The notes under the pieces were generated by a model, which had not been told where the DNA came from, made no database searches, and worked only from the letters and a program-made list of their open reading frames with translations. DNA of 64,000 nt from a virus. Shown here in pieces: positions 1 through 64,000 of the stretch. The position numbers and the translations under genes were made by a program. The stretch's first letter is position 1, and each line of letters begins with the position of its first letter. Location: IMG/VR virus record IMGVR_UViG_3300021091_000059, positions 6,089-70,088 of that record. One strand, given 5' to 3'.

Positions 1-2
1 TG

Positions 3-698
3 CTTGAAGATTTTTGGTTACCTCGCCGTGAAGGCGGTAAAGGTACTGAAATTACCACACTTCCAGCTGGTCAAAACCTTGGTGAATTAGAAGATGTAAA
101 ATATTTTCGTCAGAAGTTATTACAGTCATTAAATGTGCCTATTTCACGATTAGACTCGCAACAAGGTGGTATGATTGGTGTAGGTAGAGTGGCTGAAGTA
201 ACAAGAGATGAAGTTAAATTTGCTAAATTTGTTCAAAGATTAAGAAATAAGTTTTCTCAAATCTTCGATCAAGCTCTTCGTGTTCAATTGGTACTTAAAG
301 GCATTTGCACACAAGAAGAATGGGAAGATTTCAAAGAAGCCATTTACTATGACTTCTTAAAAGATAATAATTTTACCGAAATGCGTGATGCTGAATTACT
401 CCGTGAAAGAGTAAATCTACTTCAAACGGTTGACCCATATATTGGTCGTTATTATTCATCTAAATGGGTTCGTAAAAATATTCTTCAAATGAATGAAGAA
501 GACATTGAACAAATGGAAAACGAAATTAAACAAGAAGAAAATGACGGAACTGGTGGTCCAATAATGCAAGGTGGTGAACAAGTATCAGCTGACCAATATC
601 CTCCAGAAGACAACACGGTTGAACGTGGTGCCGAAGATTCAAAAACACCTCAACTTGATGCTGATGTTGAAAAGTATAGTAACATAAATAGAGCTTAA
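3..698 (+). CDS. g20: Portal vertex protein gp20, 3' part (gene begins upstream of window)
   Basis: Frame is open from base 3: LEDFWLPRREGGKGTEITTLPAGQNLGE and RDEVKFAKF are gp20 signatures; lies upstream of gp21-23. Confidence 0.97.
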   Translation, partial: LEDFWLPRREGGKGTEITTLPAGQNLGELEDVKYFRQKLLQSLNVPISRLDSQQGGMIGVGRVAEVTRDEVKFAKFVQRLRNKFSQIFDQALRVQLVLKGICTQEEWEDFKEAIYYDFLKDNNFTEMRDAELLRERVNLLQTVDPYIGRYYSSKWVRKNILQMNEEDIEQMENEIKQEENDGTGGPIMQGGEQVSADQYPPEDNTVERGAEDSKTPQLDADVEKYSNINRA

Positions 699-714
699 CA
701 TAACGGAGAAAATT

Positions 715-1041
715 ATGGAAACAACACAATTTATTGATCAACTTGTAGCCGGTAAATCTGCTCAAGCTAAAGAAACACTTACAGATATTTTATCTGCTAA
801 AGCCTTTAATGCACTTGAAAATCGTAAAATTGAAATTGCTAAATCATCTTTTGGTGGTATAGAACAAGATCAGAATGAAGATCAAGATATTGAAGTTTTA
901 GATGCAAATGAAGTCAATGGTGTTCAAATGAGTGATATTGAAGTGCAAGATACTGCCGATACACCAATGAAAGATGAGCTTATAACACAAGAAGAATTTG
1001 ATGCTTCAGGATTAATTCCTGCTAAAGTAATGGCAAAATGA
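715..1041 (+). CDS. Acidic prohead core protein (gp67-like position)
   Basis: GGAG RBS; small acidic ORF directly after gp20, as in T4-like synteny. Confidence 0.55.
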   Translation: METTQFIDQLVAGKSAQAKETLTDILSAKAFNALENRKIEIAKSSFGGIEQDQNEDQDIEVLDANEVNGVQMSDIEVQDTADTPMKDELITQEEFDASGLIPAKVMAK

Positions 1042-1733
1042 AATCTTTAGAACAGTTTAGACTTTTAATAGAAGAGGAGAAACAAGATTACTCCAAATTT
1101 GATGCGTTGGTACGAGCTGGATTAGCAAACAGGTCTCAAATACAAAGAATTCATCGTGTTTTAAATAAAATGGGTGAAGAAAAACCAACTTTTAACCCAA
1201 CTGACCGAGCATTGATGCAAATGCTTTTTTTAAAAATGGCTGATTTAATTACAAGTAAGCAACTATTTCAAAAAACAAGGCAAACAGTTCGTGAGGAATA
1301 TGAAGAAATTAATGAGGCATTAGATTCAAGTGATCCACCTTTTGTATTAGTATTAAAGAGAAAAGCCATTCGTTTATATCCAAATGGTCAAAAAATTGCT
1401 CTTTATTTTAACAACAAAATTAACAAATATTTTAGTGTTCCTTATGGTCCTGGTGTTGACTCTAATATACAGGCGGAAAATTTAAAAAACGGTATAAATA
1501 CTATTAATGAAAACAACATAACACAGTTGCAAAAGATTAAAGATAATCACCAACTTGGTGCGATTAAACATAATGATGGAACTTCAAGTAAAGTTGATGT
1601 GCAAACTGCTCATGCAATTCTTAATGTTCATAAAAAATTGAATGATGAGAATAAAAAGAAGTTTGAAGACATGATTAATAAATCACGTCAACATTTACAA
1701 AAAGCGGCAGAATTTTCACAAAAGAGAATGTAG
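1038..1733 (+). CDS. Hypothetical head-associated protein
   Basis: ORF within the head operon; N-terminus MKSLEQFRLLIEE resembles a capsid-targeting sequence. Confidence 0.5.
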   Translation: MKSLEQFRLLIEEEKQDYSKFDALVRAGLANRSQIQRIHRVLNKMGEEKPTFNPTDRALMQMLFLKMADLITSKQLFQKTRQTVREEYEEINEALDSSDPPFVLVLKRKAIRLYPNGQKIALYFNNKINKYFSVPYGPGVDSNIQAENLKNGINTINENNITQLQKIKDNHQLGAIKHNDGTSSKVDVQTAHAILNVHKKLNDENKKKFEDMINKSRQHLQKAAEFSQKRM

Positions 1734-2182
1734 TGTTAAATTTTGTTGATTTAATATTACAAAATAAATTAGACGAAGCAAAAAAAATATTATTTGATCG
1801 TCTTGATGAAATGATCGCAGATCGTATAAAAAGTGCTAAACGATATGTAGCTGAAGATAGATTTGAAAAAGTAGAAAACCTTGAAGAAGTTGCTAGACGT
1901 AATGTTAATATTATTAGAATGGGAAGAATCAATAAGATTCGCCGTAGAATAAGAAGAAACGCTAAAGGACGAATTATTGTTCAAAAAAACAGAAGACGTT
2001 CAGGTATAAAAGGTTATCGTATTTCTGGTAATACAGTTAGACGAATACCAGCAACAACAAGACTTAAAAAAGCCCGTTTATTAAAACGGTCATGGAAAAC
2101 AACTAGAAGAGCTAAACTTCGTAGAACATTATTAAAACGAAAAATGTCTATGCGAAGAAGAGCCGGATTAGGACTAAAATAA
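1733..2182 (+). CDS. Basic prohead core protein (gp68-like)
   Basis: Very Arg/Lys-rich C-terminus (KRKMSMRRRAGLGL) and position before gp21; GTG start overlaps the previous stop. Confidence 0.65.
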   Translation: MLNFVDLILQNKLDEAKKILFDRLDEMIADRIKSAKRYVAEDRFEKVENLEEVARRNVNIIRMGRINKIRRRIRRNAKGRIIVQKNRRRSGIKGYRISGNTVRRIPATTRLKKARLLKRSWKTTRRAKLRRTLLKRKMSMRRRAGLGLK

Positions 2183-2183
2183 A

Positions 2184-2534
2184 ATGCCATTTGAATTAAT
2201 TAACTCTATAAGAAGTCCTTCAATTATTCGTATTGAAGGAACAGGTACAACTACAGTTGCTTTAGCTAACTTATCAGCGAGTGCTAATGAAACTGTAACA
2301 TCCGCAAGCATTAAAAGAATAAATTGGTCAACAAACGGCAATATTCAAATTGTCAGAAGTTCTGTTCCAATTGTTTCTTTACACAATACGGGCGAAATGC
2401 GTCTTGATGAGTATGGTTATTCAATTGCAAATAATAATACCTCATCTATTGTAATTACAATTAATACCGGCGGTACAGTAGTATTAGAAGTATCTAAAGA
2501 AGCAACTTATGCAACAGCATTAACAGGATTCTAA
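2184..2534 (+). CDS. Hypothetical virion protein
   Basis: Ser/Thr/Asn-rich beta-type ORF tightly packed in the head operon. Confidence 0.5.
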   Translation: MPFELINSIRSPSIIRIEGTGTTTVALANLSASANETVTSASIKRINWSTNGNIQIVRSSVPIVSLHNTGEMRLDEYGYSIANNNTSSIVITINTGGTVVLEVSKEATYATALTGF

Positions 2535-2535
2535 C

Positions 2536-3186
2536 ATGAAACTTATTAGAGAAACCGTAGAAAATGTAAAGTATGTTACAGAGGCTTCAGAAAACGGTAA
2601 AAAGCATCTTTTCATTGAAGGTACATTTCTTGTTGGCGATACAGTCAATCGTAACAATCGCATGTATAAAATGGATACTCTTCGAAAAGAAGTCAACCGT
2701 TACAATGAAGAATATATTAAAACGAATCGTGCATTAGGTGAGTTAGGTCATCCTGACACACCAACAATCAATCTTGAAAGGGTATCCCATAAAATTGTAT
2801 CACTATCTGAAGATGGTAATACATTCTATGGTAAGGCTTTAATCCTTGAAACACCATATGGTCAAATTGTCAAAAACTTTATTGATAACGATGTAAGTAT
2901 TGGTGTATCTTCAAGAGCTCTTGGTTCAGTAGTTACAACTAAAGACGGTTATAGCCTAGTCCAAGATGACCTCAAATTAGCAACAGCGGCAGACATTGTT
3001 GCGGATCCATCAGCACCGGGTGCGTTTGTAAATGGCATCATGGAAAATAAAGAATGGATGTTTATTGAAGGTAAATTTGTAGAAACTGACTTTGACCTTG
3101 CAAAAACACAAATTCGTAAGGCATCTTCAAAAGAAATTGAAGAGGTGGCCTTAAAATTATTTGAAAATTACCTCAGAAAACTTTAA
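2536..3186 (+). CDS. g21: Prohead core protease gp21
   Basis: NRNNRMY, RALGELGHP, GVSSRALGS and DIVADPSAPGAFV motifs. Confidence 0.97.
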   Translation: MKLIRETVENVKYVTEASENGKKHLFIEGTFLVGDTVNRNNRMYKMDTLRKEVNRYNEEYIKTNRALGELGHPDTPTINLERVSHKIVSLSEDGNTFYGKALILETPYGQIVKNFIDNDVSIGVSSRALGSVVTTKDGYSLVQDDLKLATAADIVADPSAPGAFVNGIMENKEWMFIEGKFVETDFDLAKTQIRKASSKEIEEVALKLFENYLRKL

Positions 3187-3189
3187 TTT

Positions 3190-3197
3190 TATAAATA
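3190..3197 (+). promoter_or_regulatory. T4-type late promoter TATAAATA
   Basis: Exact gp55 consensus just upstream of the gp22 RBS (AAGGAG). Confidence 0.8.
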
Positions 3198-3219
3198 AGA
3201 AATCATAAGGAGATTCCTA

Positions 3220-4389
3220 ATGGCAACAAATAAACTCATGGAAGCAGCTGCTGAAGTTCTTGCAACACGCAAGCAACCCGTACCAGCTGAACCAATGCAC
3301 AAAGTGGACGCAGAGGTCACAGACCTTGGTGGTCCAAAACAAGATTTAGACGACAATAAACCGGGCGGTGATATTTACGGCAAGTATAAAGTTGATACTG
3401 CTAAAGCGACCAGTGGTTTTAAAATGATACATTCGCCAACAACTAAACCCTCAGCTGCTTCAGCTGATCCGGAAGCAGGTAAAAAACTTGTAGGTGAAGA
3501 AGAAGAATCAGACGAAGAAGAAACAATCGATGAAGCTTCTGATATGCACAAAGATGAAAAACATAACGATGAAAAGAAAAAAGTAAAAGATGAAGCATAT
3601 CACATGATGACTAAAGCGCCTGCAAACAAATATGCGATGAATAAAGAAGAAATGAAGAAAAAAATGCAAGAAGATATTGATGCTCTTTTTGCAGATGATT
3701 CTACAATTTCTGAAGATTTTAAATCTAAAGTTTCTACAATTTTTGAAGCTCGTGTTAATGACCGTGTTTCACAAATTCAAGAAGAAATTGAAGCAAACTA
3801 TGCTGATATGCTTGAAGAAGCAATCACATCTGTTCGTAAAGATTTAACAGAAAAAGTAGATGATTATCTTTCTTACGTTGTCGACCAATGGATGGGTGAC
3901 AATGAAATTGCTATTGAATCTGGTTTACGCACAGAATTAACAGACGACTTTATTGCTGGTTTACGCAATCTATTCGCAGAACATTATATTAGTGTTCCTG
4001 ATGAAAAAGTTGATCTCGTTGATGAACTTGCTGGTAAAGTTGAAGAACTTGAAAGCAAACTCAATGAAGAAATTGAGCGTGGTGTTAGCTTTGCTAAAGC
4101 ATTAGTTGAATCACGCAAAAATGAAGTAACTCGTGAAGTAAGTGAAGGTCTCACATCAACTCAAGTTGAAAAAATCAAATCACTCGCAGAGAGTGTTGAA
4201 TTCTCCACAGAGGACGAATACAAATCAAAACTTGAAACAATTCGTGAGAATTATTTTCCATCTGGCGTTAAAAAAGCTGATGAATCACAACTTAACGAAA
4301 TCGTAGAAGATACTGAAGGCGAAAAGAAAGTTATTAATGATCCATTTGTAGCTGCAGTATCCGATGCAATTAGTAAAACGAAATTTTAA
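3220..4389 (+). CDS. g22: Prohead core scaffold protein gp22
   Basis: Acidic coiled-coil; KVDDYLSYVVDQW and KLETIRENYF motifs; lies between gp21 and gp23. Confidence 0.93.
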   Translation: MATNKLMEAAAEVLATRKQPVPAEPMHKVDAEVTDLGGPKQDLDDNKPGGDIYGKYKVDTAKATSGFKMIHSPTTKPSAASADPEAGKKLVGEEEESDEEETIDEASDMHKDEKHNDEKKKVKDEAYHMMTKAPANKYAMNKEEMKKKMQEDIDALFADDSTISEDFKSKVSTIFEARVNDRVSQIQEEIEANYADMLEEAITSVRKDLTEKVDDYLSYVVDQWMGDNEIAIESGLRTELTDDFIAGLRNLFAEHYISVPDEKVDLVDELAGKVEELESKLNEEIERGVSFAKALVESRKNEVTREVSEGLTSTQVEKIKSLAESVEFSTEDEYKSKLETIRENYFPSGVKKADESQLNEIVEDTEGEKKVINDPFVAAVSDAISKTKF

Positions 4390-4418
4390 TTAAAAAATTA
4401 TCTAGGAGATAAAAAAAA

Positions 4419-5741
4419 ATGTATTTGTCCGAATCATTACAGAAAAAGTGGGAAGGTGTTCTTGAACACCCCGACTTACCTGCAATTAAAGACCCGTATC
4501 GTAAGGCTGTGACTGCTGTCATTCTTGAGAATCAAGCTCAAGAAATGCAAAAAGCAAGTCAAATGCTTACTGAAGCTACACCAGCTAACGCAGCAGGTAC
4601 AGGCGGTTTTGGTGCTGGAGCAGCTGCCGGTGGTCCAGTTGCCGGTTTTGATCCAATCTTAATCAGTTTAGTTCGCCGTTCATTACCAAACTTAATCGCA
4701 TACGATGTATGCGGTGTTCAACCAATGACAGGCCCAACTGGTTTAATCTTTGCTATGCGTTCTACATTTAGCACATCTAATGTGACCGCAGGCGCAACAG
4801 AAGCATTTTACAACGAAGCTAATACAGGTTTTGGTGGTGTTTCTGCCGCACAAACAACTCTTGCTGTTGGTACTGCTGCTGCTAACACATTCGTTGGTAA
4901 TGCTGCTCCATCACTTGGTTTAACAACAGCTTCTGCTGAAGATTTAACATTTGCAGAAATGGCATTCTCAATTGAAAAAGTTACTGTTACTGCTAGAACA
5001 AGAGCATTAAAAGCAGAATACTCAATTGAACTTGCACAAGACCTTAAAGCAGTTCATGGTTTAGATGCAGAAACAGAATTAGCAAACATCTTGTCTGCTG
5101 AAATTCTTGCTGAAATTAACCGTGAAGTTGTTAGAACAATCTATGGTACTGCTGTAACAGGTTGCCAAGTTGGTACAACTACTGCTGGTAAATTTGACCT
5201 CGACACCGATTCAAACGGTCGTTGGATGGTTGAAAAAGTTAAAGGTTTAGCTTTCCAAATTGAAAGAGAAGCCAATACTATCGCTAAATTAACTCGTAGA
5301 GGCAAAGGTAATATTTTAATTTGCTCAAGCGATGTTGCTTCAGCGTTGGCGATGTCTGGTATTCTTGATTACAATTCAGCTTTACAAGCAAATGTAGCCT
5401 TGACTGTTGATGATACAGGTAACACATATGCCGGTACTCTCTTCGGTCGTATCAAAGTGTATATTGATCCGTTTGCTCCAACATCAGCAACTCAAGAATT
5501 TGCAGTTGTTGGTTACAAAGGTTCAAATGCTTATGATGCAGGTTTATTCTATTGCCCATATGTTCCTTTACAAATGGTTCGTGCAGTTGACACATCGAAT
5601 TTCCAACCAAAAATTGGTTTCAAAACTCGTTACGGTCTAGTTGCAAACCCATTTGCACAAGGTACAACACAAGGCCTTGGTGCATTGACTGTGTTGGTTA
5701 ACAACTACTATCGTGCATTTAAAGTTGCAAACTTGATGTAA
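4419..5741 (+). CDS. g23: Major capsid protein gp23
   Basis: DPILISLVRR, GVQPMTGPTGLIFAMR, RALKAEYSIELAQDLKAVHGLDAE and FQPKIGFKTRYG. Confidence 0.99.
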   Translation: MYLSESLQKKWEGVLEHPDLPAIKDPYRKAVTAVILENQAQEMQKASQMLTEATPANAAGTGGFGAGAAAGGPVAGFDPILISLVRRSLPNLIAYDVCGVQPMTGPTGLIFAMRSTFSTSNVTAGATEAFYNEANTGFGGVSAAQTTLAVGTAAANTFVGNAAPSLGLTTASAEDLTFAEMAFSIEKVTVTARTRALKAEYSIELAQDLKAVHGLDAETELANILSAEILAEINREVVRTIYGTAVTGCQVGTTTAGKFDLDTDSNGRWMVEKVKGLAFQIEREANTIAKLTRRGKGNILICSSDVASALAMSGILDYNSALQANVALTVDDTGNTYAGTLFGRIKVYIDPFAPTSATQEFAVVGYKGSNAYDAGLFYCPYVPLQMVRAVDTSNFQPKIGFKTRYGLVANPFAQGTTQGLGALTVLVNNYYRAFKVANLM

Positions 5742-5796
5742 TTTAAAAGTCTTATAATTATAACTATAATAAAAGACTAGAAAAGTAGTAAAACTC

Positions 5797-5830
5797 AAAA
5801 GAGGGCTCTGTAAGGAGTCCTCTTTTTTTT
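5797..5830 (+). terminator. Rho-independent terminator after gp23
   Basis: GAGGGCTC-tgtaag-GAGTCCTC hairpin followed by a T-run. Confidence 0.85.
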
Positions 5831-5847
5831 AGCATAAATAAACCACT

Positions 5848-6387
5848 ATGACAATAAGCACTCGTAATCCAACAAATCCCAACTTTCTACAACCAAATAA
5901 GTTTCAACTTAATTTTGGTCGTTCACCCAATGTTAGATATTTTTGTCAATCATTAAGTGTACCCGGTATTTCTTTGTCTGAAATTCCACAAACTAATCCA
6001 TTTGTTGATGTGTATATTCCTGGTGAAAAAGCTATATACGATTTATTGAATATTACATTTATTGTTGATGAAGAATTAAGATCATGGCTTGAAATACACG
6101 ATTGGATTCGTGCTATGACTTTTCCTAAAGAATTTGCTGAATATAGAAATCTTAGTAAATTAAACAAATATGCAACAAACATTCCAATAAGCAAACCTCA
6201 ATACTCTGATGCGACTGTTACTTTGCTTTCATCATCAAATACTCCATACTATAATATTAAATTTTTTGAAGTATTTCCTACCACTCTTTCTACATTTGTA
6301 ATGAGTGTGACAGATTCACCAGATACAATCATTACGGCTGATGCTACTTTTAGATATTCGTATTTTGATGTAGAAAAATTGTTTTAA
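5848..6387 (+). CDS. g3: Tail completion / sheath stabilizer gp3
   Basis: NFLQPNKF, YFCQSLSVPGIS, FIVDEELRSWLEIHDWI; late-promoter-like CATAAATA at 5833. Confidence 0.9.
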   Translation: MTISTRNPTNPNFLQPNKFQLNFGRSPNVRYFCQSLSVPGISLSEIPQTNPFVDVYIPGEKAIYDLLNITFIVDEELRSWLEIHDWIRAMTFPKEFAEYRNLSKLNKYATNIPISKPQYSDATVTLLSSSNTPYYNIKFFEVFPTTLSTFVMSVTDSPDTIITADATFRYSYFDVEKLF

Positions 6388-6447
6388 TCAAATATTTTTA
6401 TTTGGCCAATACACATACATTTATACCTAAATTATTCTAAAAAACGC

Positions 6448-6476
6448 TTGACAATTTAATGGAGGTGATGTATCCT
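6448..6476 (+). promoter_or_regulatory. sigma70-type early promoter
   Basis: TTGACA-17bp-TATCCT upstream of uvsY. Confidence 0.6.
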
Positions 6477-6499
6477 TGAAGTAAAAGGATAACAATTAT

Positions 6500-6934
6500 A
6501 TGAAACAACTTGAAGAATTATTAGAAATGTGGCGCAAAGATTCTGAAATAGATAGAACAGAACCAGGCAAAGCGTTATTAGACATTCCTAAATTACACAG
6601 CAAATATTTAAATATTCTTTCAAAACATCGTCTATTAGCCAAAGAAGCTGATTTTAAGTTAAATAAGATGAAGGTTTTGAAATGGGAATATTATACAGGT
6701 AAATTAGATGAAGACCAACTAAAACAATACGGTTGGGAACCATTTCCATATGTCTTAAAAGCTGAAGTTAATAATTACATTGAAGCTGATAACGACATCA
6801 ACACTCGTTTAGCACAAAAAGCCTTGCATGAAGAAATCGTAGATGTATGCAGTTCAATACTCAAAGAATTAAATAATCGGACTTGGGAACTTAGGTCGTT
6901 TATAGATTGGGAAAAATTTATTCAAGGTGTCTGA
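6500..6934 (+). CDS. uvsY: Recombination mediator UvsY
   Basis: IPKLHSKYL, KWEYYTGK and IDWEKFIQG; lies between gp3 and uvsW. Confidence 0.9.
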   Translation: MKQLEELLEMWRKDSEIDRTEPGKALLDIPKLHSKYLNILSKHRLLAKEADFKLNKMKVLKWEYYTGKLDEDQLKQYGWEPFPYVLKAEVNNYIEADNDINTRLAQKALHEEIVDVCSSILKELNNRTWELRSFIDWEKFIQGV

Positions 6935-8414
6935 TTTAATACTCCATAAAAAAAACGAAGTATTCATACAATTCGAATGTGAAAGAGGACTAGCTCAAGA
7001 ACTTTCAGATCATTTTACATTTTTTGTTCCTGGATATCAATTCGTTCCAGCTTATAAAAACAGACTTTGGGATGGTAAAATAAGGTTAGTAGATTTACGC
7101 AACTTTACCATTTATCATGGTCTAGTTTCATATATTCAAAACTTCTGTCAAGAAAGAAACTATAATCTTGAAATAGATTCAAATGTAATTTCTACTGATA
7201 TATTATCGGTAGTAGAAGCTGAAAGTTTTATAAAAACATTAAACTTACCATATGAAATTCGTGATTATCAGTTAAAGTCTTTTATTCATGCTATTCGAAA
7301 TAGAAGAATTCTTTTATTATCACCAACAGCTTCAGGTAAATCACTTATACTTTATCTTGTTGTAAGATATCTACAAGAGCTAAGATTAAACAAAGGACTA
7401 CTAATTGTTTCAACCACATCATTAGTTGAGCAAATGTTTTCTGATTTTAAATCTTATGGTTATGATTCTGATCGATATTGCCATCGCCAATATTCAGGTA
7501 AAGACAAACACACAAACAATTTTTTAACGATTACTACATGGCAGTCAATTTATAAAAATCCTGTAGAATATTTTGAACAATTCGATTTTGTTTTAGGTGA
7601 TGAAGCTCACCAATTTAAAGCTAAATCACTTACCACCATACTTACAGGTTGCTCAAATTCTAAATATAGAGTAGGTACAACAGGAACTTTAGACGGAACT
7701 CAAACTCACCGTTTGGTACTAGAGGGTTTATTTGGTCCAGTTTATAAGGCAACCTCAACATCTGAATTAATTGAGAAAGGTCAGTTAGCGGATTTTAACA
7801 TTAAATGTCTGATTCTCAAGTATCCTGAACCTATATGTAAAGCGGCTCGTGATTGGGATTATAAAAAAGAAATTGATTTTATAGTTGCAAACAAAGCTCG
7901 TAATGATTTTATACGCAATTTAGCTTTATCGCTAAAAGGCAACTCACTTATTTTATTTCAATTTGTTGAAAAACATGGTAAAGACCTTTACACTAATATT
8001 AAACAACATGCAAAAAATAGGCATGTTTTTTTTGTCTTTGGCGGAACTGATGTTGAGGTTCGTGAGTCTGTTCGTTCAATTACTGAAAAAGAAAAAGACG
8101 CCATTATTGTAGCTTCATATGGCACCTTTTCAACAGGTGTCAATATTCGTAATCTACATAATATTATATTTGCATCACCTAGCAAATCAAGAATTCGTAA
8201 TCTACAATCAATTGGCCGTGGCTTAAGAATTGGAAATAATAAAACAGTAGCTGAATTATTTGATATCGCTGATGATTTTCGTATAGGTAAATATGTAAAT
8301 TATACCTTAAAACATTTTATTGAGCGAGTAAAAATATATGATGATGAAAAATTTAATTATAAATATTACAATATAGATTTAAAAAATGACACCTTTTCCA
8401 CAACACAAAATTAG
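6927..8414 (+). CDS. uvsW: DNA helicase UvsW
   Basis: WDGKIRL, SPTASGKS, DEAH, GTFSTGVNI and LQSIGRGLR. Confidence 0.97.
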   Translation: MSDLILHKKNEVFIQFECERGLAQELSDHFTFFVPGYQFVPAYKNRLWDGKIRLVDLRNFTIYHGLVSYIQNFCQERNYNLEIDSNVISTDILSVVEAESFIKTLNLPYEIRDYQLKSFIHAIRNRRILLLSPTASGKSLILYLVVRYLQELRLNKGLLIVSTTSLVEQMFSDFKSYGYDSDRYCHRQYSGKDKHTNNFLTITTWQSIYKNPVEYFEQFDFVLGDEAHQFKAKSLTTILTGCSNSKYRVGTTGTLDGTQTHRLVLEGLFGPVYKATSTSELIEKGQLADFNIKCLILKYPEPICKAARDWDYKKEIDFIVANKARNDFIRNLALSLKGNSLILFQFVEKHGKDLYTNIKQHAKNRHVFFVFGGTDVEVRESVRSITEKEKDAIIVASYGTFSTGVNIRNLHNIIFASPSKSRIRNLQSIGRGLRIGNNKTVAELFDIADDFRIGKYVNYTLKHFIERVKIYDDEKFNYKYYNIDLKNDTFSTTQN

Positions 8415-8835
8415 AGTTATCCGATTACAAAACGGAGAGGATCTTATTTCTACTTGTATTATGGATGAGGAAAATGAATGGATTCAATTAAATGATCCTA
8501 TGTCTTTGATTGTTAAACGCACCATTAAAGGCACGGCAATAATGATGATACCATGGTTGCCACTTGAGGTAATTTCTGATAATATAGCCACTATATCTTC
8601 TCATGATGTATTAACGTTTGCTGAACCAAAAGAAGATTTAATTGAATATTATAATAATATGGTTGAGCAAGCTAAAATATCAATTGTAAAAAACGATGAT
8701 GTATTAAAAGTATTAAAAGAAGAAATAACAGAATATCGTGATGACATTATTAATGAAATGTTACCTGAAGAGCAAGAGAAAGTAAAAAACTATTTAAATA
8801 TTTTAGCTGATGATAGAAAAAAGAAATTACATTAA
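8386..8835 (+). CDS. Conserved hypothetical protein (Sm-like N-terminus) upstream of gp55
   Basis: IRLQNGEDLI motif typical of T4-like ORFs at this position. Confidence 0.55.
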   Translation: MTPFPQHKIRVIRLQNGEDLISTCIMDEENEWIQLNDPMSLIVKRTIKGTAIMMIPWLPLEVISDNIATISSHDVLTFAEPKEDLIEYYNNMVEQAKISIVKNDDVLKVLKEEITEYRDDIINEMLPEEQEKVKNYLNILADDRKKKLH

Positions 8836-9239
8836 TGTTGGATTATACACCAAACAATTTTAAATTAGTAAGTGATGAAATAATAAATAATTTAACATTT
8901 GATTTATTACCTAAAAAATGGATTGAAAGAAATAAATCTAACCCTATGTTTGGTCATTGTCATACAGCATCAGCTTGCTTACAAAAGATATTTGGAACAA
9001 AAATAATTAAGTTATATCATGCCCTAGATGATGAAGGCATCTATCATTGGTGGGCAGTTGATAATAAAGGTCAAAGAATCGATTTGACAGCTGACCAATA
9101 TTATTCAACAGGTAGAAAACCTCCATATGAAAATGGAACTAAATCAGGAATGTTAGGATTTGAATATCGTGTAAGAGTGCTAACATTACTGGATAAGGTA
9201 CTAAAGCAATTACAATTAAAGGGGGCAAGGCTAGATTAA
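8835..9239 (+). CDS. YunG-like / papain-fold hypothetical protein
   Basis: GHCHTAS...HWWAV...IDLTADQY gives a Cys-His-Asp arrangement. Confidence 0.5.
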   Translation: MLDYTPNNFKLVSDEIINNLTFDLLPKKWIERNKSNPMFGHCHTASACLQKIFGTKIIKLYHALDDEGIYHWWAVDNKGQRIDLTADQYYSTGRKPPYENGTKSGMLGFEYRVRVLTLLDKVLKQLQLKGARLD

Positions 9240-9278
9240 CACATGTCAAGCACTTTTTGAGGCAATTAAGGATGAAAT

Positions 9279-9821
9279 ATGAGTGAAAAAAAACCAAAAC
9301 ACTATGTAAATAATGCTGACTTCTTGAAGGCTCTAATAGAGTATAAAGAAAAATGTGATGAGGCAAATAAAGCAAAAAAAGAGGAACCTAAAATTCCAAA
9401 TTATGTTGGCGAATGTTTTTTAAAAATTGCTGAACATTTATCTCGCAAACCAAATTTTATATCATATTCTTTTCGTGATGAAATGATAGCTGATGGTATT
9501 GAAAACTGTATGATGTATTTCCGTAATTTCGATCCAGCTAAATCTAAAAATCCATTTGCATACTTTACACAAATTATATACTTTGCCTTTCTTCGCCGTA
9601 TAATGAAAGAAAAGAAACAACTTTATGTTAAGTATAAGGCAACCGAACAGTTTGGTATTCTAGATGAACATGAATTACTAGAAGATTCAGATGGAGTGGC
9701 CAAACAATTTGAATTATACGACAACATTTCTGAATTCATTCATAATTTTGAAGAAAATAAGAAAAAGAGAAAAGAAAATAAAACTAAAGGATTGGATAAA
9801 TTTTTTAGTGAAGACCTATAA
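9279..9821 (+). CDS. g55: Late-transcription sigma factor gp55
   Basis: HYVNNADFL, YVGECFLKIA and NPFAYFTQIIYFAFLRRI. Confidence 0.97.
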   Translation: MSEKKPKHYVNNADFLKALIEYKEKCDEANKAKKEEPKIPNYVGECFLKIAEHLSRKPNFISYSFRDEMIADGIENCMMYFRNFDPAKSKNPFAYFTQIIYFAFLRRIMKEKKQLYVKYKATEQFGILDEHELLEDSDGVAKQFELYDNISEFIHNFEENKKKRKENKTKGLDKFFSEDL

Positions 9822-9836
9822 TTACCTGTAAAATAC

Positions 9837-9865
9837 TTGACTTTAATTATATTATGTGTTATTAT
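9837..9865 (+). promoter_or_regulatory. sigma70-type promoter
   Basis: TTGACT-17bp-TATTAT with TG extension. Confidence 0.55.
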
Positions 9866-9924
9866 CAGAGAGTGCGCTGAAGTTAGTTTCAGATTTCCTA
9901 ATTCTTTTTCATATGAGGACACAA

Positions 9925-10119
9925 ATGAATACAGAAAAGTTACTTCAACATATTAGAATTTTAGAAGAAGAACATTTAATTTTAGATAGTAATATCAAAG
10001 ATGGGTATAGTCATTTTGTAAATGATGCAGAATTAAACAAAATGAAATATCAAAAGCTTGAGATAAAACGAGAAATAGAAACACTTAAAAACCAATATAA
10101 CAATTTAAGAATTAAATAA
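9925..10119 (+). CDS. Small coiled-coil protein, DUF465/YdcH-like
   Basis: ATG 9925 follows a GAGG RBS; LEEEHLILDSNI...KYQKLEIKREI pattern. Confidence 0.55.
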   Translation: MNTEKLLQHIRILEEEHLILDSNIKDGYSHFVNDAELNKMKYQKLEIKREIETLKNQYNNLRIK

Positions 10120-10121
10120 TA

Positions 10122-11192
10122 ATGCAAATTTGTGTATTGGGTGATACCCATTTTGGTATGCGTGGTGATTCTTTAGAATTTCACAAGTATGTTAAAAAGT
10201 TTTATGATAATGTATTTTTTCCATACCTTAAAGAAAATAACATTACAACCGTATTTCAGTTAGGCGATTTATTTGATAGACGAAAGTTTATTAATTTTAA
10301 TTCACTCTATCTATGCCGTCAATACTTCTTTGATAAATTAAAAGAAAACAACATTATATTCCATACCATTCTTGGTAATCATGATATTTCTTTTAAAAAC
10401 ACTCTTGAAGTTAATTCTCCGCAACTATTACTTAAAGATTATGACAACATCATAGTATATGATGATTTTGCCACCGTTGATTTTGATGGCATATTTTTTG
10501 ATGTTATTCCTTGGCTTTGTGCTGAAAATGAAGAAACAATTTTTAAGGCAATCAATGAAAGTAAATCACAATTAGCTTTTGGTCATTTTGAGATTGATGG
10601 GTTTGAAATGGATCGTGGTAATGTTTTTCGTGGTGGTATTGACAAAAATAAGCTTAATAAGTATGATATGGTATTAACTGGACATTTTCATCATAAATCA
10701 GATGATGGCCACATATATTATGTCGGTACTCCAAATGAAATAACTTGGGCTGACTATAATGATCCACGAGGGTTTCACATTTTTGATACGGCAACTCGTG
10801 AAATGGAATTTATACAGAACCCATATCGCATGTTTCATAAATTAAATTATGATGATGGTGCTCAAGATTTTGAATTTTGGAAAACTTATAATTTTAATAA
10901 ATTAAAAGAAACATTTGTGAAAGTGGTTGTTATTAATAAACAAAATCCATATTTGTTTGATAATGTAATTGATAATCTTTATAAAGCTGGCGTGTCTGAT
11001 ATATCTATTGTTGAAGATTTCACCGATACAAGTTTTGATACTGATCAAGATATTATTAACCAAGCTGAAGATACAATGACTATTCTTAATCGATATATTG
11101 ATAATTTAGCCTTAAATGTAAATGGTGATAAACTTAAAACACTTATGCGTGAGCTTTATGTAGAAGCACTTAATACGGAAACAACTGAATAA
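10122..11192 (+). CDS. g47: Recombination endonuclease subunit gp47 (Mre11/SbcD-like)
   Basis: GDTHFG, GDLFD, GNHD and GHFH metallophosphoesterase motifs. Confidence 0.97.
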   Translation: MQICVLGDTHFGMRGDSLEFHKYVKKFYDNVFFPYLKENNITTVFQLGDLFDRRKFINFNSLYLCRQYFFDKLKENNIIFHTILGNHDISFKNTLEVNSPQLLLKDYDNIIVYDDFATVDFDGIFFDVIPWLCAENEETIFKAINESKSQLAFGHFEIDGFEMDRGNVFRGGIDKNKLNKYDMVLTGHFHHKSDDGHIYYVGTPNEITWADYNDPRGFHIFDTATREMEFIQNPYRMFHKLNYDDGAQDFEFWKTYNFNKLKETFVKVVVINKQNPYLFDNVIDNLYKAGVSDISIVEDFTDTSFDTDQDIINQAEDTMTILNRYIDNLALNVNGDKLKTLMRELYVEALNTETTE

Positions 11193-12904
11193 TGCTCGTC
11201 TTTCGTTATGTTCGTTGGAAGAATTTACTTTCAACAGGTAATTACTTTACTGAAATTAAATTAGACAATACAAGCAACACACTTGTTGTTGGTGAAAATG
11301 GATCTGGCAAATCTACGATGCTAGACGCATTATGCTTTGGTCTTTTTGGTAAACCTTTTCGTTCAATTGTTAAACCCAATCTAATTAACTCAATTAATGG
11401 TAAAGATACTATAGTTGAAGTTGAGTTTAATTCTGGTAACAAATCATATAAGATTATTCGTGGTATCAAACCAAACACCTTTGAAATTTATCAAGATGGT
11501 GAACTACTTAATCAAGACGCAGCTGCTCGTGACTATCAAGAATACCTAGAGAAGTTTATTCTTAAAATGAATTATAAATCCTTTACACAGATTGTTATTC
11601 TAGGTTCAGCATCATTTACACCATTTATGCAATTATCAAATACTGATAGACGAACTATCATCGAAGACTTACTTGACATTCAAATCTTTTCTACTATGAG
11701 CGGACTGGTCAAAGAACGAATGATCAACAATAAAGATTTGTCTTTAACCAAGAAGCATGAAATTGATATTGATCAACAAAAATATGAACTTAAAGAATCT
11801 CATATTAAACAATTAAAACAAAACAATGATGAAAAAATTACTGAATGTGAATTAGATATTGCCAACAATTCAAATTATGTTGTAACATTAGAATCAGAAA
11901 CAAACGAAAACAACAATAAAATTAATACACTTCAAGCTGAAGTAATTGCTCGCTTGGAAACAGAACAAAAGGTTAAAAAATTTAATCAACTTGAAACACA
12001 GATTGAAACCAATCTAAACAAATATAAAAAAGATATAAATTTCTTTGAGCATAATGATAATTGTCCAACGTGCCGACAAACTATTAATAAACAATTTAAA
12101 GAAGAAGAAATTGGTAATCTAAACAATAAAATTACAGAATGTGCCGAAGGCCTTTCGCAATTAGAAATTAAATTATTAGAAGAACAAAACAAACTAAATC
12201 AGATTAGTGAAAAACAAAAACAAATACAAGAACTACAAATTAAAATTGCAACCAATACCACTTCTATTACCGAAGTAAAAAAATATATTGCTCGTATTGA
12301 AAAACACATCAATGAATTAAAAAATACTAAAGATATATCAGATACCGAACAGAAACAATTGGAAGAACTTAAAGTTAAGATTGATACAGCCGAAAAAGAA
12401 CTCAAAGAATTAATTGATGAAAAAACCTATTATGAAGTGGCTTCTGGTTTGTTAAAAGATACCGGCATTAAAACAAAAATTATTAAACAATACTTACCTA
12501 TTATTAATAAGTTAGTCAACAAGTATTTGGCATCATTAGACTTCTTTGTGAACTTTAATCTTGATGAATCATTCAAAGAAACCATTAAGTCAAGGCACCG
12601 TGATGAATTTACTTACAATAACTTTTCAGAAGGTGAAAAACAGCGTATAGACATGGCTCTAATGTTAACATGGCGTGCTATTGCTAAATTAAAGAATTCA
12701 TCTAATACTAATTTATTAATACTTGATGAGATATTTGATTCAAGTCTTGATGTAAATGGTACAGACGAATTGATTAAGATATTACATATGCTTGAAAATG
12801 TTAATTTATTTGTAATTTCCCATAAAGGCGATATATTACAAGATAAATTTAACAATGTAATTCGGTTTCAAAAAATTAAAAACTTTAGTAGGATTGTAAA
12901 ATGA
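11192..12904 (+). CDS. g46: Recombination ATPase subunit gp46 (Rad50/SbcC-like)
   Basis: GENGSGKST, CPTC zinc hook, FSEGEK and LILDE. Confidence 0.97.
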   Translation: MLVFRYVRWKNLLSTGNYFTEIKLDNTSNTLVVGENGSGKSTMLDALCFGLFGKPFRSIVKPNLINSINGKDTIVEVEFNSGNKSYKIIRGIKPNTFEIYQDGELLNQDAAARDYQEYLEKFILKMNYKSFTQIVILGSASFTPFMQLSNTDRRTIIEDLLDIQIFSTMSGLVKERMINNKDLSLTKKHEIDIDQQKYELKESHIKQLKQNNDEKITECELDIANNSNYVVTLESETNENNNKINTLQAEVIARLETEQKVKKFNQLETQIETNLNKYKKDINFFEHNDNCPTCRQTINKQFKEEEIGNLNNKITECAEGLSQLEIKLLEEQNKLNQISEKQKQIQELQIKIATNTTSITEVKKYIARIEKHINELKNTKDISDTEQKQLEELKVKIDTAEKELKELIDEKTYYEVASGLLKDTGIKTKIIKQYLPIINKLVNKYLASLDFFVNFNLDESFKETIKSRHRDEFTYNNFSEGEKQRIDMALMLTWRAIAKLKNSSNTNLLILDEIFDSSLDVNGTDELIKILHMLENVNLFVISHKGDILQDKFNNVIRFQKIKNFSRIVK

Positions 12905-13497
12905 GTGACGATATATTAAACCAAGAAATATTCACCATTGATACTGGTGCTAATATTACAAAAGAGGAAAAGATTGAGCCTTTGCCATTGTTTGATGAAA
13001 ATCATCCAATGCTAAACAAGCCAATACCAATATACAAAAACGCATTACCTAATAAAAACATGAATACTTTAATTAAACGATTAAAGATGACAATGAAACA
13101 ATTCAACGGATTAGGCCTTTCAGCTAATCAATGTGGTGTTTTTGAAAGAGTATTTGTGATTGGCACCGAACACTTTCAATTTGCCTGTATCAACCCACAA
13201 ATCACCAGCCAATCGGCAGAAATGACAAAAGACAATGAAGGTTGCCTCTCCTATCCCGCTTTATATATTAAAATAAAAAGACCGTCATGGATTATGGCAT
13301 CATTCTATAATGAAAACGGTGAACATATTGAAATGAAAATGGAAGGTTTAACAGCAAGATGTTATCAACACGAACTAGATCACATGAATGGTGTAAAGTT
13401 TGTGCAATACGCTGGGCCAGTTTCATTAAGATTAGCAAAACAGAAACAAGAAAAACTTATTAAAACAATTACACGCAGAAAAAAAAATGGCAGATAG
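12901..13497 (+). CDS. def: Peptide deformylase
   Basis: GLGLSANQ, EGCLS and QHELDH motifs. Confidence 0.95.
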   Translation: MSDDILNQEIFTIDTGANITKEEKIEPLPLFDENHPMLNKPIPIYKNALPNKNMNTLIKRLKMTMKQFNGLGLSANQCGVFERVFVIGTEHFQFACINPQITSQSAEMTKDNEGCLSYPALYIKIKRPSWIMASFYNENGEHIEMKMEGLTARCYQHELDHMNGVKFVQYAGPVSLRLAKQKQEKLIKTITRRKKNGR

Positions 13498-13777
13498 ACA
13501 AGTAGCTTGGATTTTATTTTTAGTATCACTCACAATATCACTTATATTTTTAGGTGAAATAGTGAACATGAATTACGAACTAGACACTCAAAAAAGAAGA
13601 GCAGATAGTTTAGATAAAGAAATTACTATTCTAAAAAAACACCAAGATGATTTGAAATTACAATTAACAATTGTAAATAAAACTACAGCCTCTATTGAAA
13701 AAGACATAGACAACACACAAGAATTACAAAGAATACAAGCACAAAGAATGTCTGAAATTATTAAGAGAAAAAAATAA
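13487..13777 (+). CDS. Membrane-anchored coiled-coil protein
   Basis: N-terminal hydrophobic helix followed by heptad repeats. Confidence 0.55.
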   Translation: MADRQVAWILFLVSLTISLIFLGEIVNMNYELDTQKRRADSLDKEITILKKHQDDLKLQLTIVNKTTASIEKDIDNTQELQRIQAQRMSEIIKRKK

Positions 13778-15057
13778 TGGCATACGCATTTGACCCAAAA
13801 GACGATGTAGAAACCCAATGGAAGAAATGGTCAGCAGAAAATCCTGCTAACGATATGCCTTTTGTTGATGAAAACGAACTCAAACAAACCGTCATCAAAG
13901 ACTTGACTTATGTATCAAGGATGGACGTAAAAGAATATACACTTTATCAAAAGTGGTGTGAGGTTCAAGACCGCTATCCAGCTGTTATCGTAAATGATTT
14001 ATGGGAAGGTGAAAAACGGGTTATTGAAGATGAAGACCAAAGACGAGCCATTGAAGAAGTAAAAACTAATTTTTGGAATCCACAGGATCCTGATGAATAT
14101 TTAAAATTACAACCAGAACTCATCTATGCCAATAAACAAGATAAGTATCCAGAGTTGTGGAATTGTATTCGTACCTTTTCATCTACCATGAAAAACAATT
14201 CAAACATTGGCCGTAATTTGAATTTTATTGTAAGAGATAAAGCTACTCAAAAATATCTAGGTGTGATTTGTATTTCATCTGACTTCCTAGATTTAACACC
14301 AAGAGATAATTATATTGGTTGGAGCCGTGAACTGAAAACACAAGGCGGTATGATTAACCATACTGCAATTGGCTCAACGATTGTTCCATTACAACCACTT
14401 GGTTACAATTATGTTGGTGGTAAATTATTAGCTTTACTATGTTTAGCCACACCCATACAAGAATTATGGGAAAAACTCTATGGCGATAAATTAGTTTCAA
14501 TTACAACTACATCATTATATGGCCAAGCAAAACCAAATGGTTTATCACAATATGATGGTCTACCTTATTGGCAAAAAATGGGTTTTACAGCAGGTTCAGT
14601 ATCATTTGAACCTGAAAAAGAAACACGATACAAAATTCGTCAATGGTTAATGAAGAATTATACCAAGAAATATTTTGAATGGTATATCGCAAAGAAACCA
14701 AGCGGTCAGCCACACAAACGTGACCACAAGAATCGTTCACTACAATTTACTTATTCTAAATTAAATATTCCTAAAGAACTGATTAGAACAGCTCATGCTC
14801 GTGGCATATATTGGTGTCCATTGTATGATAAAACAGTAGAGTTTTTAAAAGGTGAAGATTCAACAGGCATCAAGAAAAACTTTGATACATCGATTGAAGC
14901 ATTAGTAGAAATTTGGAAAAAAGATTTAGCTAAACCAAGAATTAGTGTTTTGAAAAAGAAAGGTAAAATTTCGCATGAAACACTTTTCTATGATGATTTA
15001 ATTACTTTAACATGGCAAGAAACAAAAGACAAATATCTAGGTCAAGTTGGTCGGTAA
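13777..15057 (+). CDS. DUF4338/DruA-like (GNAT/Mom-related) protein, paralog 1
   Basis: GRNLNFIVRD..KYLGVI, RDNYIGW, QPLGYNYVGGKLLA and TTTSLYG..SQYDG match the recalled DUF4338 motif pattern. Confidence 0.7.
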   Translation: MAYAFDPKDDVETQWKKWSAENPANDMPFVDENELKQTVIKDLTYVSRMDVKEYTLYQKWCEVQDRYPAVIVNDLWEGEKRVIEDEDQRRAIEEVKTNFWNPQDPDEYLKLQPELIYANKQDKYPELWNCIRTFSSTMKNNSNIGRNLNFIVRDKATQKYLGVICISSDFLDLTPRDNYIGWSRELKTQGGMINHTAIGSTIVPLQPLGYNYVGGKLLALLCLATPIQELWEKLYGDKLVSITTTSLYGQAKPNGLSQYDGLPYWQKMGFTAGSVSFEPEKETRYKIRQWLMKNYTKKYFEWYIAKKPSGQPHKRDHKNRSLQFTYSKLNIPKELIRTAHARGIYWCPLYDKTVEFLKGEDSTGIKKNFDTSIEALVEIWKKDLAKPRISVLKKKGKISHETLFYDDLITLTWQETKDKYLGQVGR

Positions 15058-15058
15058 A

Positions 15059-15101
15059 TATAAATAAAATTCTTGACATACGATTAAAGTTATGTTAGAA
15101 T
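15059..15101 (+). promoter_or_regulatory. Tandem late (TATAAATA 15059-66) and sigma70 (TTGACA-17-TAGAAT, extended -10) promoters for the tRNA-like RNAs
   Basis: Consensus matches 14-56 nt upstream of the first RNA. Confidence 0.75.
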
Positions 15102-15114
15102 GATTATTGTAAAT

Positions 15115-15182
15115 GCGGTGGGTTGTAGAACATTAATGAATCCCCTTTATTAAGGTCTGTGCAAGCCAGACACACCGCTCCA
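15115..15182 (+). tRNA. Non-canonical tRNA-Gly(CCC)-like RNA, 68 nt
   Basis: Acceptor GCGGTG/CACCGC + U73 + encoded CCA; mini D hairpin GTT-gtag-AAC; 7-bp anticodon stem TTAATGA/TTATTAA with loop ATCCCCT; T arm GTCTG-TGCAAGC-CAGAC. Confidence 0.8.
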
Positions 15183-15185
15183 ATT

Positions 15186-15254
15186 GCGGGAGGTTGATAG
15201 AACAAAGTAGGTGTCCAGCTTACTTACTAGGTGCAAATCCTGGATCCCGCTCCA
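15186..15254 (+). tRNA. Non-canonical tRNA-Gly(UCC)-like RNA, 69 nt
   Basis: Acceptor GCGGGA/TCCCGC + U73 + CCA; mini D hairpin GTT-gatag-AAC; 7-bp stem AAGTAGG/CTTACTT with loop TGTCCAG; T arm CTAGG-TGCAAAT-CCTGG. Confidence 0.8.
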
Positions 15255-15265
15255 TTTTCTTATTT

Positions 15266-15321
15266 TGTTGTTTCCACGCAACATGTTGTTTTTTTACAAC
15301 ATTTGTTGTTTTTTTACACCA
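15266..15321. repeat. Three tandem 18-bp palindromic boxes TGTTG-N8-CAACA (putative operators)
   Basis: 15266-283, 15284-301 and 15304-321 (the last has CACCA). Confidence 0.7.
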
Positions 15322-15336
15322 ACCCTCATATTTCGC

Positions 15337-15365
15337 TTGACAAATCTGTTTTTTTATGTTAGGAT
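15337..15365 (+). promoter_or_regulatory. sigma70-type promoter of cobT-like gene
   Basis: TTGACA-17bp-TAGGAT with TG extension. Confidence 0.7.
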
Positions 15366-15393
15366 GGTCATATAACAATTGAGAAGTAATTAT

Positions 15394-17706
15394 ATGACGA
15401 ACTTTACCGTAGAATCAAAATCACAATTAGCCAAGTTGATGGCTACTGAAAACCTCACGATTCAACATTCAAAAATCCAAACAGCTAAGTTTGACCCAAA
15501 GAATCGTGTATTATATCTTCCAATCTGGCAAAATATGACAGGCGCTCTATATGACCTTTTAACAGGCCATGAAGTGGGCCATGCCCTTTATACTCCTGCC
15601 GAAGGTTGGCATGATGCCGTGATTGATAAGACCAAATCTAAAAATTTCAAATCATTCTTAAATGTAGTTGAGGATGCCCGTATTGAGAAAAAAGTCCAAC
15701 GAAAATATCCAGGCTTAAAAGCTTCCTTTATTAAAGCTTATACTGATTTAATGGGTCGTGATTTTTTCGGCATTAAAGGCCGTGATATTAATGATATGGC
15801 TTTCATCAACCGATTAAACATTTATACCAAAAGCCAATACAGTATGAAAATATTTTTTACTGGTGAAGAACAAAAAATGGTTGAAAAAGTTAAAGCTGCT
15901 GAATCGTGGGCTGATGTAATTAAAATTACCAATGAAATCTACGCTTACTCTAAAGATGAGCAATTTGACTTATCTGAATTAGAGGACTTTAATTTTATTA
16001 TTCAAAATAATAATTTTGATGGTGAATTCGAAGAAGATTCTGATTCCGTTGAAGAAGCGGGCACTGGTGATGATGAAGGTAAAAATTCAGATGATGAATC
16101 TGAGCAAGAATTAGAAGCGGAAAAAGAAAAAACCAAAGAATTTGAAGTAAATAATGATAAAGAATCCAATGTGGCTATGGAAGACCAATTTGAACCTAAC
16201 TGTGAAACCGATGAGGCCTTCCGTAAAAATGAGTCTATGCTTTTAGATGAATCAAGTAAGGATTATGTTTATGTGACTTTCCCTAAAGCTCATTTAGATA
16301 AAATTGTTACACCATATAAAAAAGTCCATTCATTGATGGAAAAATCATGGAACGAACAATTAGGTAATAATCTATTTACCGAAGGTGATGTCCAACAATT
16401 GGTTCGTGATTTCAAAAATAAAAATGAAAAATATATCTCATTACTTGCCAAAGAATTTGAGATGAAAAAGGCAGCTAAAGCTTTTGCTAAGGTTAAAATA
16501 TCTGATACAGGCGATATTGATATCAATAAAATTGCTACCTATTCTTTTGATGATAATATCTTCCGTAAAGTGATGATGGTACCAAAAGGCAAATCACACG
16601 GACTTATTTTATTGTTGGACTATTCTGGTTCAATGTCATCAAACATGGGAGGTTCAATTGAGCAAATCCTTGTCTTGGCGATGTTTTGCCGTAAAGTAAA
16701 TATTCCATTTCATGTTTATAGCTTTTCTGATTCATGGTCAAATTGGGAAAAAGACCATGATATAGGTATAAATAATCAATCTTCTTCTGAAGATGAGATA
16801 AACAAGATGTTTACCAGTAATCCTGGTGAAGTAAGAATGAGGTGTGTTTTACTCCGTGAATACCTTAATTCAAAAATGGGTAATGCAGAATTCAATCGAT
16901 GCCTCAAGAATATGCTAATGCTCAAAGCGTCTTATGATGACCGTAGCACTAGGTATGGTCCCATAAGATTCTATAGACCACAATCAGAAAATTTATCTAA
17001 TACACCTTTAACACAAGCTATTTGTGCTATGAAAGATGTAATGTTAAACTTCCGTAAAGTGAATAACCTAGATTTAAGTAGTTTGGTTATTGTTCACGAT
17101 GGCGAAGCTGACCAAACGAGCACATATTACCCAACCAATTCAGATGATAACGATCTCTTGACCACCTATGACTTAGAAAAAAAAGTCTTCAATCGTGGTC
17201 GTGATAAAGTGTTTGATTCACATTCTACCAATATCATTTTTATGGATCCAAAAATTAAATTTGAGTATAGGGTTAATCCACAAGATGATATTAACCGTGA
17301 TTATGTGATTAAAGCTACACTAGAATGGTTCCGTAAGGCAACAAATTCTAAAATATTTGGTTTCTTTATTACACCAAATACCAGCCGTAATTTACAAGGT
17401 GCTATCGCTAATAAGTATTATGATAAAAATGGCACATTATTTACTAATAGAGTTTTACATTGGGAAAAAGTTACACAATTATCTAAAGAATTGAAAACAA
17501 ACAAAGCTTTGGTGTCCCATAATCCTGGTTTTAATAAATTCTTTTTCATTCTTGGTGGCAAAGATTTGAATACCGAAATTGATGAAATTGAAATTGAAGG
17601 TAAAGTGACAACCAATAAATTAAAAAATGCCTTTATGAAGTTTAATAAAAAGCGCCAAGTAAATAGAATCGTGGTGTCCAAATTCATTGAGGGCATCGCC
17701 GCCTAA
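15394..17706 (+). CDS. CobT-like protein: N-terminal HEXXH peptidase domain + vWA domain
   Basis: HEVGHALYT, NVVEDARIE, acidic linker, LLDYSGSM MIDAS and VHDGE; paired with the MoxR AAA gene. Confidence 0.85.
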   Translation: MTNFTVESKSQLAKLMATENLTIQHSKIQTAKFDPKNRVLYLPIWQNMTGALYDLLTGHEVGHALYTPAEGWHDAVIDKTKSKNFKSFLNVVEDARIEKKVQRKYPGLKASFIKAYTDLMGRDFFGIKGRDINDMAFINRLNIYTKSQYSMKIFFTGEEQKMVEKVKAAESWADVIKITNEIYAYSKDEQFDLSELEDFNFIIQNNNFDGEFEEDSDSVEEAGTGDDEGKNSDDESEQELEAEKEKTKEFEVNNDKESNVAMEDQFEPNCETDEAFRKNESMLLDESSKDYVYVTFPKAHLDKIVTPYKKVHSLMEKSWNEQLGNNLFTEGDVQQLVRDFKNKNEKYISLLAKEFEMKKAAKAFAKVKISDTGDIDINKIATYSFDDNIFRKVMMVPKGKSHGLILLLDYSGSMSSNMGGSIEQILVLAMFCRKVNIPFHVYSFSDSWSNWEKDHDIGINNQSSSEDEINKMFTSNPGEVRMRCVLLREYLNSKMGNAEFNRCLKNMLMLKASYDDRSTRYGPIRFYRPQSENLSNTPLTQAICAMKDVMLNFRKVNNLDLSSLVIVHDGEADQTSTYYPTNSDDNDLLTTYDLEKKVFNRGRDKVFDSHSTNIIFMDPKIKFEYRVNPQDDINRDYVIKATLEWFRKATNSKIFGFFITPNTSRNLQGAIANKYYDKNGTLFTNRVLHWEKVTQLSKELKTNKALVSHNPGFNKFFFILGGKDLNTEIDEIEIEGKVTTNKLKNAFMKFNKKRQVNRIVVSKFIEGIAA

Positions 17707-17752
17707 GCTCTTGATTTATAAGGGTTTAATTAAATCCTGTAAGTTATTGATT
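17704..17752 (-). promoter_or_regulatory. Two IHF-consensus sites upstream of the cobS promoter
   Basis: Reverse complements AATCAAGAGCTTA (17704-16) and AATCAATAACTTA (17740-52) fit WATCARNNNNTTR. Confidence 0.5.
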
Positions 17753-17770
17753 TAAAAGAACATTTAGTGC

Positions 17771-17799
17771 TTGACAAATAGTGAAATACCTGATATAAT
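17771..17799 (+). promoter_or_regulatory. Consensus sigma70 promoter
   Basis: TTGACA-17bp-TATAAT with TG extension. Confidence 0.85.
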
Positions 17800-17829
17800 G
17801 GTTATACAATTAAAAAGGAGTTTTATATT

Positions 17830-19044
17830 ATGAGTAGCAATCGTGCCGAATTGCGTGACAAGTTTATCAACGCCCTAAAGGCTACAGGTAAACAGGAAGT
17901 CACCAAAAGTGAAATTAAAGACATTATGAAGGGCATAGGTCTAACCAATGTCCAATGGTTCACCAAAGACAATTCCAATCGTATTGGTCGTGGTCTCTAT
18001 CGTGTTCCAAACGCTATAGGCGCACCCAATGTTCAATTTGAACCATTACCTGAATTACAGGCCCAAATCGTTCCAATCGTCAGGAAACGAGAGGATTCTA
18101 ATAATCGTATTACCAATGTTACTACTGAATTGGATCTCTCCGATTTAGTTCCAAAGACATATAAAAATTATGTTCCTTTCGGTAACTTTGATGATGTGGC
18201 CTCTATTGTAGAATCCAAACGATTTTTTCCAGTTTTTATAACAGGCCATTCTGGTAATGGTAAAACAATGTCCATTGAACAGGCTTGTGCCAAACTTAAA
18301 AGAAAATTCGTATTGGTGTCTATGACACCAGAAACCGATGAAAGTGACCTCCTTGGTAACTATGTTTTAATCAATGGTGAAATGGAATGGCGAGATGGTC
18401 CTGTGACCACTGCCGCTCGTCAAGGCGCTGTTTTGTGTGTCGATGAGATTGACTATGGCGCTCAAAATCTATCTTGCTTGCAACGGGTGCTTGAAGGTAA
18501 ACCTTTCTTACTTAAAAAGAAAGGTGAATTGATTACACCAGCTGAAGGCTTTACAGTATTTGCAACCGCTAATACCAAAGGTAAAGGTTCAGAAGATGGT
18601 CGTTATATGTTTACCAATGTTTTGAATGAAGCGTTCCTTGAGCGTTTCCGTAACACCTACGAACAGGATTGGCCACCAGTTGCCACCGAGAAAAAAATTA
18701 TCAAAAAAGAGTTAGAATCAGTCGATAAGGTTGACGATGATTTTGCCGAAAAACTTGTAACGTGGGCAACAGTCATTCGCCAAACTTTTGATGAAGGTGG
18801 TTGCGATGAAGTGATTTCTACCCGTAGATTAGTCCATATCGTAGAAACATTTGGCATCTTTGGTGACAAAATGAAAGCGATTGAATTATGTTTGAATAGG
18901 TTTGATGATGACACCAAAACATCATTTATAGACCTTTATACCAAAGTTGACGCAGGTGCTTCAGTTGAAGAAATTATGGCACCAGCGCCTGAAGTAGTTG
19001 AAGAGGCTTCCCGTCCTGATGACACGGTTGCCGCTTCGTTTTAG
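17830..19044 (+). CDS. cobS: CobS-like MoxR AAA+ ATPase
   Basis: GHSGNGKT, VDEID, ATANTKGKG, NEAFLERF and STRRLVH, as in cyanophage CobS. Confidence 0.92.
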   Translation: MSSNRAELRDKFINALKATGKQEVTKSEIKDIMKGIGLTNVQWFTKDNSNRIGRGLYRVPNAIGAPNVQFEPLPELQAQIVPIVRKREDSNNRITNVTTELDLSDLVPKTYKNYVPFGNFDDVASIVESKRFFPVFITGHSGNGKTMSIEQACAKLKRKFVLVSMTPETDESDLLGNYVLINGEMEWRDGPVTTAARQGAVLCVDEIDYGAQNLSCLQRVLEGKPFLLKKKGELITPAEGFTVFATANTKGKGSEDGRYMFTNVLNEAFLERFRNTYEQDWPPVATEKKIIKKELESVDKVDDDFAEKLVTWATVIRQTFDEGGCDEVISTRRLVHIVETFGIFGDKMKAIELCLNRFDDDTKTSFIDLYTKVDAGASVEEIMAPAPEVVEEASRPDDTVAASF

Positions 19045-19060
19045 TAGTAGTTCGGCACTT

Positions 19061-19088
19061 GACCCGTTGGTAACAATGGGTCTTTTTT
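19061..19088 (+). terminator. Rho-independent terminator
   Basis: GACCCGTTG-gtaa-CAATGGGTC followed by a T-run. Confidence 0.8.
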
Positions 19089-19110
19089 ATAATGTTTACC
19101 TTGAAAGGGC

Positions 19111-19139
19111 TTGACAATGTTTAAATTTTTTGATATAGT
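19111..19139 (+). promoter_or_regulatory. sigma70-type promoter
   Basis: TTGACA-17bp-TATAGT with TG extension. Confidence 0.75.
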
Positions 19140-19215
19140 TAATACTCAAATTGAGAGAAGAATCACCTCTCAATCAATTTTATTTAAGAGTGATTCATAT
19201 TATGGAGAAAAAAAG

Positions 19216-19506
19216 ATGTCAAAAAGACAATCTAATTCTGTAAAATCAAAAATCCTTGCGTATCTTTCAAAAGAAAGCGGTTACAATACATTAACAGCAG
19301 CTAAAATGCAATCTGTTTTTGGTGTTGCAAACCCATCAGCAACAATCAATGAGTTGCGAAATGATGGTCATGCTATCTATTTGAACACACGCATTAATGC
19401 TAACGGTGATAAAGTTTCATTTTACCGTTTAGGTGCGCCAACGAAGCGTATGGTTGCAGCTGGTATCGCCGCTATTCGCCAACAAGGTGAAAGAGCATTT
19501 GCCTAA
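19216..19506 (+). CDS. Small winged-helix DNA-binding protein
   Basis: GGAG RBS before ATG 19216; LTAAKMQSVFGVANPSATINELRNDGHAI wHTH pattern; own promoter and terminator. Confidence 0.7.
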   Translation: MSKRQSNSVKSKILAYLSKESGYNTLTAAKMQSVFGVANPSATINELRNDGHAIYLNTRINANGDKVSFYRLGAPTKRMVAAGIAAIRQQGERAFA

Positions 19507-19528
19507 AATAATTTAGGAACCACAAAAG

Positions 19529-19563
19529 AGGTGTGATACATATAGGTGTCACACCTTTTTTTT
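19529..19563 (+). terminator. Rho-independent terminator
   Basis: AGGTGTGATAC/GTGTCACACCT stem followed by a T-run. Confidence 0.8.
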
Positions 19564-19583
19564 ATTATTAAAATGGACTTATC

Positions 19584-20399
19584 ATGGAAATTCAAGTTAA
19601 GATTGAAGAATTAAAAAAGAATAAATTGTTTGTGGCAACACCAATGTATGGTGGTATGGCACACGGTCTATATGTTAAATCATGCCTAGACTTACAAACA
19701 ACCATGTCAAAATATGGGATTGAAACCAAGTTTTCATTTCTATTCAACGAATCGCTTATTACACGAGCAAGAAATTACCTAGTAGATGAATTCTTACGCT
19801 CAGGTTTTACACACCTACTATTCATTGATTCAGATATTCATTATTCACCACAAGACATCATCGCTTTAATGGCGCTTGATAAAGATGTTATTGGTGGTCC
19901 TTACCCTAAAAAATCTATCAATTGGGCTAATGTAGCACAAGCTGCACGAAATCATCCTGATTTGGAACCAAAAGAATTAGAAACATTGGTTGGTGAATAT
20001 GTATTTAATGTGGTAAAAGGCACAAAACAATTTCAGGTGACTGACCCATTAGAAGTATTAGAAATTGGTACTGGTCACATGATGGTGAAACGCCATGTAT
20101 TTGATAAGATGAAAGAAGCTTATCCATTGATTCAATACAAACCAGACCATGTAGGTCAAGCTAACTTTGATGGTTCTCGTTATATCCATGCCTACTTTGA
20201 TACTGTGATTGATAGTAAAGATTCAATTACTGGTGGTGGTTCAGAACGATACCTATCAGAAGATTATATGTTCTGCCAAATGTGGCGTAAAATTGGTGGT
20301 CAAATTTTCTTATGCCCATGGATGAAGACGCAACATATTGGCACTTATGCCTTTACAGGAGATATGCCAAAGGTTGCACAATATACAGGTAAATTGTAA
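19584..20399 (+). CDS. GT-A fold glycosyltransferase-like protein
   Basis: VATPMYGG, ESLITRARN, LLFIDSDI (DxD) and SEDYMFC. Confidence 0.75.
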   Translation: MEIQVKIEELKKNKLFVATPMYGGMAHGLYVKSCLDLQTTMSKYGIETKFSFLFNESLITRARNYLVDEFLRSGFTHLLFIDSDIHYSPQDIIALMALDKDVIGGPYPKKSINWANVAQAARNHPDLEPKELETLVGEYVFNVVKGTKQFQVTDPLEVLEIGTGHMMVKRHVFDKMKEAYPLIQYKPDHVGQANFDGSRYIHAYFDTVIDSKDSITGGGSERYLSEDYMFCQMWRKIGGQIFLCPWMKTQHIGTYAFTGDMPKVAQYTGKL

Positions 20400-21028
20400 T
20401 GTTTATTGGTGTGGTTGGGTTTATTGGTTCAGGTAAAGGCTCCGTTGGTGATTTATTAGAGCAAAAAGGTTTTATCAAAGATAGTTTTGCTAGACCTTTG
20501 AAAGATGCCTGCTCTATCATGTTTGGTTGGCCTCGTGATTTATTGGAAGGCAATACTGAAGCCTCTAGACAATGGCGAGAACAACCTGATGAATTTTGGA
20601 GTGAGAAGACAGGTAAAGAATTTTCGCCTAGATTAGCACTTCAATTATTGGGCACCGAAGCGGGTCGTAATGTTTTTCATAAAGATATATGGATTAATTC
20701 ACTATTGAAACGAGCGGGTGATAAGAATGTGGTCATTACCGATGTTCGTTTTAAGAATGAGTTAAAGTTTATTCATAAGCATAATGGTATCATTGTTCGT
20801 GTTAAACGAGGGCCTGAACCAGATTGGTATCAAGATGCTATTACATTTAACAAGGGTGACCGCCATATTGGATGGGCATTAGCAAAAGAGAGGTTGAAAC
20901 AAAAAGGTATTCACCAGTCAGAAACAGATTGGGTGGGTTCAAAGTTTGATTATGTAATAGAGAACGAAGGCACTTTAGAAGAACTTGGCAATAAAGTAGA
21001 TGACCTCTTGCAATTTATTCAAAAATGA
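20399..21028 (+). CDS. g1: Deoxynucleoside monophosphate kinase (gp1-like)
   Basis: GFIGSGKG, SFARPLKD, PRLALQLLGTE, ITDVRF and HQSE. Confidence 0.92.
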   Translation: MFIGVVGFIGSGKGSVGDLLEQKGFIKDSFARPLKDACSIMFGWPRDLLEGNTEASRQWREQPDEFWSEKTGKEFSPRLALQLLGTEAGRNVFHKDIWINSLLKRAGDKNVVITDVRFKNELKFIHKHNGIIVRVKRGPEPDWYQDAITFNKGDRHIGWALAKERLKQKGIHQSETDWVGSKFDYVIENEGTLEELGNKVDDLLQFIQK

Positions 21029-21036
21029 TTTATAAT
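21008..21036 (+). promoter_or_regulatory. sigma70-type promoter for gp45
   Basis: TTGCAA-17bp-TATAAT. Confidence 0.65.
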
Positions 21037-21068
21037 GATTTTGTTATTATTAGAAAAGGTGAAAGTAT

Positions 21069-21755
21069 ATGAAATTATCAAACGAAACATTTGCTATATT
21101 AAAGAATTTTGGTGCCATTAATCCTGGTATTCACTTTAAAAAAGGCAAAACTCTTAAAACAGTTTCTTCACATAAAAATATTTTAGCTCAAGTAGATATT
21201 ACTGAAGAAATTCCTGCTAACTTTGGTGTGTATGACTTAAACAACTTCTTATCTGCGGTATCTTTACACAAAGATAATCCGTCATTTGAGTTTGATGAAA
21301 AGCATGTTGTAATTGTTGGTAATGGCGGTCGTAGTAAGACCAAGTATCGCTTTTGTGAACCAGCCATGTTAGTAATACCACCAGAAAAAGATATTGTATT
21401 GCCTGAATGTGAAATCTCATTAGAATTATCTGAAGCAGATTTTGATTGGATTATGAGATCCGCAGTCGTATTAGTTTCACCACAGATTGCATTTGAATCT
21501 GATGGTTTATCTGTTAAGGCTGTTACTTTAGATTTAGCTAATGATGCTGCCCATACCGATGCCCTTGAGATTGCTAAAGGTAATGGTGATAAGTATCGTA
21601 TGATTTTTAAAACAGAGAATCTGTCCAAACTATTAAACGGTAGTTATAGTGTTAAGATTACCTCTAAAGGTATTTCACATTTTAAACATAAAAACATTCC
21701 ATTACAATATTGGATTTCAACAGAGCAAGGTTCTAAATTTGAGAAAGGTAGTTAA
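21069..21755 (+). CDS. g45: Sliding clamp gp45
   Basis: MKLSNETFAILKNFGAINPGI and FGVYDLNNFL. Confidence 0.95.
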   Translation: MKLSNETFAILKNFGAINPGIHFKKGKTLKTVSSHKNILAQVDITEEIPANFGVYDLNNFLSAVSLHKDNPSFEFDEKHVVIVGNGGRSKTKYRFCEPAMLVIPPEKDIVLPECEISLELSEADFDWIMRSAVVLVSPQIAFESDGLSVKAVTLDLANDAAHTDALEIAKGNGDKYRMIFKTENLSKLLNGSYSVKITSKGISHFKHKNIPLQYWISTEQGSKFEKGS

Positions 21756-21757
21756 TC

Positions 21758-21973
21758 GTGGCTGTTAAAATTTTTCAAAACGCCTTTGGTGGTAATGCCT
21801 CAAACTCTATTGCAATTAACCCAAATCATGTCATGTCAGTATTTGAAACAATGAGTATTAATCCAGATACTGGTGATGAAGAGCGCATGACAAACATTTT
21901 TAGTGTTTCAGGTAACACCTGGCAAGTTAAAGATTCATATCTTGATGTGCTTGCTAAATTGAATGAAGATTAA
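21758..21973 (+). CDS. Small hypothetical protein
   Basis: ORF between gp45 and gp44; IAINPNHV...WQVKDSYLDV. Confidence 0.55.
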   Translation: MAVKIFQNAFGGNASNSIAINPNHVMSVFETMSINPDTGDEERMTNIFSVSGNTWQVKDSYLDVLAKLNED

Positions 21974-22002
21974 TTTTATATTTTATATTATGAGGTGTGT
22001 AA

Positions 22003-22935
22003 ATGGAACATTTATTATGGACGGAAAAATATCGTCCTAAAAGAATAGAAGACTGCATATTGCCTGAACGGTTGAAGAAACCATTTCAGGAGTATGTTAA
22101 TCAAAGCAGTATTCCTAATCTTCTACTTGCTGGTGGTGCGGGTGTTGGTAAAACAACTGTCGCTAAGGCTATGTGTGAAGAAATTGGTTGTGATTATATG
22201 GTCATTAATGGTTCAGATGAATCAGGTATTGACATATTCAGAACCAAAATCAAAAGCTATGCTTCATCAATGTCACTTACTGGTGGCCGTAAAGTCATTA
22301 TTATAGACGAAGCAGATTATCTACAAGCAAACTCAACTCAACCAGCTCTTCGTAGTGCGATAGAAGAATTCGCAGCTAATTGTTCATTCATCTTTACATG
22401 TAATTATAAATCTAAACTAATACAACCACTTCATTCGAGATGTGCTGTTATTGACTTCAGTCTTAAAGGTGATGAGAAGTCCTCTATGGCATCTCAATTC
22501 TTTAAGAAAATTCAAGGCATATTAGAATCTGAAGAAGTAATATATGATGATAAAGTAATTGCTGAAGTAATTAAGAAACACTTTCCAGATTTTCGTAGGG
22601 TGTTAAATGAGTTACAAAGATACAGCCAGTTTGGTAAAATTGATGTAGGTATTTTATCTCAAATTGAAAATGTTCAGATCGATGAAGTCATTAAGTATAT
22701 TAAAGCAAAAAATTACTATGCTATTCGTAAATGGGTGGCTACAGCTGGGTTAGATGCTAATATGGTGTTTCGCCAAATATATGATGCTTTATATGAAGTT
22801 ATGAAACCACATTTTGTACCACGAGCAGTTTTAATTATAGCTGACTATCAATATAAGAACGCATTTGTAGCTGATCCTGAAATCAATCTAGTTGCCTGTT
22901 TAACTGAATTGATGGCTAACTGTGAGTATATATGA
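22003..22935 (+). CDS. g44: Clamp loader large subunit gp44
   Basis: LWTEKYRP, GAGVGKTT, IIDEAD, SRC and FPDFRR. Confidence 0.97.
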   Translation: MEHLLWTEKYRPKRIEDCILPERLKKPFQEYVNQSSIPNLLLAGGAGVGKTTVAKAMCEEIGCDYMVINGSDESGIDIFRTKIKSYASSMSLTGGRKVIIIDEADYLQANSTQPALRSAIEEFAANCSFIFTCNYKSKLIQPLHSRCAVIDFSLKGDEKSSMASQFFKKIQGILESEEVIYDDKVIAEVIKKHFPDFRRVLNELQRYSQFGKIDVGILSQIENVQIDEVIKYIKAKNYYAIRKWVATAGLDANMVFRQIYDALYEVMKPHFVPRAVLIIADYQYKNAFVADPEINLVACLTELMANCEYI

Positions 22936-23549
22936 TAAATTATAGACAAGTAAAAACATATCCTATTAATAATGTGATTACAACTTTGTTTGGTCATGAA
23001 TATGAGATAACATCATATCTAAAAGATAATGTCCAATGGAATAAAGTTATGAGTGTTATGGTTTCTTACAAAAACAAATATAATGATTTTGCTGGAAGAT
23101 TTCTGAAATCAACATTGGTTCATTATGCGATTTATAGGTTTTCAAACCATAAAATTAAATATATTGATGAGATTGGTTGTGATTTCTTTGTTCCAGAAAA
23201 AAACATAAGGTTAGAATTTAAGGGTGGACTAAAAATGTTTCAACATAACGCTAAAACAACAGTTAAAATTAAATTGAAAAATTTTAATGGATATGAAACG
23301 CCATTAGAAAAAACTTTTGATTATCTAGTGTTATGTGATGGTAATACTGTTGGTGTTGTTTCTTTTGAAAATATTTTACCTTATACAAGTAGAAAAGATG
23401 ATGGAATCTATGGTAAAATACCATACAATGTTATAGAGTTTTTTATAGAAACCGGTAAAATAAAAGATACGAAAATCAATTTAATAGATATTGAAAAAAG
23501 AATAATAGAAGAAGCTTTAGATAAAGTAGAAGCCTCTTATGCGATTTGA
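22932..23549 (+). CDS. Putative PD-(D/E)XK nuclease-like protein
   Basis: GCDFFVPEKNIRLEFKG catalytic-like motif; AT-rich insert in the clamp-loader operon. Confidence 0.45.
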   Translation: MINYRQVKTYPINNVITTLFGHEYEITSYLKDNVQWNKVMSVMVSYKNKYNDFAGRFLKSTLVHYAIYRFSNHKIKYIDEIGCDFFVPEKNIRLEFKGGLKMFQHNAKTTVKIKLKNFNGYETPLEKTFDYLVLCDGNTVGVVSFENILPYTSRKDDGIYGKIPYNVIEFFIETGKIKDTKINLIDIEKRIIEEALDKVEASYAI

Positions 23550-23967
23550 AGATGAGGATCCGGCTAGGAGAAACAATTTACCATATCCTATGGATGTTGG
23601 TTCTCCAAAATTTGATTTAGTTCCAGTTAAATCACAAAAAGACCATATGCTTAATATCGCAAGATTAAGCGCTCAACAAGAGTATGATAGAATTATGGAA
23701 TTGGTCAATGTGTTAAGAAAGCAAGCTGATCAAATTAAAAAAAGATTAGATTTAACCAATATGATTTATGATGCCCATTATGAGTTTCAAATAACTCAAG
23801 GACAAATATATTGGTTAATTTATAATAAAAGAACACAAAGAAATATGTTAATTATTAATGGTCCTAAAGATTGGAGTTCTGGACCACCTTTAGATTATGA
23901 ATACATATGTGCTGTTAAGTCATTAGGTGACCACACATGGATAGAGATTGAAAGTGAGAAGATATGA
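23539..23967 (+). CDS. DUF2452-like hypothetical protein
   Basis: LPYPMDVGSPKF...GQIYWL...GPKDW...DHTW pattern. Confidence 0.6.
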   Translation: MRFEDEDPARRNNLPYPMDVGSPKFDLVPVKSQKDHMLNIARLSAQQEYDRIMELVNVLRKQADQIKKRLDLTNMIYDAHYEFQITQGQIYWLIYNKRTQRNMLIINGPKDWSSGPPLDYEYICAVKSLGDHTWIEIESEKI

Positions 23968-24356
23968 GTGTATTTGATTATGTAAATGCGATATTAGAGA
24001 ACAAGAAAGATTTAATTGTTGATGAGATATCTGAAAAATCATATGACGCTTTCATCGTAAATAGAGCCCTTTCTTTACATAAAGACTGTATATTTTATGC
24101 AAATGAAATGAATCGTTTGCATTTTTTAGATAAAAAACTACAGAATGATTTTTTACTAAATATAGTCAGGTCACAAAAGAGACCATTTGCTAAGTGGGTT
24201 AAAACTGAGAAAAGTGAAGATTTAAAATGTATAAAGCAAGTCTTTGGTTTCTCCAATATAAAAGCTCGTGAAGCCATTCGCTTACTTAGCAAAGAACAAA
24301 TCCAAAAATTAAAAGAACAAACCGATACCGGTGGATTAGGAAAGAAAAATGGTTGA
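23964..24356 (+). CDS. g62: Clamp loader small subunit gp62
   Basis: FIVNRALS, ANEMN and KRPFAKW; lies before regA. Confidence 0.92.
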   Translation: MSVFDYVNAILENKKDLIVDEISEKSYDAFIVNRALSLHKDCIFYANEMNRLHFLDKKLQNDFLLNIVRSQKRPFAKWVKTEKSEDLKCIKQVFGFSNIKAREAIRLLSKEQIQKLKEQTDTGGLGKKNG

Positions 24357-24753
24357 TTTGAGTAAGTTCGTTGAAGTCATTTTCAATGAACCAGATGATT
24401 TTCTCAAAGTTCGTGAAACACTAACACGAATTGGAGTATCATCTCGTAAAGAAAAAGTTCTTTACCAGTCTTGTCATATTTTACATAAACAAGGACATTA
24501 TTATATTGTTCATTTCAAAGAATTATTTGCATTAGATGGTAAACCATCCAATTTATCAGAAAATGACATACAAAGACGAAACGCAATCGCTAAACTATTA
24601 GAGGAGTGGGGTCTAATTAAGATACTAAATCCTAAACTATTAGAAAACAATATTGCACCACTTCACCAAATTAAAATCATCGCTTTTAAAGAAAAGGATG
24701 AATGGAGTTTAATTCCAAAATATAATATTGGTAAAAAACCACAGGAATATTAG
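24349..24753 (+). CDS. regA: Translational repressor RegA
   Basis: DDFLKVRETLTRIG and SCHILHKQGHYYIVHFKELFALDG. Confidence 0.98.
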   Translation: MVDLSKFVEVIFNEPDDFLKVRETLTRIGVSSRKEKVLYQSCHILHKQGHYYIVHFKELFALDGKPSNLSENDIQRRNAIAKLLEEWGLIKILNPKLLENNIAPLHQIKIIAFKEKDEWSLIPKYNIGKKPQEY

Positions 24754-24774
24754 TCAATCTGACTAAATATGGAC

Positions 24775-24821
24775 GTGATGCCTTTTGGGTCACATTTTGA
24801 AAACTTGCTTATTTTAAGGAG
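24775..24821 (+). promoter_or_regulatory. ROSE-like RNA thermometer in the hsp20 leader
   Basis: CTTGCTTA-ttt-TAAGGAG: the UUGCU motif pairs with the SD leaving a bulged G; preceded by a second hairpin at 24775-793. Confidence 0.6.
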
Positions 24822-24827
24822 AAAGCT

Positions 24828-25307
24828 ATGACATTAAGTCGTTTAACACCGTTGTATCATACAACATTGGGTTTCGAAAACTTCTTTGATGAAGTTGAAA
24901 AACTATTAAATTCAGATTTTAAGAATACAACAACCTCATTTCCACCACATAACATTCTAAAACTAGATGATAATCATTACGTTGTAGAATTAGCTGTGGC
25001 AGGCTTTAGTAAAGAAGATATTGATGTATCTGTAAATGATGGTGAATTGATTATTAAAGGAAACAAAGAAGATAAAGCCGAATCTGGCGAATACCTACAT
25101 AGAGGTATAGGTCTTCGTTCATTTACTAAGACTTTGCGTATTGCTGATACCGTAGAAGTTAAAGGTGCAGAATATAAAAATGGTATTTTAAAAATTGGTT
25201 TAGAAAATGTTATTCCTGACCATAAAAAACCTCGTAAGATTGAAATCGGTAAAGAATTAAATTTCTATAAACCAGAACTTCTTAACGAACAGGCAGCAGC
25301 AGTATAA
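24828..25307 (+). CDS. hsp20: Small heat-shock protein Hsp20/IbpA
   Basis: FPPHNI, ELAVAGF, YLHRGIGLRSF and NGILKI. Confidence 0.95.
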   Translation: MTLSRLTPLYHTTLGFENFFDEVEKLLNSDFKNTTTSFPPHNILKLDDNHYVVELAVAGFSKEDIDVSVNDGELIIKGNKEDKAESGEYLHRGIGLRSFTKTLRIADTVEVKGAEYKNGILKIGLENVIPDHKKPRKIEIGKELNFYKPELLNEQAAAV

Positions 25308-25311
25308 GAGA

Positions 25312-25337
25312 TGGAGGCTTCGGCCTCCACTTTTTTT
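25312..25337 (+). terminator. Rho-independent terminator
   Basis: TGGAGGC-ttcg-GCCTCCA followed by a T-run. Confidence 0.9.
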
Positions 25338-25345
25338 AATAATAA

Positions 25346-25531
25346 ATGGAGTATATTATGTTTGGTTCTGATAGTAACTTTAAAATGCCAAAAACAGTCA
25401 AAAGATTAATGGCAAGTTTTGGTGGTAGAAAAAAAATTGAATTTAAACATGCGATGATTAAAGCTATTGTAACCGCAGTCAAAGCGCCGCCACTTAAACG
25501 AGGAAAAAATATCGAAAAAGAAAAGGATTAA
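25346..25531 (+). CDS. Small basic hypothetical protein
   Basis: Lys-rich ORF; the true start may be the internal ATG after GGAG. Confidence 0.5.
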   Translation: MEYIMFGSDSNFKMPKTVKRLMASFGGRKKIEFKHAMIKAIVTAVKAPPLKRGKNIEKEKD

Positions 25532-25535
25532 AAAG

Positions 25536-26012
25536 ATGGATTTAAAACAAAAACTAAGCGAAAATTTTTCATTAAGCGAATTGACAAAAAGTGAAACAGC
25601 TATTCGAAATAATTTAGATAACACTCCAACACAAGAAGTTGTAAATAATTTAAAAACATTATGTGAAAATATTTTGCAACCAGTCCGTGAAGGATATGGT
25701 GTTGCAGTTAAAGTAAATTCTGGTTATAGAGCACCAGAAGTTAATGCAGCTGTAGGTGGTTCAAGAACATCTGACCATTGTAAAGGTCAGGCAGCAGACA
25801 TTGAGATTCCAGGTGTACCTAATGCTGAATTAGCAGAATGGATTAAAGACAATTTAGATTTCACACAATTGATTCTTGAATTCTATACACCAGGTATTCC
25901 AGATTCTGGTTGGGTTCATGTATCTTATGATGCTAATAACCTCAAGAAACAAGCATTAACAGCGGTAAAAGAAAACGGCAAAACAGTTTATAAGCCAGGA
26001 CTAATTGCCTAA
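25536..26012 (+). CDS. Peptidase M15A (D-Ala-D-Ala carboxypeptidase-like), probable endolysin
   Basis: SGYR..VN.AVGG..SDHCKGQAAD and WVHVS zinc motifs. Confidence 0.9.
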   Translation: MDLKQKLSENFSLSELTKSETAIRNNLDNTPTQEVVNNLKTLCENILQPVREGYGVAVKVNSGYRAPEVNAAVGGSRTSDHCKGQAADIEIPGVPNAELAEWIKDNLDFTQLILEFYTPGIPDSGWVHVSYDANNLKKQALTAVKENGKTVYKPGLIA

Positions 26013-26200
26013 TTTAAACAGATAAACAGTAGTAGTAATTAATGATTTTTAGTAATGACTTTTAGCTGAAAGTGTTATAAAATATAAATGTTAAGTAATA
26101 ATATTTAACAATAAAACTCAAGTTAGACCTTTGCAATTATATTGTATCTCTAACGATTTGGATTATAAATTAAAAACTTATCAATCTAAGGAGAAATAAT

Positions 26201-26272
26201 ATGTGGACAACACCATCAGCTCAAGAAATGCGTTTTGGCTTTGAAGTGACCATGTATGTAATGAATAAATAA
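26201..26272 (+). CDS. pqqA: PQQ precursor peptide PqqA (MWTTPSAQEMRFGFEVTMYVMNK)
   Basis: Not in the ORF track; AAGGAG RBS; RFGFEVTMY with the E-x3-Y core; own terminator. Confidence 0.95.
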   Translation: MWTTPSAQEMRFGFEVTMYVMNK

Positions 26273-26292
26273 TAACAATATTCTTACAACAT

Positions 26293-26320
26293 AAAACCTC
26301 ACTTCGGTGAGGTTTTTTTT
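26293..26320 (+). terminator. Rho-independent terminator after pqqA
   Basis: AAAACCTCAC-ttcg-GTGAGGTTTT followed by a T-run. Confidence 0.9.
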
Positions 26321-26332
26321 ATTTGGAGTTTT

Positions 26333-26770
26333 ATGATAAATAGAATCACAGGATTCACCTGTTCAACTTTTGATTTGCTTCATGCGGGTCATATTCTTAT
26401 GCTTCGTGAAGCTAAATCTCAATGTGATTATTTAATTATTGGATTACAAACCAATCCATCCATTGATAGACCACAAACCAAAAATAAACCAGTTCAATCT
26501 ATTGTTGAAAGATATGTTCAACTATCAGCTGTAAAATATGTTGATGAAATTATTGTGTATGAAACTGAAAAAGACCTTGAAGATTTGTTAATGTTTTTAC
26601 CATTAAATAAAAGATTCATTGGTGAAGAATATCAAGGCAAAGATTTCACCGGAAAACAAATTTGTGTTGATCGTAACATAGATATAATATACAATTCAAG
26701 GACACATCGTTTTAGTTCTACTGAGCTTCGTCAAAGAACCTATCAACATGAATTAGAGAGAAAAACATAA
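26333..26770 (+). CDS. Glycerol-3-phosphate cytidylyltransferase-like (TagD family)
   Basis: FDLLHAGH, KYVDEI and RTHRFSSTELR. Confidence 0.85.
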   Translation: MINRITGFTCSTFDLLHAGHILMLREAKSQCDYLIIGLQTNPSIDRPQTKNKPVQSIVERYVQLSAVKYVDEIIVYETEKDLEDLLMFLPLNKRFIGEEYQGKDFTGKQICVDRNIDIIYNSRTHRFSSTELRQRTYQHELERKT

Positions 26771-27429
26771 TGGCATTTCTAGTCCACAATTTACCACCAA
26801 TTCAATGTTATGTAAAGAAAGAGTTTCTCTATGACTTTGAAAAAGGTTATGGAGAATACGAACCATGTATTTGGATTTCAATAAAGTGTATCAAAGGCCA
26901 AGCATTTCGTATTGAATCGTTATTACCTAACTATGGCGCCATGTATGATAAACTTCCTTTACATGCTTTTGTATCAAGGCAAACAGACCTTAAAAATGCA
27001 ACTTTACCTTTGGATTACTTGCAAATTTGGGATTGTTTAAGTTATAATATTACTGTAGTTGAAAAAGATAATTTACGAATGTTAAAATGTAAATTTCTTG
27101 ATAAAGATAGGAAATGGCACTTTGGTGAATATATGTTTACCGTAGATTTTTGTCAAAATGATCCTGGATATCTAAACACAGGATTTTCTGAAACAGTAGA
27201 AGAACATAAGAGCTATAATTTTATGAAGTTGGATAATGGACAATTTGCTGCTCAACCAAACAACAAAACATTATTTTATGATGCTTCTTTGACGGTGCCT
27301 GAATTCAAAACACCAGATTTTAAAATAGCAACAAAGTTGTATTCAGTAGAAAGTAATCCTAAACATTCTGCCAGAAACAACAATGATTTTTTCTATGATT
27401 TTAAGGAAATTAAGGAAAGAAAAGAATGA
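26770..27429 (+). CDS. Conserved phage hypothetical protein
   Basis: YGAMYDKLPLHAF, LQIWDCLSY and NGQFAAQPNN. Confidence 0.6.
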   Translation: MAFLVHNLPPIQCYVKKEFLYDFEKGYGEYEPCIWISIKCIKGQAFRIESLLPNYGAMYDKLPLHAFVSRQTDLKNATLPLDYLQIWDCLSYNITVVEKDNLRMLKCKFLDKDRKWHFGEYMFTVDFCQNDPGYLNTGFSETVEEHKSYNFMKLDNGQFAAQPNNKTLFYDASLTVPEFKTPDFKIATKLYSVESNPKHSARNNNDFFYDFKEIKERKE

Positions 27430-27650
27430 ATACTCGTGAAGTAGCAAAGAAACTAGCCATTGAACACAAAATGCCTCGTGCAGATCGGTATGATCTATTT
27501 TTTCGTGAATATGATAACATGGTTGAAATTGTTGGGTGGGTTCAAGATCCAACTTATAATATGAATGAATTTAAAGGCCGTGAAATGTTATACCCAAAAA
27601 GATGGGTCACTATCGGCGTTTTGCCAGCAAGTTTAACAATTGGATTATAA
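27426..27650 (+). CDS. Hypothetical protein
   Basis: Overlapping start/stop packing within the operon. Confidence 0.5.
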   Translation: MNTREVAKKLAIEHKMPRADRYDLFFREYDNMVEIVGWVQDPTYNMNEFKGREMLYPKRWVTIGVLPASLTIGL

Positions 27651-27651
27651 T

Positions 27652-27951
27652 ATGAAACTAAAATTAATTACACTTAAAACAACACAAACACTTATTGGTG
27701 AAGTTGATTGTAATGATAAAAATGAAATTACCATCAAGCAACCCGTTCAAGTAATCGCTCAACCAACAAAAGAAGGAACTGTAATGGGCTTTGCACCATT
27801 TTTAGAGTTTGCTTCTGAATTTAAAACTGGTATTAAGATTTCAATGGACAATGTTTTATGCCTTACTGAACCTGTTCGTGAATTAGAAAATCAATATAAC
27901 AAAGTATTTGGTGCGGGTATCGAAATTGCCTCAATTATTCCAAAAGTGTGA
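27652..27951 (+). CDS. Small Sm-like hypothetical protein upstream of gp43
   Basis: KLITLKTTQTLIGE...QYNKVFGAGI pattern common before T4-like gp43. Confidence 0.6.
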   Translation: MKLKLITLKTTQTLIGEVDCNDKNEITIKQPVQVIAQPTKEGTVMGFAPFLEFASEFKTGIKISMDNVLCLTEPVRELENQYNKVFGAGIEIASIIPKV

Positions 27952-27963
27952 TATACTCTTTGA

Positions 27964-30504
27964 ATGTCAAATTATTATACAAGTGCCATAACTTTTGGTA
28001 ATCAAATCCTTTATCGTGGAATATCCAACGGTCGTCAAGTCAAAAGTAAAGTAGCTTATAAACCCACGCTATATTTGCCATCTAAAAAGGTAACAGAATG
28101 GAAAACACTTCATGGTGAATATGTTGAACCAATGAGGTTCGAAAATATTCGTGAAGCTCGTGACTTCGTGAAGCGATATGCAGAAGTAGATAACTTTAAG
28201 ATATTTGGTAATACCATGTATCAATATGCACTTATCGCTGAAAACCATCCAGAAGAAATTATTGATTGGAAGTATTCAGACCTATGTATTGCCAATCTTG
28301 ACATCGAAGTTGGATCTGAAAATGGATTTCCAGAACCAAAAACTGCAAGCGAACCTATTACAGCTATTACCGTTAAATTCTCTGATGATCGCATGTATTA
28401 TACATTTGGTTGCGGTGTCTATCAAAAACATCGTGATGATGTTCAATACATTTTCTGTAAAGATGAATATACTCTTATTAAAGAGTTTCTAATTGTTTGG
28501 CAACAAAAATCTCCACATGCAATAACCGGTTGGAACATTTATGGTTTTGATATTCCATATTTGGTTAATCGTATCAGTAGAATATCTGGTGAAGATGAAG
28601 CTAAAAAGTTATCGCCATGGGGTGTTATCAATGATCGTGAAGATATATTATATAACCGAAAATTTCAAATTTATGAAATTCTAGGCTGTGTAACATTAGA
28701 CTATATGCGTTTATTCCGTAAGTTTTCACCGAATCGATCACAAGAATCATATAGACTTGATCATATTGCACAGGTTGAAGGTGTTGGCCAAAAAATTTCA
28801 TATAATGAATATGATGGTCTTCATGATTTATATAAAAAGAATTACCAAAAGTTCATTGAATATAATATACGAGATGTTGAACTTGTTGAAAAATTAAATG
28901 CAAAAGGTCGCCTTATTGAAATGGCACTTACGATTGCTTATGATGCTAAAGTAAATTATGATGATATCTTTGCTCAAGTTCGTATGTGGGATACAATAAC
29001 ACATAATTATCTTCATCAAAAAAAGATTGTGGTACCACCGAAATTTGTATCTAAAAAAAATCAAGCTTATGAAGGTGCATATGTTAAAGAACCACAAATT
29101 GGTTTATTTAAATGGGTAGCATCGTTTGATTTAAATTCACTTTATCCACACTTAATGATGCAATACAATATTGCACCAGATACTATTGTTGAACCAAAAG
29201 ATTATACACCAAGAATGAGAGATATACTTTCACAAGGTATTACAGTTGAAAAGTTATTGCATCAAAAGATTGATTTAAGTGGTTTAGAGGGCGTAACTCT
29301 TACACCCAATGGTCAATTCTTTAGAACAAATAAACAAGGTTTCTTACCAGAGATTTTAGAAAAGATGTATAATGATCGAACAAAGTATAAGAATTCCATG
29401 TTAGAGGCTAAAAAGAAATATGAAACAGCAACCACAACTGAAGCTAAAAAAGAATACGGTGCATTAATATCTCGTTATGCCAATCTACAACTTACTAAAA
29501 AAGAATGTTTGAATTCTGCTTATGGTGCCTTAGGTTCTGAATACTTCCGATTCTTTGATATACGCCAAGCTGAGGGCATTACTATGGCGGGTCAATTAAG
29601 CATTCAATGGGTTGAAAGAAAGCTTAATGAATACCTCAATCGTTTATTAAAAACAGAAAATAAAGATTTTGTAATCGCAATTGATACTGATTCAGTTTAT
29701 CTTAACCTTGAACCATTGGTTAACTCTGTAATGAAAGATACAAGTGATACTAACAAAGTTATTAATTTTCTAGACAAAGTATGTGAAGATAAATTTCAAC
29801 CATTTATCGATAAATCATATCAAGAGTTGGCAGATTATATCCATGCTTATGATCAAAAGATGAAAATGAAACGTGAAAATCTAGCAGACAAAGCCATTTG
29901 GACTGCCAAGAAAAGATACATTATGAATGTGTATAATTCTGAAGGTGTTCAATATGCTGAACCTCAAATTAAGATTACAGGTCTTGAAGCTATTAAATCA
30001 TCTACACCAACAGCATGTCGTGATAAGATTAAAGAAGCCTTATACATAATTATGACAAGTGATGAAAATGAATTACACACAATGATTGAAAACTTTCGTG
30101 ATGAATTTAGAAAAATGCCTGTAGAAGATATTGCTTTTCCAAGATCAATGAATGGCCTAAATGAATACAAAGATTCTAAACACATCTGGTCTAAAGGCAC
30201 ACCAATTCATGTTCGTGGTGCTTTGGTCTATAATCATATGCTTGACCAATTAAATATATCTAAACAATATCAAAAGATTCAAGATGGCGAAAAAATTAAA
30301 TTTATCTATCTTCGTGAGCCAAATATATTTAAGACTGATATCATTTCTTTTACAAATAAAATGCCTAATGAATTTCGTGTTGATGAATTCATTGATTATG
30401 AAACACAATTTCAAAAGTCTTTCATTGATCCATTACAAATCATTTTAGATTGTATTGGCTGGAAAACTGAGAAAGCTAATTCGTTGGAGAGTTTCTTTGT
30501 CTGA
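27964..30504 (+). CDS. g43: Family B DNA polymerase gp43
   Basis: DIEV exonuclease, SFDLNSLYP, NSAYGALG and IDTDSVY; uninterrupted. Confidence 0.99.
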   Translation: MSNYYTSAITFGNQILYRGISNGRQVKSKVAYKPTLYLPSKKVTEWKTLHGEYVEPMRFENIREARDFVKRYAEVDNFKIFGNTMYQYALIAENHPEEIIDWKYSDLCIANLDIEVGSENGFPEPKTASEPITAITVKFSDDRMYYTFGCGVYQKHRDDVQYIFCKDEYTLIKEFLIVWQQKSPHAITGWNIYGFDIPYLVNRISRISGEDEAKKLSPWGVINDREDILYNRKFQIYEILGCVTLDYMRLFRKFSPNRSQESYRLDHIAQVEGVGQKISYNEYDGLHDLYKKNYQKFIEYNIRDVELVEKLNAKGRLIEMALTIAYDAKVNYDDIFAQVRMWDTITHNYLHQKKIVVPPKFVSKKNQAYEGAYVKEPQIGLFKWVASFDLNSLYPHLMMQYNIAPDTIVEPKDYTPRMRDILSQGITVEKLLHQKIDLSGLEGVTLTPNGQFFRTNKQGFLPEILEKMYNDRTKYKNSMLEAKKKYETATTTEAKKEYGALISRYANLQLTKKECLNSAYGALGSEYFRFFDIRQAEGITMAGQLSIQWVERKLNEYLNRLLKTENKDFVIAIDTDSVYLNLEPLVNSVMKDTSDTNKVINFLDKVCEDKFQPFIDKSYQELADYIHAYDQKMKMKRENLADKAIWTAKKRYIMNVYNSEGVQYAEPQIKITGLEAIKSSTPTACRDKIKEALYIIMTSDENELHTMIENFRDEFRKMPVEDIAFPRSMNGLNEYKDSKHIWSKGTPIHVRGALVYNHMLDQLNISKQYQKIQDGEKIKFIYLREPNIFKTDIISFTNKMPNEFRVDEFIDYETQFQKSFIDPLQIILDCIGWKTEKANSLESFFV

Positions 30505-31042
30505 TATTCGTATCATTAAAACTGGCATTAATGTTTCTAAAATTAAAGCTCAACTAGAACAATATGCTGATGATTGGGGCAATCAAAAAGAACTTGATTC
30601 TGCTCAACAATTAGACAAAGATATTTACACTATTAAAGCTGGAGTATTACAATTAATAGTTGGTGCTATATCAACACCTGGTGAAATGGCTTACAATACG
30701 GAACTTTCTGTTAAAGTGCCAGCATATGATAGACATACAGAGATTGTAAATTTTATGAAAAGACATTTTCATGCTCATTCTCGTTGTGGTTTCTTATCGT
30801 TACCAGTTGGCGAAATAGTAGGCACACACATAGACCAAGGCAGTTATTACTTAACCAAAGATAGATACCATCTTTCCATACAAGGCCGATATAAGTACCA
30901 TTGTGGTGATGATGAATTAATTGTAGAACCAGGCACACTTTTTTGGTTTGATAATAAAAAACCACATGGAGCTAAAAACATTGGAGATGAATTAAGAATT
31001 ACTTTTGTATTTGATGTGCCTCATCATAAAAGTAATCCATAA
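30497..31042 (+). CDS. Aspartyl/asparaginyl beta-hydroxylase-like 2OG-Fe(II) oxygenase
   Basis: HIDQGSYY, RYHLSI and WFDNKKPHGAKN..RI; start uncertain (TTG 30497 or ATG 30455). Confidence 0.75.
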   Translation: MSDIRIIKTGINVSKIKAQLEQYADDWGNQKELDSAQQLDKDIYTIKAGVLQLIVGAISTPGEMAYNTELSVKVPAYDRHTEIVNFMKRHFHAHSRCGFLSLPVGEIVGTHIDQGSYYLTKDRYHLSIQGRYKYHCGDDELIVEPGTLFWFDNKKPHGAKNIGDELRITFVFDVPHHKSNP

Positions 31043-31063
31043 CGGTAAATAATAATAAAACAC

Positions 31064-31093
31064 TTGACATACACACTAGATATACTGTATAAT
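31064..31093 (+). promoter_or_regulatory. sigma70-type promoter for uvsX
   Basis: TTGACA-18bp-TATAAT with TG extension. Confidence 0.65.
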
Positions 31094-31119
31094 ACGATAT
31101 AAACAATTGAGGAGTTTGC

Positions 31120-32187
31120 ATGAGTATATTAGATAAATTAAAAAAGAATTCTACTATCAAAGAAAGTTCTATTCTTTCCAAATCAAAGTTTTTCACCGAA
31201 AAAGATATAATTCCTACCGATGTGCCAATGGTGAATGTGGCATTATCAGGTCGCCTTGATGGCGGTTTAACACCAGGCCTCACGATGTGGGCTGGCCCAT
31301 CTAAACATTTTAAGACAGCTTTTAGTTTGCTCATGGCAAAATCATATATGAACAAATATCCTGATGCTGTATTACTATTCTATGATTCAGAGTTTGGTAC
31401 ACCAGTAAAATACTTTGAAACATTTCAGATTGATATGGAAAGAGTATTACATACTCCATTGACTGATATTGAGCAATTGAAGTTTGATATTATGCAACAA
31501 CTACAAGAGGTCAATCGTGGTGATAAATTGATTATTGTTTTAGATTCTATTGGTAATTTGGCATCTAAAAAAGAAGTTGAAGATGCCCTTGAAGGCAAAT
31601 CTGTGGCAGATATGTCAAGAGCTAAACAAGTTAAATCTTTATTCCGTATGGTGACACCACACCTAAACCTTAAAGATATTCCGATGGTTGTGGTGAATCA
31701 TACCTACAAAGAAATTGGTATGTTCCCTAAAGATATCGTTGGCGGTGGCACGGGTTCTTATTATTCGGCTGATAATATTTACATCATTGGTCGTCAACAA
31801 GAAAAAGATGGTACCGAAATTGTGGGTTATAACTTTATTATTAATGTTGAAAAATCAAGATACACCAAAGAAAAGGCAAAGATACCAATTGCCGTTTCAT
31901 TTGATGGTGGTATTCAGAAGTATTCTGGCCTTGTTGATATTGCAATTGAAGGTGGGTTTATTTCTAAACCAAGTCCTGGTTGGTATGCAAAGATTGACCG
32001 CAAGACTGGTGAGATTGGTGACCGTGTTCGTTTTGAAGCTACACAAACTGACGAATTTTGGAAAGACCTACTCTTTGATAACGACTTTAAAGAATATGTG
32101 AAGAAAAAATATGAAATCGCTTATAGTAGCATTATGGGAGAAGGTGCAGAATCTCCTGTGGTGGAAACAGAAGAAGAAGATGTATAA
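31120..32187 (+). CDS. uvsX: RecA-like recombinase UvsX
   Basis: AGPSKHFKT, FYDSEFG, DSIGNLASKKE and VGGGTGSYY. Confidence 0.97.
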   Translation: MSILDKLKKNSTIKESSILSKSKFFTEKDIIPTDVPMVNVALSGRLDGGLTPGLTMWAGPSKHFKTAFSLLMAKSYMNKYPDAVLLFYDSEFGTPVKYFETFQIDMERVLHTPLTDIEQLKFDIMQQLQEVNRGDKLIIVLDSIGNLASKKEVEDALEGKSVADMSRAKQVKSLFRMVTPHLNLKDIPMVVVNHTYKEIGMFPKDIVGGGTGSYYSADNIYIIGRQQEKDGTEIVGYNFIINVEKSRYTKEKAKIPIAVSFDGGIQKYSGLVDIAIEGGFISKPSPGWYAKIDRKTGEIGDRVRFEATQTDEFWKDLLFDNDFKEYVKKKYEIAYSSIMGEGAESPVVETEEEDV

Positions 32188-32494
32188 AGAAGGTATTGAT
32201 TACCAATTTGTAGATTTTAATGATTCAGAGCTTACAGGTATAGGACTTCTTATAGATGGTTATAAAGGAGTTCTTTATCATTACCATAAAGCTAGAGTTG
32301 TTGAAGAAGGTGAAATTGCCAGACTACAATTTGGTTATACTATCATAAATCCAGGTGAACACGATATTGACACCTTGACAAATGATGAAAAATTGCATAC
32401 CATTATGGGTGATATATTATCAGAAATATTATTGAAGAAACAAACCTACGATGAACAGACTAGAACAGACGATACTCAAGAATCTAATTTATAA
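32180..32494 (+). CDS. Hypothetical protein at the gp40 position
   Basis: Lies between uvsX and gp41; ATG 32180 overlaps the end of uvsX. Confidence 0.55.
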   Translation: MYKEGIDYQFVDFNDSELTGIGLLIDGYKGVLYHYHKARVVEEGEIARLQFGYTIINPGEHDIDTLTNDEKLHTIMGDILSEILLKKQTYDEQTRTDDTQESNL

Positions 32495-33848
32495 TGAAGA
32501 ATATACACGAAAAGTTTTACCATTTGTTCGTGCAGAATATTTTTCAGATAACAGCGAGCGTTTAGTATTCCGTGAAATATTTGAATTTATTCATAAATAT
32601 AAAAATCCACCAACACACGAAGCTCTTGTAATTAATTTCACAGAAAAGAAATCTCTCACAGAGGCTGAAGTTTCTAATGCAATTGATCTTCTTAAACAAA
32701 TTAATCTTGTTAAAAATGAACCAACTGAAACACAATGGCTCATTGAACAAACTGAAAAGTTTTGTCAAGATAAAGCCATCTATAATGCAATTATGGAATC
32801 TGTTGGTATTCTTGACCATAAAAATATTAAAAAATCAAAAGGTGAAATCCCTAAATTATTAAGTGATGCTCTTGGCGTAGCATTTAATAATAATGTTGGT
32901 CATGATTACATTAATGATTCAGATTCTCGTTATGATTTTTATCATGCAGTAGAATCTCGTGTTCGTTTTGATCTAGATTTATTTAATAAAATTACCAAAG
33001 GTGGTCTTCCAGTTAAAACATTAAATATTGTTTTGGCAGGAACTGGTGTTGGTAAATCTCTGTTTATGTGTCATATGTCAGCTGCTGCTCTTGCACAAGG
33101 TCTTAATGTGTTGTATATCACAATGGAAATGGCCGAAGAGAAGATTGCAGAGCGTATTGATGCTAACTTGTTAAATATTAATTTAAATGAACTTCACACT
33201 TTATCTAAATCTGATTATAGCCGTAAGTTTGATACTGTCAAAGCAAAAACTGATGGTAAATTAATTATCAAAGAATATCCAACAGCTGCAGCCTCTGTAT
33301 TGCATTTCAGAGCTTTAATCAATGAACTTCAACTGAAAAAAAACTTTGTACCTCAAATTATATTTGTTGATTACCTTAATATTTGTACCTCAGCACGAGT
33401 TAAACCTGGTGCTAACGTGAATACTTATTCTTACATCAAGTCTATTGCCGAAGAACTTCGTGGTCTTGCTGTAGAGAATAATGTGCCAATTGTGTCCGCA
33501 ACCCAAACCACAAGGTCAGGTTTTACAAACTCCGATCCTGGCCTTGAGGACACATCTGAATCTTTTGGTCTACCAGCAACTGCTGACTTTATGTTTGCTT
33601 TGGTGACCAACGAAGAACTTGAAGGACTAAATCAGATTCTTGTTAAACAGTTAAAGAATCGTTATTCTGACCCAACTTATTATAAACGATTTGTTATTGG
33701 TGTTGATAGAGCAAAAATGAGATTGTATGATGCTGAAATAACAGCACAAAATAACCTTGCTGATTCTGGTCAAGTAGATGATAAACCATTAAATAGTTTT
33801 GGTAATCGTGAAAGAGATTATAATAAATTTGAAGACTTCAAGTTATAA
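32451..33848 (+). CDS. g41: Replicative helicase gp41
   Basis: AGTGVGKS, IIKEYPT, DYLNI, SATQTTRSG and QLKNRY. Confidence 0.98.
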   Translation: MNRLEQTILKNLIYNEEYTRKVLPFVRAEYFSDNSERLVFREIFEFIHKYKNPPTHEALVINFTEKKSLTEAEVSNAIDLLKQINLVKNEPTETQWLIEQTEKFCQDKAIYNAIMESVGILDHKNIKKSKGEIPKLLSDALGVAFNNNVGHDYINDSDSRYDFYHAVESRVRFDLDLFNKITKGGLPVKTLNIVLAGTGVGKSLFMCHMSAAALAQGLNVLYITMEMAEEKIAERIDANLLNINLNELHTLSKSDYSRKFDTVKAKTDGKLIIKEYPTAAASVLHFRALINELQLKKNFVPQIIFVDYLNICTSARVKPGANVNTYSYIKSIAEELRGLAVENNVPIVSATQTTRSGFTNSDPGLEDTSESFGLPATADFMFALVTNEELEGLNQILVKQLKNRYSDPTYYKRFVIGVDRAKMRLYDAEITAQNNLADSGQVDDKPLNSFGNRERDYNKFEDFKL

Positions 33849-34966
33849 TGAAACTGAATAAAGAACAAGCTCTATTTTGTGCCAAATATATGGAAGATTA
33901 CTACCATCATTTTGACCGTATTGATGACTATATGCGTAGTCAGAAAAAAACACAAATATCAGAATTGCCATCTCATCTTCCAGGTATGGGACCAGAAGAA
34001 GATTTGTTTTCTGATTTTACTATACACCCTAATGATATGGAATTTGAAATTGTAAATTTAGGTTCTACTCGTTGGTGGGATTACATTACAATTATCTCAT
34101 CACATTTAATATCAAGAGCTGTTCCTGGTAGATGTATTCAGTTTGCTATATTTGAAAAAAATACAAAAAAGATTGTTGGTTTTATTCGTCTTGGTTCACC
34201 GGTGATTAATTGTAAACCTCGTAACGAGTTACTTAGGCAAGTATTCACACAATCTAAAGAATCAGCTGCTAATTTTAATAATACAACAGCTATGGGTTTT
34301 ACTATTGTTCCATCACAACCTTTTGGTTATAATTATCTAGGTGGTAAGTTGTTGGCAGCTCTATGTTGTTCACATGAAATTCGTGAACTAATGAATGAAA
34401 AATATAAAATGAACTTATGTTTATTTGAAACAACAAGTCTTTATGGATCTTCTAAAGCTATATCACAATATGACGGTATGAAACCATATCTCCGATTCAA
34501 AGGTTTAACTGATAGTAATTTTGTTCCTATGCTTGATGGTGAAGCTTATAAGAAACTTAAAGACTATGTTGAAGAATGTACCGGCGAACAACTCATTGAC
34601 CCAACAGATTCAAGTAAAAAATTAAAAGCAACACTAAAAGTAATAAGCATGGTTAAAGTTGCACTCAAAGGTGAACCGGAACTGGTCAAATTCAATGAAG
34701 TAATTGAAAAAGCAAAAGGTCTCACAGAGAGAAAAAGATACTATATTTCAAATTATGGATTTAAGAACTTTGTTGATGTGGTTAATGGCAAAGATACTAA
34801 ACTCATTCCTGACCCCGAAAACTATGATAAATTCTACATGAAAAACATAGTGGACTGGTGGAAAAAGAAAGCCTCCAATCGTTATGAAACGCTAAAATCT
34901 GAAAGTCGCATTAGAACTGATATGGAAGTTTGGACCTCTGGAAAAGAGCTTGACATTATTCGGTAA
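33848..34966 (+). CDS. DUF4338/DruA-like (GNAT/Mom-related) protein, paralog 2
   Basis: PGR..FAIFEK..KKIVGFIRLGS, QPFGYNYLGGKLLA and ETTSLYG..SQYDG; aligns by eye with 13777..15057. Confidence 0.7.
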   Translation: MKLNKEQALFCAKYMEDYYHHFDRIDDYMRSQKKTQISELPSHLPGMGPEEDLFSDFTIHPNDMEFEIVNLGSTRWWDYITIISSHLISRAVPGRCIQFAIFEKNTKKIVGFIRLGSPVINCKPRNELLRQVFTQSKESAANFNNTTAMGFTIVPSQPFGYNYLGGKLLAALCCSHEIRELMNEKYKMNLCLFETTSLYGSSKAISQYDGMKPYLRFKGLTDSNFVPMLDGEAYKKLKDYVEECTGEQLIDPTDSSKKLKATLKVISMVKVALKGEPELVKFNEVIEKAKGLTERKRYYISNYGFKNFVDVVNGKDTKLIPDPENYDKFYMKNIVDWWKKKASNRYETLKSESRIRTDMEVWTSGKELDIIR

Positions 34967-34983
34967 TTATGTTAGCATAAATA
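34950..34983 (+). promoter_or_regulatory. Overlapping sigma70 (TTGACA-17-TAGCAT) and late-like (CATAAATA) promoters
   Basis: Consensus-like elements upstream of ORF 35015. Confidence 0.5.
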
Positions 34984-35014
34984 CTCTAATAATTAAAAAA
35001 AAAAGGAGTGTTGA

Positions 35015-36274
35015 ATGGCAGATTCCCCAAAAGAAGGCGAGGCGGCCCAAGCCCTATTTTGTGCAATAGCTGACAATCTTGGCGCCACAAAAACTTCAAA
35101 AGAATTTGACCTTAAAAAATTACCAAATTATAAAACTTTTAAACAACATTATGGTAAATTGATAGATGATTGTTTTAAAAAAACCGATTTGCCATCAATC
35201 ACATTAATTGAAATTGAGAAGTTTTTAAATGATTCTGCTGGTTGGTATGAATCGTCATTAAATATTGCTAAAAAACTTATTGTTGATATTAAAAGTATAA
35301 GTTTAAAGTTTTCAAAGATTCAAGCACCAAAATGGCAAGACTTTATGTATGTTCGTGGAGCTGCAAAAGAAAAAGGACGAAATTCAAATGCTATGGAAAA
35401 TATAGCCTATTTGTTTGATGTCGCCAACAAAAATGAAGGTAATTATTTTGGTGATATTAACAAATGGAGTCCTGCTGACATTTACTTTGTTTCTAAAAAA
35501 GGAACTGAGGTTATTTTGAAAGAAGTTAAATTAGTAGAAGGCAAATTAAATAAATCGTATAATTTCATCAATTTAAACAAAATAACTGGTCAATTGGTTA
35601 GTGACGGTGAATTACTTCCATTATCACTAAAAAAAGCGGAAAATGAAGTTAAAATAGTAAAAGTTAATTTCAAAAGGTCTGATGAAGAAAAATATTTAAG
35701 TAACATTGAATATTATGGTGTGAGTGATTGGAGTAAAAAATATACTAGAGCAAAACCCGTAACTAGAGATATTAAAATTTATTTTAGTAAAGATAAAAAA
35801 GATAAACTTAAAATACGCCATGATCCATATAGTGGAAATTATGGAGTAAATAAAGCGGTTAAGTGTGAGATTGAGGTTACTGGTGCTGGTGGTCGTGGTG
35901 GATCTGTTGTTGGTATTCCATTGATTGCTCAGATTTTATCAGAAGTTGATAAATCTCTTGGTCAAAATCTAAAAACAGCCTTCAATACCGGTATTGTTAA
36001 ATATACCACAGAGTTAGCAAAAGTTAATAAAACATTTAAAGTTAAATCTGGAATAAAATTAGAAAATCCAGCAAAAGAACTTTATGATGAAGAAAGAGCA
36101 ACATTGAGTGCTCTGTATGTAGCAAATGCTATTATGCCAGTAATATATAATTGGTTTAAAAAAAATGAAGATAATGAAAAATTAAAACCATTAAATACAA
36201 AAGCTGTTCAGAAATTTATTGAATATACTTCAAGTAGGACTATAAAATCAGGCAAATTTGTAATTGCAAAATAA
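35015..36274 (+). CDS. Putative PD-(D/E)XK-type nuclease
   Basis: DINKWSPADIY...LLPLSLKK motif; Lys-rich. Confidence 0.5.
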   Translation: MADSPKEGEAAQALFCAIADNLGATKTSKEFDLKKLPNYKTFKQHYGKLIDDCFKKTDLPSITLIEIEKFLNDSAGWYESSLNIAKKLIVDIKSISLKFSKIQAPKWQDFMYVRGAAKEKGRNSNAMENIAYLFDVANKNEGNYFGDINKWSPADIYFVSKKGTEVILKEVKLVEGKLNKSYNFINLNKITGQLVSDGELLPLSLKKAENEVKIVKVNFKRSDEEKYLSNIEYYGVSDWSKKYTRAKPVTRDIKIYFSKDKKDKLKIRHDPYSGNYGVNKAVKCEIEVTGAGGRGGSVVGIPLIAQILSEVDKSLGQNLKTAFNTGIVKYTTELAKVNKTFKVKSGIKLENPAKELYDEERATLSALYVANAIMPVIYNWFKKNEDNEKLKPLNTKAVQKFIEYTSSRTIKSGKFVIAK

Positions 36275-36282
36275 GAGATAAA

Positions 36283-37512
36283 ATGAAATTCACAGAATAC
36301 TTAACAGAAGGCAAAGAAGGCAAGAATGTTCATCTTGAACACATTGAAGATGAAGTTCTTAATCGTGGTGTAGCCGGCACTCGTGATTCAATTAATTTTC
36401 TTCGTTCATTACGAGATATGTTAGCAGGCAACGCTGAATCAAAAGTAAATATCACTACAAAATGGGACGGCGCACCTGCTGTATTTGCTGGTATCAATCC
36501 AGAGAATGGTAAATTCTTCGTAGGAACTAAAGGCGTTTTTGCAAAGAATGCTAAATTAAATTATACAGATAAAGATATTAACATAAATCATCCAGCTGAG
36601 GGTCTTAATAAGAAACTTAAAGTTGCATTAAGATACTTACCAAAACTAGGTATTAAAGGTGTTTTACAGGGTGACATGATGTTCACTAAAGGTGATTTGA
36701 AAAATGAAGTCATTGATGGTACCGATTACATTACATTTCAACCAAATACAATTGTGTATGCTGTTCCTGTTGATTCTAAATTAGCACAGATGATGATGGC
36801 TGCACAAATAGGTGTGGTGTTTCATACTTCATATACAGGTAAAAAATTGGAAGATATGAAAGCTTCATTTAATATTGATGTTAATAATCTAACGACAACC
36901 AAAGATATTTGGTTCCGTGATGCTTCTTTTGTAGATGCCTCAGGTACAGCTACATTTACAGCACAAGAAACAAAACAAATTACAAATATTTTATCTGATA
37001 TTGGTAGTTTATTCAGAGGAATTAATCCTGTGGTGTTAAATAGAATAGCAACAACAGAAATCATTAGAACACAAATTAAAACATTTAACAATTCTAAAGT
37101 TCGTGCAGGTCAAGTCATTGGTGATACATTTAAACATGTTCGTGAATTAACTCGTTTTATTGAAGATAAGTTAAATAAAGAAATACTTTCTGCTAAATTA
37201 GATAAAACTAAAAAGAAAAGAATTGCTGAGAAATCAGAATTGATGAGGTTTTATCGTAATAATGCAACAGAATTAAAAAAGATATTTGATATTCAAAATG
37301 GTTTAGTTGAATCTAAATCAATGATTGTTAAAAAGTTACAACAAATTCGTCAGGTCACAGGAACATTTCTAAAAACAGATAAAGGTTTCAAGATTACAAA
37401 CGCAGAAGGTTTTGTGGCCGTAGATAAACTAAAAGGTAACGCAGTTAAATTAGTTGATAGGCTTGAGTTTAGTCAGGCTAATTTCAATGCTGCGAAATCC
37501 TGGGAGAAATAA
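36283..37512 (+). CDS. DUF6267-like protein with ligase/nucleotidyltransferase motif; capsid-targeting N-terminus
   Basis: KNVHLEHIED, TTKWDGAP (KxDG), QGDMMF, EGFV and KLVDR resemble ligase motifs I/III/IV/V. Confidence 0.65.
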   Translation: MKFTEYLTEGKEGKNVHLEHIEDEVLNRGVAGTRDSINFLRSLRDMLAGNAESKVNITTKWDGAPAVFAGINPENGKFFVGTKGVFAKNAKLNYTDKDININHPAEGLNKKLKVALRYLPKLGIKGVLQGDMMFTKGDLKNEVIDGTDYITFQPNTIVYAVPVDSKLAQMMMAAQIGVVFHTSYTGKKLEDMKASFNIDVNNLTTTKDIWFRDASFVDASGTATFTAQETKQITNILSDIGSLFRGINPVVLNRIATTEIIRTQIKTFNNSKVRAGQVIGDTFKHVRELTRFIEDKLNKEILSAKLDKTKKKRIAEKSELMRFYRNNATELKKIFDIQNGLVESKSMIVKKLQQIRQVTGTFLKTDKGFKITNAEGFVAVDKLKGNAVKLVDRLEFSQANFNAAKSWEK

Positions 37513-37513
37513 A

Positions 37514-37786
37514 ATGGCATATGATTTAACCAAAATATTACAAGAGTATGGTGATAACGATTTCGGCTTTACGGCTGTAGATGAAGCGGAATACAATGCA
37601 GTTATCGCACAAAAAGACGAAACAGTTGAAGAATATAAATCAAGACTTCAACAAGTAGAAAAGATTGTAATGCCTCTTTTGATTAATTTATTGAAAACAG
37701 CTAATCAACCAATTATTAAATGGCCTAATCGTAAACCTATTTTAGAATCACAAATTGAAAAGATAATTAAGCTTACAAGAGATTAA
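37514..37786 (+). CDS. Hypothetical protein
   Basis: GGAG RBS; DFGFTAVDE...IKWPNR. Confidence 0.6.
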   Translation: MAYDLTKILQEYGDNDFGFTAVDEAEYNAVIAQKDETVEEYKSRLQQVEKIVMPLLINLLKTANQPIIKWPNRKPILESQIEKIIKLTRD

Positions 37787-37787
37787 A

Positions 37788-38402
37788 ATGAAATCATTTT
37801 ACGGTTTTATTACTGAAGAATTCAAAGATGGTGGACTAACCATATTTGATATTGATGACACTTTGTTCAAAACAACAGCTCGTGTCAATGTTAAAAAAGG
37901 TAATAAGATTATTAAAAGACTTGCTCCACATTCATACAATACATATGAATTAAAAGATGGCGAAGAATTTGATTTCAAAGAATTTCGTGATGCTGAAAAG
38001 TTTTACAATGAATCTAAACCTATTAAAGGTATGATGGCCAAAGCTAAGGCAATTCTAAAAAACTCATTGAAAAGCGAATTAAGTCGTGTTATTATTGTAA
38101 CAGCACGAGATGACCTTGATGATCGTGAAAAGTTTTTAGATACATTTCGTAAATATGGTTTTGATATTGATCGTGTTCGTGTTGAAAGAGCTGGTAAAAT
38201 TAAAGATATTCGTGGCACAGCTATTTCAAAGATGGTTATTATTCGAAACTATTTAAATACCAAGCAGTTTTCAAGAGTAAGATTGTTTGATGATTCAATT
38301 GAAAATCTAAAAGCATTCTTACATCTACAAAAAGAATTTGAAGATATTAAGTTTGAAGCCTATTTCGTTAAAGAAGATGGCACAATAAGGACAGTTAAAT
38401 AA
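37788..38402 (+). CDS. HAD-family phosphatase (PNKP 3'-phosphatase / RNA-repair-like)
   Basis: IFDIDDTL, VTAR, K and LFDDS HAD motifs I-IV. Confidence 0.8.
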   Translation: MKSFYGFITEEFKDGGLTIFDIDDTLFKTTARVNVKKGNKIIKRLAPHSYNTYELKDGEEFDFKEFRDAEKFYNESKPIKGMMAKAKAILKNSLKSELSRVIIVTARDDLDDREKFLDTFRKYGFDIDRVRVERAGKIKDIRGTAISKMVIIRNYLNTKQFSRVRLFDDSIENLKAFLHLQKEFEDIKFEAYFVKEDGTIRTVK

Positions 38403-38686
38403 TGTTAAAACAAGTCAATGGTCGCTGGGCATTAGTGTCAAAAAAGACACAGAGACCTTTAGCTTATTATAAGGGTGAGGGCAAACCATCTGACGAATGG
38501 GTTGCTAAACATGAAAGAAGAATTCAATTCTTTAAAAGTGGTATGAATGAAGCTGTGAGTTCTGATATTCTACCTAAATCGGGTGCAGGACAAGAGGGAA
38601 CAGATACATTATTAAAATCGTATCAAAAAGATACACCCGGCCAATCTAAAATTATAGGATTCAAACAGTACCGCAAGACTAAATAA
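38402..38686 (+). CDS. Small hypothetical (probable internal head) protein
   Basis: Basic module plus GAGQEGTD module separated by MNE. Confidence 0.5.
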   Translation: MLKQVNGRWALVSKKTQRPLAYYKGEGKPSDEWVAKHERRIQFFKSGMNEAVSSDILPKSGAGQEGTDTLLKSYQKDTPGQSKIIGFKQYRKTK

Positions 38687-38706
38687 AATATATTATTGGA
38701 GTTATT

Positions 38707-39564
38707 ATGAAAGACATAGTGGTTGGTTGTATTACTGGTTATAATTTTGAGAAAATAAAACCTTGGGTTAATTCATTAGACACCTGTGGTTTTACTGGCA
38801 CCAAAGCCATGATTTGTTATAATGTTGATTATGAAACGACTGAAGAATTAGTTAAGCGTGGTTACACCATTTTTGCATTTAAGAAAAATGATGAAGCTAA
38901 ACGATTTGAATATAAAGATAATTTCTCCATCGTTGTTGAACGATTCTACCATCTCTGGTATTTCTTAAAAGGTCTCAAAGGACAATATCGTAACATCATT
39001 ACAACCGATGTTAAAGATGTGGTCTTTCAAACCAACCCATCTTTATTTTTAGAACGAGTTATCAAAGACGGCAAAAAGATTAATGTTGCCTGCGAATCTA
39101 TTCATTATAAAGATGAAGATTGGGGTGATAACAACTTATTGAAATCTTTTGGTCCGCTAATACACGAACACAATCGTAACAATCTTATCTACAATGCAGG
39201 CACAATCTCTGGTGATTTTGACACTATGATTGACGCCTTTCTAAACATCTATCTATTATGTAACGGTTCAAACCCATTTATTGAAGGTGGTGGTGGGCCA
39301 GACCAAGCTGCACTCAATGTTTTATTACAATTAGAACCATATAAATCAATCACTAATTTTGCCATGAGTGAAGATGGTTATGCAGCTCAATTAGGTACCA
39401 CAGGTCCACAAATACAAAATAAATATGGTGATAAAGTGGTAGAAAAAACACCAATTTTAGTGAATAATATGGTTTGCACTAGCAACGGACAGGTATTCTC
39501 CTTGGTTCACCAATATGATAGAGTGCCTGAATGGAAAGAATTGATTGAGAAAAAATATGCGTAA
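38707..39564 (+). CDS. Glycosyltransferase-like protein
   Basis: TTDVKDVVFQTNP (DxxD), YNAGTISG, DQAALN and HQYDR. Confidence 0.7.
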   Translation: MKDIVVGCITGYNFEKIKPWVNSLDTCGFTGTKAMICYNVDYETTEELVKRGYTIFAFKKNDEAKRFEYKDNFSIVVERFYHLWYFLKGLKGQYRNIITTDVKDVVFQTNPSLFLERVIKDGKKINVACESIHYKDEDWGDNNLLKSFGPLIHEHNRNNLIYNAGTISGDFDTMIDAFLNIYLLCNGSNPFIEGGGGPDQAALNVLLQLEPYKSITNFAMSEDGYAAQLGTTGPQIQNKYGDKVVEKTPILVNNMVCTSNGQVFSLVHQYDRVPEWKELIEKKYA

Positions 39565-40303
39565 CATTATCTTTGTACCTGTAGGCCAAGAACTATCATT
39601 CCATGAAGCGTATGATAAGAACAATCATTGGCGTTACACTAAATCTAACAGAGATTATGAAGTTATTGCTTATCAATATAAAGATTTTGATATTGAACCA
39701 GACACTTACGATTATTTAATTAAAGATGTTGGTTTCAAATGGGATTTAGTAAAACATTTCCTTGATACTTTTGATTGGCGAGATTATAATTATATTGGTT
39801 TTTGGGACGATGATTTGGTTACAGATATTCAAAGTGTCAATCGTGGTTTAGAATTAGCAGAAAAACATGATATGAAACTTTTTCAATTATCAACACTTGC
39901 AGGTTCAGCATCTTCTCATGCGGTGCTACATCAAAATAAAGAATGGGTTTATAGTAGAACTAATTTTATTGAAGGCATGGCACCATTCTTTCATACTTCA
40001 TTGATACCGATTCTATTAGATTTTTGGGAATATCATAAAGTTTATAGTGGTTGGGGATTTGATATGGTGTTTTCATCCATCTGCCGTGAAAAGGCTGGAG
40101 TAATACACGAAGTTTCAATGTATCATCCAGATAGACCAAGTAATTATGATAAACACAAAGCCTTCCTTGAAATGGAAGAAATACTCAACAAAGTTTATCC
40201 TAAATTTATGCAAGACAAATATGGCACACCTGACAAAAAGGATATTGATTGGTCAGGTGCTCAAAGACACGAAGTTGTATATGAATTCACACTAAAGGGT
40301 TAA
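39557..40303 (+). CDS. DUF707-like glycosyltransferase
   Basis: GFKWD, YIGFWDDD, TNFIEGMAPFF and SGWGFD. Confidence 0.65.
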   Translation: MRNIIFVPVGQELSFHEAYDKNNHWRYTKSNRDYEVIAYQYKDFDIEPDTYDYLIKDVGFKWDLVKHFLDTFDWRDYNYIGFWDDDLVTDIQSVNRGLELAEKHDMKLFQLSTLAGSASSHAVLHQNKEWVYSRTNFIEGMAPFFHTSLIPILLDFWEYHKVYSGWGFDMVFSSICREKAGVIHEVSMYHPDRPSNYDKHKAFLEMEEILNKVYPKFMQDKYGTPDKKDIDWSGAQRHEVVYEFTLKG

Positions 40304-40305
40304 AA

Positions 40306-41424
40306 ATGGATGTTATTAATGTAAGTAAAATTATCAAACCAAAAAAAGAATATGTGATTGATAATCAAATTAGAGGCCGTAGTTATTCAAGTAATCACGC
40401 AAAGTTACTTAAACACATGGATCGCCTGATTGATTTACAACAAGGTAAACGACCTAGACCGGTCATGTTTCATATGTCACCTTGTAATCCATGTAATCTA
40501 ACGTGTTCATTCTGTTGTTTTGCTAATCGTGCCATGACAGAAATGCTTACGGTTGAACAAATGAAATCAGCCATTGACCAATTTACAGCCCTAGGTGTTA
40601 CTGGTATGGAATTTACAGGCGGTGGTGAACCGACACTACATCCAAAATTAGATGAAATTATTGAATATGGTTATAACAAAGGCCTAAAAATGGGTATTTG
40701 TACCAACGGTTCAAAACTTAAAAAGATTAAAAATTGGCATATGATGTCATGGGTTCGCCTAGGCATGTATTCATGGGACGAAAAGAAACCATACCCATAT
40801 CATCTTGAAGTGTTTGATGGGTTAGACATTGAAATTTCAGCCGCATATGTTTGGGATGGCGCCACAGACACCTCAACGAACCCAAATATTACGGGTGAAT
40901 GGACAGATAACCATGCTAAAAAACTTGCAACCAATGAATATAAAGAAGAAAACTTTATGAAGATGTTAGCTTGGGTTGAAGAAAAGAAAATACCAACACG
41001 GATTGCTTTTAATGCAATTAAATCCACAGACATTGTTGCAAAAGATATTGAATCAATTAGAGTGTTAATTGGTAAACATGAAGAAAAACATGGTAAATTA
41101 CAATACGCTTTCTTATCAGATTTTAACTTCAAAGGTACAAGAAGAAACAATCATTGTTATATGCACGGAGTAAAACCTTGCGTGTTCACCGATGGTAATG
41201 TTTATGTTTGTCCTTCAGCCGAATTAGCACCAGAAAATAATTATCAAGTCAATGATGAATTTAAGTTATGTGATATTGCTGGTATTACAGACTTTTATAA
41301 TTCACAAGTTGGTGGGCCTGATGTTTTTAGAAGATATCATGACTGTTCATTCTGTAAATATGCTTATCAGAATGAATTGATTGATGATGTATTAATGCCA
41401 ACTAAACATAATGAATTTGCATAG
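40306..41424 (+). CDS. Radical SAM protein with SPASM/twitch-like C-terminus
   Basis: CNLTCSFC, FTGGGEPTL, DGNVYVCP and CSFC. Confidence 0.88.
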   Translation: MDVINVSKIIKPKKEYVIDNQIRGRSYSSNHAKLLKHMDRLIDLQQGKRPRPVMFHMSPCNPCNLTCSFCCFANRAMTEMLTVEQMKSAIDQFTALGVTGMEFTGGGEPTLHPKLDEIIEYGYNKGLKMGICTNGSKLKKIKNWHMMSWVRLGMYSWDEKKPYPYHLEVFDGLDIEISAAYVWDGATDTSTNPNITGEWTDNHAKKLATNEYKEENFMKMLAWVEEKKIPTRIAFNAIKSTDIVAKDIESIRVLIGKHEEKHGKLQYAFLSDFNFKGTRRNNHCYMHGVKPCVFTDGNVYVCPSAELAPENNYQVNDEFKLCDIAGITDFYNSQVGGPDVFRRYHDCSFCKYAYQNELIDDVLMPTKHNEFA

Positions 41425-41432
41425 GATATAAT

Positions 41433-42053
41433 ATGAACTTAAAAAAAGTGTTTGATGAAAAGTATTTTGAAGATGGTGTTCGTAGTCGTGTAAGTGCCTA
41501 TGAAAATTATCGTTGGATGCCAGAGAGAACCATTCGTGAAGCCTCTTCAATCATTAACAATATACAATTTGATAATGTATTAGATTATGGTTGTGCCAAA
41601 GGTTTCATGGTGTATGCGATGAGATTACTTGGTAAAGAAGCTTATGGTGTTGATGTATCAGAATACGCTGTCACACATGGCCATGAAAAAGTAAAACCAT
41701 ACCTTTCAGTCATTGAAACAACTGAAGACATCAAGGGTGGCTGGGATTTAATTATTGCTAAAGATGTTCTTGAGCATATACCTAAAGAACAATTACCTGA
41801 AGTGTTGGCTGCATTTAGACGCCGTTGTAAATATCTATTTGTTGGTGTTCCACTTGGTGATGGTAAACGATATAGAATCCGTGAGTATGAAATGGATGTC
41901 ACTCATGTTGTCCGTGAACCAGAGGAATGGTGGTTAACCACTCTAGTTGAAGCTGGTTTTAAGATTAAATATTTTGACTATCAGTTTGGTCATCTCAAAG
42001 AAAACTGGACAACCAGCCATCCACACGGTAACGCATTTATTGTTGCCGAGTAA
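41433..42053 (+). CDS. Class I SAM-dependent methyltransferase
   Basis: VLDYGCAKG, GVDVS and DVLEH. Confidence 0.88.
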   Translation: MNLKKVFDEKYFEDGVRSRVSAYENYRWMPERTIREASSIINNIQFDNVLDYGCAKGFMVYAMRLLGKEAYGVDVSEYAVTHGHEKVKPYLSVIETTEDIKGGWDLIIAKDVLEHIPKEQLPEVLAAFRRRCKYLFVGVPLGDGKRYRIREYEMDVTHVVREPEEWWLTTLVEAGFKIKYFDYQFGHLKENWTTSHPHGNAFIVAE

Positions 42054-42634
42054 TGGATCATTTCTACAAAAAAATACAAGAAAAAACATTCTTCAATTAT
42101 GAAAATGTTTATGATTATGTTATCAAACAATATGATACAGCCAAATTTGTTGAAATAGGTGTTTGGCGTGGTCAGTCTGTTTGTTATGCAGCCGTAGAGA
42201 TTATCAATAAAGGCAAAAATATTACTATTGATGCCGTTGATACTTGGGAAGGTTCGCCTGAAGAAAATCTACATTTCAAAGACCCATTTGAAGAAGAAGG
42301 GTCACTTTATAACATCTTCCTCAAGAACATTGAACCAGTCAAACATATTATCACTCCTGTAAAAATGGATAGCGTCCAGGCCTCTTCCAGATATGAGGAT
42401 AGGTCATTGGATTTTGTTTTCATAGATGGTTCTCATCTATATGAAGCCGTTCTGGCAGACATTCACGCATGGTTACCCAAAGTTAAGATTGGTGGTTTCC
42501 TTGGAGGCCATGATTATGGTAACATGGGTGAACCACTTAATGGTGTGCAAAAAGCCGTTGATGAGATTTTTGGTGACGATAAAAGAACCTATAATCCTGG
42601 CTGGGGCAGTTGGTTGCATCATCTAAAAGCATAA
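42053..42634 (+). CDS. Methyltransferase (Methyltransf_24-like)
   Basis: VEIGVWRGQS, VDTW, FIDGSHLYE and GHDY. Confidence 0.85.
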   Translation: MDHFYKKIQEKTFFNYENVYDYVIKQYDTAKFVEIGVWRGQSVCYAAVEIINKGKNITIDAVDTWEGSPEENLHFKDPFEEEGSLYNIFLKNIEPVKHIITPVKMDSVQASSRYEDRSLDFVFIDGSHLYEAVLADIHAWLPKVKIGGFLGGHDYGNMGEPLNGVQKAVDEIFGDDKRTYNPGWGSWLHHLKA

Positions 42635-42671
42635 ATAAACGATAATAATTAACTGCTGTAGAGGCGGAAGA

Positions 42672-44582
42672 ATGAAGTTTATAGACTTTTTAATTAAAGA
42701 ATCAAAAGATAGACATGCCGTTTTGGCCTTTGGAAGGTTTCAACCACCTACGACTGGTCATGAGGTTCTTGTCAATAAAGTCAAAGAAGTAGCAAAACAA
42801 CATAACGCTGAACATCACATCGTTTTATCACATTCAAACGATCCTAAATCTAACCCTCTCACAGCAAAACAAAAAGTTAAACACGCTAAACGTTTCTTTC
42901 CAAATACAAATATTCGCACTTCTAATAAAGAACATCCTAACTTTTTAACACAAGCTGCAAAACTACACAAGTCTGGTGTAACACATTTACACATGGTTGC
43001 TGGTTCAGATCGCATACCAGAGTATAAAAGAGTGTTAAAAAAATATAATGGATCACATGAAAGTGCTTTATTTAATTTTAAAAATATTCAAATTCATTCT
43101 GCTGGTGAACGAGATCCAGATGCAGAGGGTACCACAGGCATGTCAGGTTCTAAAATGAGAGTTCATGCAGCTTCTGGTAAATACAGAGAATTCAAAAAAG
43201 GTGTGCCTAAGCACATATCAGATGGACACGCAAAAGAATTATACCACGATTTGCGTAAGGGTATGAATATGAAAGAAGATATTAACGAAACATTCAATGA
43301 AGTATTAAATGAAGGTGTCCATGACCAAAATATATTCAAGGCTGTGTTCCTTGCTGGTGGTCCAGGTTCAGGTAAAGATTATGTATTAAGTAACACACTT
43401 GAGGGCCAAGGCCTAGTAGAGATTAATTCAGATAAAGCTCTTGAATTCTTAATGGATAAAAAAGGCCTTGATAAAACAATGCCTGCTACTGAAAAAGATA
43501 AAAGAGATATTGTTAGAACAAAAGCAAAAACAATTACAGAATTAAAACAAAGATTGGCATTATTAGGTCGTAATGGTTTGATTATCAATGGCACAGGTGA
43601 TGACTATGAAAAGATTTCTCGTATCAAAGAGAAACTAGAAGAATTAGGATATGAATCAGCTATGATTCTCGTCAACACAAATGATGAAATATCCAAACAA
43701 AGAAATATTGAAAGAGGTCAACGAGGCGGCCGTGTCGTTCCTGAAAATATTCGTAAAGAAAAGTGGGATAGTGTTCAACGCTCAAGACCAGAATTTGCAA
43801 AACTATTTGGTCAGAATTACATAGAGTTTGATAATTCTGAAGATTTACGCCAAGCTTCACCTGAAGTAGTTAAAGCTAAAAAAGAAGAATTACTCCAACT
43901 CTATACAAACATACAACAATTTGTAGGTAGACCGCCAGCTACTGAAACATCGCAACAATGGGTGGCTACACAAATGCAAGCTGTTGATACATTACCAATT
44001 GCAAAAAATGGTGCTGAAAAAACACCAGATATTGGTTCAAAAGCTGCACAAGAGGCACAAAGACTTGGTCTACAATATTATGGTTTTGGTCGTTACGGAC
44101 AAAACGGCGAAGTTACATATCGCTCGGTTCATGATACATTAGTAAAAGTTGTAAAACAACCAACAGAGAAACCTATGAAAAAAAATATCAATGAAGAATT
44201 TGAAAACTTCTTAAGTGAAGAAAAATATGTTACAGATAAATCTGGCAATAAAAAGGTTTACACGCTTCGTTCACATGCAGCTTCAGAAGCACACAAAAAA
44301 CAAGGCGTTATATATAAACATAAACAAGGGTATGTGATTAAATTAAAAGAATCTATTGACAAAGGTATTGAACCCGGTCTATCCATGGCGGCTTCAGGTG
44401 AAAGTCCAGATAGAGATATGGGTGAAAAAATTAAAAAGAAAACAGGTAAAGCTTCACAAGTAGCAGAAACAATTGGTGATGGTGGTGAAATGGCAACATC
44501 AATGTCAGATCAAAAAGAAGGTGAATTAAAAAGAAAAGGTATTTCATTATCATCATTCAAAGCTAAAAGGGCCATAGGATGA
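42672..44582 (+). CDS. Cytidyltransferase-like + P-loop (zeta-toxin/PNK-like) kinase fusion; capsid-targeting N-terminus
   Basis: FGRFQPPTTGH, VAGSDR and MSGSKMR; then KAVFLAGGPGSGK, INSD, INGTG and RGGRVVPE. Confidence 0.8.
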   Translation: MKFIDFLIKESKDRHAVLAFGRFQPPTTGHEVLVNKVKEVAKQHNAEHHIVLSHSNDPKSNPLTAKQKVKHAKRFFPNTNIRTSNKEHPNFLTQAAKLHKSGVTHLHMVAGSDRIPEYKRVLKKYNGSHESALFNFKNIQIHSAGERDPDAEGTTGMSGSKMRVHAASGKYREFKKGVPKHISDGHAKELYHDLRKGMNMKEDINETFNEVLNEGVHDQNIFKAVFLAGGPGSGKDYVLSNTLEGQGLVEINSDKALEFLMDKKGLDKTMPATEKDKRDIVRTKAKTITELKQRLALLGRNGLIINGTGDDYEKISRIKEKLEELGYESAMILVNTNDEISKQRNIERGQRGGRVVPENIRKEKWDSVQRSRPEFAKLFGQNYIEFDNSEDLRQASPEVVKAKKEELLQLYTNIQQFVGRPPATETSQQWVATQMQAVDTLPIAKNGAEKTPDIGSKAAQEAQRLGLQYYGFGRYGQNGEVTYRSVHDTLVKVVKQPTEKPMKKNINEEFENFLSEEKYVTDKSGNKKVYTLRSHAASEAHKKQGVIYKHKQGYVIKLKESIDKGIEPGLSMAASGESPDRDMGEKIKKKTGKASQVAETIGDGGEMATSMSDQKEGELKRKGISLSSFKAKRAIG

Positions 44583-44980
44583 AATCGTTCAAAACTTACA
44601 TTACAGAAAGATGCTGGGACGGCTATAAAGCTGTAGGTCTCAAGAAAAAAGGAGATAGAATGGTACCTAATTGTGTACCAGTTTCCGAATCTCAAGAGTT
44701 AAGTGAAGTGGCTGCATGGCAACGCAAAGAAGGTAAAAATCCTGAAGGCGGTTTGAATCGCAAAGGTATTGAATCATATCGCCGTGAGAATCCAGGTTCA
44801 AAACTTTCTATGGCAGTTACAACAAAACCAAGCAAACTAAAACCAGGTTCAAAGGCCGCTAATCGCCGTAAATCATTTTGTGCTCGTATGGGAGGTATGA
44901 AGAAAAAATTAACCTCTACAAAAACTGCCAATGATCCAGATAGCCGTATTAATAAAGCGTTAAGAAAATGGAATTGTTAA
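44579..44980 (+). CDS. Basic internal-head-type protein (DUF6321-like)
   Basis: CWDGYK..VPNCV module; GGLNRKG...RRKSFCARM...RKWNC. Confidence 0.6.
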   Translation: MKSFKTYITERCWDGYKAVGLKKKGDRMVPNCVPVSESQELSEVAAWQRKEGKNPEGGLNRKGIESYRRENPGSKLSMAVTTKPSKLKPGSKAANRRKSFCARMGGMKKKLTSTKTANDPDSRINKALRKWNC

Positions 44981-45007
44981 TAAAAATTAAAACTTAGGAG
45001 AATCACA

Positions 45008-45901
45008 ATGAACCTCAAAAAAGAATTAAGCGGAGTTGCTGAGGCAGTCATCAAAGTAATGGAAGCTGAATTATCACCAAAACAAAAAGCAATCGCTAAA
45101 CTTGCTGAACCTAAAGATAAAATTGATGGTAGCGATTTAGCAAAACTTCGTGCAGGTCATAAACCTGTTAAAGAAGATACAGTAGATGAAGGTTACTATA
45201 AAAATATTGACACTAATCGCAAAGAAGATGAGCGTTTAGCTGCACAAAAGAAAAAAGAACCACCATTTACACCAGATAAACCTGCTAAAAAGATTGCTAC
45301 TGCTGGTAAATATGGTTATGGTTATTCAGCGGCTCGTCATTTAGCACGTCAAGGTATGGCAGGTGTGACTAAAGAAGAAACAGAACAAGTTGAAGAAGCG
45401 ATTACAAAAACAGCTACAGGTTATATTCACCACGCAAGACCGGGTGTATATGGTGGTTCAGAGAAAGAAAAACATGTAATTGATACATTAAGAGGTCCAA
45501 AGAAATCAGAATTAAATGCTATTGAAAAGGAAAAGAAAATGAAAAAATCATTTAGCGAAATGTTAGATTTAATTAATTCACAAGGCCTCAAAGCTTTGTC
45601 TGAAATGATTAATGAAGAACCTGATAATGAAACTTTCACAAAAGAACTTAAAGACCAAGAAGCAAAAGCTGCAGGTAAAAAGAAACAAGCAGACATAGCA
45701 AAAGGCTCAGTTCAAGCAGTTAAAATTGAAGAAGAAGTTGAACAAATTGAAGAACGTTCACTTACAGAACCAGAAATGAAAAAGAAAGAAGAAATTGTTA
45801 AATCAATGAAAAAAGGTTTAGCTGGTTTCAAAGCTCGTTACGGTGACCGTGCAAAAGAAGTAATGTATGCAACTGCTACGAAACAAGCTAAAGGTGAATA
45901 A
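45008..45901 (+). CDS. Charged modular hypothetical (probable internal head) protein
   Basis: AGGAG RBS; modules separated by xxE sites; C-terminal VMYATATKQAK. Confidence 0.55.
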   Translation: MNLKKELSGVAEAVIKVMEAELSPKQKAIAKLAEPKDKIDGSDLAKLRAGHKPVKEDTVDEGYYKNIDTNRKEDERLAAQKKKEPPFTPDKPAKKIATAGKYGYGYSAARHLARQGMAGVTKEETEQVEEAITKTATGYIHHARPGVYGGSEKEKHVIDTLRGPKKSELNAIEKEKKMKKSFSEMLDLINSQGLKALSEMINEEPDNETFTKELKDQEAKAAGKKKQADIAKGSVQAVKIEEEVEQIEERSLTEPEMKKKEEIVKSMKKGLAGFKARYGDRAKEVMYATATKQAKGE

Positions 45902-47017
45902 ATGAAGTCTTTTCTTAACCTACACGAAGATTTAAGAAAATGGTTTAGTAAAACTGATCCTGCTGGTGATTGGAAAAGAATCAACAGTAAAGGCGAGGTT
46001 GTAGGTCCGTGTGCAAGAGAACCTGGTGAACCAAAACCTAAGTGTATGTCTAGAGAAAAAAGAGAATCTCTTACTAAAAAAGAAAGAGCAGCTGCTGTTC
46101 GAGCTAAAAGAAAACATGATCCAGACCCTGAAAGAAAAGGCAAACCAATCAATGTTTCTAATTTTGGAAAAGGAAAGATAAGCGAAAATATGGAAAACTT
46201 AAACGAAAAAAATGTACCAACAAATCCAGAACTTTGGTCTCGTGCTAAATCGTTAGCTCGTTCTAAATTTGATGTATATCCGTCCGCATATGCAAATGGC
46301 TGGGCATCAAAATGGTATAAATCAAAAGGTGGTAGTTGGAAAACGGTTTCAGAGGAAATTAAAGATGAATTTGATATTGGTGAATATGACCAAGAAGGCG
46401 ATATGGCTAAATCAGATTTGCGTTCAATCATAGTTAATGCAAAACGATTACATGATATGATTGAAGATTCTGATAATCTACCTGAATGGTGTCAAAACAA
46501 AATTACTTTAGCAGAAGATTACATTTCAACAGTTGCTAATTACTTAACCGCTGAAATGAATGAAGATGTAGAACAAATTGATGAAATCACTCGAAAATTA
46601 GCAGGCAATTACTTATCAAAAGTTACACGACAAAATTTACAAAAACATGGTATGCAACCTGATATGTATGGTAAATTAACTAAAAATAGACAACAAGGGG
46701 TTACTAACGCATTTAAGAGGTTACAAGTAGATAAAGAGGGTAAACCAGTTTATCATCTTGTAACGAAAGAAGAAACAGTAGAAGAATCCCGTGGCCATAA
46801 AGTATTGTCAACATTCTTTAAGAATCGTGAAGTTGCACAAAGAGCATTTACTGGTCAAAATAAACCGGTTGAAAAACCTAAAGAAGAGAAAAAACCAGTC
46901 AAAGAATCACGCAAGGCTGAAATTGTAAAAGATATTATGAAAAAGAAAAAGTCTGATAAGTTTGAACCAGAACCAGAGTTAAGTAATACTCAACCCAAAT
47001 CAGACCGGACTGTATAA
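45902..47017 (+). CDS. Modular basic protein (DUF5872-like modules)
   Basis: DLRKWF...PKC, KFDVYPSAYANGW and LPEWCQNKITLAEDYI modules. Confidence 0.6.
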   Translation: MKSFLNLHEDLRKWFSKTDPAGDWKRINSKGEVVGPCAREPGEPKPKCMSREKRESLTKKERAAAVRAKRKHDPDPERKGKPINVSNFGKGKISENMENLNEKNVPTNPELWSRAKSLARSKFDVYPSAYANGWASKWYKSKGGSWKTVSEEIKDEFDIGEYDQEGDMAKSDLRSIIVNAKRLHDMIEDSDNLPEWCQNKITLAEDYISTVANYLTAEMNEDVEQIDEITRKLAGNYLSKVTRQNLQKHGMQPDMYGKLTKNRQQGVTNAFKRLQVDKEGKPVYHLVTKEETVEESRGHKVLSTFFKNREVAQRAFTGQNKPVEKPKEEKKPVKESRKAEIVKDIMKKKKSDKFEPEPELSNTQPKSDRTV

Positions 47018-47031
47018 TTATTTGGTTGTGT

Positions 47032-47039
47032 TATAAATA
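47032..47039 (+). promoter_or_regulatory. T4-type late promoter TATAAATA
   Basis: Exact consensus upstream of ORF 47077. Confidence 0.75.
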
Positions 47040-47076
47040 TATTATCTAATTAAGTAAAAATCTAGGAGATATTAAA

Positions 47077-47418
47077 ATGGCTTTATGGTCAAATACAGAT
47101 GCAAATACAAGCGTACCAAAGTTTGCACCTTCATTAGTTAATTTAACTAATACACAGAACAACAGCAACTTAATGTATGCAAATACAACAGCTAGCGCTT
47201 TCATCGCAGGCGAAACTATCGGTGTTTTTGGTGTTGATGCAACAGAACAAAGCGTTGCAGCTAATCCAAAAGGCGGTCATGCTGGTTGGGTATTATTAAA
47301 AACAGGTTCAGGCGGTCGTTCAGGTCGCAAACATGTAGAAACTTTAGTGGCTATGGGTTCTATGACAGGTGACGGCGGCGCTGTTGCTAATGACGATGTA
47401 GTTTTCGCAGATAGTTAA
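47077..47418 (+). CDS. Probable virion structural protein
   Basis: Late promoter, AGGAG RBS and strong codon bias; MALW...HAGWV...GR...ETLVAM. Confidence 0.6.
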   Translation: MALWSNTDANTSVPKFAPSLVNLTNTQNNSNLMYANTTASAFIAGETIGVFGVDATEQSVAANPKGGHAGWVLLKTGSGGRSGRKHVETLVAMGSMTGDGGAVANDDVVFADS

Positions 47419-47420
47419 TT

Positions 47421-47795
47421 GTGGACTTTACACAGACGATTATAGCTCAAGGGCCTAATGCGCCTATTTCTATCACGGATGAAAAAATCCGTGAGGGTAT
47501 TAATCGTCAATTAGATAATGAATTGAATGATATGATTCTTTCTCCAGAATCTGGTATTCAGAAAGTCCGTAAAGTGCTATATCGCTATGGTATAAACATT
47601 CCAGCACTTTACGGAACTGATCCAGAAGGAGACGAAATCGTTCTTGATTTAGATGAAGAAAATGGTAAATATTATTTGTATTTAATTTATGTTCTCACCG
47701 ATGATAATCGATATGAATTTTACGCTGAAATTATAGATGAAGAAAATTTAAATGAAATAGAATCGGATGAGGGGGAAGACGAAGAAGAAGAATAA
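47421..47795 (+). CDS. Acidic hypothetical protein
   Basis: ORF packing; GTG start. Confidence 0.5.
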   Translation: MDFTQTIIAQGPNAPISITDEKIREGINRQLDNELNDMILSPESGIQKVRKVLYRYGINIPALYGTDPEGDEIVLDLDEENGKYYLYLIYVLTDDNRYEFYAEIIDEENLNEIESDEGEDEEEE

Positions 47796-48187
47796 TGGTC
47801 TTTAATGACTTAAATAATGACAATGTGACAATGTATGCGATGAAAGCTTATGATAGACCAAATTGTATTATGAGTGAGTTTAAAGATGATATGAAGAGAT
47901 TCAATTATCTTAAACGTTTATTCAAAAGATACCGTAAATTTGATGAGCTTCGTGAACGATTAGTTTTAAATCATCTAGTTGTTCTTTATAATGTTTTTGG
48001 TCCAGAAGCAGCAACTCGCTTGCTATTTTACAAAATGTCAAAAGACGATTATTCATCACTTAAAACATATTTGGTGTTTTTAAGTATGATGCCTGATCGT
48101 GTTTTTGGTATTAAAGGTCAAGATATAATTTCTTCAGAAATACAAATAGATTTTAAAATAGTCAAAACATTAAGAGATATTAAATAA
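47795..48187 (+). CDS. Conserved T4-like hypothetical protein
   Basis: EFKDDMKRFNYLKRL and ERLVLNHLVVLYNVFG. Confidence 0.65.
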   Translation: MVFNDLNNDNVTMYAMKAYDRPNCIMSEFKDDMKRFNYLKRLFKRYRKFDELRERLVLNHLVVLYNVFGPEAATRLLFYKMSKDDYSSLKTYLVFLSMMPDRVFGIKGQDIISSEIQIDFKIVKTLRDIK

Positions 48188-48190
48188 AAA

Positions 48191-48796
48191 ATGGCAAACG
48201 AATTTAAAAAAGAATGTGGTTTAGGAATGTATTGGTGCAATACTGATAAAAAATGTAAACCAATGCAAGAAAATGCTAGAATACCAAAAAAACCAGGTCA
48301 ACCAGATAAATCAGATAAACATTCTGATTTATATACCGATGAAGACCCTAAAGGTACAATTCATGGTTTAAAATTTGCTACATCAGAAGACGCAAAAAAA
48401 AGTGTGAGTAAAATTAAATCAAGTGGTCGCTCACATGCTCATAAGATACAGGCTGCCATTGCCATGGAACAAAGAGCTCGTGTCATGGGTAAAACAGAAG
48501 CCGCTGGTGTATATCGAGAATTTATTAATTCTATGAAAAAGAAAACAAAAGATATGCGTGAAGAATGGTCACAAAAATATAAAAAAAGTATAAATTGTAA
48601 TAATCCAAAAGGATTTTCACAAAAAGCTCATTGTCAAGGTCGTAAAAAACGAATGAGTGAAGATGCTCCAGCAAATGCCGTTGGAACAGGTTCGATTGCT
48701 GGTCTTGGTGTTGGATCACAAGGTGAACCCGGTGTCAATAAGAAAAAAAAATTAGCTTCGTTTATAACGTTTATTCGTAGAAAGAAACCTGAATAA
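48191..48796 (+). CDS. Modular basic (probable internal head) protein
   Basis: Cys modules CGLGMYWC and INCNNPKGFSQKAHC, HSDLYTDE and DAPANAVG, separated by xxE. Confidence 0.55.
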   Translation: MANEFKKECGLGMYWCNTDKKCKPMQENARIPKKPGQPDKSDKHSDLYTDEDPKGTIHGLKFATSEDAKKSVSKIKSSGRSHAHKIQAAIAMEQRARVMGKTEAAGVYREFINSMKKKTKDMREEWSQKYKKSINCNNPKGFSQKAHCQGRKKRMSEDAPANAVGTGSIAGLGVGSQGEPGVNKKKKLASFITFIRRKKPE

Positions 48797-48797
48797 T

Positions 48798-49253
48798 ATG
48801 TGGTTGTTGTCATTTATACCTGATTCGTGGATTCAGTTAGCTGTTCATGTTATATTTGGACTAGGTGTTGCTGGTCTTGTATTGACATGGTTAATTCAAA
48901 ACATATTCAATCACTTCACAAGATTGCTTCCATGGATTAAAACAATTCGTTGGATTTCTATTGTATTGTTTGTATGCGGTCTTTATTTTGAAGGTGGTAT
49001 TGGAGTAGAATCAGAATGGCGTGCTCGTGTAGCACAATTAGAAGCTAAAATTAAAGTAGCTGAACAACAATCAAAAGATGCAAATGATAAACTTAAAAAT
49101 CAAGTTACTTCAAAAGTTAAAATTATTAAAATCAATTCTGCAATCAATAAAGAATCTATTGCTCAAAATAAAGAAGTAATTGATGCTGAATGTAGTTTGA
49201 ATGATAAAGCAATTGACATTTATAATAGTGCTGTTAAGAATGGTGCCAAATGA
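48798..49253 (+). CDS. Inner-membrane spanin-like (Rz-like) protein
   Basis: N-terminal TM helices plus periplasmic coiled coil; adjacent lipoprotein gene. Confidence 0.6.
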   Translation: MWLLSFIPDSWIQLAVHVIFGLGVAGLVLTWLIQNIFNHFTRLLPWIKTIRWISIVLFVCGLYFEGGIGVESEWRARVAQLEAKIKVAEQQSKDANDKLKNQVTSKVKIIKINSAINKESIAQNKEVIDAECSLNDKAIDIYNSAVKNGAK

Positions 49254-49513
49254 AAAAATTATTATTGATTAGTTTATTACTAACTGGATGTGCAACAAGT
49301 GTGCCCGTGAAGATGTCTTTTCCACAAGCACCTGAACCTTTATTAGAATCATCTAAAGAGTTGACACCTTTAGACCCTAGTAAAAATAAATTATCTGATT
49401 TATTAGATAACGTAAATACAAACTATACAGAATACCATGAATTACAAGAAAAACATAAGGCTTGGATTGAATGGTATAATACTCAACGAAAAATATTTGA
49501 AGGTGTGAAATGA
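49250..49513 (+). CDS. Outer-membrane lipoprotein, o-spanin (Rz1-like)
   Basis: Lipobox LLTGC, Pro-rich FPQAPEPL; overlaps the i-spanin stop. Confidence 0.65.
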   Translation: MKKLLLISLLLTGCATSVPVKMSFPQAPEPLLESSKELTPLDPSKNKLSDLLDNVNTNYTEYHELQEKHKAWIEWYNTQRKIFEGVK

Positions 49514-49911
49514 AAAAATTAATACTTATAGCATCCATGTTTTTCTTAACTAGCTGTGCAGCTATTGATGCTTATCGCATGGCTAAATTTGATAACAATG
49601 AATATGCTCTTATCAATTCAGTAAGAACACAAGCCAATTTAGGCGCAGCCAAATGTGGTACACCAGAAGTAAAAGATACTGTCAATAAAATTTATTACAA
49701 GGCAGTAGAATTAAGAAATTATAGTCAATCAATACCAAAGAATGAAGAAACAATTAAGATGTCTTCAGAGTTGGCAGAAATTGTAAAAGGGTTAAGTGAA
49801 AGATATAAAGAAACTGAACCTGTAAGTTTACCATATTGCACAACTAAATTTGGTTTGATAGAAAAGAATGCTGTAACAATCCAAAATGTAGTAGGAGGTA
49901 AACCAAGATGA
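49510..49911 (+). CDS. Lipoprotein
   Basis: Signal peptide II with lipobox FLTSC. Confidence 0.65.
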   Translation: MKKLILIASMFFLTSCAAIDAYRMAKFDNNEYALINSVRTQANLGAAKCGTPEVKDTVNKIYYKAVELRNYSQSIPKNEETIKMSSELAEIVKGLSERYKETEPVSLPYCTTKFGLIEKNAVTIQNVVGGKPR

Positions 49912-50153
49912 GCGATTTATTAAACGAATTATTAGGTTCAGATAATGCGGCCGTGGCAGATTTTGCCAAAGAGGCCAACGACTTCAAATCTATGTTTGAA
50001 GCAAAACAAATTAGTGCTAGTGAATATAAAGAATTACTCCGTGATTTAGAGCATAGTAAGGCTATCGCAGCTGCGGCTGGCGATTTAGAAACGAAAACTA
50101 AATTAAATGAACTCATTGAAAATCTAATCAATGTAGTTTCATTAGTTGCTTAA
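49908..50153 (+). CDS. Hypothetical protein
   Basis: GGAGG RBS; helical ORF. Confidence 0.55.
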   Translation: MSDLLNELLGSDNAAVADFAKEANDFKSMFEAKQISASEYKELLRDLEHSKAIAAAAGDLETKTKLNELIENLINVVSLVA

Positions 50154-50162
50154 GGAGGAAAC

Positions 50163-50591
50163 ATGGCAGAGATAAAACAAGGCGTAAGTGATAACGCTTA
50201 CCAACATTTAAGAGAAGCAGATACTAATGGTGATGGTTATGTAAGTAGCCAAGAGTTAGCTATGTATTTGGAATTTAAGCGTAAAGAACTTGAAGACCAA
50301 GACGCACAACGAGATGCTATGCGTAAGATGACATGGTTTGCTTTGTGGGGTATGTTATTATATCCAGTCACTATTGTTATTGCTTCATGGCTTGATGTTG
50401 ATGACGCAGCTACTATCATTGGTAATATTGCACCCACATATTTTGTGGCTATCTCCGCTTTAGTTGCAGCTTTCTTTGGTGCTAATGCTTATTCATCAGC
50501 AAAAAAGTCTGAAACATCTAATTTTATTCAACCACCAATGCCAATAAAACCAAAACCAGCAGCTAAGGTAGAAGAAGAATATGTTGCCTGA
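50163..50591 (+). CDS. Holin-like two-TM membrane protein with N-terminal EF-hand
   Basis: DTNGDGYVSSQE loop; two TM helices ending AAFFG; located in the lysis-like cluster. Confidence 0.55.
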   Translation: MAEIKQGVSDNAYQHLREADTNGDGYVSSQELAMYLEFKRKELEDQDAQRDAMRKMTWFALWGMLLYPVTIVIASWLDVDDAATIIGNIAPTYFVAISALVAAFFGANAYSSAKKSETSNFIQPPMPIKPKPAAKVEEEYVA

Positions 50592-51051
50592 TGAGCAAGA
50601 AGTTCAAGATTTGAAATTAGGCATCGGTTTGCTCAAAAAAGATGTAGAGCAGACCGATGAACTTTGCCACAAATTATCTGATTCATTGAGTAAGCTTCAA
50701 GAAATCAATATCAATCTCATGCAAATGATTACCTTGCATGAGCAGAGGCACGAACAACATGAAAAATCAGAACAAGAATTAAAAGAAGATATTAAAGAAC
50801 TTCATTCTCGTATTACCACTATCAATCGTGAAATTCATGAGCGCATTGATCAAGTAGAAAAACACATTACTGATAGATTAGATGATATTCGTTCCGATTT
50901 AGCAAGGCACAAACAACAAGACAAAAAAACAATTATTACCGAATTAAGTGAAGTTGAAAAATGGAAATGGATGCTTCTTGGTGGAGTTTTGGTTGGCGGT
51001 TTCATTTTAGGTAAAGTTGATATATCTACCTTACTTCCTTACATAAACTAA
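50581..51051 (+). CDS. Coiled-coil protein with C-terminal TM helix
   Basis: Heptad repeats followed by EKWKWMLLGGVLVGGFIL. Confidence 0.6.
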   Translation: MLPDEQEVQDLKLGIGLLKKDVEQTDELCHKLSDSLSKLQEININLMQMITLHEQRHEQHEKSEQELKEDIKELHSRITTINREIHERIDQVEKHITDRLDDIRSDLARHKQQDKKTIITELSEVEKWKWMLLGGVLVGGFILGKVDISTLLPYIN

Positions 51052-51080
51052 TTGACATTTTTTGAAAGTTGTGTTATAGT
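51052..51080 (+). promoter_or_regulatory. sigma70-type promoter for primase
   Basis: TTGACA-17bp-TATAGT with TG extension. Confidence 0.75.
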
Positions 51081-51088
51081 ATGATTCT

Positions 51089-52123
51089 ATGTCACTTATT
51101 ATTGATTCAAAATATCTAAAGTTAATTTCTTACCGTTTAAGAAACTTTAAACAAAAAAAAGATTATCTCTGGAACTTTTCATGCCCATTCTGCGGTGATT
51201 CTAAAAAGAAAATCAGCAAAGCTCGTGGTTATGTATTTCAAAAAAGCAATAATTTAGTCTTTCGTTGTCACAATTGTGGGCATGGTGCCAACATTAGCAA
51301 TCTGCTTAATCAAGTTGATCCATCACTTCAAAAAGAATATATCATGGAAAGATATAAATCTGGCGAAATGAAATCATCTAATTATAAAGAACCAAAATTT
51401 AACGTACCTGTACCAAGATTTGATAAACTAGAAAAACAAAAAGTATTTGATCATGCTGAATTTTGTGATAAACTTCCACAAGGCCATTTTTGTTTAACAT
51501 ATTTACAAAAAAGAAAAATACCAACTAAACATTATGGTCGTTTATTATTTACATTACACTATAAACAATTCATTGATGCTTTGATTCCAAATAATGAGCA
51601 TCAACTAATTGATGATGCTCGCTTGGTCATACCATTCTATGATGAATATGATAATTTGATTGCGGTATCGGGTCGTGCATTAGAGAATAGTGATAAAACA
51701 TTAAGATATATAACATTGAGAACTCATGATTCTGATAAGAAGTTAATTTATGGTATGGATCGTGTGGATTTATCAAAACCTGTGACGATTGTTGAAGGCC
51801 CAATTGATAGTTTGTTTTTGAATAATTGTTTAGCTTCTGGTGATGCTAACTTAACAACTGTTGCAAAAAGCATCAATGCACCCAAGAAGATACTCATATT
51901 TGATAACGAACCACGAAATAAAGAAATCGTAAAAATGATGCAAGATGCAATCAAATCACAGCATGATGTCGTCATTTGGCCGAAAACTCTTTCTGATAAT
52001 AAAGATATAAATGAAATAATTTTATCAGGAATTACCTTGGATGAGATAAAAAATATTATAAGTAGAAGCACCTTCTCTGGTTTAGAAGCGCAAACAAACT
52101 TTGTATTCTGGAAAAAAATATAG
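51089..52123 (+). CDS. g61: DNA primase gp61
   Basis: CPFCGDS..KARG, CHNC, VEGPIDSLF, FDNEPRN and KDINE. Confidence 0.96.
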   Translation: MSLIIDSKYLKLISYRLRNFKQKKDYLWNFSCPFCGDSKKKISKARGYVFQKSNNLVFRCHNCGHGANISNLLNQVDPSLQKEYIMERYKSGEMKSSNYKEPKFNVPVPRFDKLEKQKVFDHAEFCDKLPQGHFCLTYLQKRKIPTKHYGRLLFTLHYKQFIDALIPNNEHQLIDDARLVIPFYDEYDNLIAVSGRALENSDKTLRYITLRTHDSDKKLIYGMDRVDLSKPVTIVEGPIDSLFLNNCLASGDANLTTVAKSINAPKKILIFDNEPRNKEIVKMMQDAIKSQHDVVIWPKTLSDNKDINEIILSGITLDEIKNIISRSTFSGLEAQTNFVFWKKI

Positions 52124-52190
52124 CATACACAATCTGACACACATTTGCGTTTAATATCTCAGTAATTTTTTAATAATTTGGAGTATTTGA

Positions 52191-53990
52191 ATGACTAATA
52201 TCGTTCACGGTATAAAGATAGACTATTCTCGTGATTCTCTCTTTGATGAACTTGGATTAAAAAGACTTAAAGAATCATATATGCGTGAAGATGAACAGTC
52301 ACCACAGGAAAGATTTGCATATGTATCAAAAACTTTTGGAAGTAATGAAGAACATTCACAACGGCTTTATGATTACGTTAGTAGGCATTGGCTTTCTTAT
52401 TCTACTCCTGTCCTTTCTTTCGGTCGTAGCAAACGTGGTCTGCCTATTTCTTGTTTCTTACCTTATCTGGATGATTCGGCAGAAGGTCTCGTTGAAACAT
52501 TATCAGAAGTAAATTGGTTGTCAATGCTAGGAGGTGGAGTTGGAATTGGTATCGGTATTCGTTCTACTGATGATAAGTCTGTTGGCGTTATGCCTCATCT
52601 TCGCACTTATGATGCTTCTTCTTTGGCTTATCGTCAAGGTCGCACTCGTAGGGGTTCTTATGCTGCTTATTTGGATATTTCTCACCCTGATATTATGATG
52701 TTTCTTGAAATGAGAAAACCAACGGGTGATCAAAACATGCGTTGCTTAAATCTTCATCATGGTATTAACATTACTGATAACTTCATGCACATTATTGAAA
52801 GATGTATGCTTGATCCAAACGCAAATGATGATTGGGAATTAAAAGATCCGCACAATGGCGAAGTTCGTGAAGTAGTATCAGCAAAACATTTATGGCAAGC
52901 CATTCTTGAAATGCGTATGCAAACAGGTGAACCCTATATTCACTATGTTGATACAAGTAACAATGCAATGCCACAATGGCAAAAAGATTTAGGCCTCAAG
53001 ATTCGTCAGAGTAATCTTTGCTCTGAAATTGTTTTACCAACAGATGATGAAAGAACAGCTGTGTGTTGCTTATCATCATTAAACCTAGAATACTATGATA
53101 ATTGGAAAGAAGATGCACTCTTTTTAAAAGATGTAGCAGAAATGCTTGATAATGTTTTACAACATTTTATTGATAATGCACCAAAACAAATTAAGAGAGC
53201 TAAATATTCTGCTATGCGTGAAAGAAGTATTGGTATCGGCGCATTAGGATTTCATGCTTATCTACAAAAGAACAATTTACCATGGGAAAATCCAATGACC
53301 GTTGGTCGTAATAAAACTATGTTTAATCATATTAGGAGTAAATTAAATGAAGCAAATAAAGAATTGGGTAGAGAGCGTGGCGAAGCACCTGACGCCAAAG
53401 GTACGGGTAACCGTTTTAGCCATCTTATGGCTATTGCTCCTAACGCTTCTAGCAGTATCATTATGGGAAACACCAGTCCAAGTATAGAACCTTATCGTGC
53501 TAATGCTTATCGCCAAGATACTTTAAGTGGTGCTTTCTTAAACAAGAATCGTTATTTGGATATAATCATTAAAAAGAAATGTGAAGAAGATACTAAATTA
53601 GATTATAATGAAATTTGGTCGAGTATTATTGCGAATGATGGTTCGGTTCAACATTTGGATATTTTAGATGATTGGACTAAAGATGTATTCAAAACATCCA
53701 TGGAAATAGATCAACGCTGGATTATTCAACATGCAGCTGATCGCCAAGAATATATTGATCAAGCTCAATCACTTAATTTATTCTTTAGACCAGATGTGAA
53801 TGTGAAATACCTCCATGCAATTCATTTTATGGCATGGAAAACAGGACTTAAAACACTATACTATTGCCGTTCTGAAAAGATTGGTAAAGCTGATAAAGTG
53901 GCCAAGAAGATTGAGCGTGAAGCAATTAAAGAGATAGACTTAAAACAATTAGCAACGGAAGAATCCGTTTGCGTAGCTTGCGAAGGATAA
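52191..53990 (+). CDS. nrdA: Ribonucleotide reductase class I alpha subunit (short, no ATP cone)
   Basis: PISCF, SNLCSE, VCCLSS, APNASS, KTLYY and C-terminal CVACEG. Confidence 0.96.
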   Translation: MTNIVHGIKIDYSRDSLFDELGLKRLKESYMREDEQSPQERFAYVSKTFGSNEEHSQRLYDYVSRHWLSYSTPVLSFGRSKRGLPISCFLPYLDDSAEGLVETLSEVNWLSMLGGGVGIGIGIRSTDDKSVGVMPHLRTYDASSLAYRQGRTRRGSYAAYLDISHPDIMMFLEMRKPTGDQNMRCLNLHHGINITDNFMHIIERCMLDPNANDDWELKDPHNGEVREVVSAKHLWQAILEMRMQTGEPYIHYVDTSNNAMPQWQKDLGLKIRQSNLCSEIVLPTDDERTAVCCLSSLNLEYYDNWKEDALFLKDVAEMLDNVLQHFIDNAPKQIKRAKYSAMRERSIGIGALGFHAYLQKNNLPWENPMTVGRNKTMFNHIRSKLNEANKELGRERGEAPDAKGTGNRFSHLMAIAPNASSSIIMGNTSPSIEPYRANAYRQDTLSGAFLNKNRYLDIIIKKKCEEDTKLDYNEIWSSIIANDGSVQHLDILDDWTKDVFKTSMEIDQRWIIQHAADRQEYIDQAQSLNLFFRPDVNVKYLHAIHFMAWKTGLKTLYYCRSEKIGKADKVAKKIEREAIKEIDLKQLATEESVCVACEG

Positions 53991-53992
53991 AA

Positions 53993-54982
53993 ATGACCAA
54001 GAAATACGATTACAAAATTACAGACGAAAGAACCAGTTTCAAACCATTTTTTTATCCTTGGGCCTACGATTCTTGGCTTAAACATGAACAAAGTCACTGG
54101 CTTCATACTGAAATTCCTATGGCTGAAGATGTCAAAGATTGGAAGAATAAAATTACACCATCACAAAAACAATTTTTAACACACATCTTTCGTTTTTTTA
54201 CTCAAGGTGATGTAGATGTAGCTTCAGGATATGTAAAGAATTATCTACCATATTTTTCACAACCAGAAGTTCGTATGATGTTATTAGGTTTTGCAGCTCG
54301 TGAAGCACTTCATGTTGCAGCTTATTCTCACCTCATTGAAACATTAGGTTTACCAGATACAACTTATAATCAATTTTTAGATTATCAACAAATGAAGGAT
54401 AAACACGATTACGTTACGGATATTAGCTCAAAGAATGGTGACCTTGCGTCAACTGCAAAACACATCGCCGTCTTCTCTGCTTTTACGGAGGGCATGCAGC
54501 TTTTTAGTTCTTTTATTATGTTGCTTAATTTTCCTCGTCATGGTATGATGAAGGGTATGGGCCAAGTGATTACATGGTCTATTGTGGATGAAACACAACA
54601 TTGTGAATCTATGATTAAATTATTCAGAACCTATATAGAAGAAAACAAAGAAATCTGGAACGATGAATTAAAGAGCCAAATCTACACCATCGCAGAAAAG
54701 ATGGTTGAATTGGAAGATAGGTTTGTTGATTTAGCTTTTGAAATGGGTGATATGCCAGACTTAACTGCAGCTGATGTAAAACAATATATTCGTTATATCT
54801 GTGATAGGCGCCTTATTTCACTTGGTATGAAAGGCGTATTCAAAGTGAAAAAGAATCCATTACCATGGGTTGAAGAAATGATTAACGCACCGACACACAC
54901 AAACTTTTTTGAGAATCGTGCTACTGATTATGCCAAAGGTGCTTTATCAGGTAATTGGAGTGATGTTTGGAGCCAAACCTAA
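53993..54982 (+). CDS. nrdB: Ribonucleotide reductase class I beta subunit
   Basis: FFTQGD, EALHVAAY, EGMQLFSSF, DETQH and NFFENRATDY. Confidence 0.96.
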   Translation: MTKKYDYKITDERTSFKPFFYPWAYDSWLKHEQSHWLHTEIPMAEDVKDWKNKITPSQKQFLTHIFRFFTQGDVDVASGYVKNYLPYFSQPEVRMMLLGFAAREALHVAAYSHLIETLGLPDTTYNQFLDYQQMKDKHDYVTDISSKNGDLASTAKHIAVFSAFTEGMQLFSSFIMLLNFPRHGMMKGMGQVITWSIVDETQHCESMIKLFRTYIEENKEIWNDELKSQIYTIAEKMVELEDRFVDLAFEMGDMPDLTAADVKQYIRYICDRRLISLGMKGVFKVKKNPLPWVEEMINAPTHTNFFENRATDYAKGALSGNWSDVWSQT

Positions 54983-55117
54983 AACTATGATATATACTAA
55001 TTGGTGTATGTCATTTAGCATATCCTGATGTATATAAGCAGACATTCAAATTTTAACCTCTCCTTTGTATAAGTAATTGTAATTGCATAGGTTATGCAAA
55101 TATTAAGGAGAAATTAA

Positions 55118-55372
55118 ATGTTAAAAAATCTACTATTGGTAACACTATTAAGCACAACAATATCAGTATATGCAGAAGATGATGTTCAACAAAAGAATAC
55201 GGGTAATCAACAACAACTATCAAAACGACCATATTCAGCTCCAGTAAACAAAGCTGAAGAATACGAAGGCAATACTATTGATGAAGATTCAGTTAAACAT
55301 GACCGTATTCAAAAAACTTTGAACCTACATATGTTAGGCAAGCGTCCGTGGGTTGATAACAGAACGGATTAA
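55118..55372 (+). CDS. Small secreted protein with a repeated L(S/G)KRP(Y/W) motif
   Basis: AAGGAG RBS; Sec signal ending VYA; QQLSKRPY and HMLGKRPW. Confidence 0.65.
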   Translation: MLKNLLLVTLLSTTISVYAEDDVQQKNTGNQQQLSKRPYSAPVNKAEEYEGNTIDEDSVKHDRIQKTLNLHMLGKRPWVDNRTD

Positions 55373-55404
55373 ATAATATAATTTAATAAAGGTTATAAAT
55401 TAAT

Positions 55405-56133
55405 TTGAGGAAAATATTACTATTATTACTATTACCATTAACATCTCTGGCGAATCCTATTGATGATAAATGTCCACAATTTACACCTTATGGTGCACCG
55501 GTGTCAAAGGCGGTCAATGTTCAGTATATGTGTAAAAAGAATTATGCTTTACAATACAATTACAATACAAAGACCGCTGTATATGTGCTAGAGCATCTTA
55601 CTAAAGAATCAATTACAGGCCCAGCAAAACGCAAAGATGACTTTCGTCCTGATCCTGAAGTTCCTGTTCAACATCAAAGTCAACTAGCAGATTATGCTGG
55701 TAAACCATATGACCGTGGTCATTTAAGTCCTGGCGCTGACAATACACAAAATGATGAAATCATGTCTGAATCATTCTTTTTAACGAATATGATTCCACAG
55801 ATACCAAATAATAACCGTGGTATCTGGAAACAATTAGAAATTAAAGTGCGTGAATATGTATTGAAAAATAATGATGTATATATAGCTTCTGGACCAATTT
55901 ATGAAAAAGGTTATGCGGTCATTGGTAACAATGTTGGTATTCCTACAAAAATATATAAAGTAATTGTTGATGTAAAGAATCAAAAGTCAGCAGCTTACAT
56001 ATTTCCAAATACATCGTTACCTGTTGCAGATTTAGAAAAATATAAATTATCCATAACAGAGGCTGAAAAGATTATTCGTGTCAATTTTAACCCTAAACTT
56101 AAAGATTCATTAGAGAGTAAAAACAATTGGTAA
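55405..56133 (+). CDS. Secreted DNA/RNA non-specific endonuclease (NucA/EndoG family)
   Basis: Signal peptide; [17 protein letters not shown] and NRGIWKQLE. Confidence 0.92.
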
Positions 56134-56450
56134 CATTAGAACAAGGCGCTATTAATAAAATTAAAAGCTTACTCGCCGAGGAAGACAATCAAAACCTTAA
56201 ATTAAGACTGTTTGTTTCTGGTGGTGGTTGCTCTGGTTTTCAATATGGTTTTACTTTTGATGAATCTCAAGGTGAAGATGATTTTGTAGTAGAAAAAGAT
56301 GGCGTAACTTTACTTGTAGATGCTATGAGTATGCAATATCTTGATGGTGCTACAATAGATTATAGTAAAACATTAATGGCTGAACAATTTCAAATTAAGA
56401 ACCCAAATGCCACAAGTAAATGTGGTTGTGGTTCATCATTTTCAGCATAG
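56127..56450 (+). CDS. erpA: Fe-S cluster insertion protein ErpA/IscA
   Basis: [17 protein letters not shown] and [14 protein letters not shown]. Confidence 0.9.
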
Positions 56451-56459
56451 GATAATTTT

Positions 56460-56843
56460 ATGGCATATTCTGAAAAAGTATTAGATCATTATGAAAATCC
56501 AAGAAATGTTGGCTCTTTTCCTAAAGACGAACCAAATGTTGGCACAGGAATGGTTGGTGCACCGGCCTGTGGTGACGTAATGAAATTACAAATCAAAGTA
56601 GAAAATGGTGTCATTACAGATGCTAAATTTAAGACCTATGGTTGTGGTTCAGCCATAGCCTCATCAAGTTTAGTGACAGAAATAATCAAAGGTAAAACTC
56701 TTCAAGAGGCCTCTACTATCAAAAACTCAGCTATTGCTGAAGAACTCGCACTCCCTCCAGTAAAAATACATTGTTCAGTTCTTGCTGAAGATGCTATCAA
56801 AGCTGCAATTAAAAACTACGAACTTAACTGTTCGTGTAAATAA
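56460..56843 (+). CDS. iscU: Fe-S cluster scaffold IscU
   Basis: MAYSEKVLDHYENPRNVG, GAPACGD, GCGSAIAS and LPPVKIHCS. Confidence 0.97.
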   Translation: MAYSEKVLDHYENPRNVGSFPKDEPNVGTGMVGAPACGDVMKLQIKVENGVITDAKFKTYGCGSAIASSSLVTEIIKGKTLQEASTIKNSAIAEELALPPVKIHCSVLAEDAIKAAIKNYELNCSCK

Positions 56844-56859
56844 TTCAATAAAATAACTT

Positions 56860-57033
56860 ATGGCAAACAAACACCATTCGTGTGAATGTGGGTCTAAATA
56901 TGTGATACAGTATGACAAAGAGATATGTGAAACAGATCCTCTCTATTGTCCATTCTGTGGTGAATACATGATAGACGAAATTGATAAAATTAAAAAATCA
57001 TTCAACGAGGAAGATGACGGTTACACAGATTGA
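56860..57033 (+). CDS. Small zinc-ribbon protein (57 aa)
   Basis: Not in the ORF track; CECG...CPFCG and an acidic tail. Confidence 0.7.
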   Translation: MANKHHSCECGSKYVIQYDKEICETDPLYCPFCGEYMIDEIDKIKKSFNEEDDGYTD

Positions 57034-57482
57034 AATGGACATATAATCATAAAGAATTTACGGGTGAAGAAATTGGTGAATATTTTGGCATGGTGTATCT
57101 TATTACAAATGTCAGAACTGGTCGTAAATATGTAGGTAAGAAGTTTTTTACCAAAGCTGCAAGGCGTCAAGTAAAAGGTAAATCCAAAAAAGTTAGAATT
57201 ACTTCTGATTGGGAAAAATACTTTGGTTCTAACAAAATTATTCAAGAAGAGGTAAAAACACTTGGAGAAAATGTGTTTAGAAGAGAGATATTACATCTCT
57301 GTAAATCACGCTCTGAATGTGCTTATTGGGAGACCTGGGAGATATTTAATCGGGACGCTTTAAGAACTGATGATTACTATAATGATTGGGTTTCATGTCG
57401 GATTAGGAAAGCTCATTTATTATCAAACCGGACACCAGCTATGTATAAAACAAAGATGCGCCGGCCAACACATTTTCGCTAA
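57030..57482 (+). CDS. GIY-YIG endonuclease
   Basis: GMVYLITN..GRKYVGKK, SDWEKYFGS, REIL and YYN. Confidence 0.85.
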   Translation: MKWTYNHKEFTGEEIGEYFGMVYLITNVRTGRKYVGKKFFTKAARRQVKGKSKKVRITSDWEKYFGSNKIIQEEVKTLGENVFRREILHLCKSRSECAYWETWEIFNRDALRTDDYYNDWVSCRIRKAHLLSNRTPAMYKTKMRRPTHFR

Positions 57483-57504
57483 ATAAATTCAATTATTGCC
57501 CAAT

Positions 57505-57741
57505 ATGCAGAAAAATTTAGAGACCGACATTATCAAACATCTTCGTTCATGGCACCCAGTTGTTCATGAATATTGGTGGATTAAATTTTCAAATTACAAA
57601 GGAAACATACTTATATTTGTTTGTTCTACACTTACGGGACAAGTAATGACTCGTTACTTCACAAATGAAGATTTAGCTTGCAAATTTGTTAATTGGATAT
57701 TCAATCAAGACCCAACTCAATTGATAAAACATCAGGATTAA
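57505..57741 (+). CDS. Hypothetical protein
   Basis: ORF with WIKFS motif. Confidence 0.5.
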   Translation: MQKNLETDIIKHLRSWHPVVHEYWWIKFSNYKGNILIFVCSTLTGQVMTRYFTNEDLACKFVNWIFNQDPTQLIKHQD

Positions 57742-57804
57742 ACATTTTGAATAGATAAATACACTATAAATGTAAATTCATCAATCATTGTTTAGAGAGA
57801 TTCT

Positions 57805-58452
57805 ATGGCAATCAGTCAAATAACAGCTGCTTCAATTGCAGACGGAACAGTAGTTGCAGCCGATATTGCAGCTAACGCAATCACCACAGTTAAAATAGCA
57901 GACGCCAATGTAACAGCCGCAAAACTTGCATCCACAGCAGTTACATCAGGCACCTATGGTGGTTCTACACAAATTCCAGTCATTACAGTAGACCAACAAG
58001 GTCGTTTAACTTCTGCTGCTAATACATCATTAGTTGCATTATCAAACGGACAACTATCAATCGTTTCTTCAAGTATTGGTGTCATACCAGATGCTCCAGC
58101 TTCAGCCTCACCTTATAAGATTCTAGGTCAAATCGCTGGTGTGGCCAATACAAACTCTAATGTGTATGTGGTTCCAGCTTCAACGAATACTGTTGTCAAT
58201 CTAATTACAGTTTGTAATGGCACACAAAACAATATTCTCATTGATTTAGTCGCCAGACCTTCTACTGAAGCATTAGCAACTAAACATTTTATTCTTAAAT
58301 CACTTAACATACCTGCAGCTGATACATTAGTATTAGATACAGGTGTAACATTACCAACATCAGCAATTCTTTCAGCTAATGTAACAGGTGCTAATGCGTC
58401 CTCTTCAGCTGCAGGTGTTGCTATTCACGCTTATGGAGTTGAAATCAAATAA
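57805..58452 (+). CDS. Tail fibre/adaptor-associated protein
   Basis: IADGTV/IAANAIT/IADANVT repeats, GTYG..ITVDQQGRLTSA and a C-terminal YVVPAST domain. Confidence 0.65.
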   Translation: MAISQITAASIADGTVVAADIAANAITTVKIADANVTAAKLASTAVTSGTYGGSTQIPVITVDQQGRLTSAANTSLVALSNGQLSIVSSSIGVIPDAPASASPYKILGQIAGVANTNSNVYVVPASTNTVVNLITVCNGTQNNILIDLVARPSTEALATKHFILKSLNIPAADTLVLDTGVTLPTSAILSANVTGANASSSAAGVAIHAYGVEIK

Positions 58453-58790
58453 TGGCTAACGCACTTAAAATTTTAGGACAATTAAATCCTACTGCAAATA
58501 CTCAAGGTAATGTGTATGTGGTTCCAGCTTCAACTTCAGCGGTTATCAATAACATTACAGTAGCAAATCAAACAGCAGCTAATGTATCCTATTCAATTAT
58601 TGTAATGCCATCTGGTGGTTTTTCAGCAACGGCAGCCAACACATATTTTGTGGTTCGTGGTGGTGTGGTTCCCGCCTCTGATACTGCATTGTTAAGTTTA
58701 GGTCTTACATTACCAGCTGGTACAATTCTAGCTGCCAATTCAAATTCGGGTTCAGTTTCAATATCAGCATTTGGTGTAGAGATTAGCTAA
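58452..58790 (+). CDS. Tail-associated protein, paralog of the upstream C-terminal domain
   Basis: KILGQ..NVYVVPAST..ITV.N...GLTLP...AFGVEI shared with the previous ORF. Confidence 0.6.
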   Translation: MANALKILGQLNPTANTQGNVYVVPASTSAVINNITVANQTAANVSYSIIVMPSGGFSATAANTYFVVRGGVVPASDTALLSLGLTLPAGTILAANSNSGSVSISAFGVEIS

Positions 58791-59776
58791 TGGCTGAAAT
58801 CAAGTATTTTAGTTCCGATAACAACGGATCTTTTGTTCGGCCTTCTGGTTACGCTTATCCAGCAGGATTATCTTTAGGTCCTGCTGTAACTACTGACTTT
58901 TTAGTTGTAGCTGGAGGCGGCGGTGGCGGCGGTGTTGCTGGCGGAGACGGAACTGCTGGTGGCGGTGGCGGTGGTTTAAGAACTTCAGCTGGGTCTTCAG
59001 GTGGAGGTGCATCAGCAGAATCTGCAATTACTTTATCTACTCTTAATACTTATACTATTACAGTTGGAGCTGGAGGTAATGGCGGAACAACTGTTCCTAC
59101 TATTGGTAGTAATGGTTCAAATTCATCTATCAGTGGAACAGGAATTACAACTGTAACATCTATAGGTGGTGGTGGTGGAGGTAGAGGAGATATTGCTTCT
59201 CCATCAAGTAATGGAGCGTTAGGTGGTTCAGGCGGTGGTGGTGGATTTTTTTCACCCGCAAGTGGAACGGGCGGTGCTGGAACAGCTAATCAAGGTTATG
59301 CAGGTGGTAATGGTGGAACTTCTCCAAACACATCTCACAGACCGGGTGGTGGCGGAGGTGGTGCTGGAGCTGTAGGGCAGATAGGTCAAGCATCAAAAGG
59401 TGGAAATGGTGGAGCAGGCGTTTCATCAAATATTTCAGGTTCAAGTGTTGGATATGCAGGTGGCGGTGGAGGCTCTTCTTTTACTGCTAGCACACCTGGA
59501 ACAGCAACAGATGGAGGTGCAAGCTGTCCTGATACAAACGCAAATGGTAATAATGGAACTACTAACAGAGGTGGTGGTGGTTCTGCTGCTTCTCGTCAAA
59601 GCGGTGGCGGCTCTTTTACAGGTGGTGCTGGTGGTTCAGGTGTAGTCATCATATCTTACACATCAGCTACAGCTCTATTCACAGGTGGTACAGTCACAAC
59701 TTCTGCTGGTAAACAAATTCATACATTCACAGGATCAGGTTCATTAGTTGGTATACCAGTCTATTCCGTCAACTAA
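58790..59776 (+). CDS. Glycine-rich virion/receptor-binding-like protein 1
   Basis: LVVAGGGGGG, YTITVGAGG, GGSGVVII and IHTFT. Confidence 0.75.
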   Translation: MAEIKYFSSDNNGSFVRPSGYAYPAGLSLGPAVTTDFLVVAGGGGGGGVAGGDGTAGGGGGGLRTSAGSSGGGASAESAITLSTLNTYTITVGAGGNGGTTVPTIGSNGSNSSISGTGITTVTSIGGGGGGRGDIASPSSNGALGGSGGGGGFFSPASGTGGAGTANQGYAGGNGGTSPNTSHRPGGGGGGAGAVGQIGQASKGGNGGAGVSSNISGSSVGYAGGGGGSSFTASTPGTATDGGASCPDTNANGNNGTTNRGGGGSAASRQSGGGSFTGGAGGSGVVIISYTSATALFTGGTVTTSAGKQIHTFTGSGSLVGIPVYSVN

Positions 59777-59808
59777 ATAAAAGAAAAAATTCATTGAGAT
59801 TATTCTAA

Positions 59809-60750
59809 ATGGGAATCAAATACGCAGTTTCTAATCCAACAAACACTTTTGTAAGACCTAGCGGATATACATTTCCAGCGGGATTAAATGTAAGTCAAGC
59901 TCAATCCGATGCAATTGAATATCTAGTTGTTGCGGGCGGTGGAGGCGGTGGTAATAGTGGAGGCGGTGGCGGTGGCGCTGGTGGTCTATTAACAGGTTCT
60001 CTCACACTAACAAATTCTACACCTTATACTGTTACTGTTGGTTCTGGAGGAGCAACAGCCACTTCAGGAAGCAATTCTAGTTTTCCTGGAATAACTCCAT
60101 CTTCAGGTGGTGGTAGAGGTGCTTCTAATGGAGGTACCGGTACTTCAGGTGGTTCTGGCGGCGGCGGTGGAAGAACCGGATCAGGTTTTAGTGGTGGATT
60201 AGGAAACGCTGGCGGTTCAGGAACTCCAGGTCAAGGAAATAGTGGAGGATATAGTTATAATCACCTAAACGGCGCAGGTGGCGGTGGAGGTGGTGCTGGT
60301 GCTGCTGGCGCTAATGCAACTGATACTGATTCATATGCTGGTAAGGGTGGCGCAGGAAGTGCTTCTTCTATTACAGGAACTGCAACAACATATGCTGGAG
60401 GCGGCGGAGGAGGCTCAGGCAACACTGGACCATCACTTGGTACGGGCGGATCAAATCCTGCTCAAGTAGGTGGTTCTTCTGGTGGTGGAGGAAATGGTGG
60501 AGGTCCATCAGCTACATCAGGTTCTACAAACACTGGCGGAGGCGGAGGTGGCGGACAAGAAGGTGCAAATGGTGCATCTGGCGGTTCAGGTATCGTAGTA
60601 GTTCGTTATACAGGTTCTCAAAGAGCTACTGGTGGTTCTTCAATAAGTCCATCAGCTGCACCAGGTTATACTGTTCACACATTTACGGGTCCAGGAACAT
60701 TTGCAACCAATTCTAATTTTATTCAAGCTGCAACTTATTCAGTAAATTAA
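59809..60750 (+). CDS. Glycine-rich virion/receptor-binding-like protein 2
   Basis: Same architecture: EYLVVAGGG, GGSGIVVVRY and VHTFT. Confidence 0.75.
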   Translation: MGIKYAVSNPTNTFVRPSGYTFPAGLNVSQAQSDAIEYLVVAGGGGGGNSGGGGGGAGGLLTGSLTLTNSTPYTVTVGSGGATATSGSNSSFPGITPSSGGGRGASNGGTGTSGGSGGGGGRTGSGFSGGLGNAGGSGTPGQGNSGGYSYNHLNGAGGGGGGAGAAGANATDTDSYAGKGGAGSASSITGTATTYAGGGGGGSGNTGPSLGTGGSNPAQVGGSSGGGGNGGGPSATSGSTNTGGGGGGGQEGANGASGGSGIVVVRYTGSQRATGGSSISPSAAPGYTVHTFTGPGTFATNSNFIQAATYSVN

Positions 60751-60752
60751 TT

Positions 60753-61691
60753 ATGCCAAAAATAAAATACACAACAGTTGTAAGTAATAAATCTTTTATA
60801 AGACCAACAGGTTATGGATATCCTACAGGATTAAATCAAACACAAGCCGCTATTAGTGTAACTTCTATTGAATATCTTGTGGTTGCTGGTGGCGGTGGAG
60901 CTGGAATTCAACGAGGTAGCGGTGGCGGCGCTGGTGGATATCTAACAGGAACATCACCAGTAAGCGTTTCAACAGCATATACTGTGACTGTTGGTAGTGG
61001 TGGTGCTGGTGCAATTGATAGGAATACTATTGCTAGTTCTGGATCAAATTCTGTAATATCGGGTTCAGGATTAACTACTATTACATCTACTGGCGGCGGC
61101 GGAGGTCATGGTGGCGGTGGTGCTAATAGAAACGGAGGTTCTGGAGGATCTGGCGGAGGCGGTGGAGGATCTAATCCTGCTGGGGTAGGCGGTTCAGGTA
61201 CACCCGGACAAGGTAATACTGGTGGAAACGGAGTTAATGATGCTAGTGGCGGCGGCGGTGGAGGTTCTGGTTCTGTAGGAGGTAATGGTAGTGGATCTAA
61301 TGGAGGTGCAGGTGGAAATGGAACCGCATCCTCTATAACTGGTTCATCAGTTACATACGCTGGTGGTGGTGGTGGCGGTGGTAATGGAGGTACTAATGGT
61401 CTTGGTGGTCCTGGTACTCCTGGAGTTTCAGGTGGTAACGCAGGTTCTGCTACTACTAAAACAAATGGAGTAACTAATAGAGGTGGTGGTGGTGGTGGTC
61501 AAGCTGGTGCAGCTGAAACCGCACCAGGTAGTTCTGGCGGATCCGGTATCGTAGTTATCCGTTATTCGGGTAGTCAAGGCGCCACAGGCGGAACAGTAAC
61601 AACATCACCGGGATATACTATTCATACCTTTACTGGACCAGGAACATTTACAACTAATGCAGCCACATCAGCCATTTATTCCATAAACTAA
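60753..61691 (+). CDS. Glycine-rich virion/receptor-binding-like protein 3
   Basis: Same architecture: EYLVVAGGG, GGSGIVVIRY and IHTFT. Confidence 0.75.
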   Translation: MPKIKYTTVVSNKSFIRPTGYGYPTGLNQTQAAISVTSIEYLVVAGGGGAGIQRGSGGGAGGYLTGTSPVSVSTAYTVTVGSGGAGAIDRNTIASSGSNSVISGSGLTTITSTGGGGGHGGGGANRNGGSGGSGGGGGGSNPAGVGGSGTPGQGNTGGNGVNDASGGGGGGSGSVGGNGSGSNGGAGGNGTASSITGSSVTYAGGGGGGGNGGTNGLGGPGTPGVSGGNAGSATTKTNGVTNRGGGGGGQAGAAETAPGSSGGSGIVVIRYSGSQGATGGTVTTSPGYTIHTFTGPGTFTTNAATSAIYSIN

Positions 61692-61702
61692 TAAATAATC
61701 CT

Positions 61703-61710
61703 TATAAATA
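61703..61710 (+). promoter_or_regulatory. T4-type late promoter TATAAATA
   Basis: Exact consensus upstream of ORF 61746. Confidence 0.7.
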
Positions 61711-61745
61711 TGAGTATCACTATTTTTCATGGAGGTAAGTAACAA

Positions 61746-62135
61746 ATGGCACATTTCGCTAAAGTAAATTCAGATAATGTCGTAGTTGAAGTTCACGCAG
61801 TTGATAATTGGAACTGTGTTGACGGAGAAGGTAACGAATCAGAAGCAGCCGGCCGTGCATGGCAAGAAAGCGTATTCGGCGTTCAAGAAGGCATTCGTTG
61901 GATTCAAACATCATATAACCACAACATTCGTAAAAACTATGCTGGTATCGGCATGACGTATGACGAAGGTCGTGACGCATTTATTCATCCAAAACCATAT
62001 CCAAGTTGGGTATTAAATGAAACAACTTGTCGTTGGGAAGCACCAACACCAATGCCAACAGACGCAGCTGAAAATGAATTCTATCGCTGGGATGAAGACA
62101 CCACATCTTGGGTTAAAGAGACAAGACCAGAATAA
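61746..62135 (+). CDS. Conserved tail-associated/chaperone-like protein
   Basis: MAHFAK, WIQTSYN, RKNYAGIG, PKPYPSW and WEAPTP; a type typically found next to Gly-rich proteins. Confidence 0.7.
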   Translation: MAHFAKVNSDNVVVEVHAVDNWNCVDGEGNESEAAGRAWQESVFGVQEGIRWIQTSYNHNIRKNYAGIGMTYDEGRDAFIHPKPYPSWVLNETTCRWEAPTPMPTDAAENEFYRWDEDTTSWVKETRPE

Positions 62136-62151
62136 TATTATATTTTATAAG

Positions 62152-62174
62152 AAACCCGCTACGGCGGGTTTTTT
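62152..62174 (+). terminator. Rho-independent terminator
   Basis: AAACCCGC-tacg-GCGGGTTT followed by a T-run. Confidence 0.9.
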
Positions 62175-62258
62175 ATTGCCTCATATTTCTACCAATAAGT
62201 GTATAATTAACATAAATCAAAAGGTAATTAAATAGTTTTATTATCACCTTAAAATAGC

Positions 62259-62287
62259 TTGACATTTAGCATAAATGAGTGTATGAT
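62259..62287 (+). promoter_or_regulatory. sigma70-type promoter
   Basis: TTGACA-17bp-TATGAT. Confidence 0.7.
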
Positions 62288-62309
62288 ACTATATTATTAG
62301 AAAAATTAA

Positions 62310-62906
62310 ATGAGCGTATTGAATAATTTTGTAAGGCCCATTGAAATGATTAACAAAGACCTAGAATCTTATGTGACCGTGTTCCAAGGAGCTATTCCAC
62401 ACGATATATGTCATCAAACTTGTATTGAATTAGACAAAGTAGATTGGCAACAACACACATTCTACAATGTCAATACTGATTCATATCATTCAACTGAAAA
62501 AGAATTATCGGTGTTTTTTAATGATGTTAAAACAAAACCTCAGCTCATGCAAATGACACACACTTTAATTACACAATACATGAAAGACTTAAATTTTTCA
62601 TGGTTTAGTGGCTGGGCTGGTTTTACAGAAATTCGTTTCAATCGTTATGCTGAACAAACCAATATGAAATTACATTGTGATCATATTCATTCAATGTTTG
62701 ATGGTAAAATAAAAGGTATACCTACATTAAGTATTGTTGGTAATCTCAATTCAAATTATGAAGGCGCTGAGTTTGTAATGTGGGACCAGGTTATTCCTTT
62801 AGGTGAAGGTGATGTGTTGATATTTCCATCAAACTTCATGTATCCACATTTAGTAAGAGATTGCACTAAAGGTATCCGTTATTCATTCGTATCTTGGGTT
62901 TATTAA
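62310..62906 (+). CDS. 2OG-Fe(II) oxygenase (prolyl 4-hydroxylase-like)
   Basis: HCD, LNSNYEGAEF, FPSNFMYPHLV and GIRYSFVSW. Confidence 0.9.
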   Translation: MSVLNNFVRPIEMINKDLESYVTVFQGAIPHDICHQTCIELDKVDWQQHTFYNVNTDSYHSTEKELSVFFNDVKTKPQLMQMTHTLITQYMKDLNFSWFSGWAGFTEIRFNRYAEQTNMKLHCDHIHSMFDGKIKGIPTLSIVGNLNSNYEGAEFVMWDQVIPLGEGDVLIFPSNFMYPHLVRDCTKGIRYSFVSWVY

Positions 62907-63049
62907 TGACAGACCAAGAAATTGAATTATATTATAAAAGAATGTTAGACTATTTTGGTTATCTTCCAAACTTTGAAAGAGAACCAAGACGATTTACTTA
63001 TTATGTTAGAATATACAAATATCTAAATAGAGAATCAACCACAAGTTGA
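62906..63049 (+). CDS. Small hypothetical protein (47 aa)
   Basis: Not in the ORF track; ATG overlaps the previous stop; LPNFEREPRRFTYYVRIY. Confidence 0.55.
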   Translation: MTDQEIELYYKRMLDYFGYLPNFEREPRRFTYYVRIYKYLNRESTTS

Positions 63050-63078
63050 GTTTATTAATAACCCAAAAGGTGAATACA

Positions 63079-63225
63079 ATGTTAGAAAACAAAAAAGAAG
63101 ATGTTAAAGATTTAGCCACAGAAGCTGCTGTATTGAGTTTAATTCCAGATGAAACTCCACCATGCAAAGAAGACGATAAAGCTTGCACAAGAAGATGGAT
63201 TGAATCGTTATCAGATTGTGCCTAA
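63079..63225 (+). CDS. Small Cys-containing peptide (48 aa)
   Basis: Not in the ORF track; AAGGTG RBS; ...PPCKEDDKACTRRWIESLSDCA. Confidence 0.55.
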   Translation: MLENKKEDVKDLATEAAVLSLIPDETPPCKEDDKACTRRWIESLSDCA

Positions 63226-63248
63226 AATAAATTTTATATGATGACCTT

Positions 63249-63482
63249 GTGATGAATATATTACCTGAAGTAAAAAAAACCATAGACAATATCAAAAACT
63301 CAAGTTATTTTTGCGTTAATTTGCCTATGACCATTCCAATTAAATATCTTAAAAGAATACCTTTTCCTATATCCATTAATGATGATGAGCTACTTGCCTA
63401 TGTGTTAGCACTTAATGAAAATGAGGCCTATGAAAAAGTATATTCTTATCTTAATTCAATAGATGATTCTGATACAATATGA
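63249..63482 (+). CDS. Hypothetical protein
   Basis: ORF in the + strand array. Confidence 0.45.
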   Translation: MMNILPEVKKTIDNIKNSSYFCVNLPMTIPIKYLKRIPFPISINDDELLAYVLALNENEAYEKVYSYLNSIDDSDTI

Positions 63483-63496
63483 TAAACATAAAAAAA

Positions 63497-64000
63497 ATGA
63501 ATAATATAACAACGATTGTTGAACCAGAAATCTCTGGTATTTTTCCAACACCGATTTATGTTTCTCATATGAATAGACCATTTACATCTTCAGAAATGAA
63601 AATCTTTCAAAATGCCGAACAAAAAACTGTGTCAAATGCTGGTAACATTACAAGTGCCAATAATTATATACTCAATGAACCTGGTTTGGAAGATGTTCGT
63701 AATATTCTCACAGCTCATGTAGCAGAATTCATTAAAAGAATTTATGTACCAAAATATGAAATGGCACCATATATTACACAATCATGGACAAATTATACTA
63801 AAGAAAAAGAATGGCATCATAGCCATGAACATCCAAATAGTTTTATTTCTGGTGTATTATACATCAATGCAAATGATGAACATGATAAAATTACATTTCA
63901 GAAAAAAGGTTATCAACAAATCAAACCGGTGCCTTCAGAATGGAATTGGTATAATTCAGAATCATGGTTTTATACTGTGAAGACTGGCATGATTATTTTA
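63497..64000 (+). CDS. 2OG-Fe(II) oxygenase (TIGR02466-like), truncated by the window end
   Basis: IFPTPIY, ITQSWTN and HHSHEHPNSFISGVLY. Confidence 0.85.
   Translation, partial: MNNITTIVEPEISGIFPTPIYVSHMNRPFTSSEMKIFQNAEQKTVSNAGNITSANNYILNEPGLEDVRNILTAHVAEFIKRIYVPKYEMAPYITQSWTNYTKEKEWHHSHEHPNSFISGVLYINANDEHDKITFQKKGYQQIKPVPSEWNWYNSESWFYTVKTGMIIL

Follow-up and report, generated by a model that had tools for sequence, protein, structure and literature searches.

The 64,000-nucleotide stretch of freshwater T4-like phage DNA analysed here (the window) carries two tandem cloverleaf RNAs that resemble miniature glycine tRNAs, and this raises the question of what use a phage could make of such RNAs, inside or outside translation.

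Anatomy and surroundings of the RNA pair

RNA1, of type 1, spans positions 15115..15182 (plus strand, 68 nt) and shows the anticodon loop ATCCCCT (CCC) and the T loop TGCAAGC; RNA2, of type 2, follows at 15186..15254 (plus strand, 69 nt) with the anticodon loop TGTCCAG (UCC, with G33) and the T loop TGCAAAT. In both RNAs an acceptor stem of 6 bp is followed by a G7.A mismatch, and the D hairpin has 3 bp and a loop without the GG pair (GTAG in RNA1, GATAG in RNA2). The anticodon stem of 7 bp, for which the minimum free energy (MFE) folds offer an alternative of 8 bp with a 5-nt loop, is connected by a 1-nt linker to a 5-bp T stem, the T loop and the 3′ end T-CCA, in which U73 and CCA are encoded. 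The two RNAs are identical at 36 of 69 aligned positions; the letters of the stems differ and pairing is kept. This anatomy, described in an earlier sequence-only reading of the locus, was recovered from the sequence and by a scripted pairing check. The MFE structure of RNA2 coincides with its cloverleaf (−23.5 kcal/mol, z −2.2); that of RNA1 is an alternative fold, which beats its cloverleaf by 2.2 kcal/mol. The reverse strands of RNA1 and RNA2 folded no better than shuffles (z about −0.5).

The identity set of bacterial glycyl-tRNA synthetase (GlyRS), to which the G3-C70 pair belongs, is complete in RNA1 and RNA2 (G1-C72, C2-G71, G3-C70, U73, C35 and C36). PMC7826273 quotes 1-72, 2-71, U73, C35 and C36 as GlyRS determinants.

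As the sequence-only reading anticipated, standard tRNA finders miss these RNAs. ARAGORN reported no tRNA in the window in its default mode and likewise none in -mt mode at the default threshold; in a relaxed mitochondrial mode it labelled RNA2 'mtRNA-Gly(tcc)'. No match was obtained with Rfam at gathering scores, nor locally at E ≤ 10, and RF00005, run over the entire 70-kb contig at E ≤ 10, was silent too, with control genomes positive in 14 of 14 cases. The contig showed no other tRNA either (ARAGORN on the window, RF00005 on the contig). Annotators overlook RNA genes of this kind or call tiny ORFs, as in phage Mosig.

The RNAs lie downstream of a gene for a 426-aa DUF4338/DruA-family protein (13777..15057, plus strand), which matches PF14236 and the PADLOC DruA models. 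Between this gene and RNA1 there is a sigma70-type promoter, TTGACA-17-TG-n-TAGAAT (15073..15101, plus strand; 11/12 matches, TG present), whose end is about 13 nt away from G1 of RNA1, and at 90 of 127 related loci a like promoter precedes the first RNA by no more than 60 nt. The sequence-only reading had placed both an early and a late promoter upstream of the RNAs. The sigma70-type promoter was confirmed, whereas the candidate late motif, TATAAATA at 15059-15066, did not hold up as a late promoter: it is not enriched in the window (7 copies against 10.6 ± 3.5 expected) and was found within 80 nt upstream of an RNA at merely 4 of the 127 related loci. Downstream of RNA2, two tandem hairpins of the form TGTTG-N8-CAACA followed by T runs (15266..15301, plus strand) were read by eye and are a possible terminator or regulatory element; a terminator scan made no call at these positions, and many related loci have similar motifs ahead of the promoter that follows. 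In the window this promoter, also sigma70-type (15337..15365, plus strand; 10/12 matches, TG present), serves a 775-aa peptidase-like gene (15379-17706; PHROG 459 peptidase, E 8e-170) and delimits the module on its 3′ side. The earlier reading, supported in part, overlooked that these RNAs and the DUF4338/DruA-family GNAT gene make up one module, and this association offers the chief hint at function.

Conservation, covariation and gene linkage of the RNA family

A first family search (R1) scored RNA1 at 87.2 bits and RNA2 at 91.9 bits, and a second one (R2) scored RNA1 at 53.6 bits. In related contigs, R1 gave same-strand matches directly 5′ of the 775-aa gene. One or two RNAs were found at 127 of 129 loci with a DruA-like gene (76 of 78 when counted by distinct junctions), the RNA starting at a median of 44 nt past the DruA stop. 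Family members measure 63-69 nt, 63 nt being the commonest form, and have a 3-bp D hairpin and an anticodon stem of 6-8 bp, without the linker at positions 8-9. Pairing in type 1 was kept in 83.8% of cells, in comparison with 38-52% when the alignment was slid, and double changes numbered 138 against 43 ± 6 in shuffled alignments (0/500 reached the observed value); in type 2 pairing reached 92.3% of cells, versus at most 57%. Conservation and covariation of this kind bear out the proposal that these are covarying genes and not decayed pseudogenes.

The kept GlyRS identity elements extend beyond the window pair to the family. The pairs G1-C72, C2-G71, G3-C70 and G4-C69 were unvarying in 47 of 47 type-1 rows, U73 and an encoded CCA were present in all 59 unique members, and the loop CC in 55 of the 59. 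The T loop of the 57 parsed RNAs starts with TTT in 36, TGC in 12, TGT in two and other triplets in seven. Conservation is complete at the acceptor end and lowest, in size as well as in shape, in the anticodon loop. This distribution of conservation bears on the idea, raised in the sequence-only reading, that the RNAs act, independently of the DruA-like enzyme, as decoys or sponges against a tRNA-attacking host defence, such as a nuclease cutting the anticodon or the acceptor end, or against a host tRNA-binding factor. Phage tRNAs that counter tRNA-cleaving defences exist, and a strong early-type promoter would drive the RNAs; the anticodon loop, however, is the usual target of such nucleases, we know of no nuclease specific for glycine tRNA, and linkage to one gene family at 76 of 78 junctions would be left unexplained. 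We regard this explanation as very improbable.

Linkage between RNA and gene was also examined in the 67 loci with at least 350 nt of upstream sequence: RNA and DruA-like gene occurred together in 51, both were missing from 16, and no locus was discordant. Mapped onto the neighbouring gene's tree, this co-distribution needs at least three to four changes. RNA and gene are adjacent, and their joint loss may correspond to a single deletion, so that the pattern may carry little functional weight. In relatives lacking the module, the slot is filled by a gene whose product has an N6/N4 DNA methylase domain, the domain scores being near the cut-off (25.5-35.2 versus 26.7).

The marine branch is organised differently. 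No such RNA occurs within 2.5 kb of the gene in any of 80 marine loci; the marine RNA lies 7-8 kb from the gene and has a canonical 7-nt UU[A/U]CCAA loop with U33 and a full 7-bp acceptor stem. In five long contigs the default filters of R1 missed this marine-type RNA, and a BLAST search with the Mosig RNA recovered it in four of the five. Of two cultured Pelagibacter phages, Mosig has the gene and a distant RNA; in HTVC008M the gene is present and the RNA was not detected. In cultured marine pelagiphages and six cyanophages, the 1.5-2 kb around the DruA-like gene gave no R1 or R2 match, and the cyanophage matches over whole records were ordinary tRNAs in arrays. Megablast and blastn, with the region as query, returned no match in the phage collection. 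A scan of viral contigs with a bare 14-base DNA pattern gave at least 118 matches, which were judged mostly chance and discarded. The idea that the RNAs are mere 3′ punctuation of the DruA mRNA was also rejected on account of the separate conserved promoter at 90 of 127 loci and of the marine RNA located 7 kb away.

Lake metatranscriptome contigs from three of the four runs examined (three studies) cover the 3′ end of the DruA-like gene, the promoter and RNA1; they derive from relatives 90-99% alike, and such contigs cannot separate RNA from carried-over DNA or give transcript ends. The fourth run examined gave no match. In one contig the RNA2/terminator stretch is replaced by 128 other letters, and another contig continues into a variant type-2 RNA.

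Fitness of the RNAs for decoding

The elbow modelled in RF00005 (a 4-bp D stem with G18G19, and T54-Psi55-C56) is absent from the window RNAs, and so is the canonical combination of a 5-bp anticodon stem, a 7-nt loop and U33. Of the pair, only RNA1 could form a 7-nt loop in which U33 precedes CCC. Within the family, none of the 57 parsed RNAs has TTC at positions 54-56, G33 is fixed in type 2 (9/9 RNAs), and the hairpin is of even length, making a 7-nt loop impossible, in 33 of 55 unique RNAs and 87 of 139 instances, the commonest 63-nt form among them. In addition, GGG accounts for 22 of 1325 glycine codons (1.7%) in 73 ORFs. The fixed G33, the lack of TTC and the scarcity of GGG agree with the earlier suggestion that a decoding role is improbable for the window pair, and the anatomy of the family suggests that its members are unlikely to decode. 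Some of them might do so, namely the marine RNAs with their canonical loop.

These observations weigh on the possibility that we are dealing with odd yet working elongator tRNAs-Gly that top up the host pool, the DruA-like neighbourhood being incidental. tRNAs are frequent in T4-like phages, as seen in the cyanophage arrays; a 7-nt loop presenting CCC or UCC is possible in RNA1 and RNA2; the marine type combines the canonical loop with a full acceptor stem; and armless mitochondrial tRNAs do decode. Mitochondrial tRNAs with a reduced D arm resemble the RNAs described here in the shrunken D arm and in the loss of the elbow contacts between D loop and T loop, and they decode on specialised mitoribosomes. 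On the contrary, most family RNAs here are devoid of a 7-nt loop and belong to phages of a free-living bacterium. Furthermore, the G33, TTC and GGG data given above, the missing G18G19 and the loop of the 63-nt form all count against elongation, as do the silence of RF00005 at E ≤ 10, the lack of any other tRNA on the 70-kb contig, and the occurrence of glycine-type RNAs only, at a DruA-like gene. We consider an elongator function quite unlikely.

The DUF4338/DruA-family protein and a possible use of glycyl RNA

The 426-aa protein matches PF14236 with an E value of 5.6e-20 (72.1 bits, cut-off 27), as do 49 of 49 aligned relatives, and the PADLOC DruA model PDLC00002 at 6.9e-17; the DUF4338/DruA family comprises 929 representative clusters. 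The AF2 model (pLDDT 92.7, pTM 0.89) has a predicted GNAT-fold core spanning residues about 106-370; the N-terminal 110 residues folded alone gave a poor model (pLDDT 68, pTM 0.29). A GNAT assignment of DUF4338 has also been made by others (PMC10853773). The top match in VIA-align was Mom of phage Mu (8bv8_B; Z 9.8, rmsd 3.9, 167 aligned), followed by other GNATs at Z 9.1-7.8, generic acetyl-CoA GNATs lying within 1 of Mom. Since Mom is tied with generic GNATs, the donor is unreadable from the fold. Foldseek returned weak GNAT matches (E ≥ 0.02), with Mom in 35th place (E 0.11). At the sequence level, the Mom profile PF25680 matched none of the 49 DruA-like members at E ≤ 1, the hhalign probability was 1% for Mu Mom and 0.15% for a profile of 30 Mom sequences, and nothing fell below E 0.16 when the family profile was searched against PDB sequences. 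In the Protein Atlas, the nearest named cluster outside PF14236 was 'GNAT-phage-like' PF22559 at 0.84, which is at most a lead.

DruA of Druantia type I belongs to the same Pfam family (PF14236/DUF4338) and is the protein behind the PADLOC DruA match; it sits in a defence system, whereas the gene described here is phage-encoded and lies outside a defence island. A PADLOC scan detected no other Druantia component among five neighbouring proteins, and no Fem-family gene was found among the ten neighbours scanned. Two distant or cellular DUF4338 proteins had no relatives among the viral contigs, and another DUF4338 query gave two partial matches in genome contigs, both outside the DruA domain.

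Our preferred, though tentative, reading of the module is that the RNAs carry glycine to the DruA-like enzyme and do not decode. An early-type promoter of their own would drive RNA1 and RNA2, which would be trimmed in tRNA fashion, and the host GlyRS would charge them through the identity set described above. An elbow lacking G18G19 and T54-Psi55-C56, together with the odd anticodon arm, would exclude the charged RNAs from EF-Tu and the ribosome, and the GNAT enzyme would move the glycyl group from the RNA 3′ end to a target. By analogy with Mom of phage Mu, this target would most likely be DNA, and phage DNA would be shielded from host nucleases. In favour of this reading stand the conserved and covarying RNAs with their invariant acceptor end, their linkage to the DruA-like gene, the GNAT fold, the tRNA-Gly genes at some mom loci and the methylase-domain gene that occupies the slot in relatives lacking the module; against it stand the lack of detectable homology to Mom, the marine RNA 7-8 kb from the gene, and the failure to detect an RNA in HTVC008M or close to the gene in the six cyanophages.

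A precedent for the carrier part of this proposal exists in staphylococci. According to PMC7826273, the non-proteogenic (NP) tRNA-Gly of S. aureus has TGC or TGT in place of TTC, similar to the TGCAA T loop of the window RNAs, as well as an altered D loop, and its weak binding to EF-Tu diverts it to aminoacyl transferases of the GNAT superfamily; NP1-NP3 of S. aureus and S. epidermidis are the donors for FmhB, FemA and FemB and keep the GlyRS set, as here. The staphylococcal tRNAs are, however, full-size, cellular and found by ordinary tools, in comparison with the phage-encoded RNAs of 63-69 nt, and they serve Fem enzymes; here the neighbour is a DUF4338 protein, and a peptidoglycan target is not expected.

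For the enzyme, the closest parallel is Mom (PF25680, PDB 8bv8), which uses Gly-tRNA-Gly to modify double-stranded DNA, as stated in PMC13219725. Mom is a phage enzyme with the GNAT fold, as the DruA-like protein is by model. It has 231 aa, in contrast to 426 aa with additional N- and C-terminal parts in the DruA-like protein, the two showing no sequence or profile similarity, and it takes ordinary host tRNAs, all three E. coli isoacceptors being accepted. At true mom loci, a tRNA-Gly(UCC) gene was found 121-203 nt upstream of mom in 3 of 80 cases, from at least two lineages, and these three are among only four tRNAs in 355 kb. Unlike the mini RNAs, the mom-linked tRNA-Gly genes are canonical, with a TTCGA T loop.

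The same protein data leave room for a different relationship, in which the GNAT enzyme acts on the RNA or is regulated by it instead of taking glycine from it. The enzyme could acetylate glycyl-RNA at its amino group, in the manner of the toxins TacT and AtaT, or the RNA could be a decoy or antidote and restrain GlyRS, a DruA-type enzyme or an element that senses glycine. PMC13219725 lists GNATs that take tRNA as donor (Fem, L/F transferase, MprF, PacB, Mom) and others that take it as target (AtaT, TacT, TmcA); the fold match is equally good for acetyl-CoA GNATs and for Mom; the tight RNA-gene linkage suits a pair of any kind; and a nearly invariant Q-P-x-G...G-G-K motif after strand 4 could be a CoA pyrophosphate loop. 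However, a toxin-type enzyme supplied with its own substrate would bring the phage little benefit, and the strictly conserved GlyRS set and CCA point to a useful glycyl ester. The exchange of the slot with a gene carrying a DNA methylase domain and the presence of tRNA-Gly genes next to true mom genes also speak against it, and we deem this alternative unlikely.

Extending the glycyl-carrier reading further, DUF4338/DruA GNATs might be aminoacyl-tRNA-dependent transferases, with a private minimal cofactor RNA in T4-like phages that infect bacteria of the SAR11/LD12 type and a modification of phage DNA derived from glycine; this broader claim is, in our judgement, doubtful. If true, it would add a second enzyme family, in phage, that uses charged tRNA beyond proteins, lipids and cell wall, and it would provide the first virus supplying its own stripped-down carrier RNA. 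Read in this way, the carrier would rank as the smallest cloverleaf that GlyRS charges in nature, and the 63-nt members would define the minimum for GlyRS, RNase P and the transferase while being rejected by EF-Tu and the ribosome. By extension, charged tRNA would also be used by Druantia type I DruA, and this would offer a handle on DruA/DUF4338, a widespread family without known chemistry, including its defence role in Druantia. The SAR11 hosts and their freshwater kin are highly abundant, and a new modification of phage DNA would, if real, affect aquatic virome sequencing and restriction biology.

In the literature outside subscription journals and supplements, no paper tying DUF4338/DruA to a tRNA-like RNA was found, and 'DruA' is absent as a whole word from 10.1101/2025.09.15.676423 and PMC11090510. 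The mined Mom homologs that PMC13219725 lists in its supplement might include DUF4338-type proteins.

The two tRNA-Gly-like RNAs and their family

The two tandem RNA genes, RNA1 (15115-15182, + strand) and RNA2 (15186-15254, + strand), lie between the 426-aa DruA-like ORF (13777-15057, + strand) and a 775-aa peptidase-like ORF (15379-17706, + strand). In both RNAs the acceptor stem consists of 6 pairs plus G7.A and the 8-9 linker is absent; a 3-bp D hairpin, an anticodon stem of 7 pairs, a 1-nt linker and a 5-bp T stem are accompanied by a T loop starting with TGCAA, followed by U73 and an encoded CCA, an anatomy that the sequence-only reading had described correctly. The cloverleaf is the minimum-energy structure of RNA2, and the minimum-energy fold of RNA1 is an alternative 2.2 kcal/mol better than its cloverleaf. 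As had been anticipated of standard tRNA finders, both RNAs were missed by ARAGORN in the window, also in mitochondrial mode at default threshold, and by Rfam, tRNA model included, at E ≤ 10.

A covariance model built from RNA1 and RNA2 and run on contigs fetched via the downstream 775-aa gene, a search that had been suggested earlier, returned same-strand matches at the same position. Scanning of a second locus set, fetched via the upstream DruA-like gene, with a loose end-anchored pattern revealed RNAs in 127 of the 129 loci with enough downstream sequence (one in 105, two in 22); some contigs came up in both fetches, and counting distinct junctions instead gives 78, with one RNA in 63, two in 13 and none in 2. 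The pattern missed locus L160, where an A replaces the G of position 2 and the covariance model still matches, and locus L265, with just 188 nt of downstream sequence. The unique family RNAs (n = 59, 63-70 nt) comprise type 1, to which RNA1 belongs, with a C-rich loop containing CCC, and type 2, that of RNA2, with the invariant loop UGUCCA[A/G].

Pairs were counted on MAFFT alignments not fitted to structure, covering 56 of the 59 unique RNAs (L244, L228 and L267 were left out, their D region being unalignable). In type 1 (n = 47), 83.8% of cells were paired vs 38-52% with the partner slid, and compensatory change occurred at 14 of 22 pairs; cells changed on both sides numbered 138 vs 43 ± 6 in shuffled alignments (0/500), a test that kinship alone can pass without structure, a weakness of which the slid controls are free. 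Type 2 (n = 9) gave 92.3% paired cells vs at most 57% with the partner slid, and compensatory change at 10 of 22 pairs. The RNAs form a conserved family, and the covarying architecture with pairing kept, first noticed in the two copies, extends to it.

The pairs G1-C72, C2-G71, G3-C70 and G4-C69 are invariant in type 1, U73 and CCA are present in all rows, G53-C61 is kept and the loop CC occurs in 55 of the 59 RNAs; together, these features, recognised earlier in RNA1 and RNA2 as a GlyRS identity set, are the bacterial GlyRS determinants quoted in PMC7826273. The features lost are those serving translation. TTC at T-loop positions 54-56 was found in none of 57 parsed RNAs (TTT in 36, TGC in 12, AGC in 3, TGT in 2, others in 4), and G18G19 is absent from the D loop. 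A 7-base loop is out of reach of a symmetric stem when the anticodon hairpin is even-length, as it is in 33 of 55 unique RNAs (87 of 139 instances). The G33 of RNA2 and the scarcity of GGG, both pointed out earlier, were confirmed, with G33 in all nine type-2 RNAs and GGG, the sole codon read well by a CCC anticodon, making up 22 of the 1325 glycine codons of the window. The TGC or TGT T loop found in part of the family is a mark of the staphylococcal non-proteogenic tRNA-Gly, which are described in PMC7826273 as poor EF-Tu binders that feed Fem transferases.

Linkage of the RNAs with the DruA-like gene

Where 350 nt or more of sequence preceded the 775-aa gene (67 loci), RNA and DruA-like C-terminus occurred together in 51 and were both missing from 16, with no discordant case. 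When the presence of the module formed by DruA-like gene and RNA is mapped on a quick IQ-TREE phylogeny of 60 distinct 775-aa protein rows, it needs 4 changes, at least 3 of them forced by well-supported branches. Since a median of 44 nt separates the DruA-like stop codon from the start of the RNA, joint loss may be one deletion each time, and the co-occurrence shows linkage, not function. That the RNAs are plain decoding tRNAs is a poorer fit to this linkage and to their anatomy, and we regard it as unlikely; the same poorer fit applies to decoys independent of the DruA-like enzyme, a reading that we consider very improbable.

Among 80 loci from the marine Mosig-like branch, not one had a Gly-acceptor-like RNA or ARAGORN tRNA less than 2.5 kb from the gene. 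Mosig carries a 74-nt tRNA-Gly-like RNA (GCGG...CCGC-U-CCA) about 6.5 kb downstream of the DruA-like gene, on the same strand and just before the gp45 clamp gene (L291:1501-1574, - strand, = MT647606.1 7779-7852); it is missed by ARAGORN and unannotated, the GenBank record placing the 31-aa hypothetical protein Mosig_000011 at this position. This RNA recurs, 76-85% identical and 7-8 kb downstream, in four of five long marine contigs, the fifth ending too early, and has a 7-bp acceptor stem, a canonical UU[A/U]CCAA loop, a GGCAGUA T loop and a D loop without GG. HTVC008M has the gene, and neither covariance model nor BLAST detected an RNA in it; no RNA was found near six cyanophage DruA-like homologs. 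Because none stands beside the gene in these phages, the enzyme evidently has no need of an RNA next to its gene, and perhaps none of a private RNA at all; by analogy with Mom, host tRNA-Gly could be the substitute donor.

The DruA-like protein compared with Mom

Pfam (72.1 bits) and PADLOC DruA both place the 426-aa protein in the DUF4338/DruA family, to which all 49 of its aligned diverse relatives also belong and which has 929 representative clusters. In its confident AlphaFold model (pLDDT 92.7), residues ~106-370 are predicted to adopt a GNAT fold, also assigned to DUF4338 by others (PMC10853773). The best structural match among 48,161 PDB representatives was phage Mu Mom (8bv8_B; Z 9.8, rmsd 3.9 Å, 167 residues), with ordinary acetyl-CoA GNATs next at Z 9.1 to 7.8, rows within 1 Z being treated as ties; FemA scored 7.8, and Foldseek gave just weak GNAT matches. 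Membership of the Mom family was rejected, as the Mom Pfam model matched 0 of 49 DruA-like family members at E ≤ 1 and profile comparison gave probabilities of 1% with Mu Mom and 0.15% with a 30-sequence Mom alignment. The DruA-like protein shares Mom's fold and perhaps its way of working.

Mom moves glycine from Gly-tRNA-Gly onto N6 of adenine in dsDNA and accepts all three E. coli isoacceptors, the authors suspecting that the acceptor end alone is recognised (Silva et al. 2026, PMC13219725); DUF4338 and dedicated tRNAs go unmentioned in the accessible part of that article. In the best 80 of 568 mom loci (355 kb), ARAGORN found 4 tRNAs. Three are tRNA-Gly(UCC) genes that encode their CCA, share the strand of mom and lie 121-203 nt upstream of it (L343:2306-2379, L344:2300-2373, L348:2224-2297), inside contigs and in at least two unrelated lineages. 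Some Mom phages, too, thus seem to supply a glycine tRNA themselves, canonical in their case, unlike the mini-mimics beside the DruA-like gene.

The 16 relatives that lack the module have a 143-aa GNAT and a 525-530-aa protein in its place between peptide deformylase and peptidase (e.g. L144:1814-3834, L196:2267-3841, L182:489-2066). A methylase-domain scan of 3 of the 16 loci revealed that the C-terminal part of the larger protein resembles the N6/N4 DNA methylase family, with marginal scores (25.5, 35.2 and 27.5 bits vs a cut-off of 26.7); it also matched two PHROG DNA methyltransferase families weakly, and its first ~390 residues had no match. Such a cassette swap at one position would fit a shared DNA-modification role. 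Circumstantially, this cassette and the tRNA-Gly beside mom favour a shared working mode.

The most economical account, to which we give slightly less than an even chance, is that the RNAs would be glycine carriers held out of translation, whose glycine the DruA-like GNAT would use, with DNA as its likeliest target. Its main rival, with a small but real chance, keeps the pair and reverses or changes the relation: the enzyme would act on the RNA, or the RNA would be its decoy or regulator. The probability left over from the four readings belongs to something not thought of. No published account of the RNA and DruA-like module was found in the literature searched; the known systems to which it would belong are GNAT transferases that depend on tRNA and have non-proteogenic tRNA-Gly set aside for them.

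Phage neighbourhood, promoters and small hairpins

The source contig, an IMG/VR virus contig of which the window covers 64 kb, has 70,088 bases (39% complete by CheckV); the window has a G+C of ~33% and carries all 73 long ORFs on the + strand. Its gp45-type clamp, dNMP kinase, SMC/gp46-like ATPase and peptide deformylase genes mark the phage as T4-like. The closest cultured relatives by DruA-like gene are the Pelagibacter phages Mosig EXVC030M (60% identity) and HTVC008M (56%), which resemble the window in local gene order, the DUF4338 gene coming after peptide deformylase and before the peptidase. In the window, a phage peptide deformylase (12901-13497) borders the module on one side and the peptidase-like and ATPase genes (15379-19044) on the other; the 775-aa protein contains HExxH and corresponds to PHROG 459, and its pairing with the MoxR/CbbQ-type AAA ATPase that comes next is conserved in pelagiphages.

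The DUF4338 homologs of T4-like cyanophages (loci L283-L289) are shorter and have the clamp-loader genes gp44 and gp62 on either side; the S-SCSM2R record labels this gene 'methylcarbamoylase mom', yet the match is PF14236, not the Mom family. A bulged hairpin conserved between HTVC008M and Mosig (GCTGTGCGA..TGACGCA.C; L282:2625-2665, L281:3215-3250) occupies their pre-peptidase gap, in the place of the mini-tRNAs of the freshwater relatives.

A strong sigma70-type promoter ends ~13 nt 5' of RNA1. The early and late promoters proposed upstream fared differently, the early type being kept in 90 of 127 related loci and the late one unsupported. Small hairpins (TGTTG-N8-CAACA, often CTGTTGTTTCCAyrCAACAG) closely precede sigma70-type TTGACA promoters, both in the window (15266-15301) and in the majority of related contigs (e.g. 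in the upstream regions of L147, L162 and L183). They were not called by a simple terminator scan, and may represent a candidate phage-specific terminator or regulatory site.
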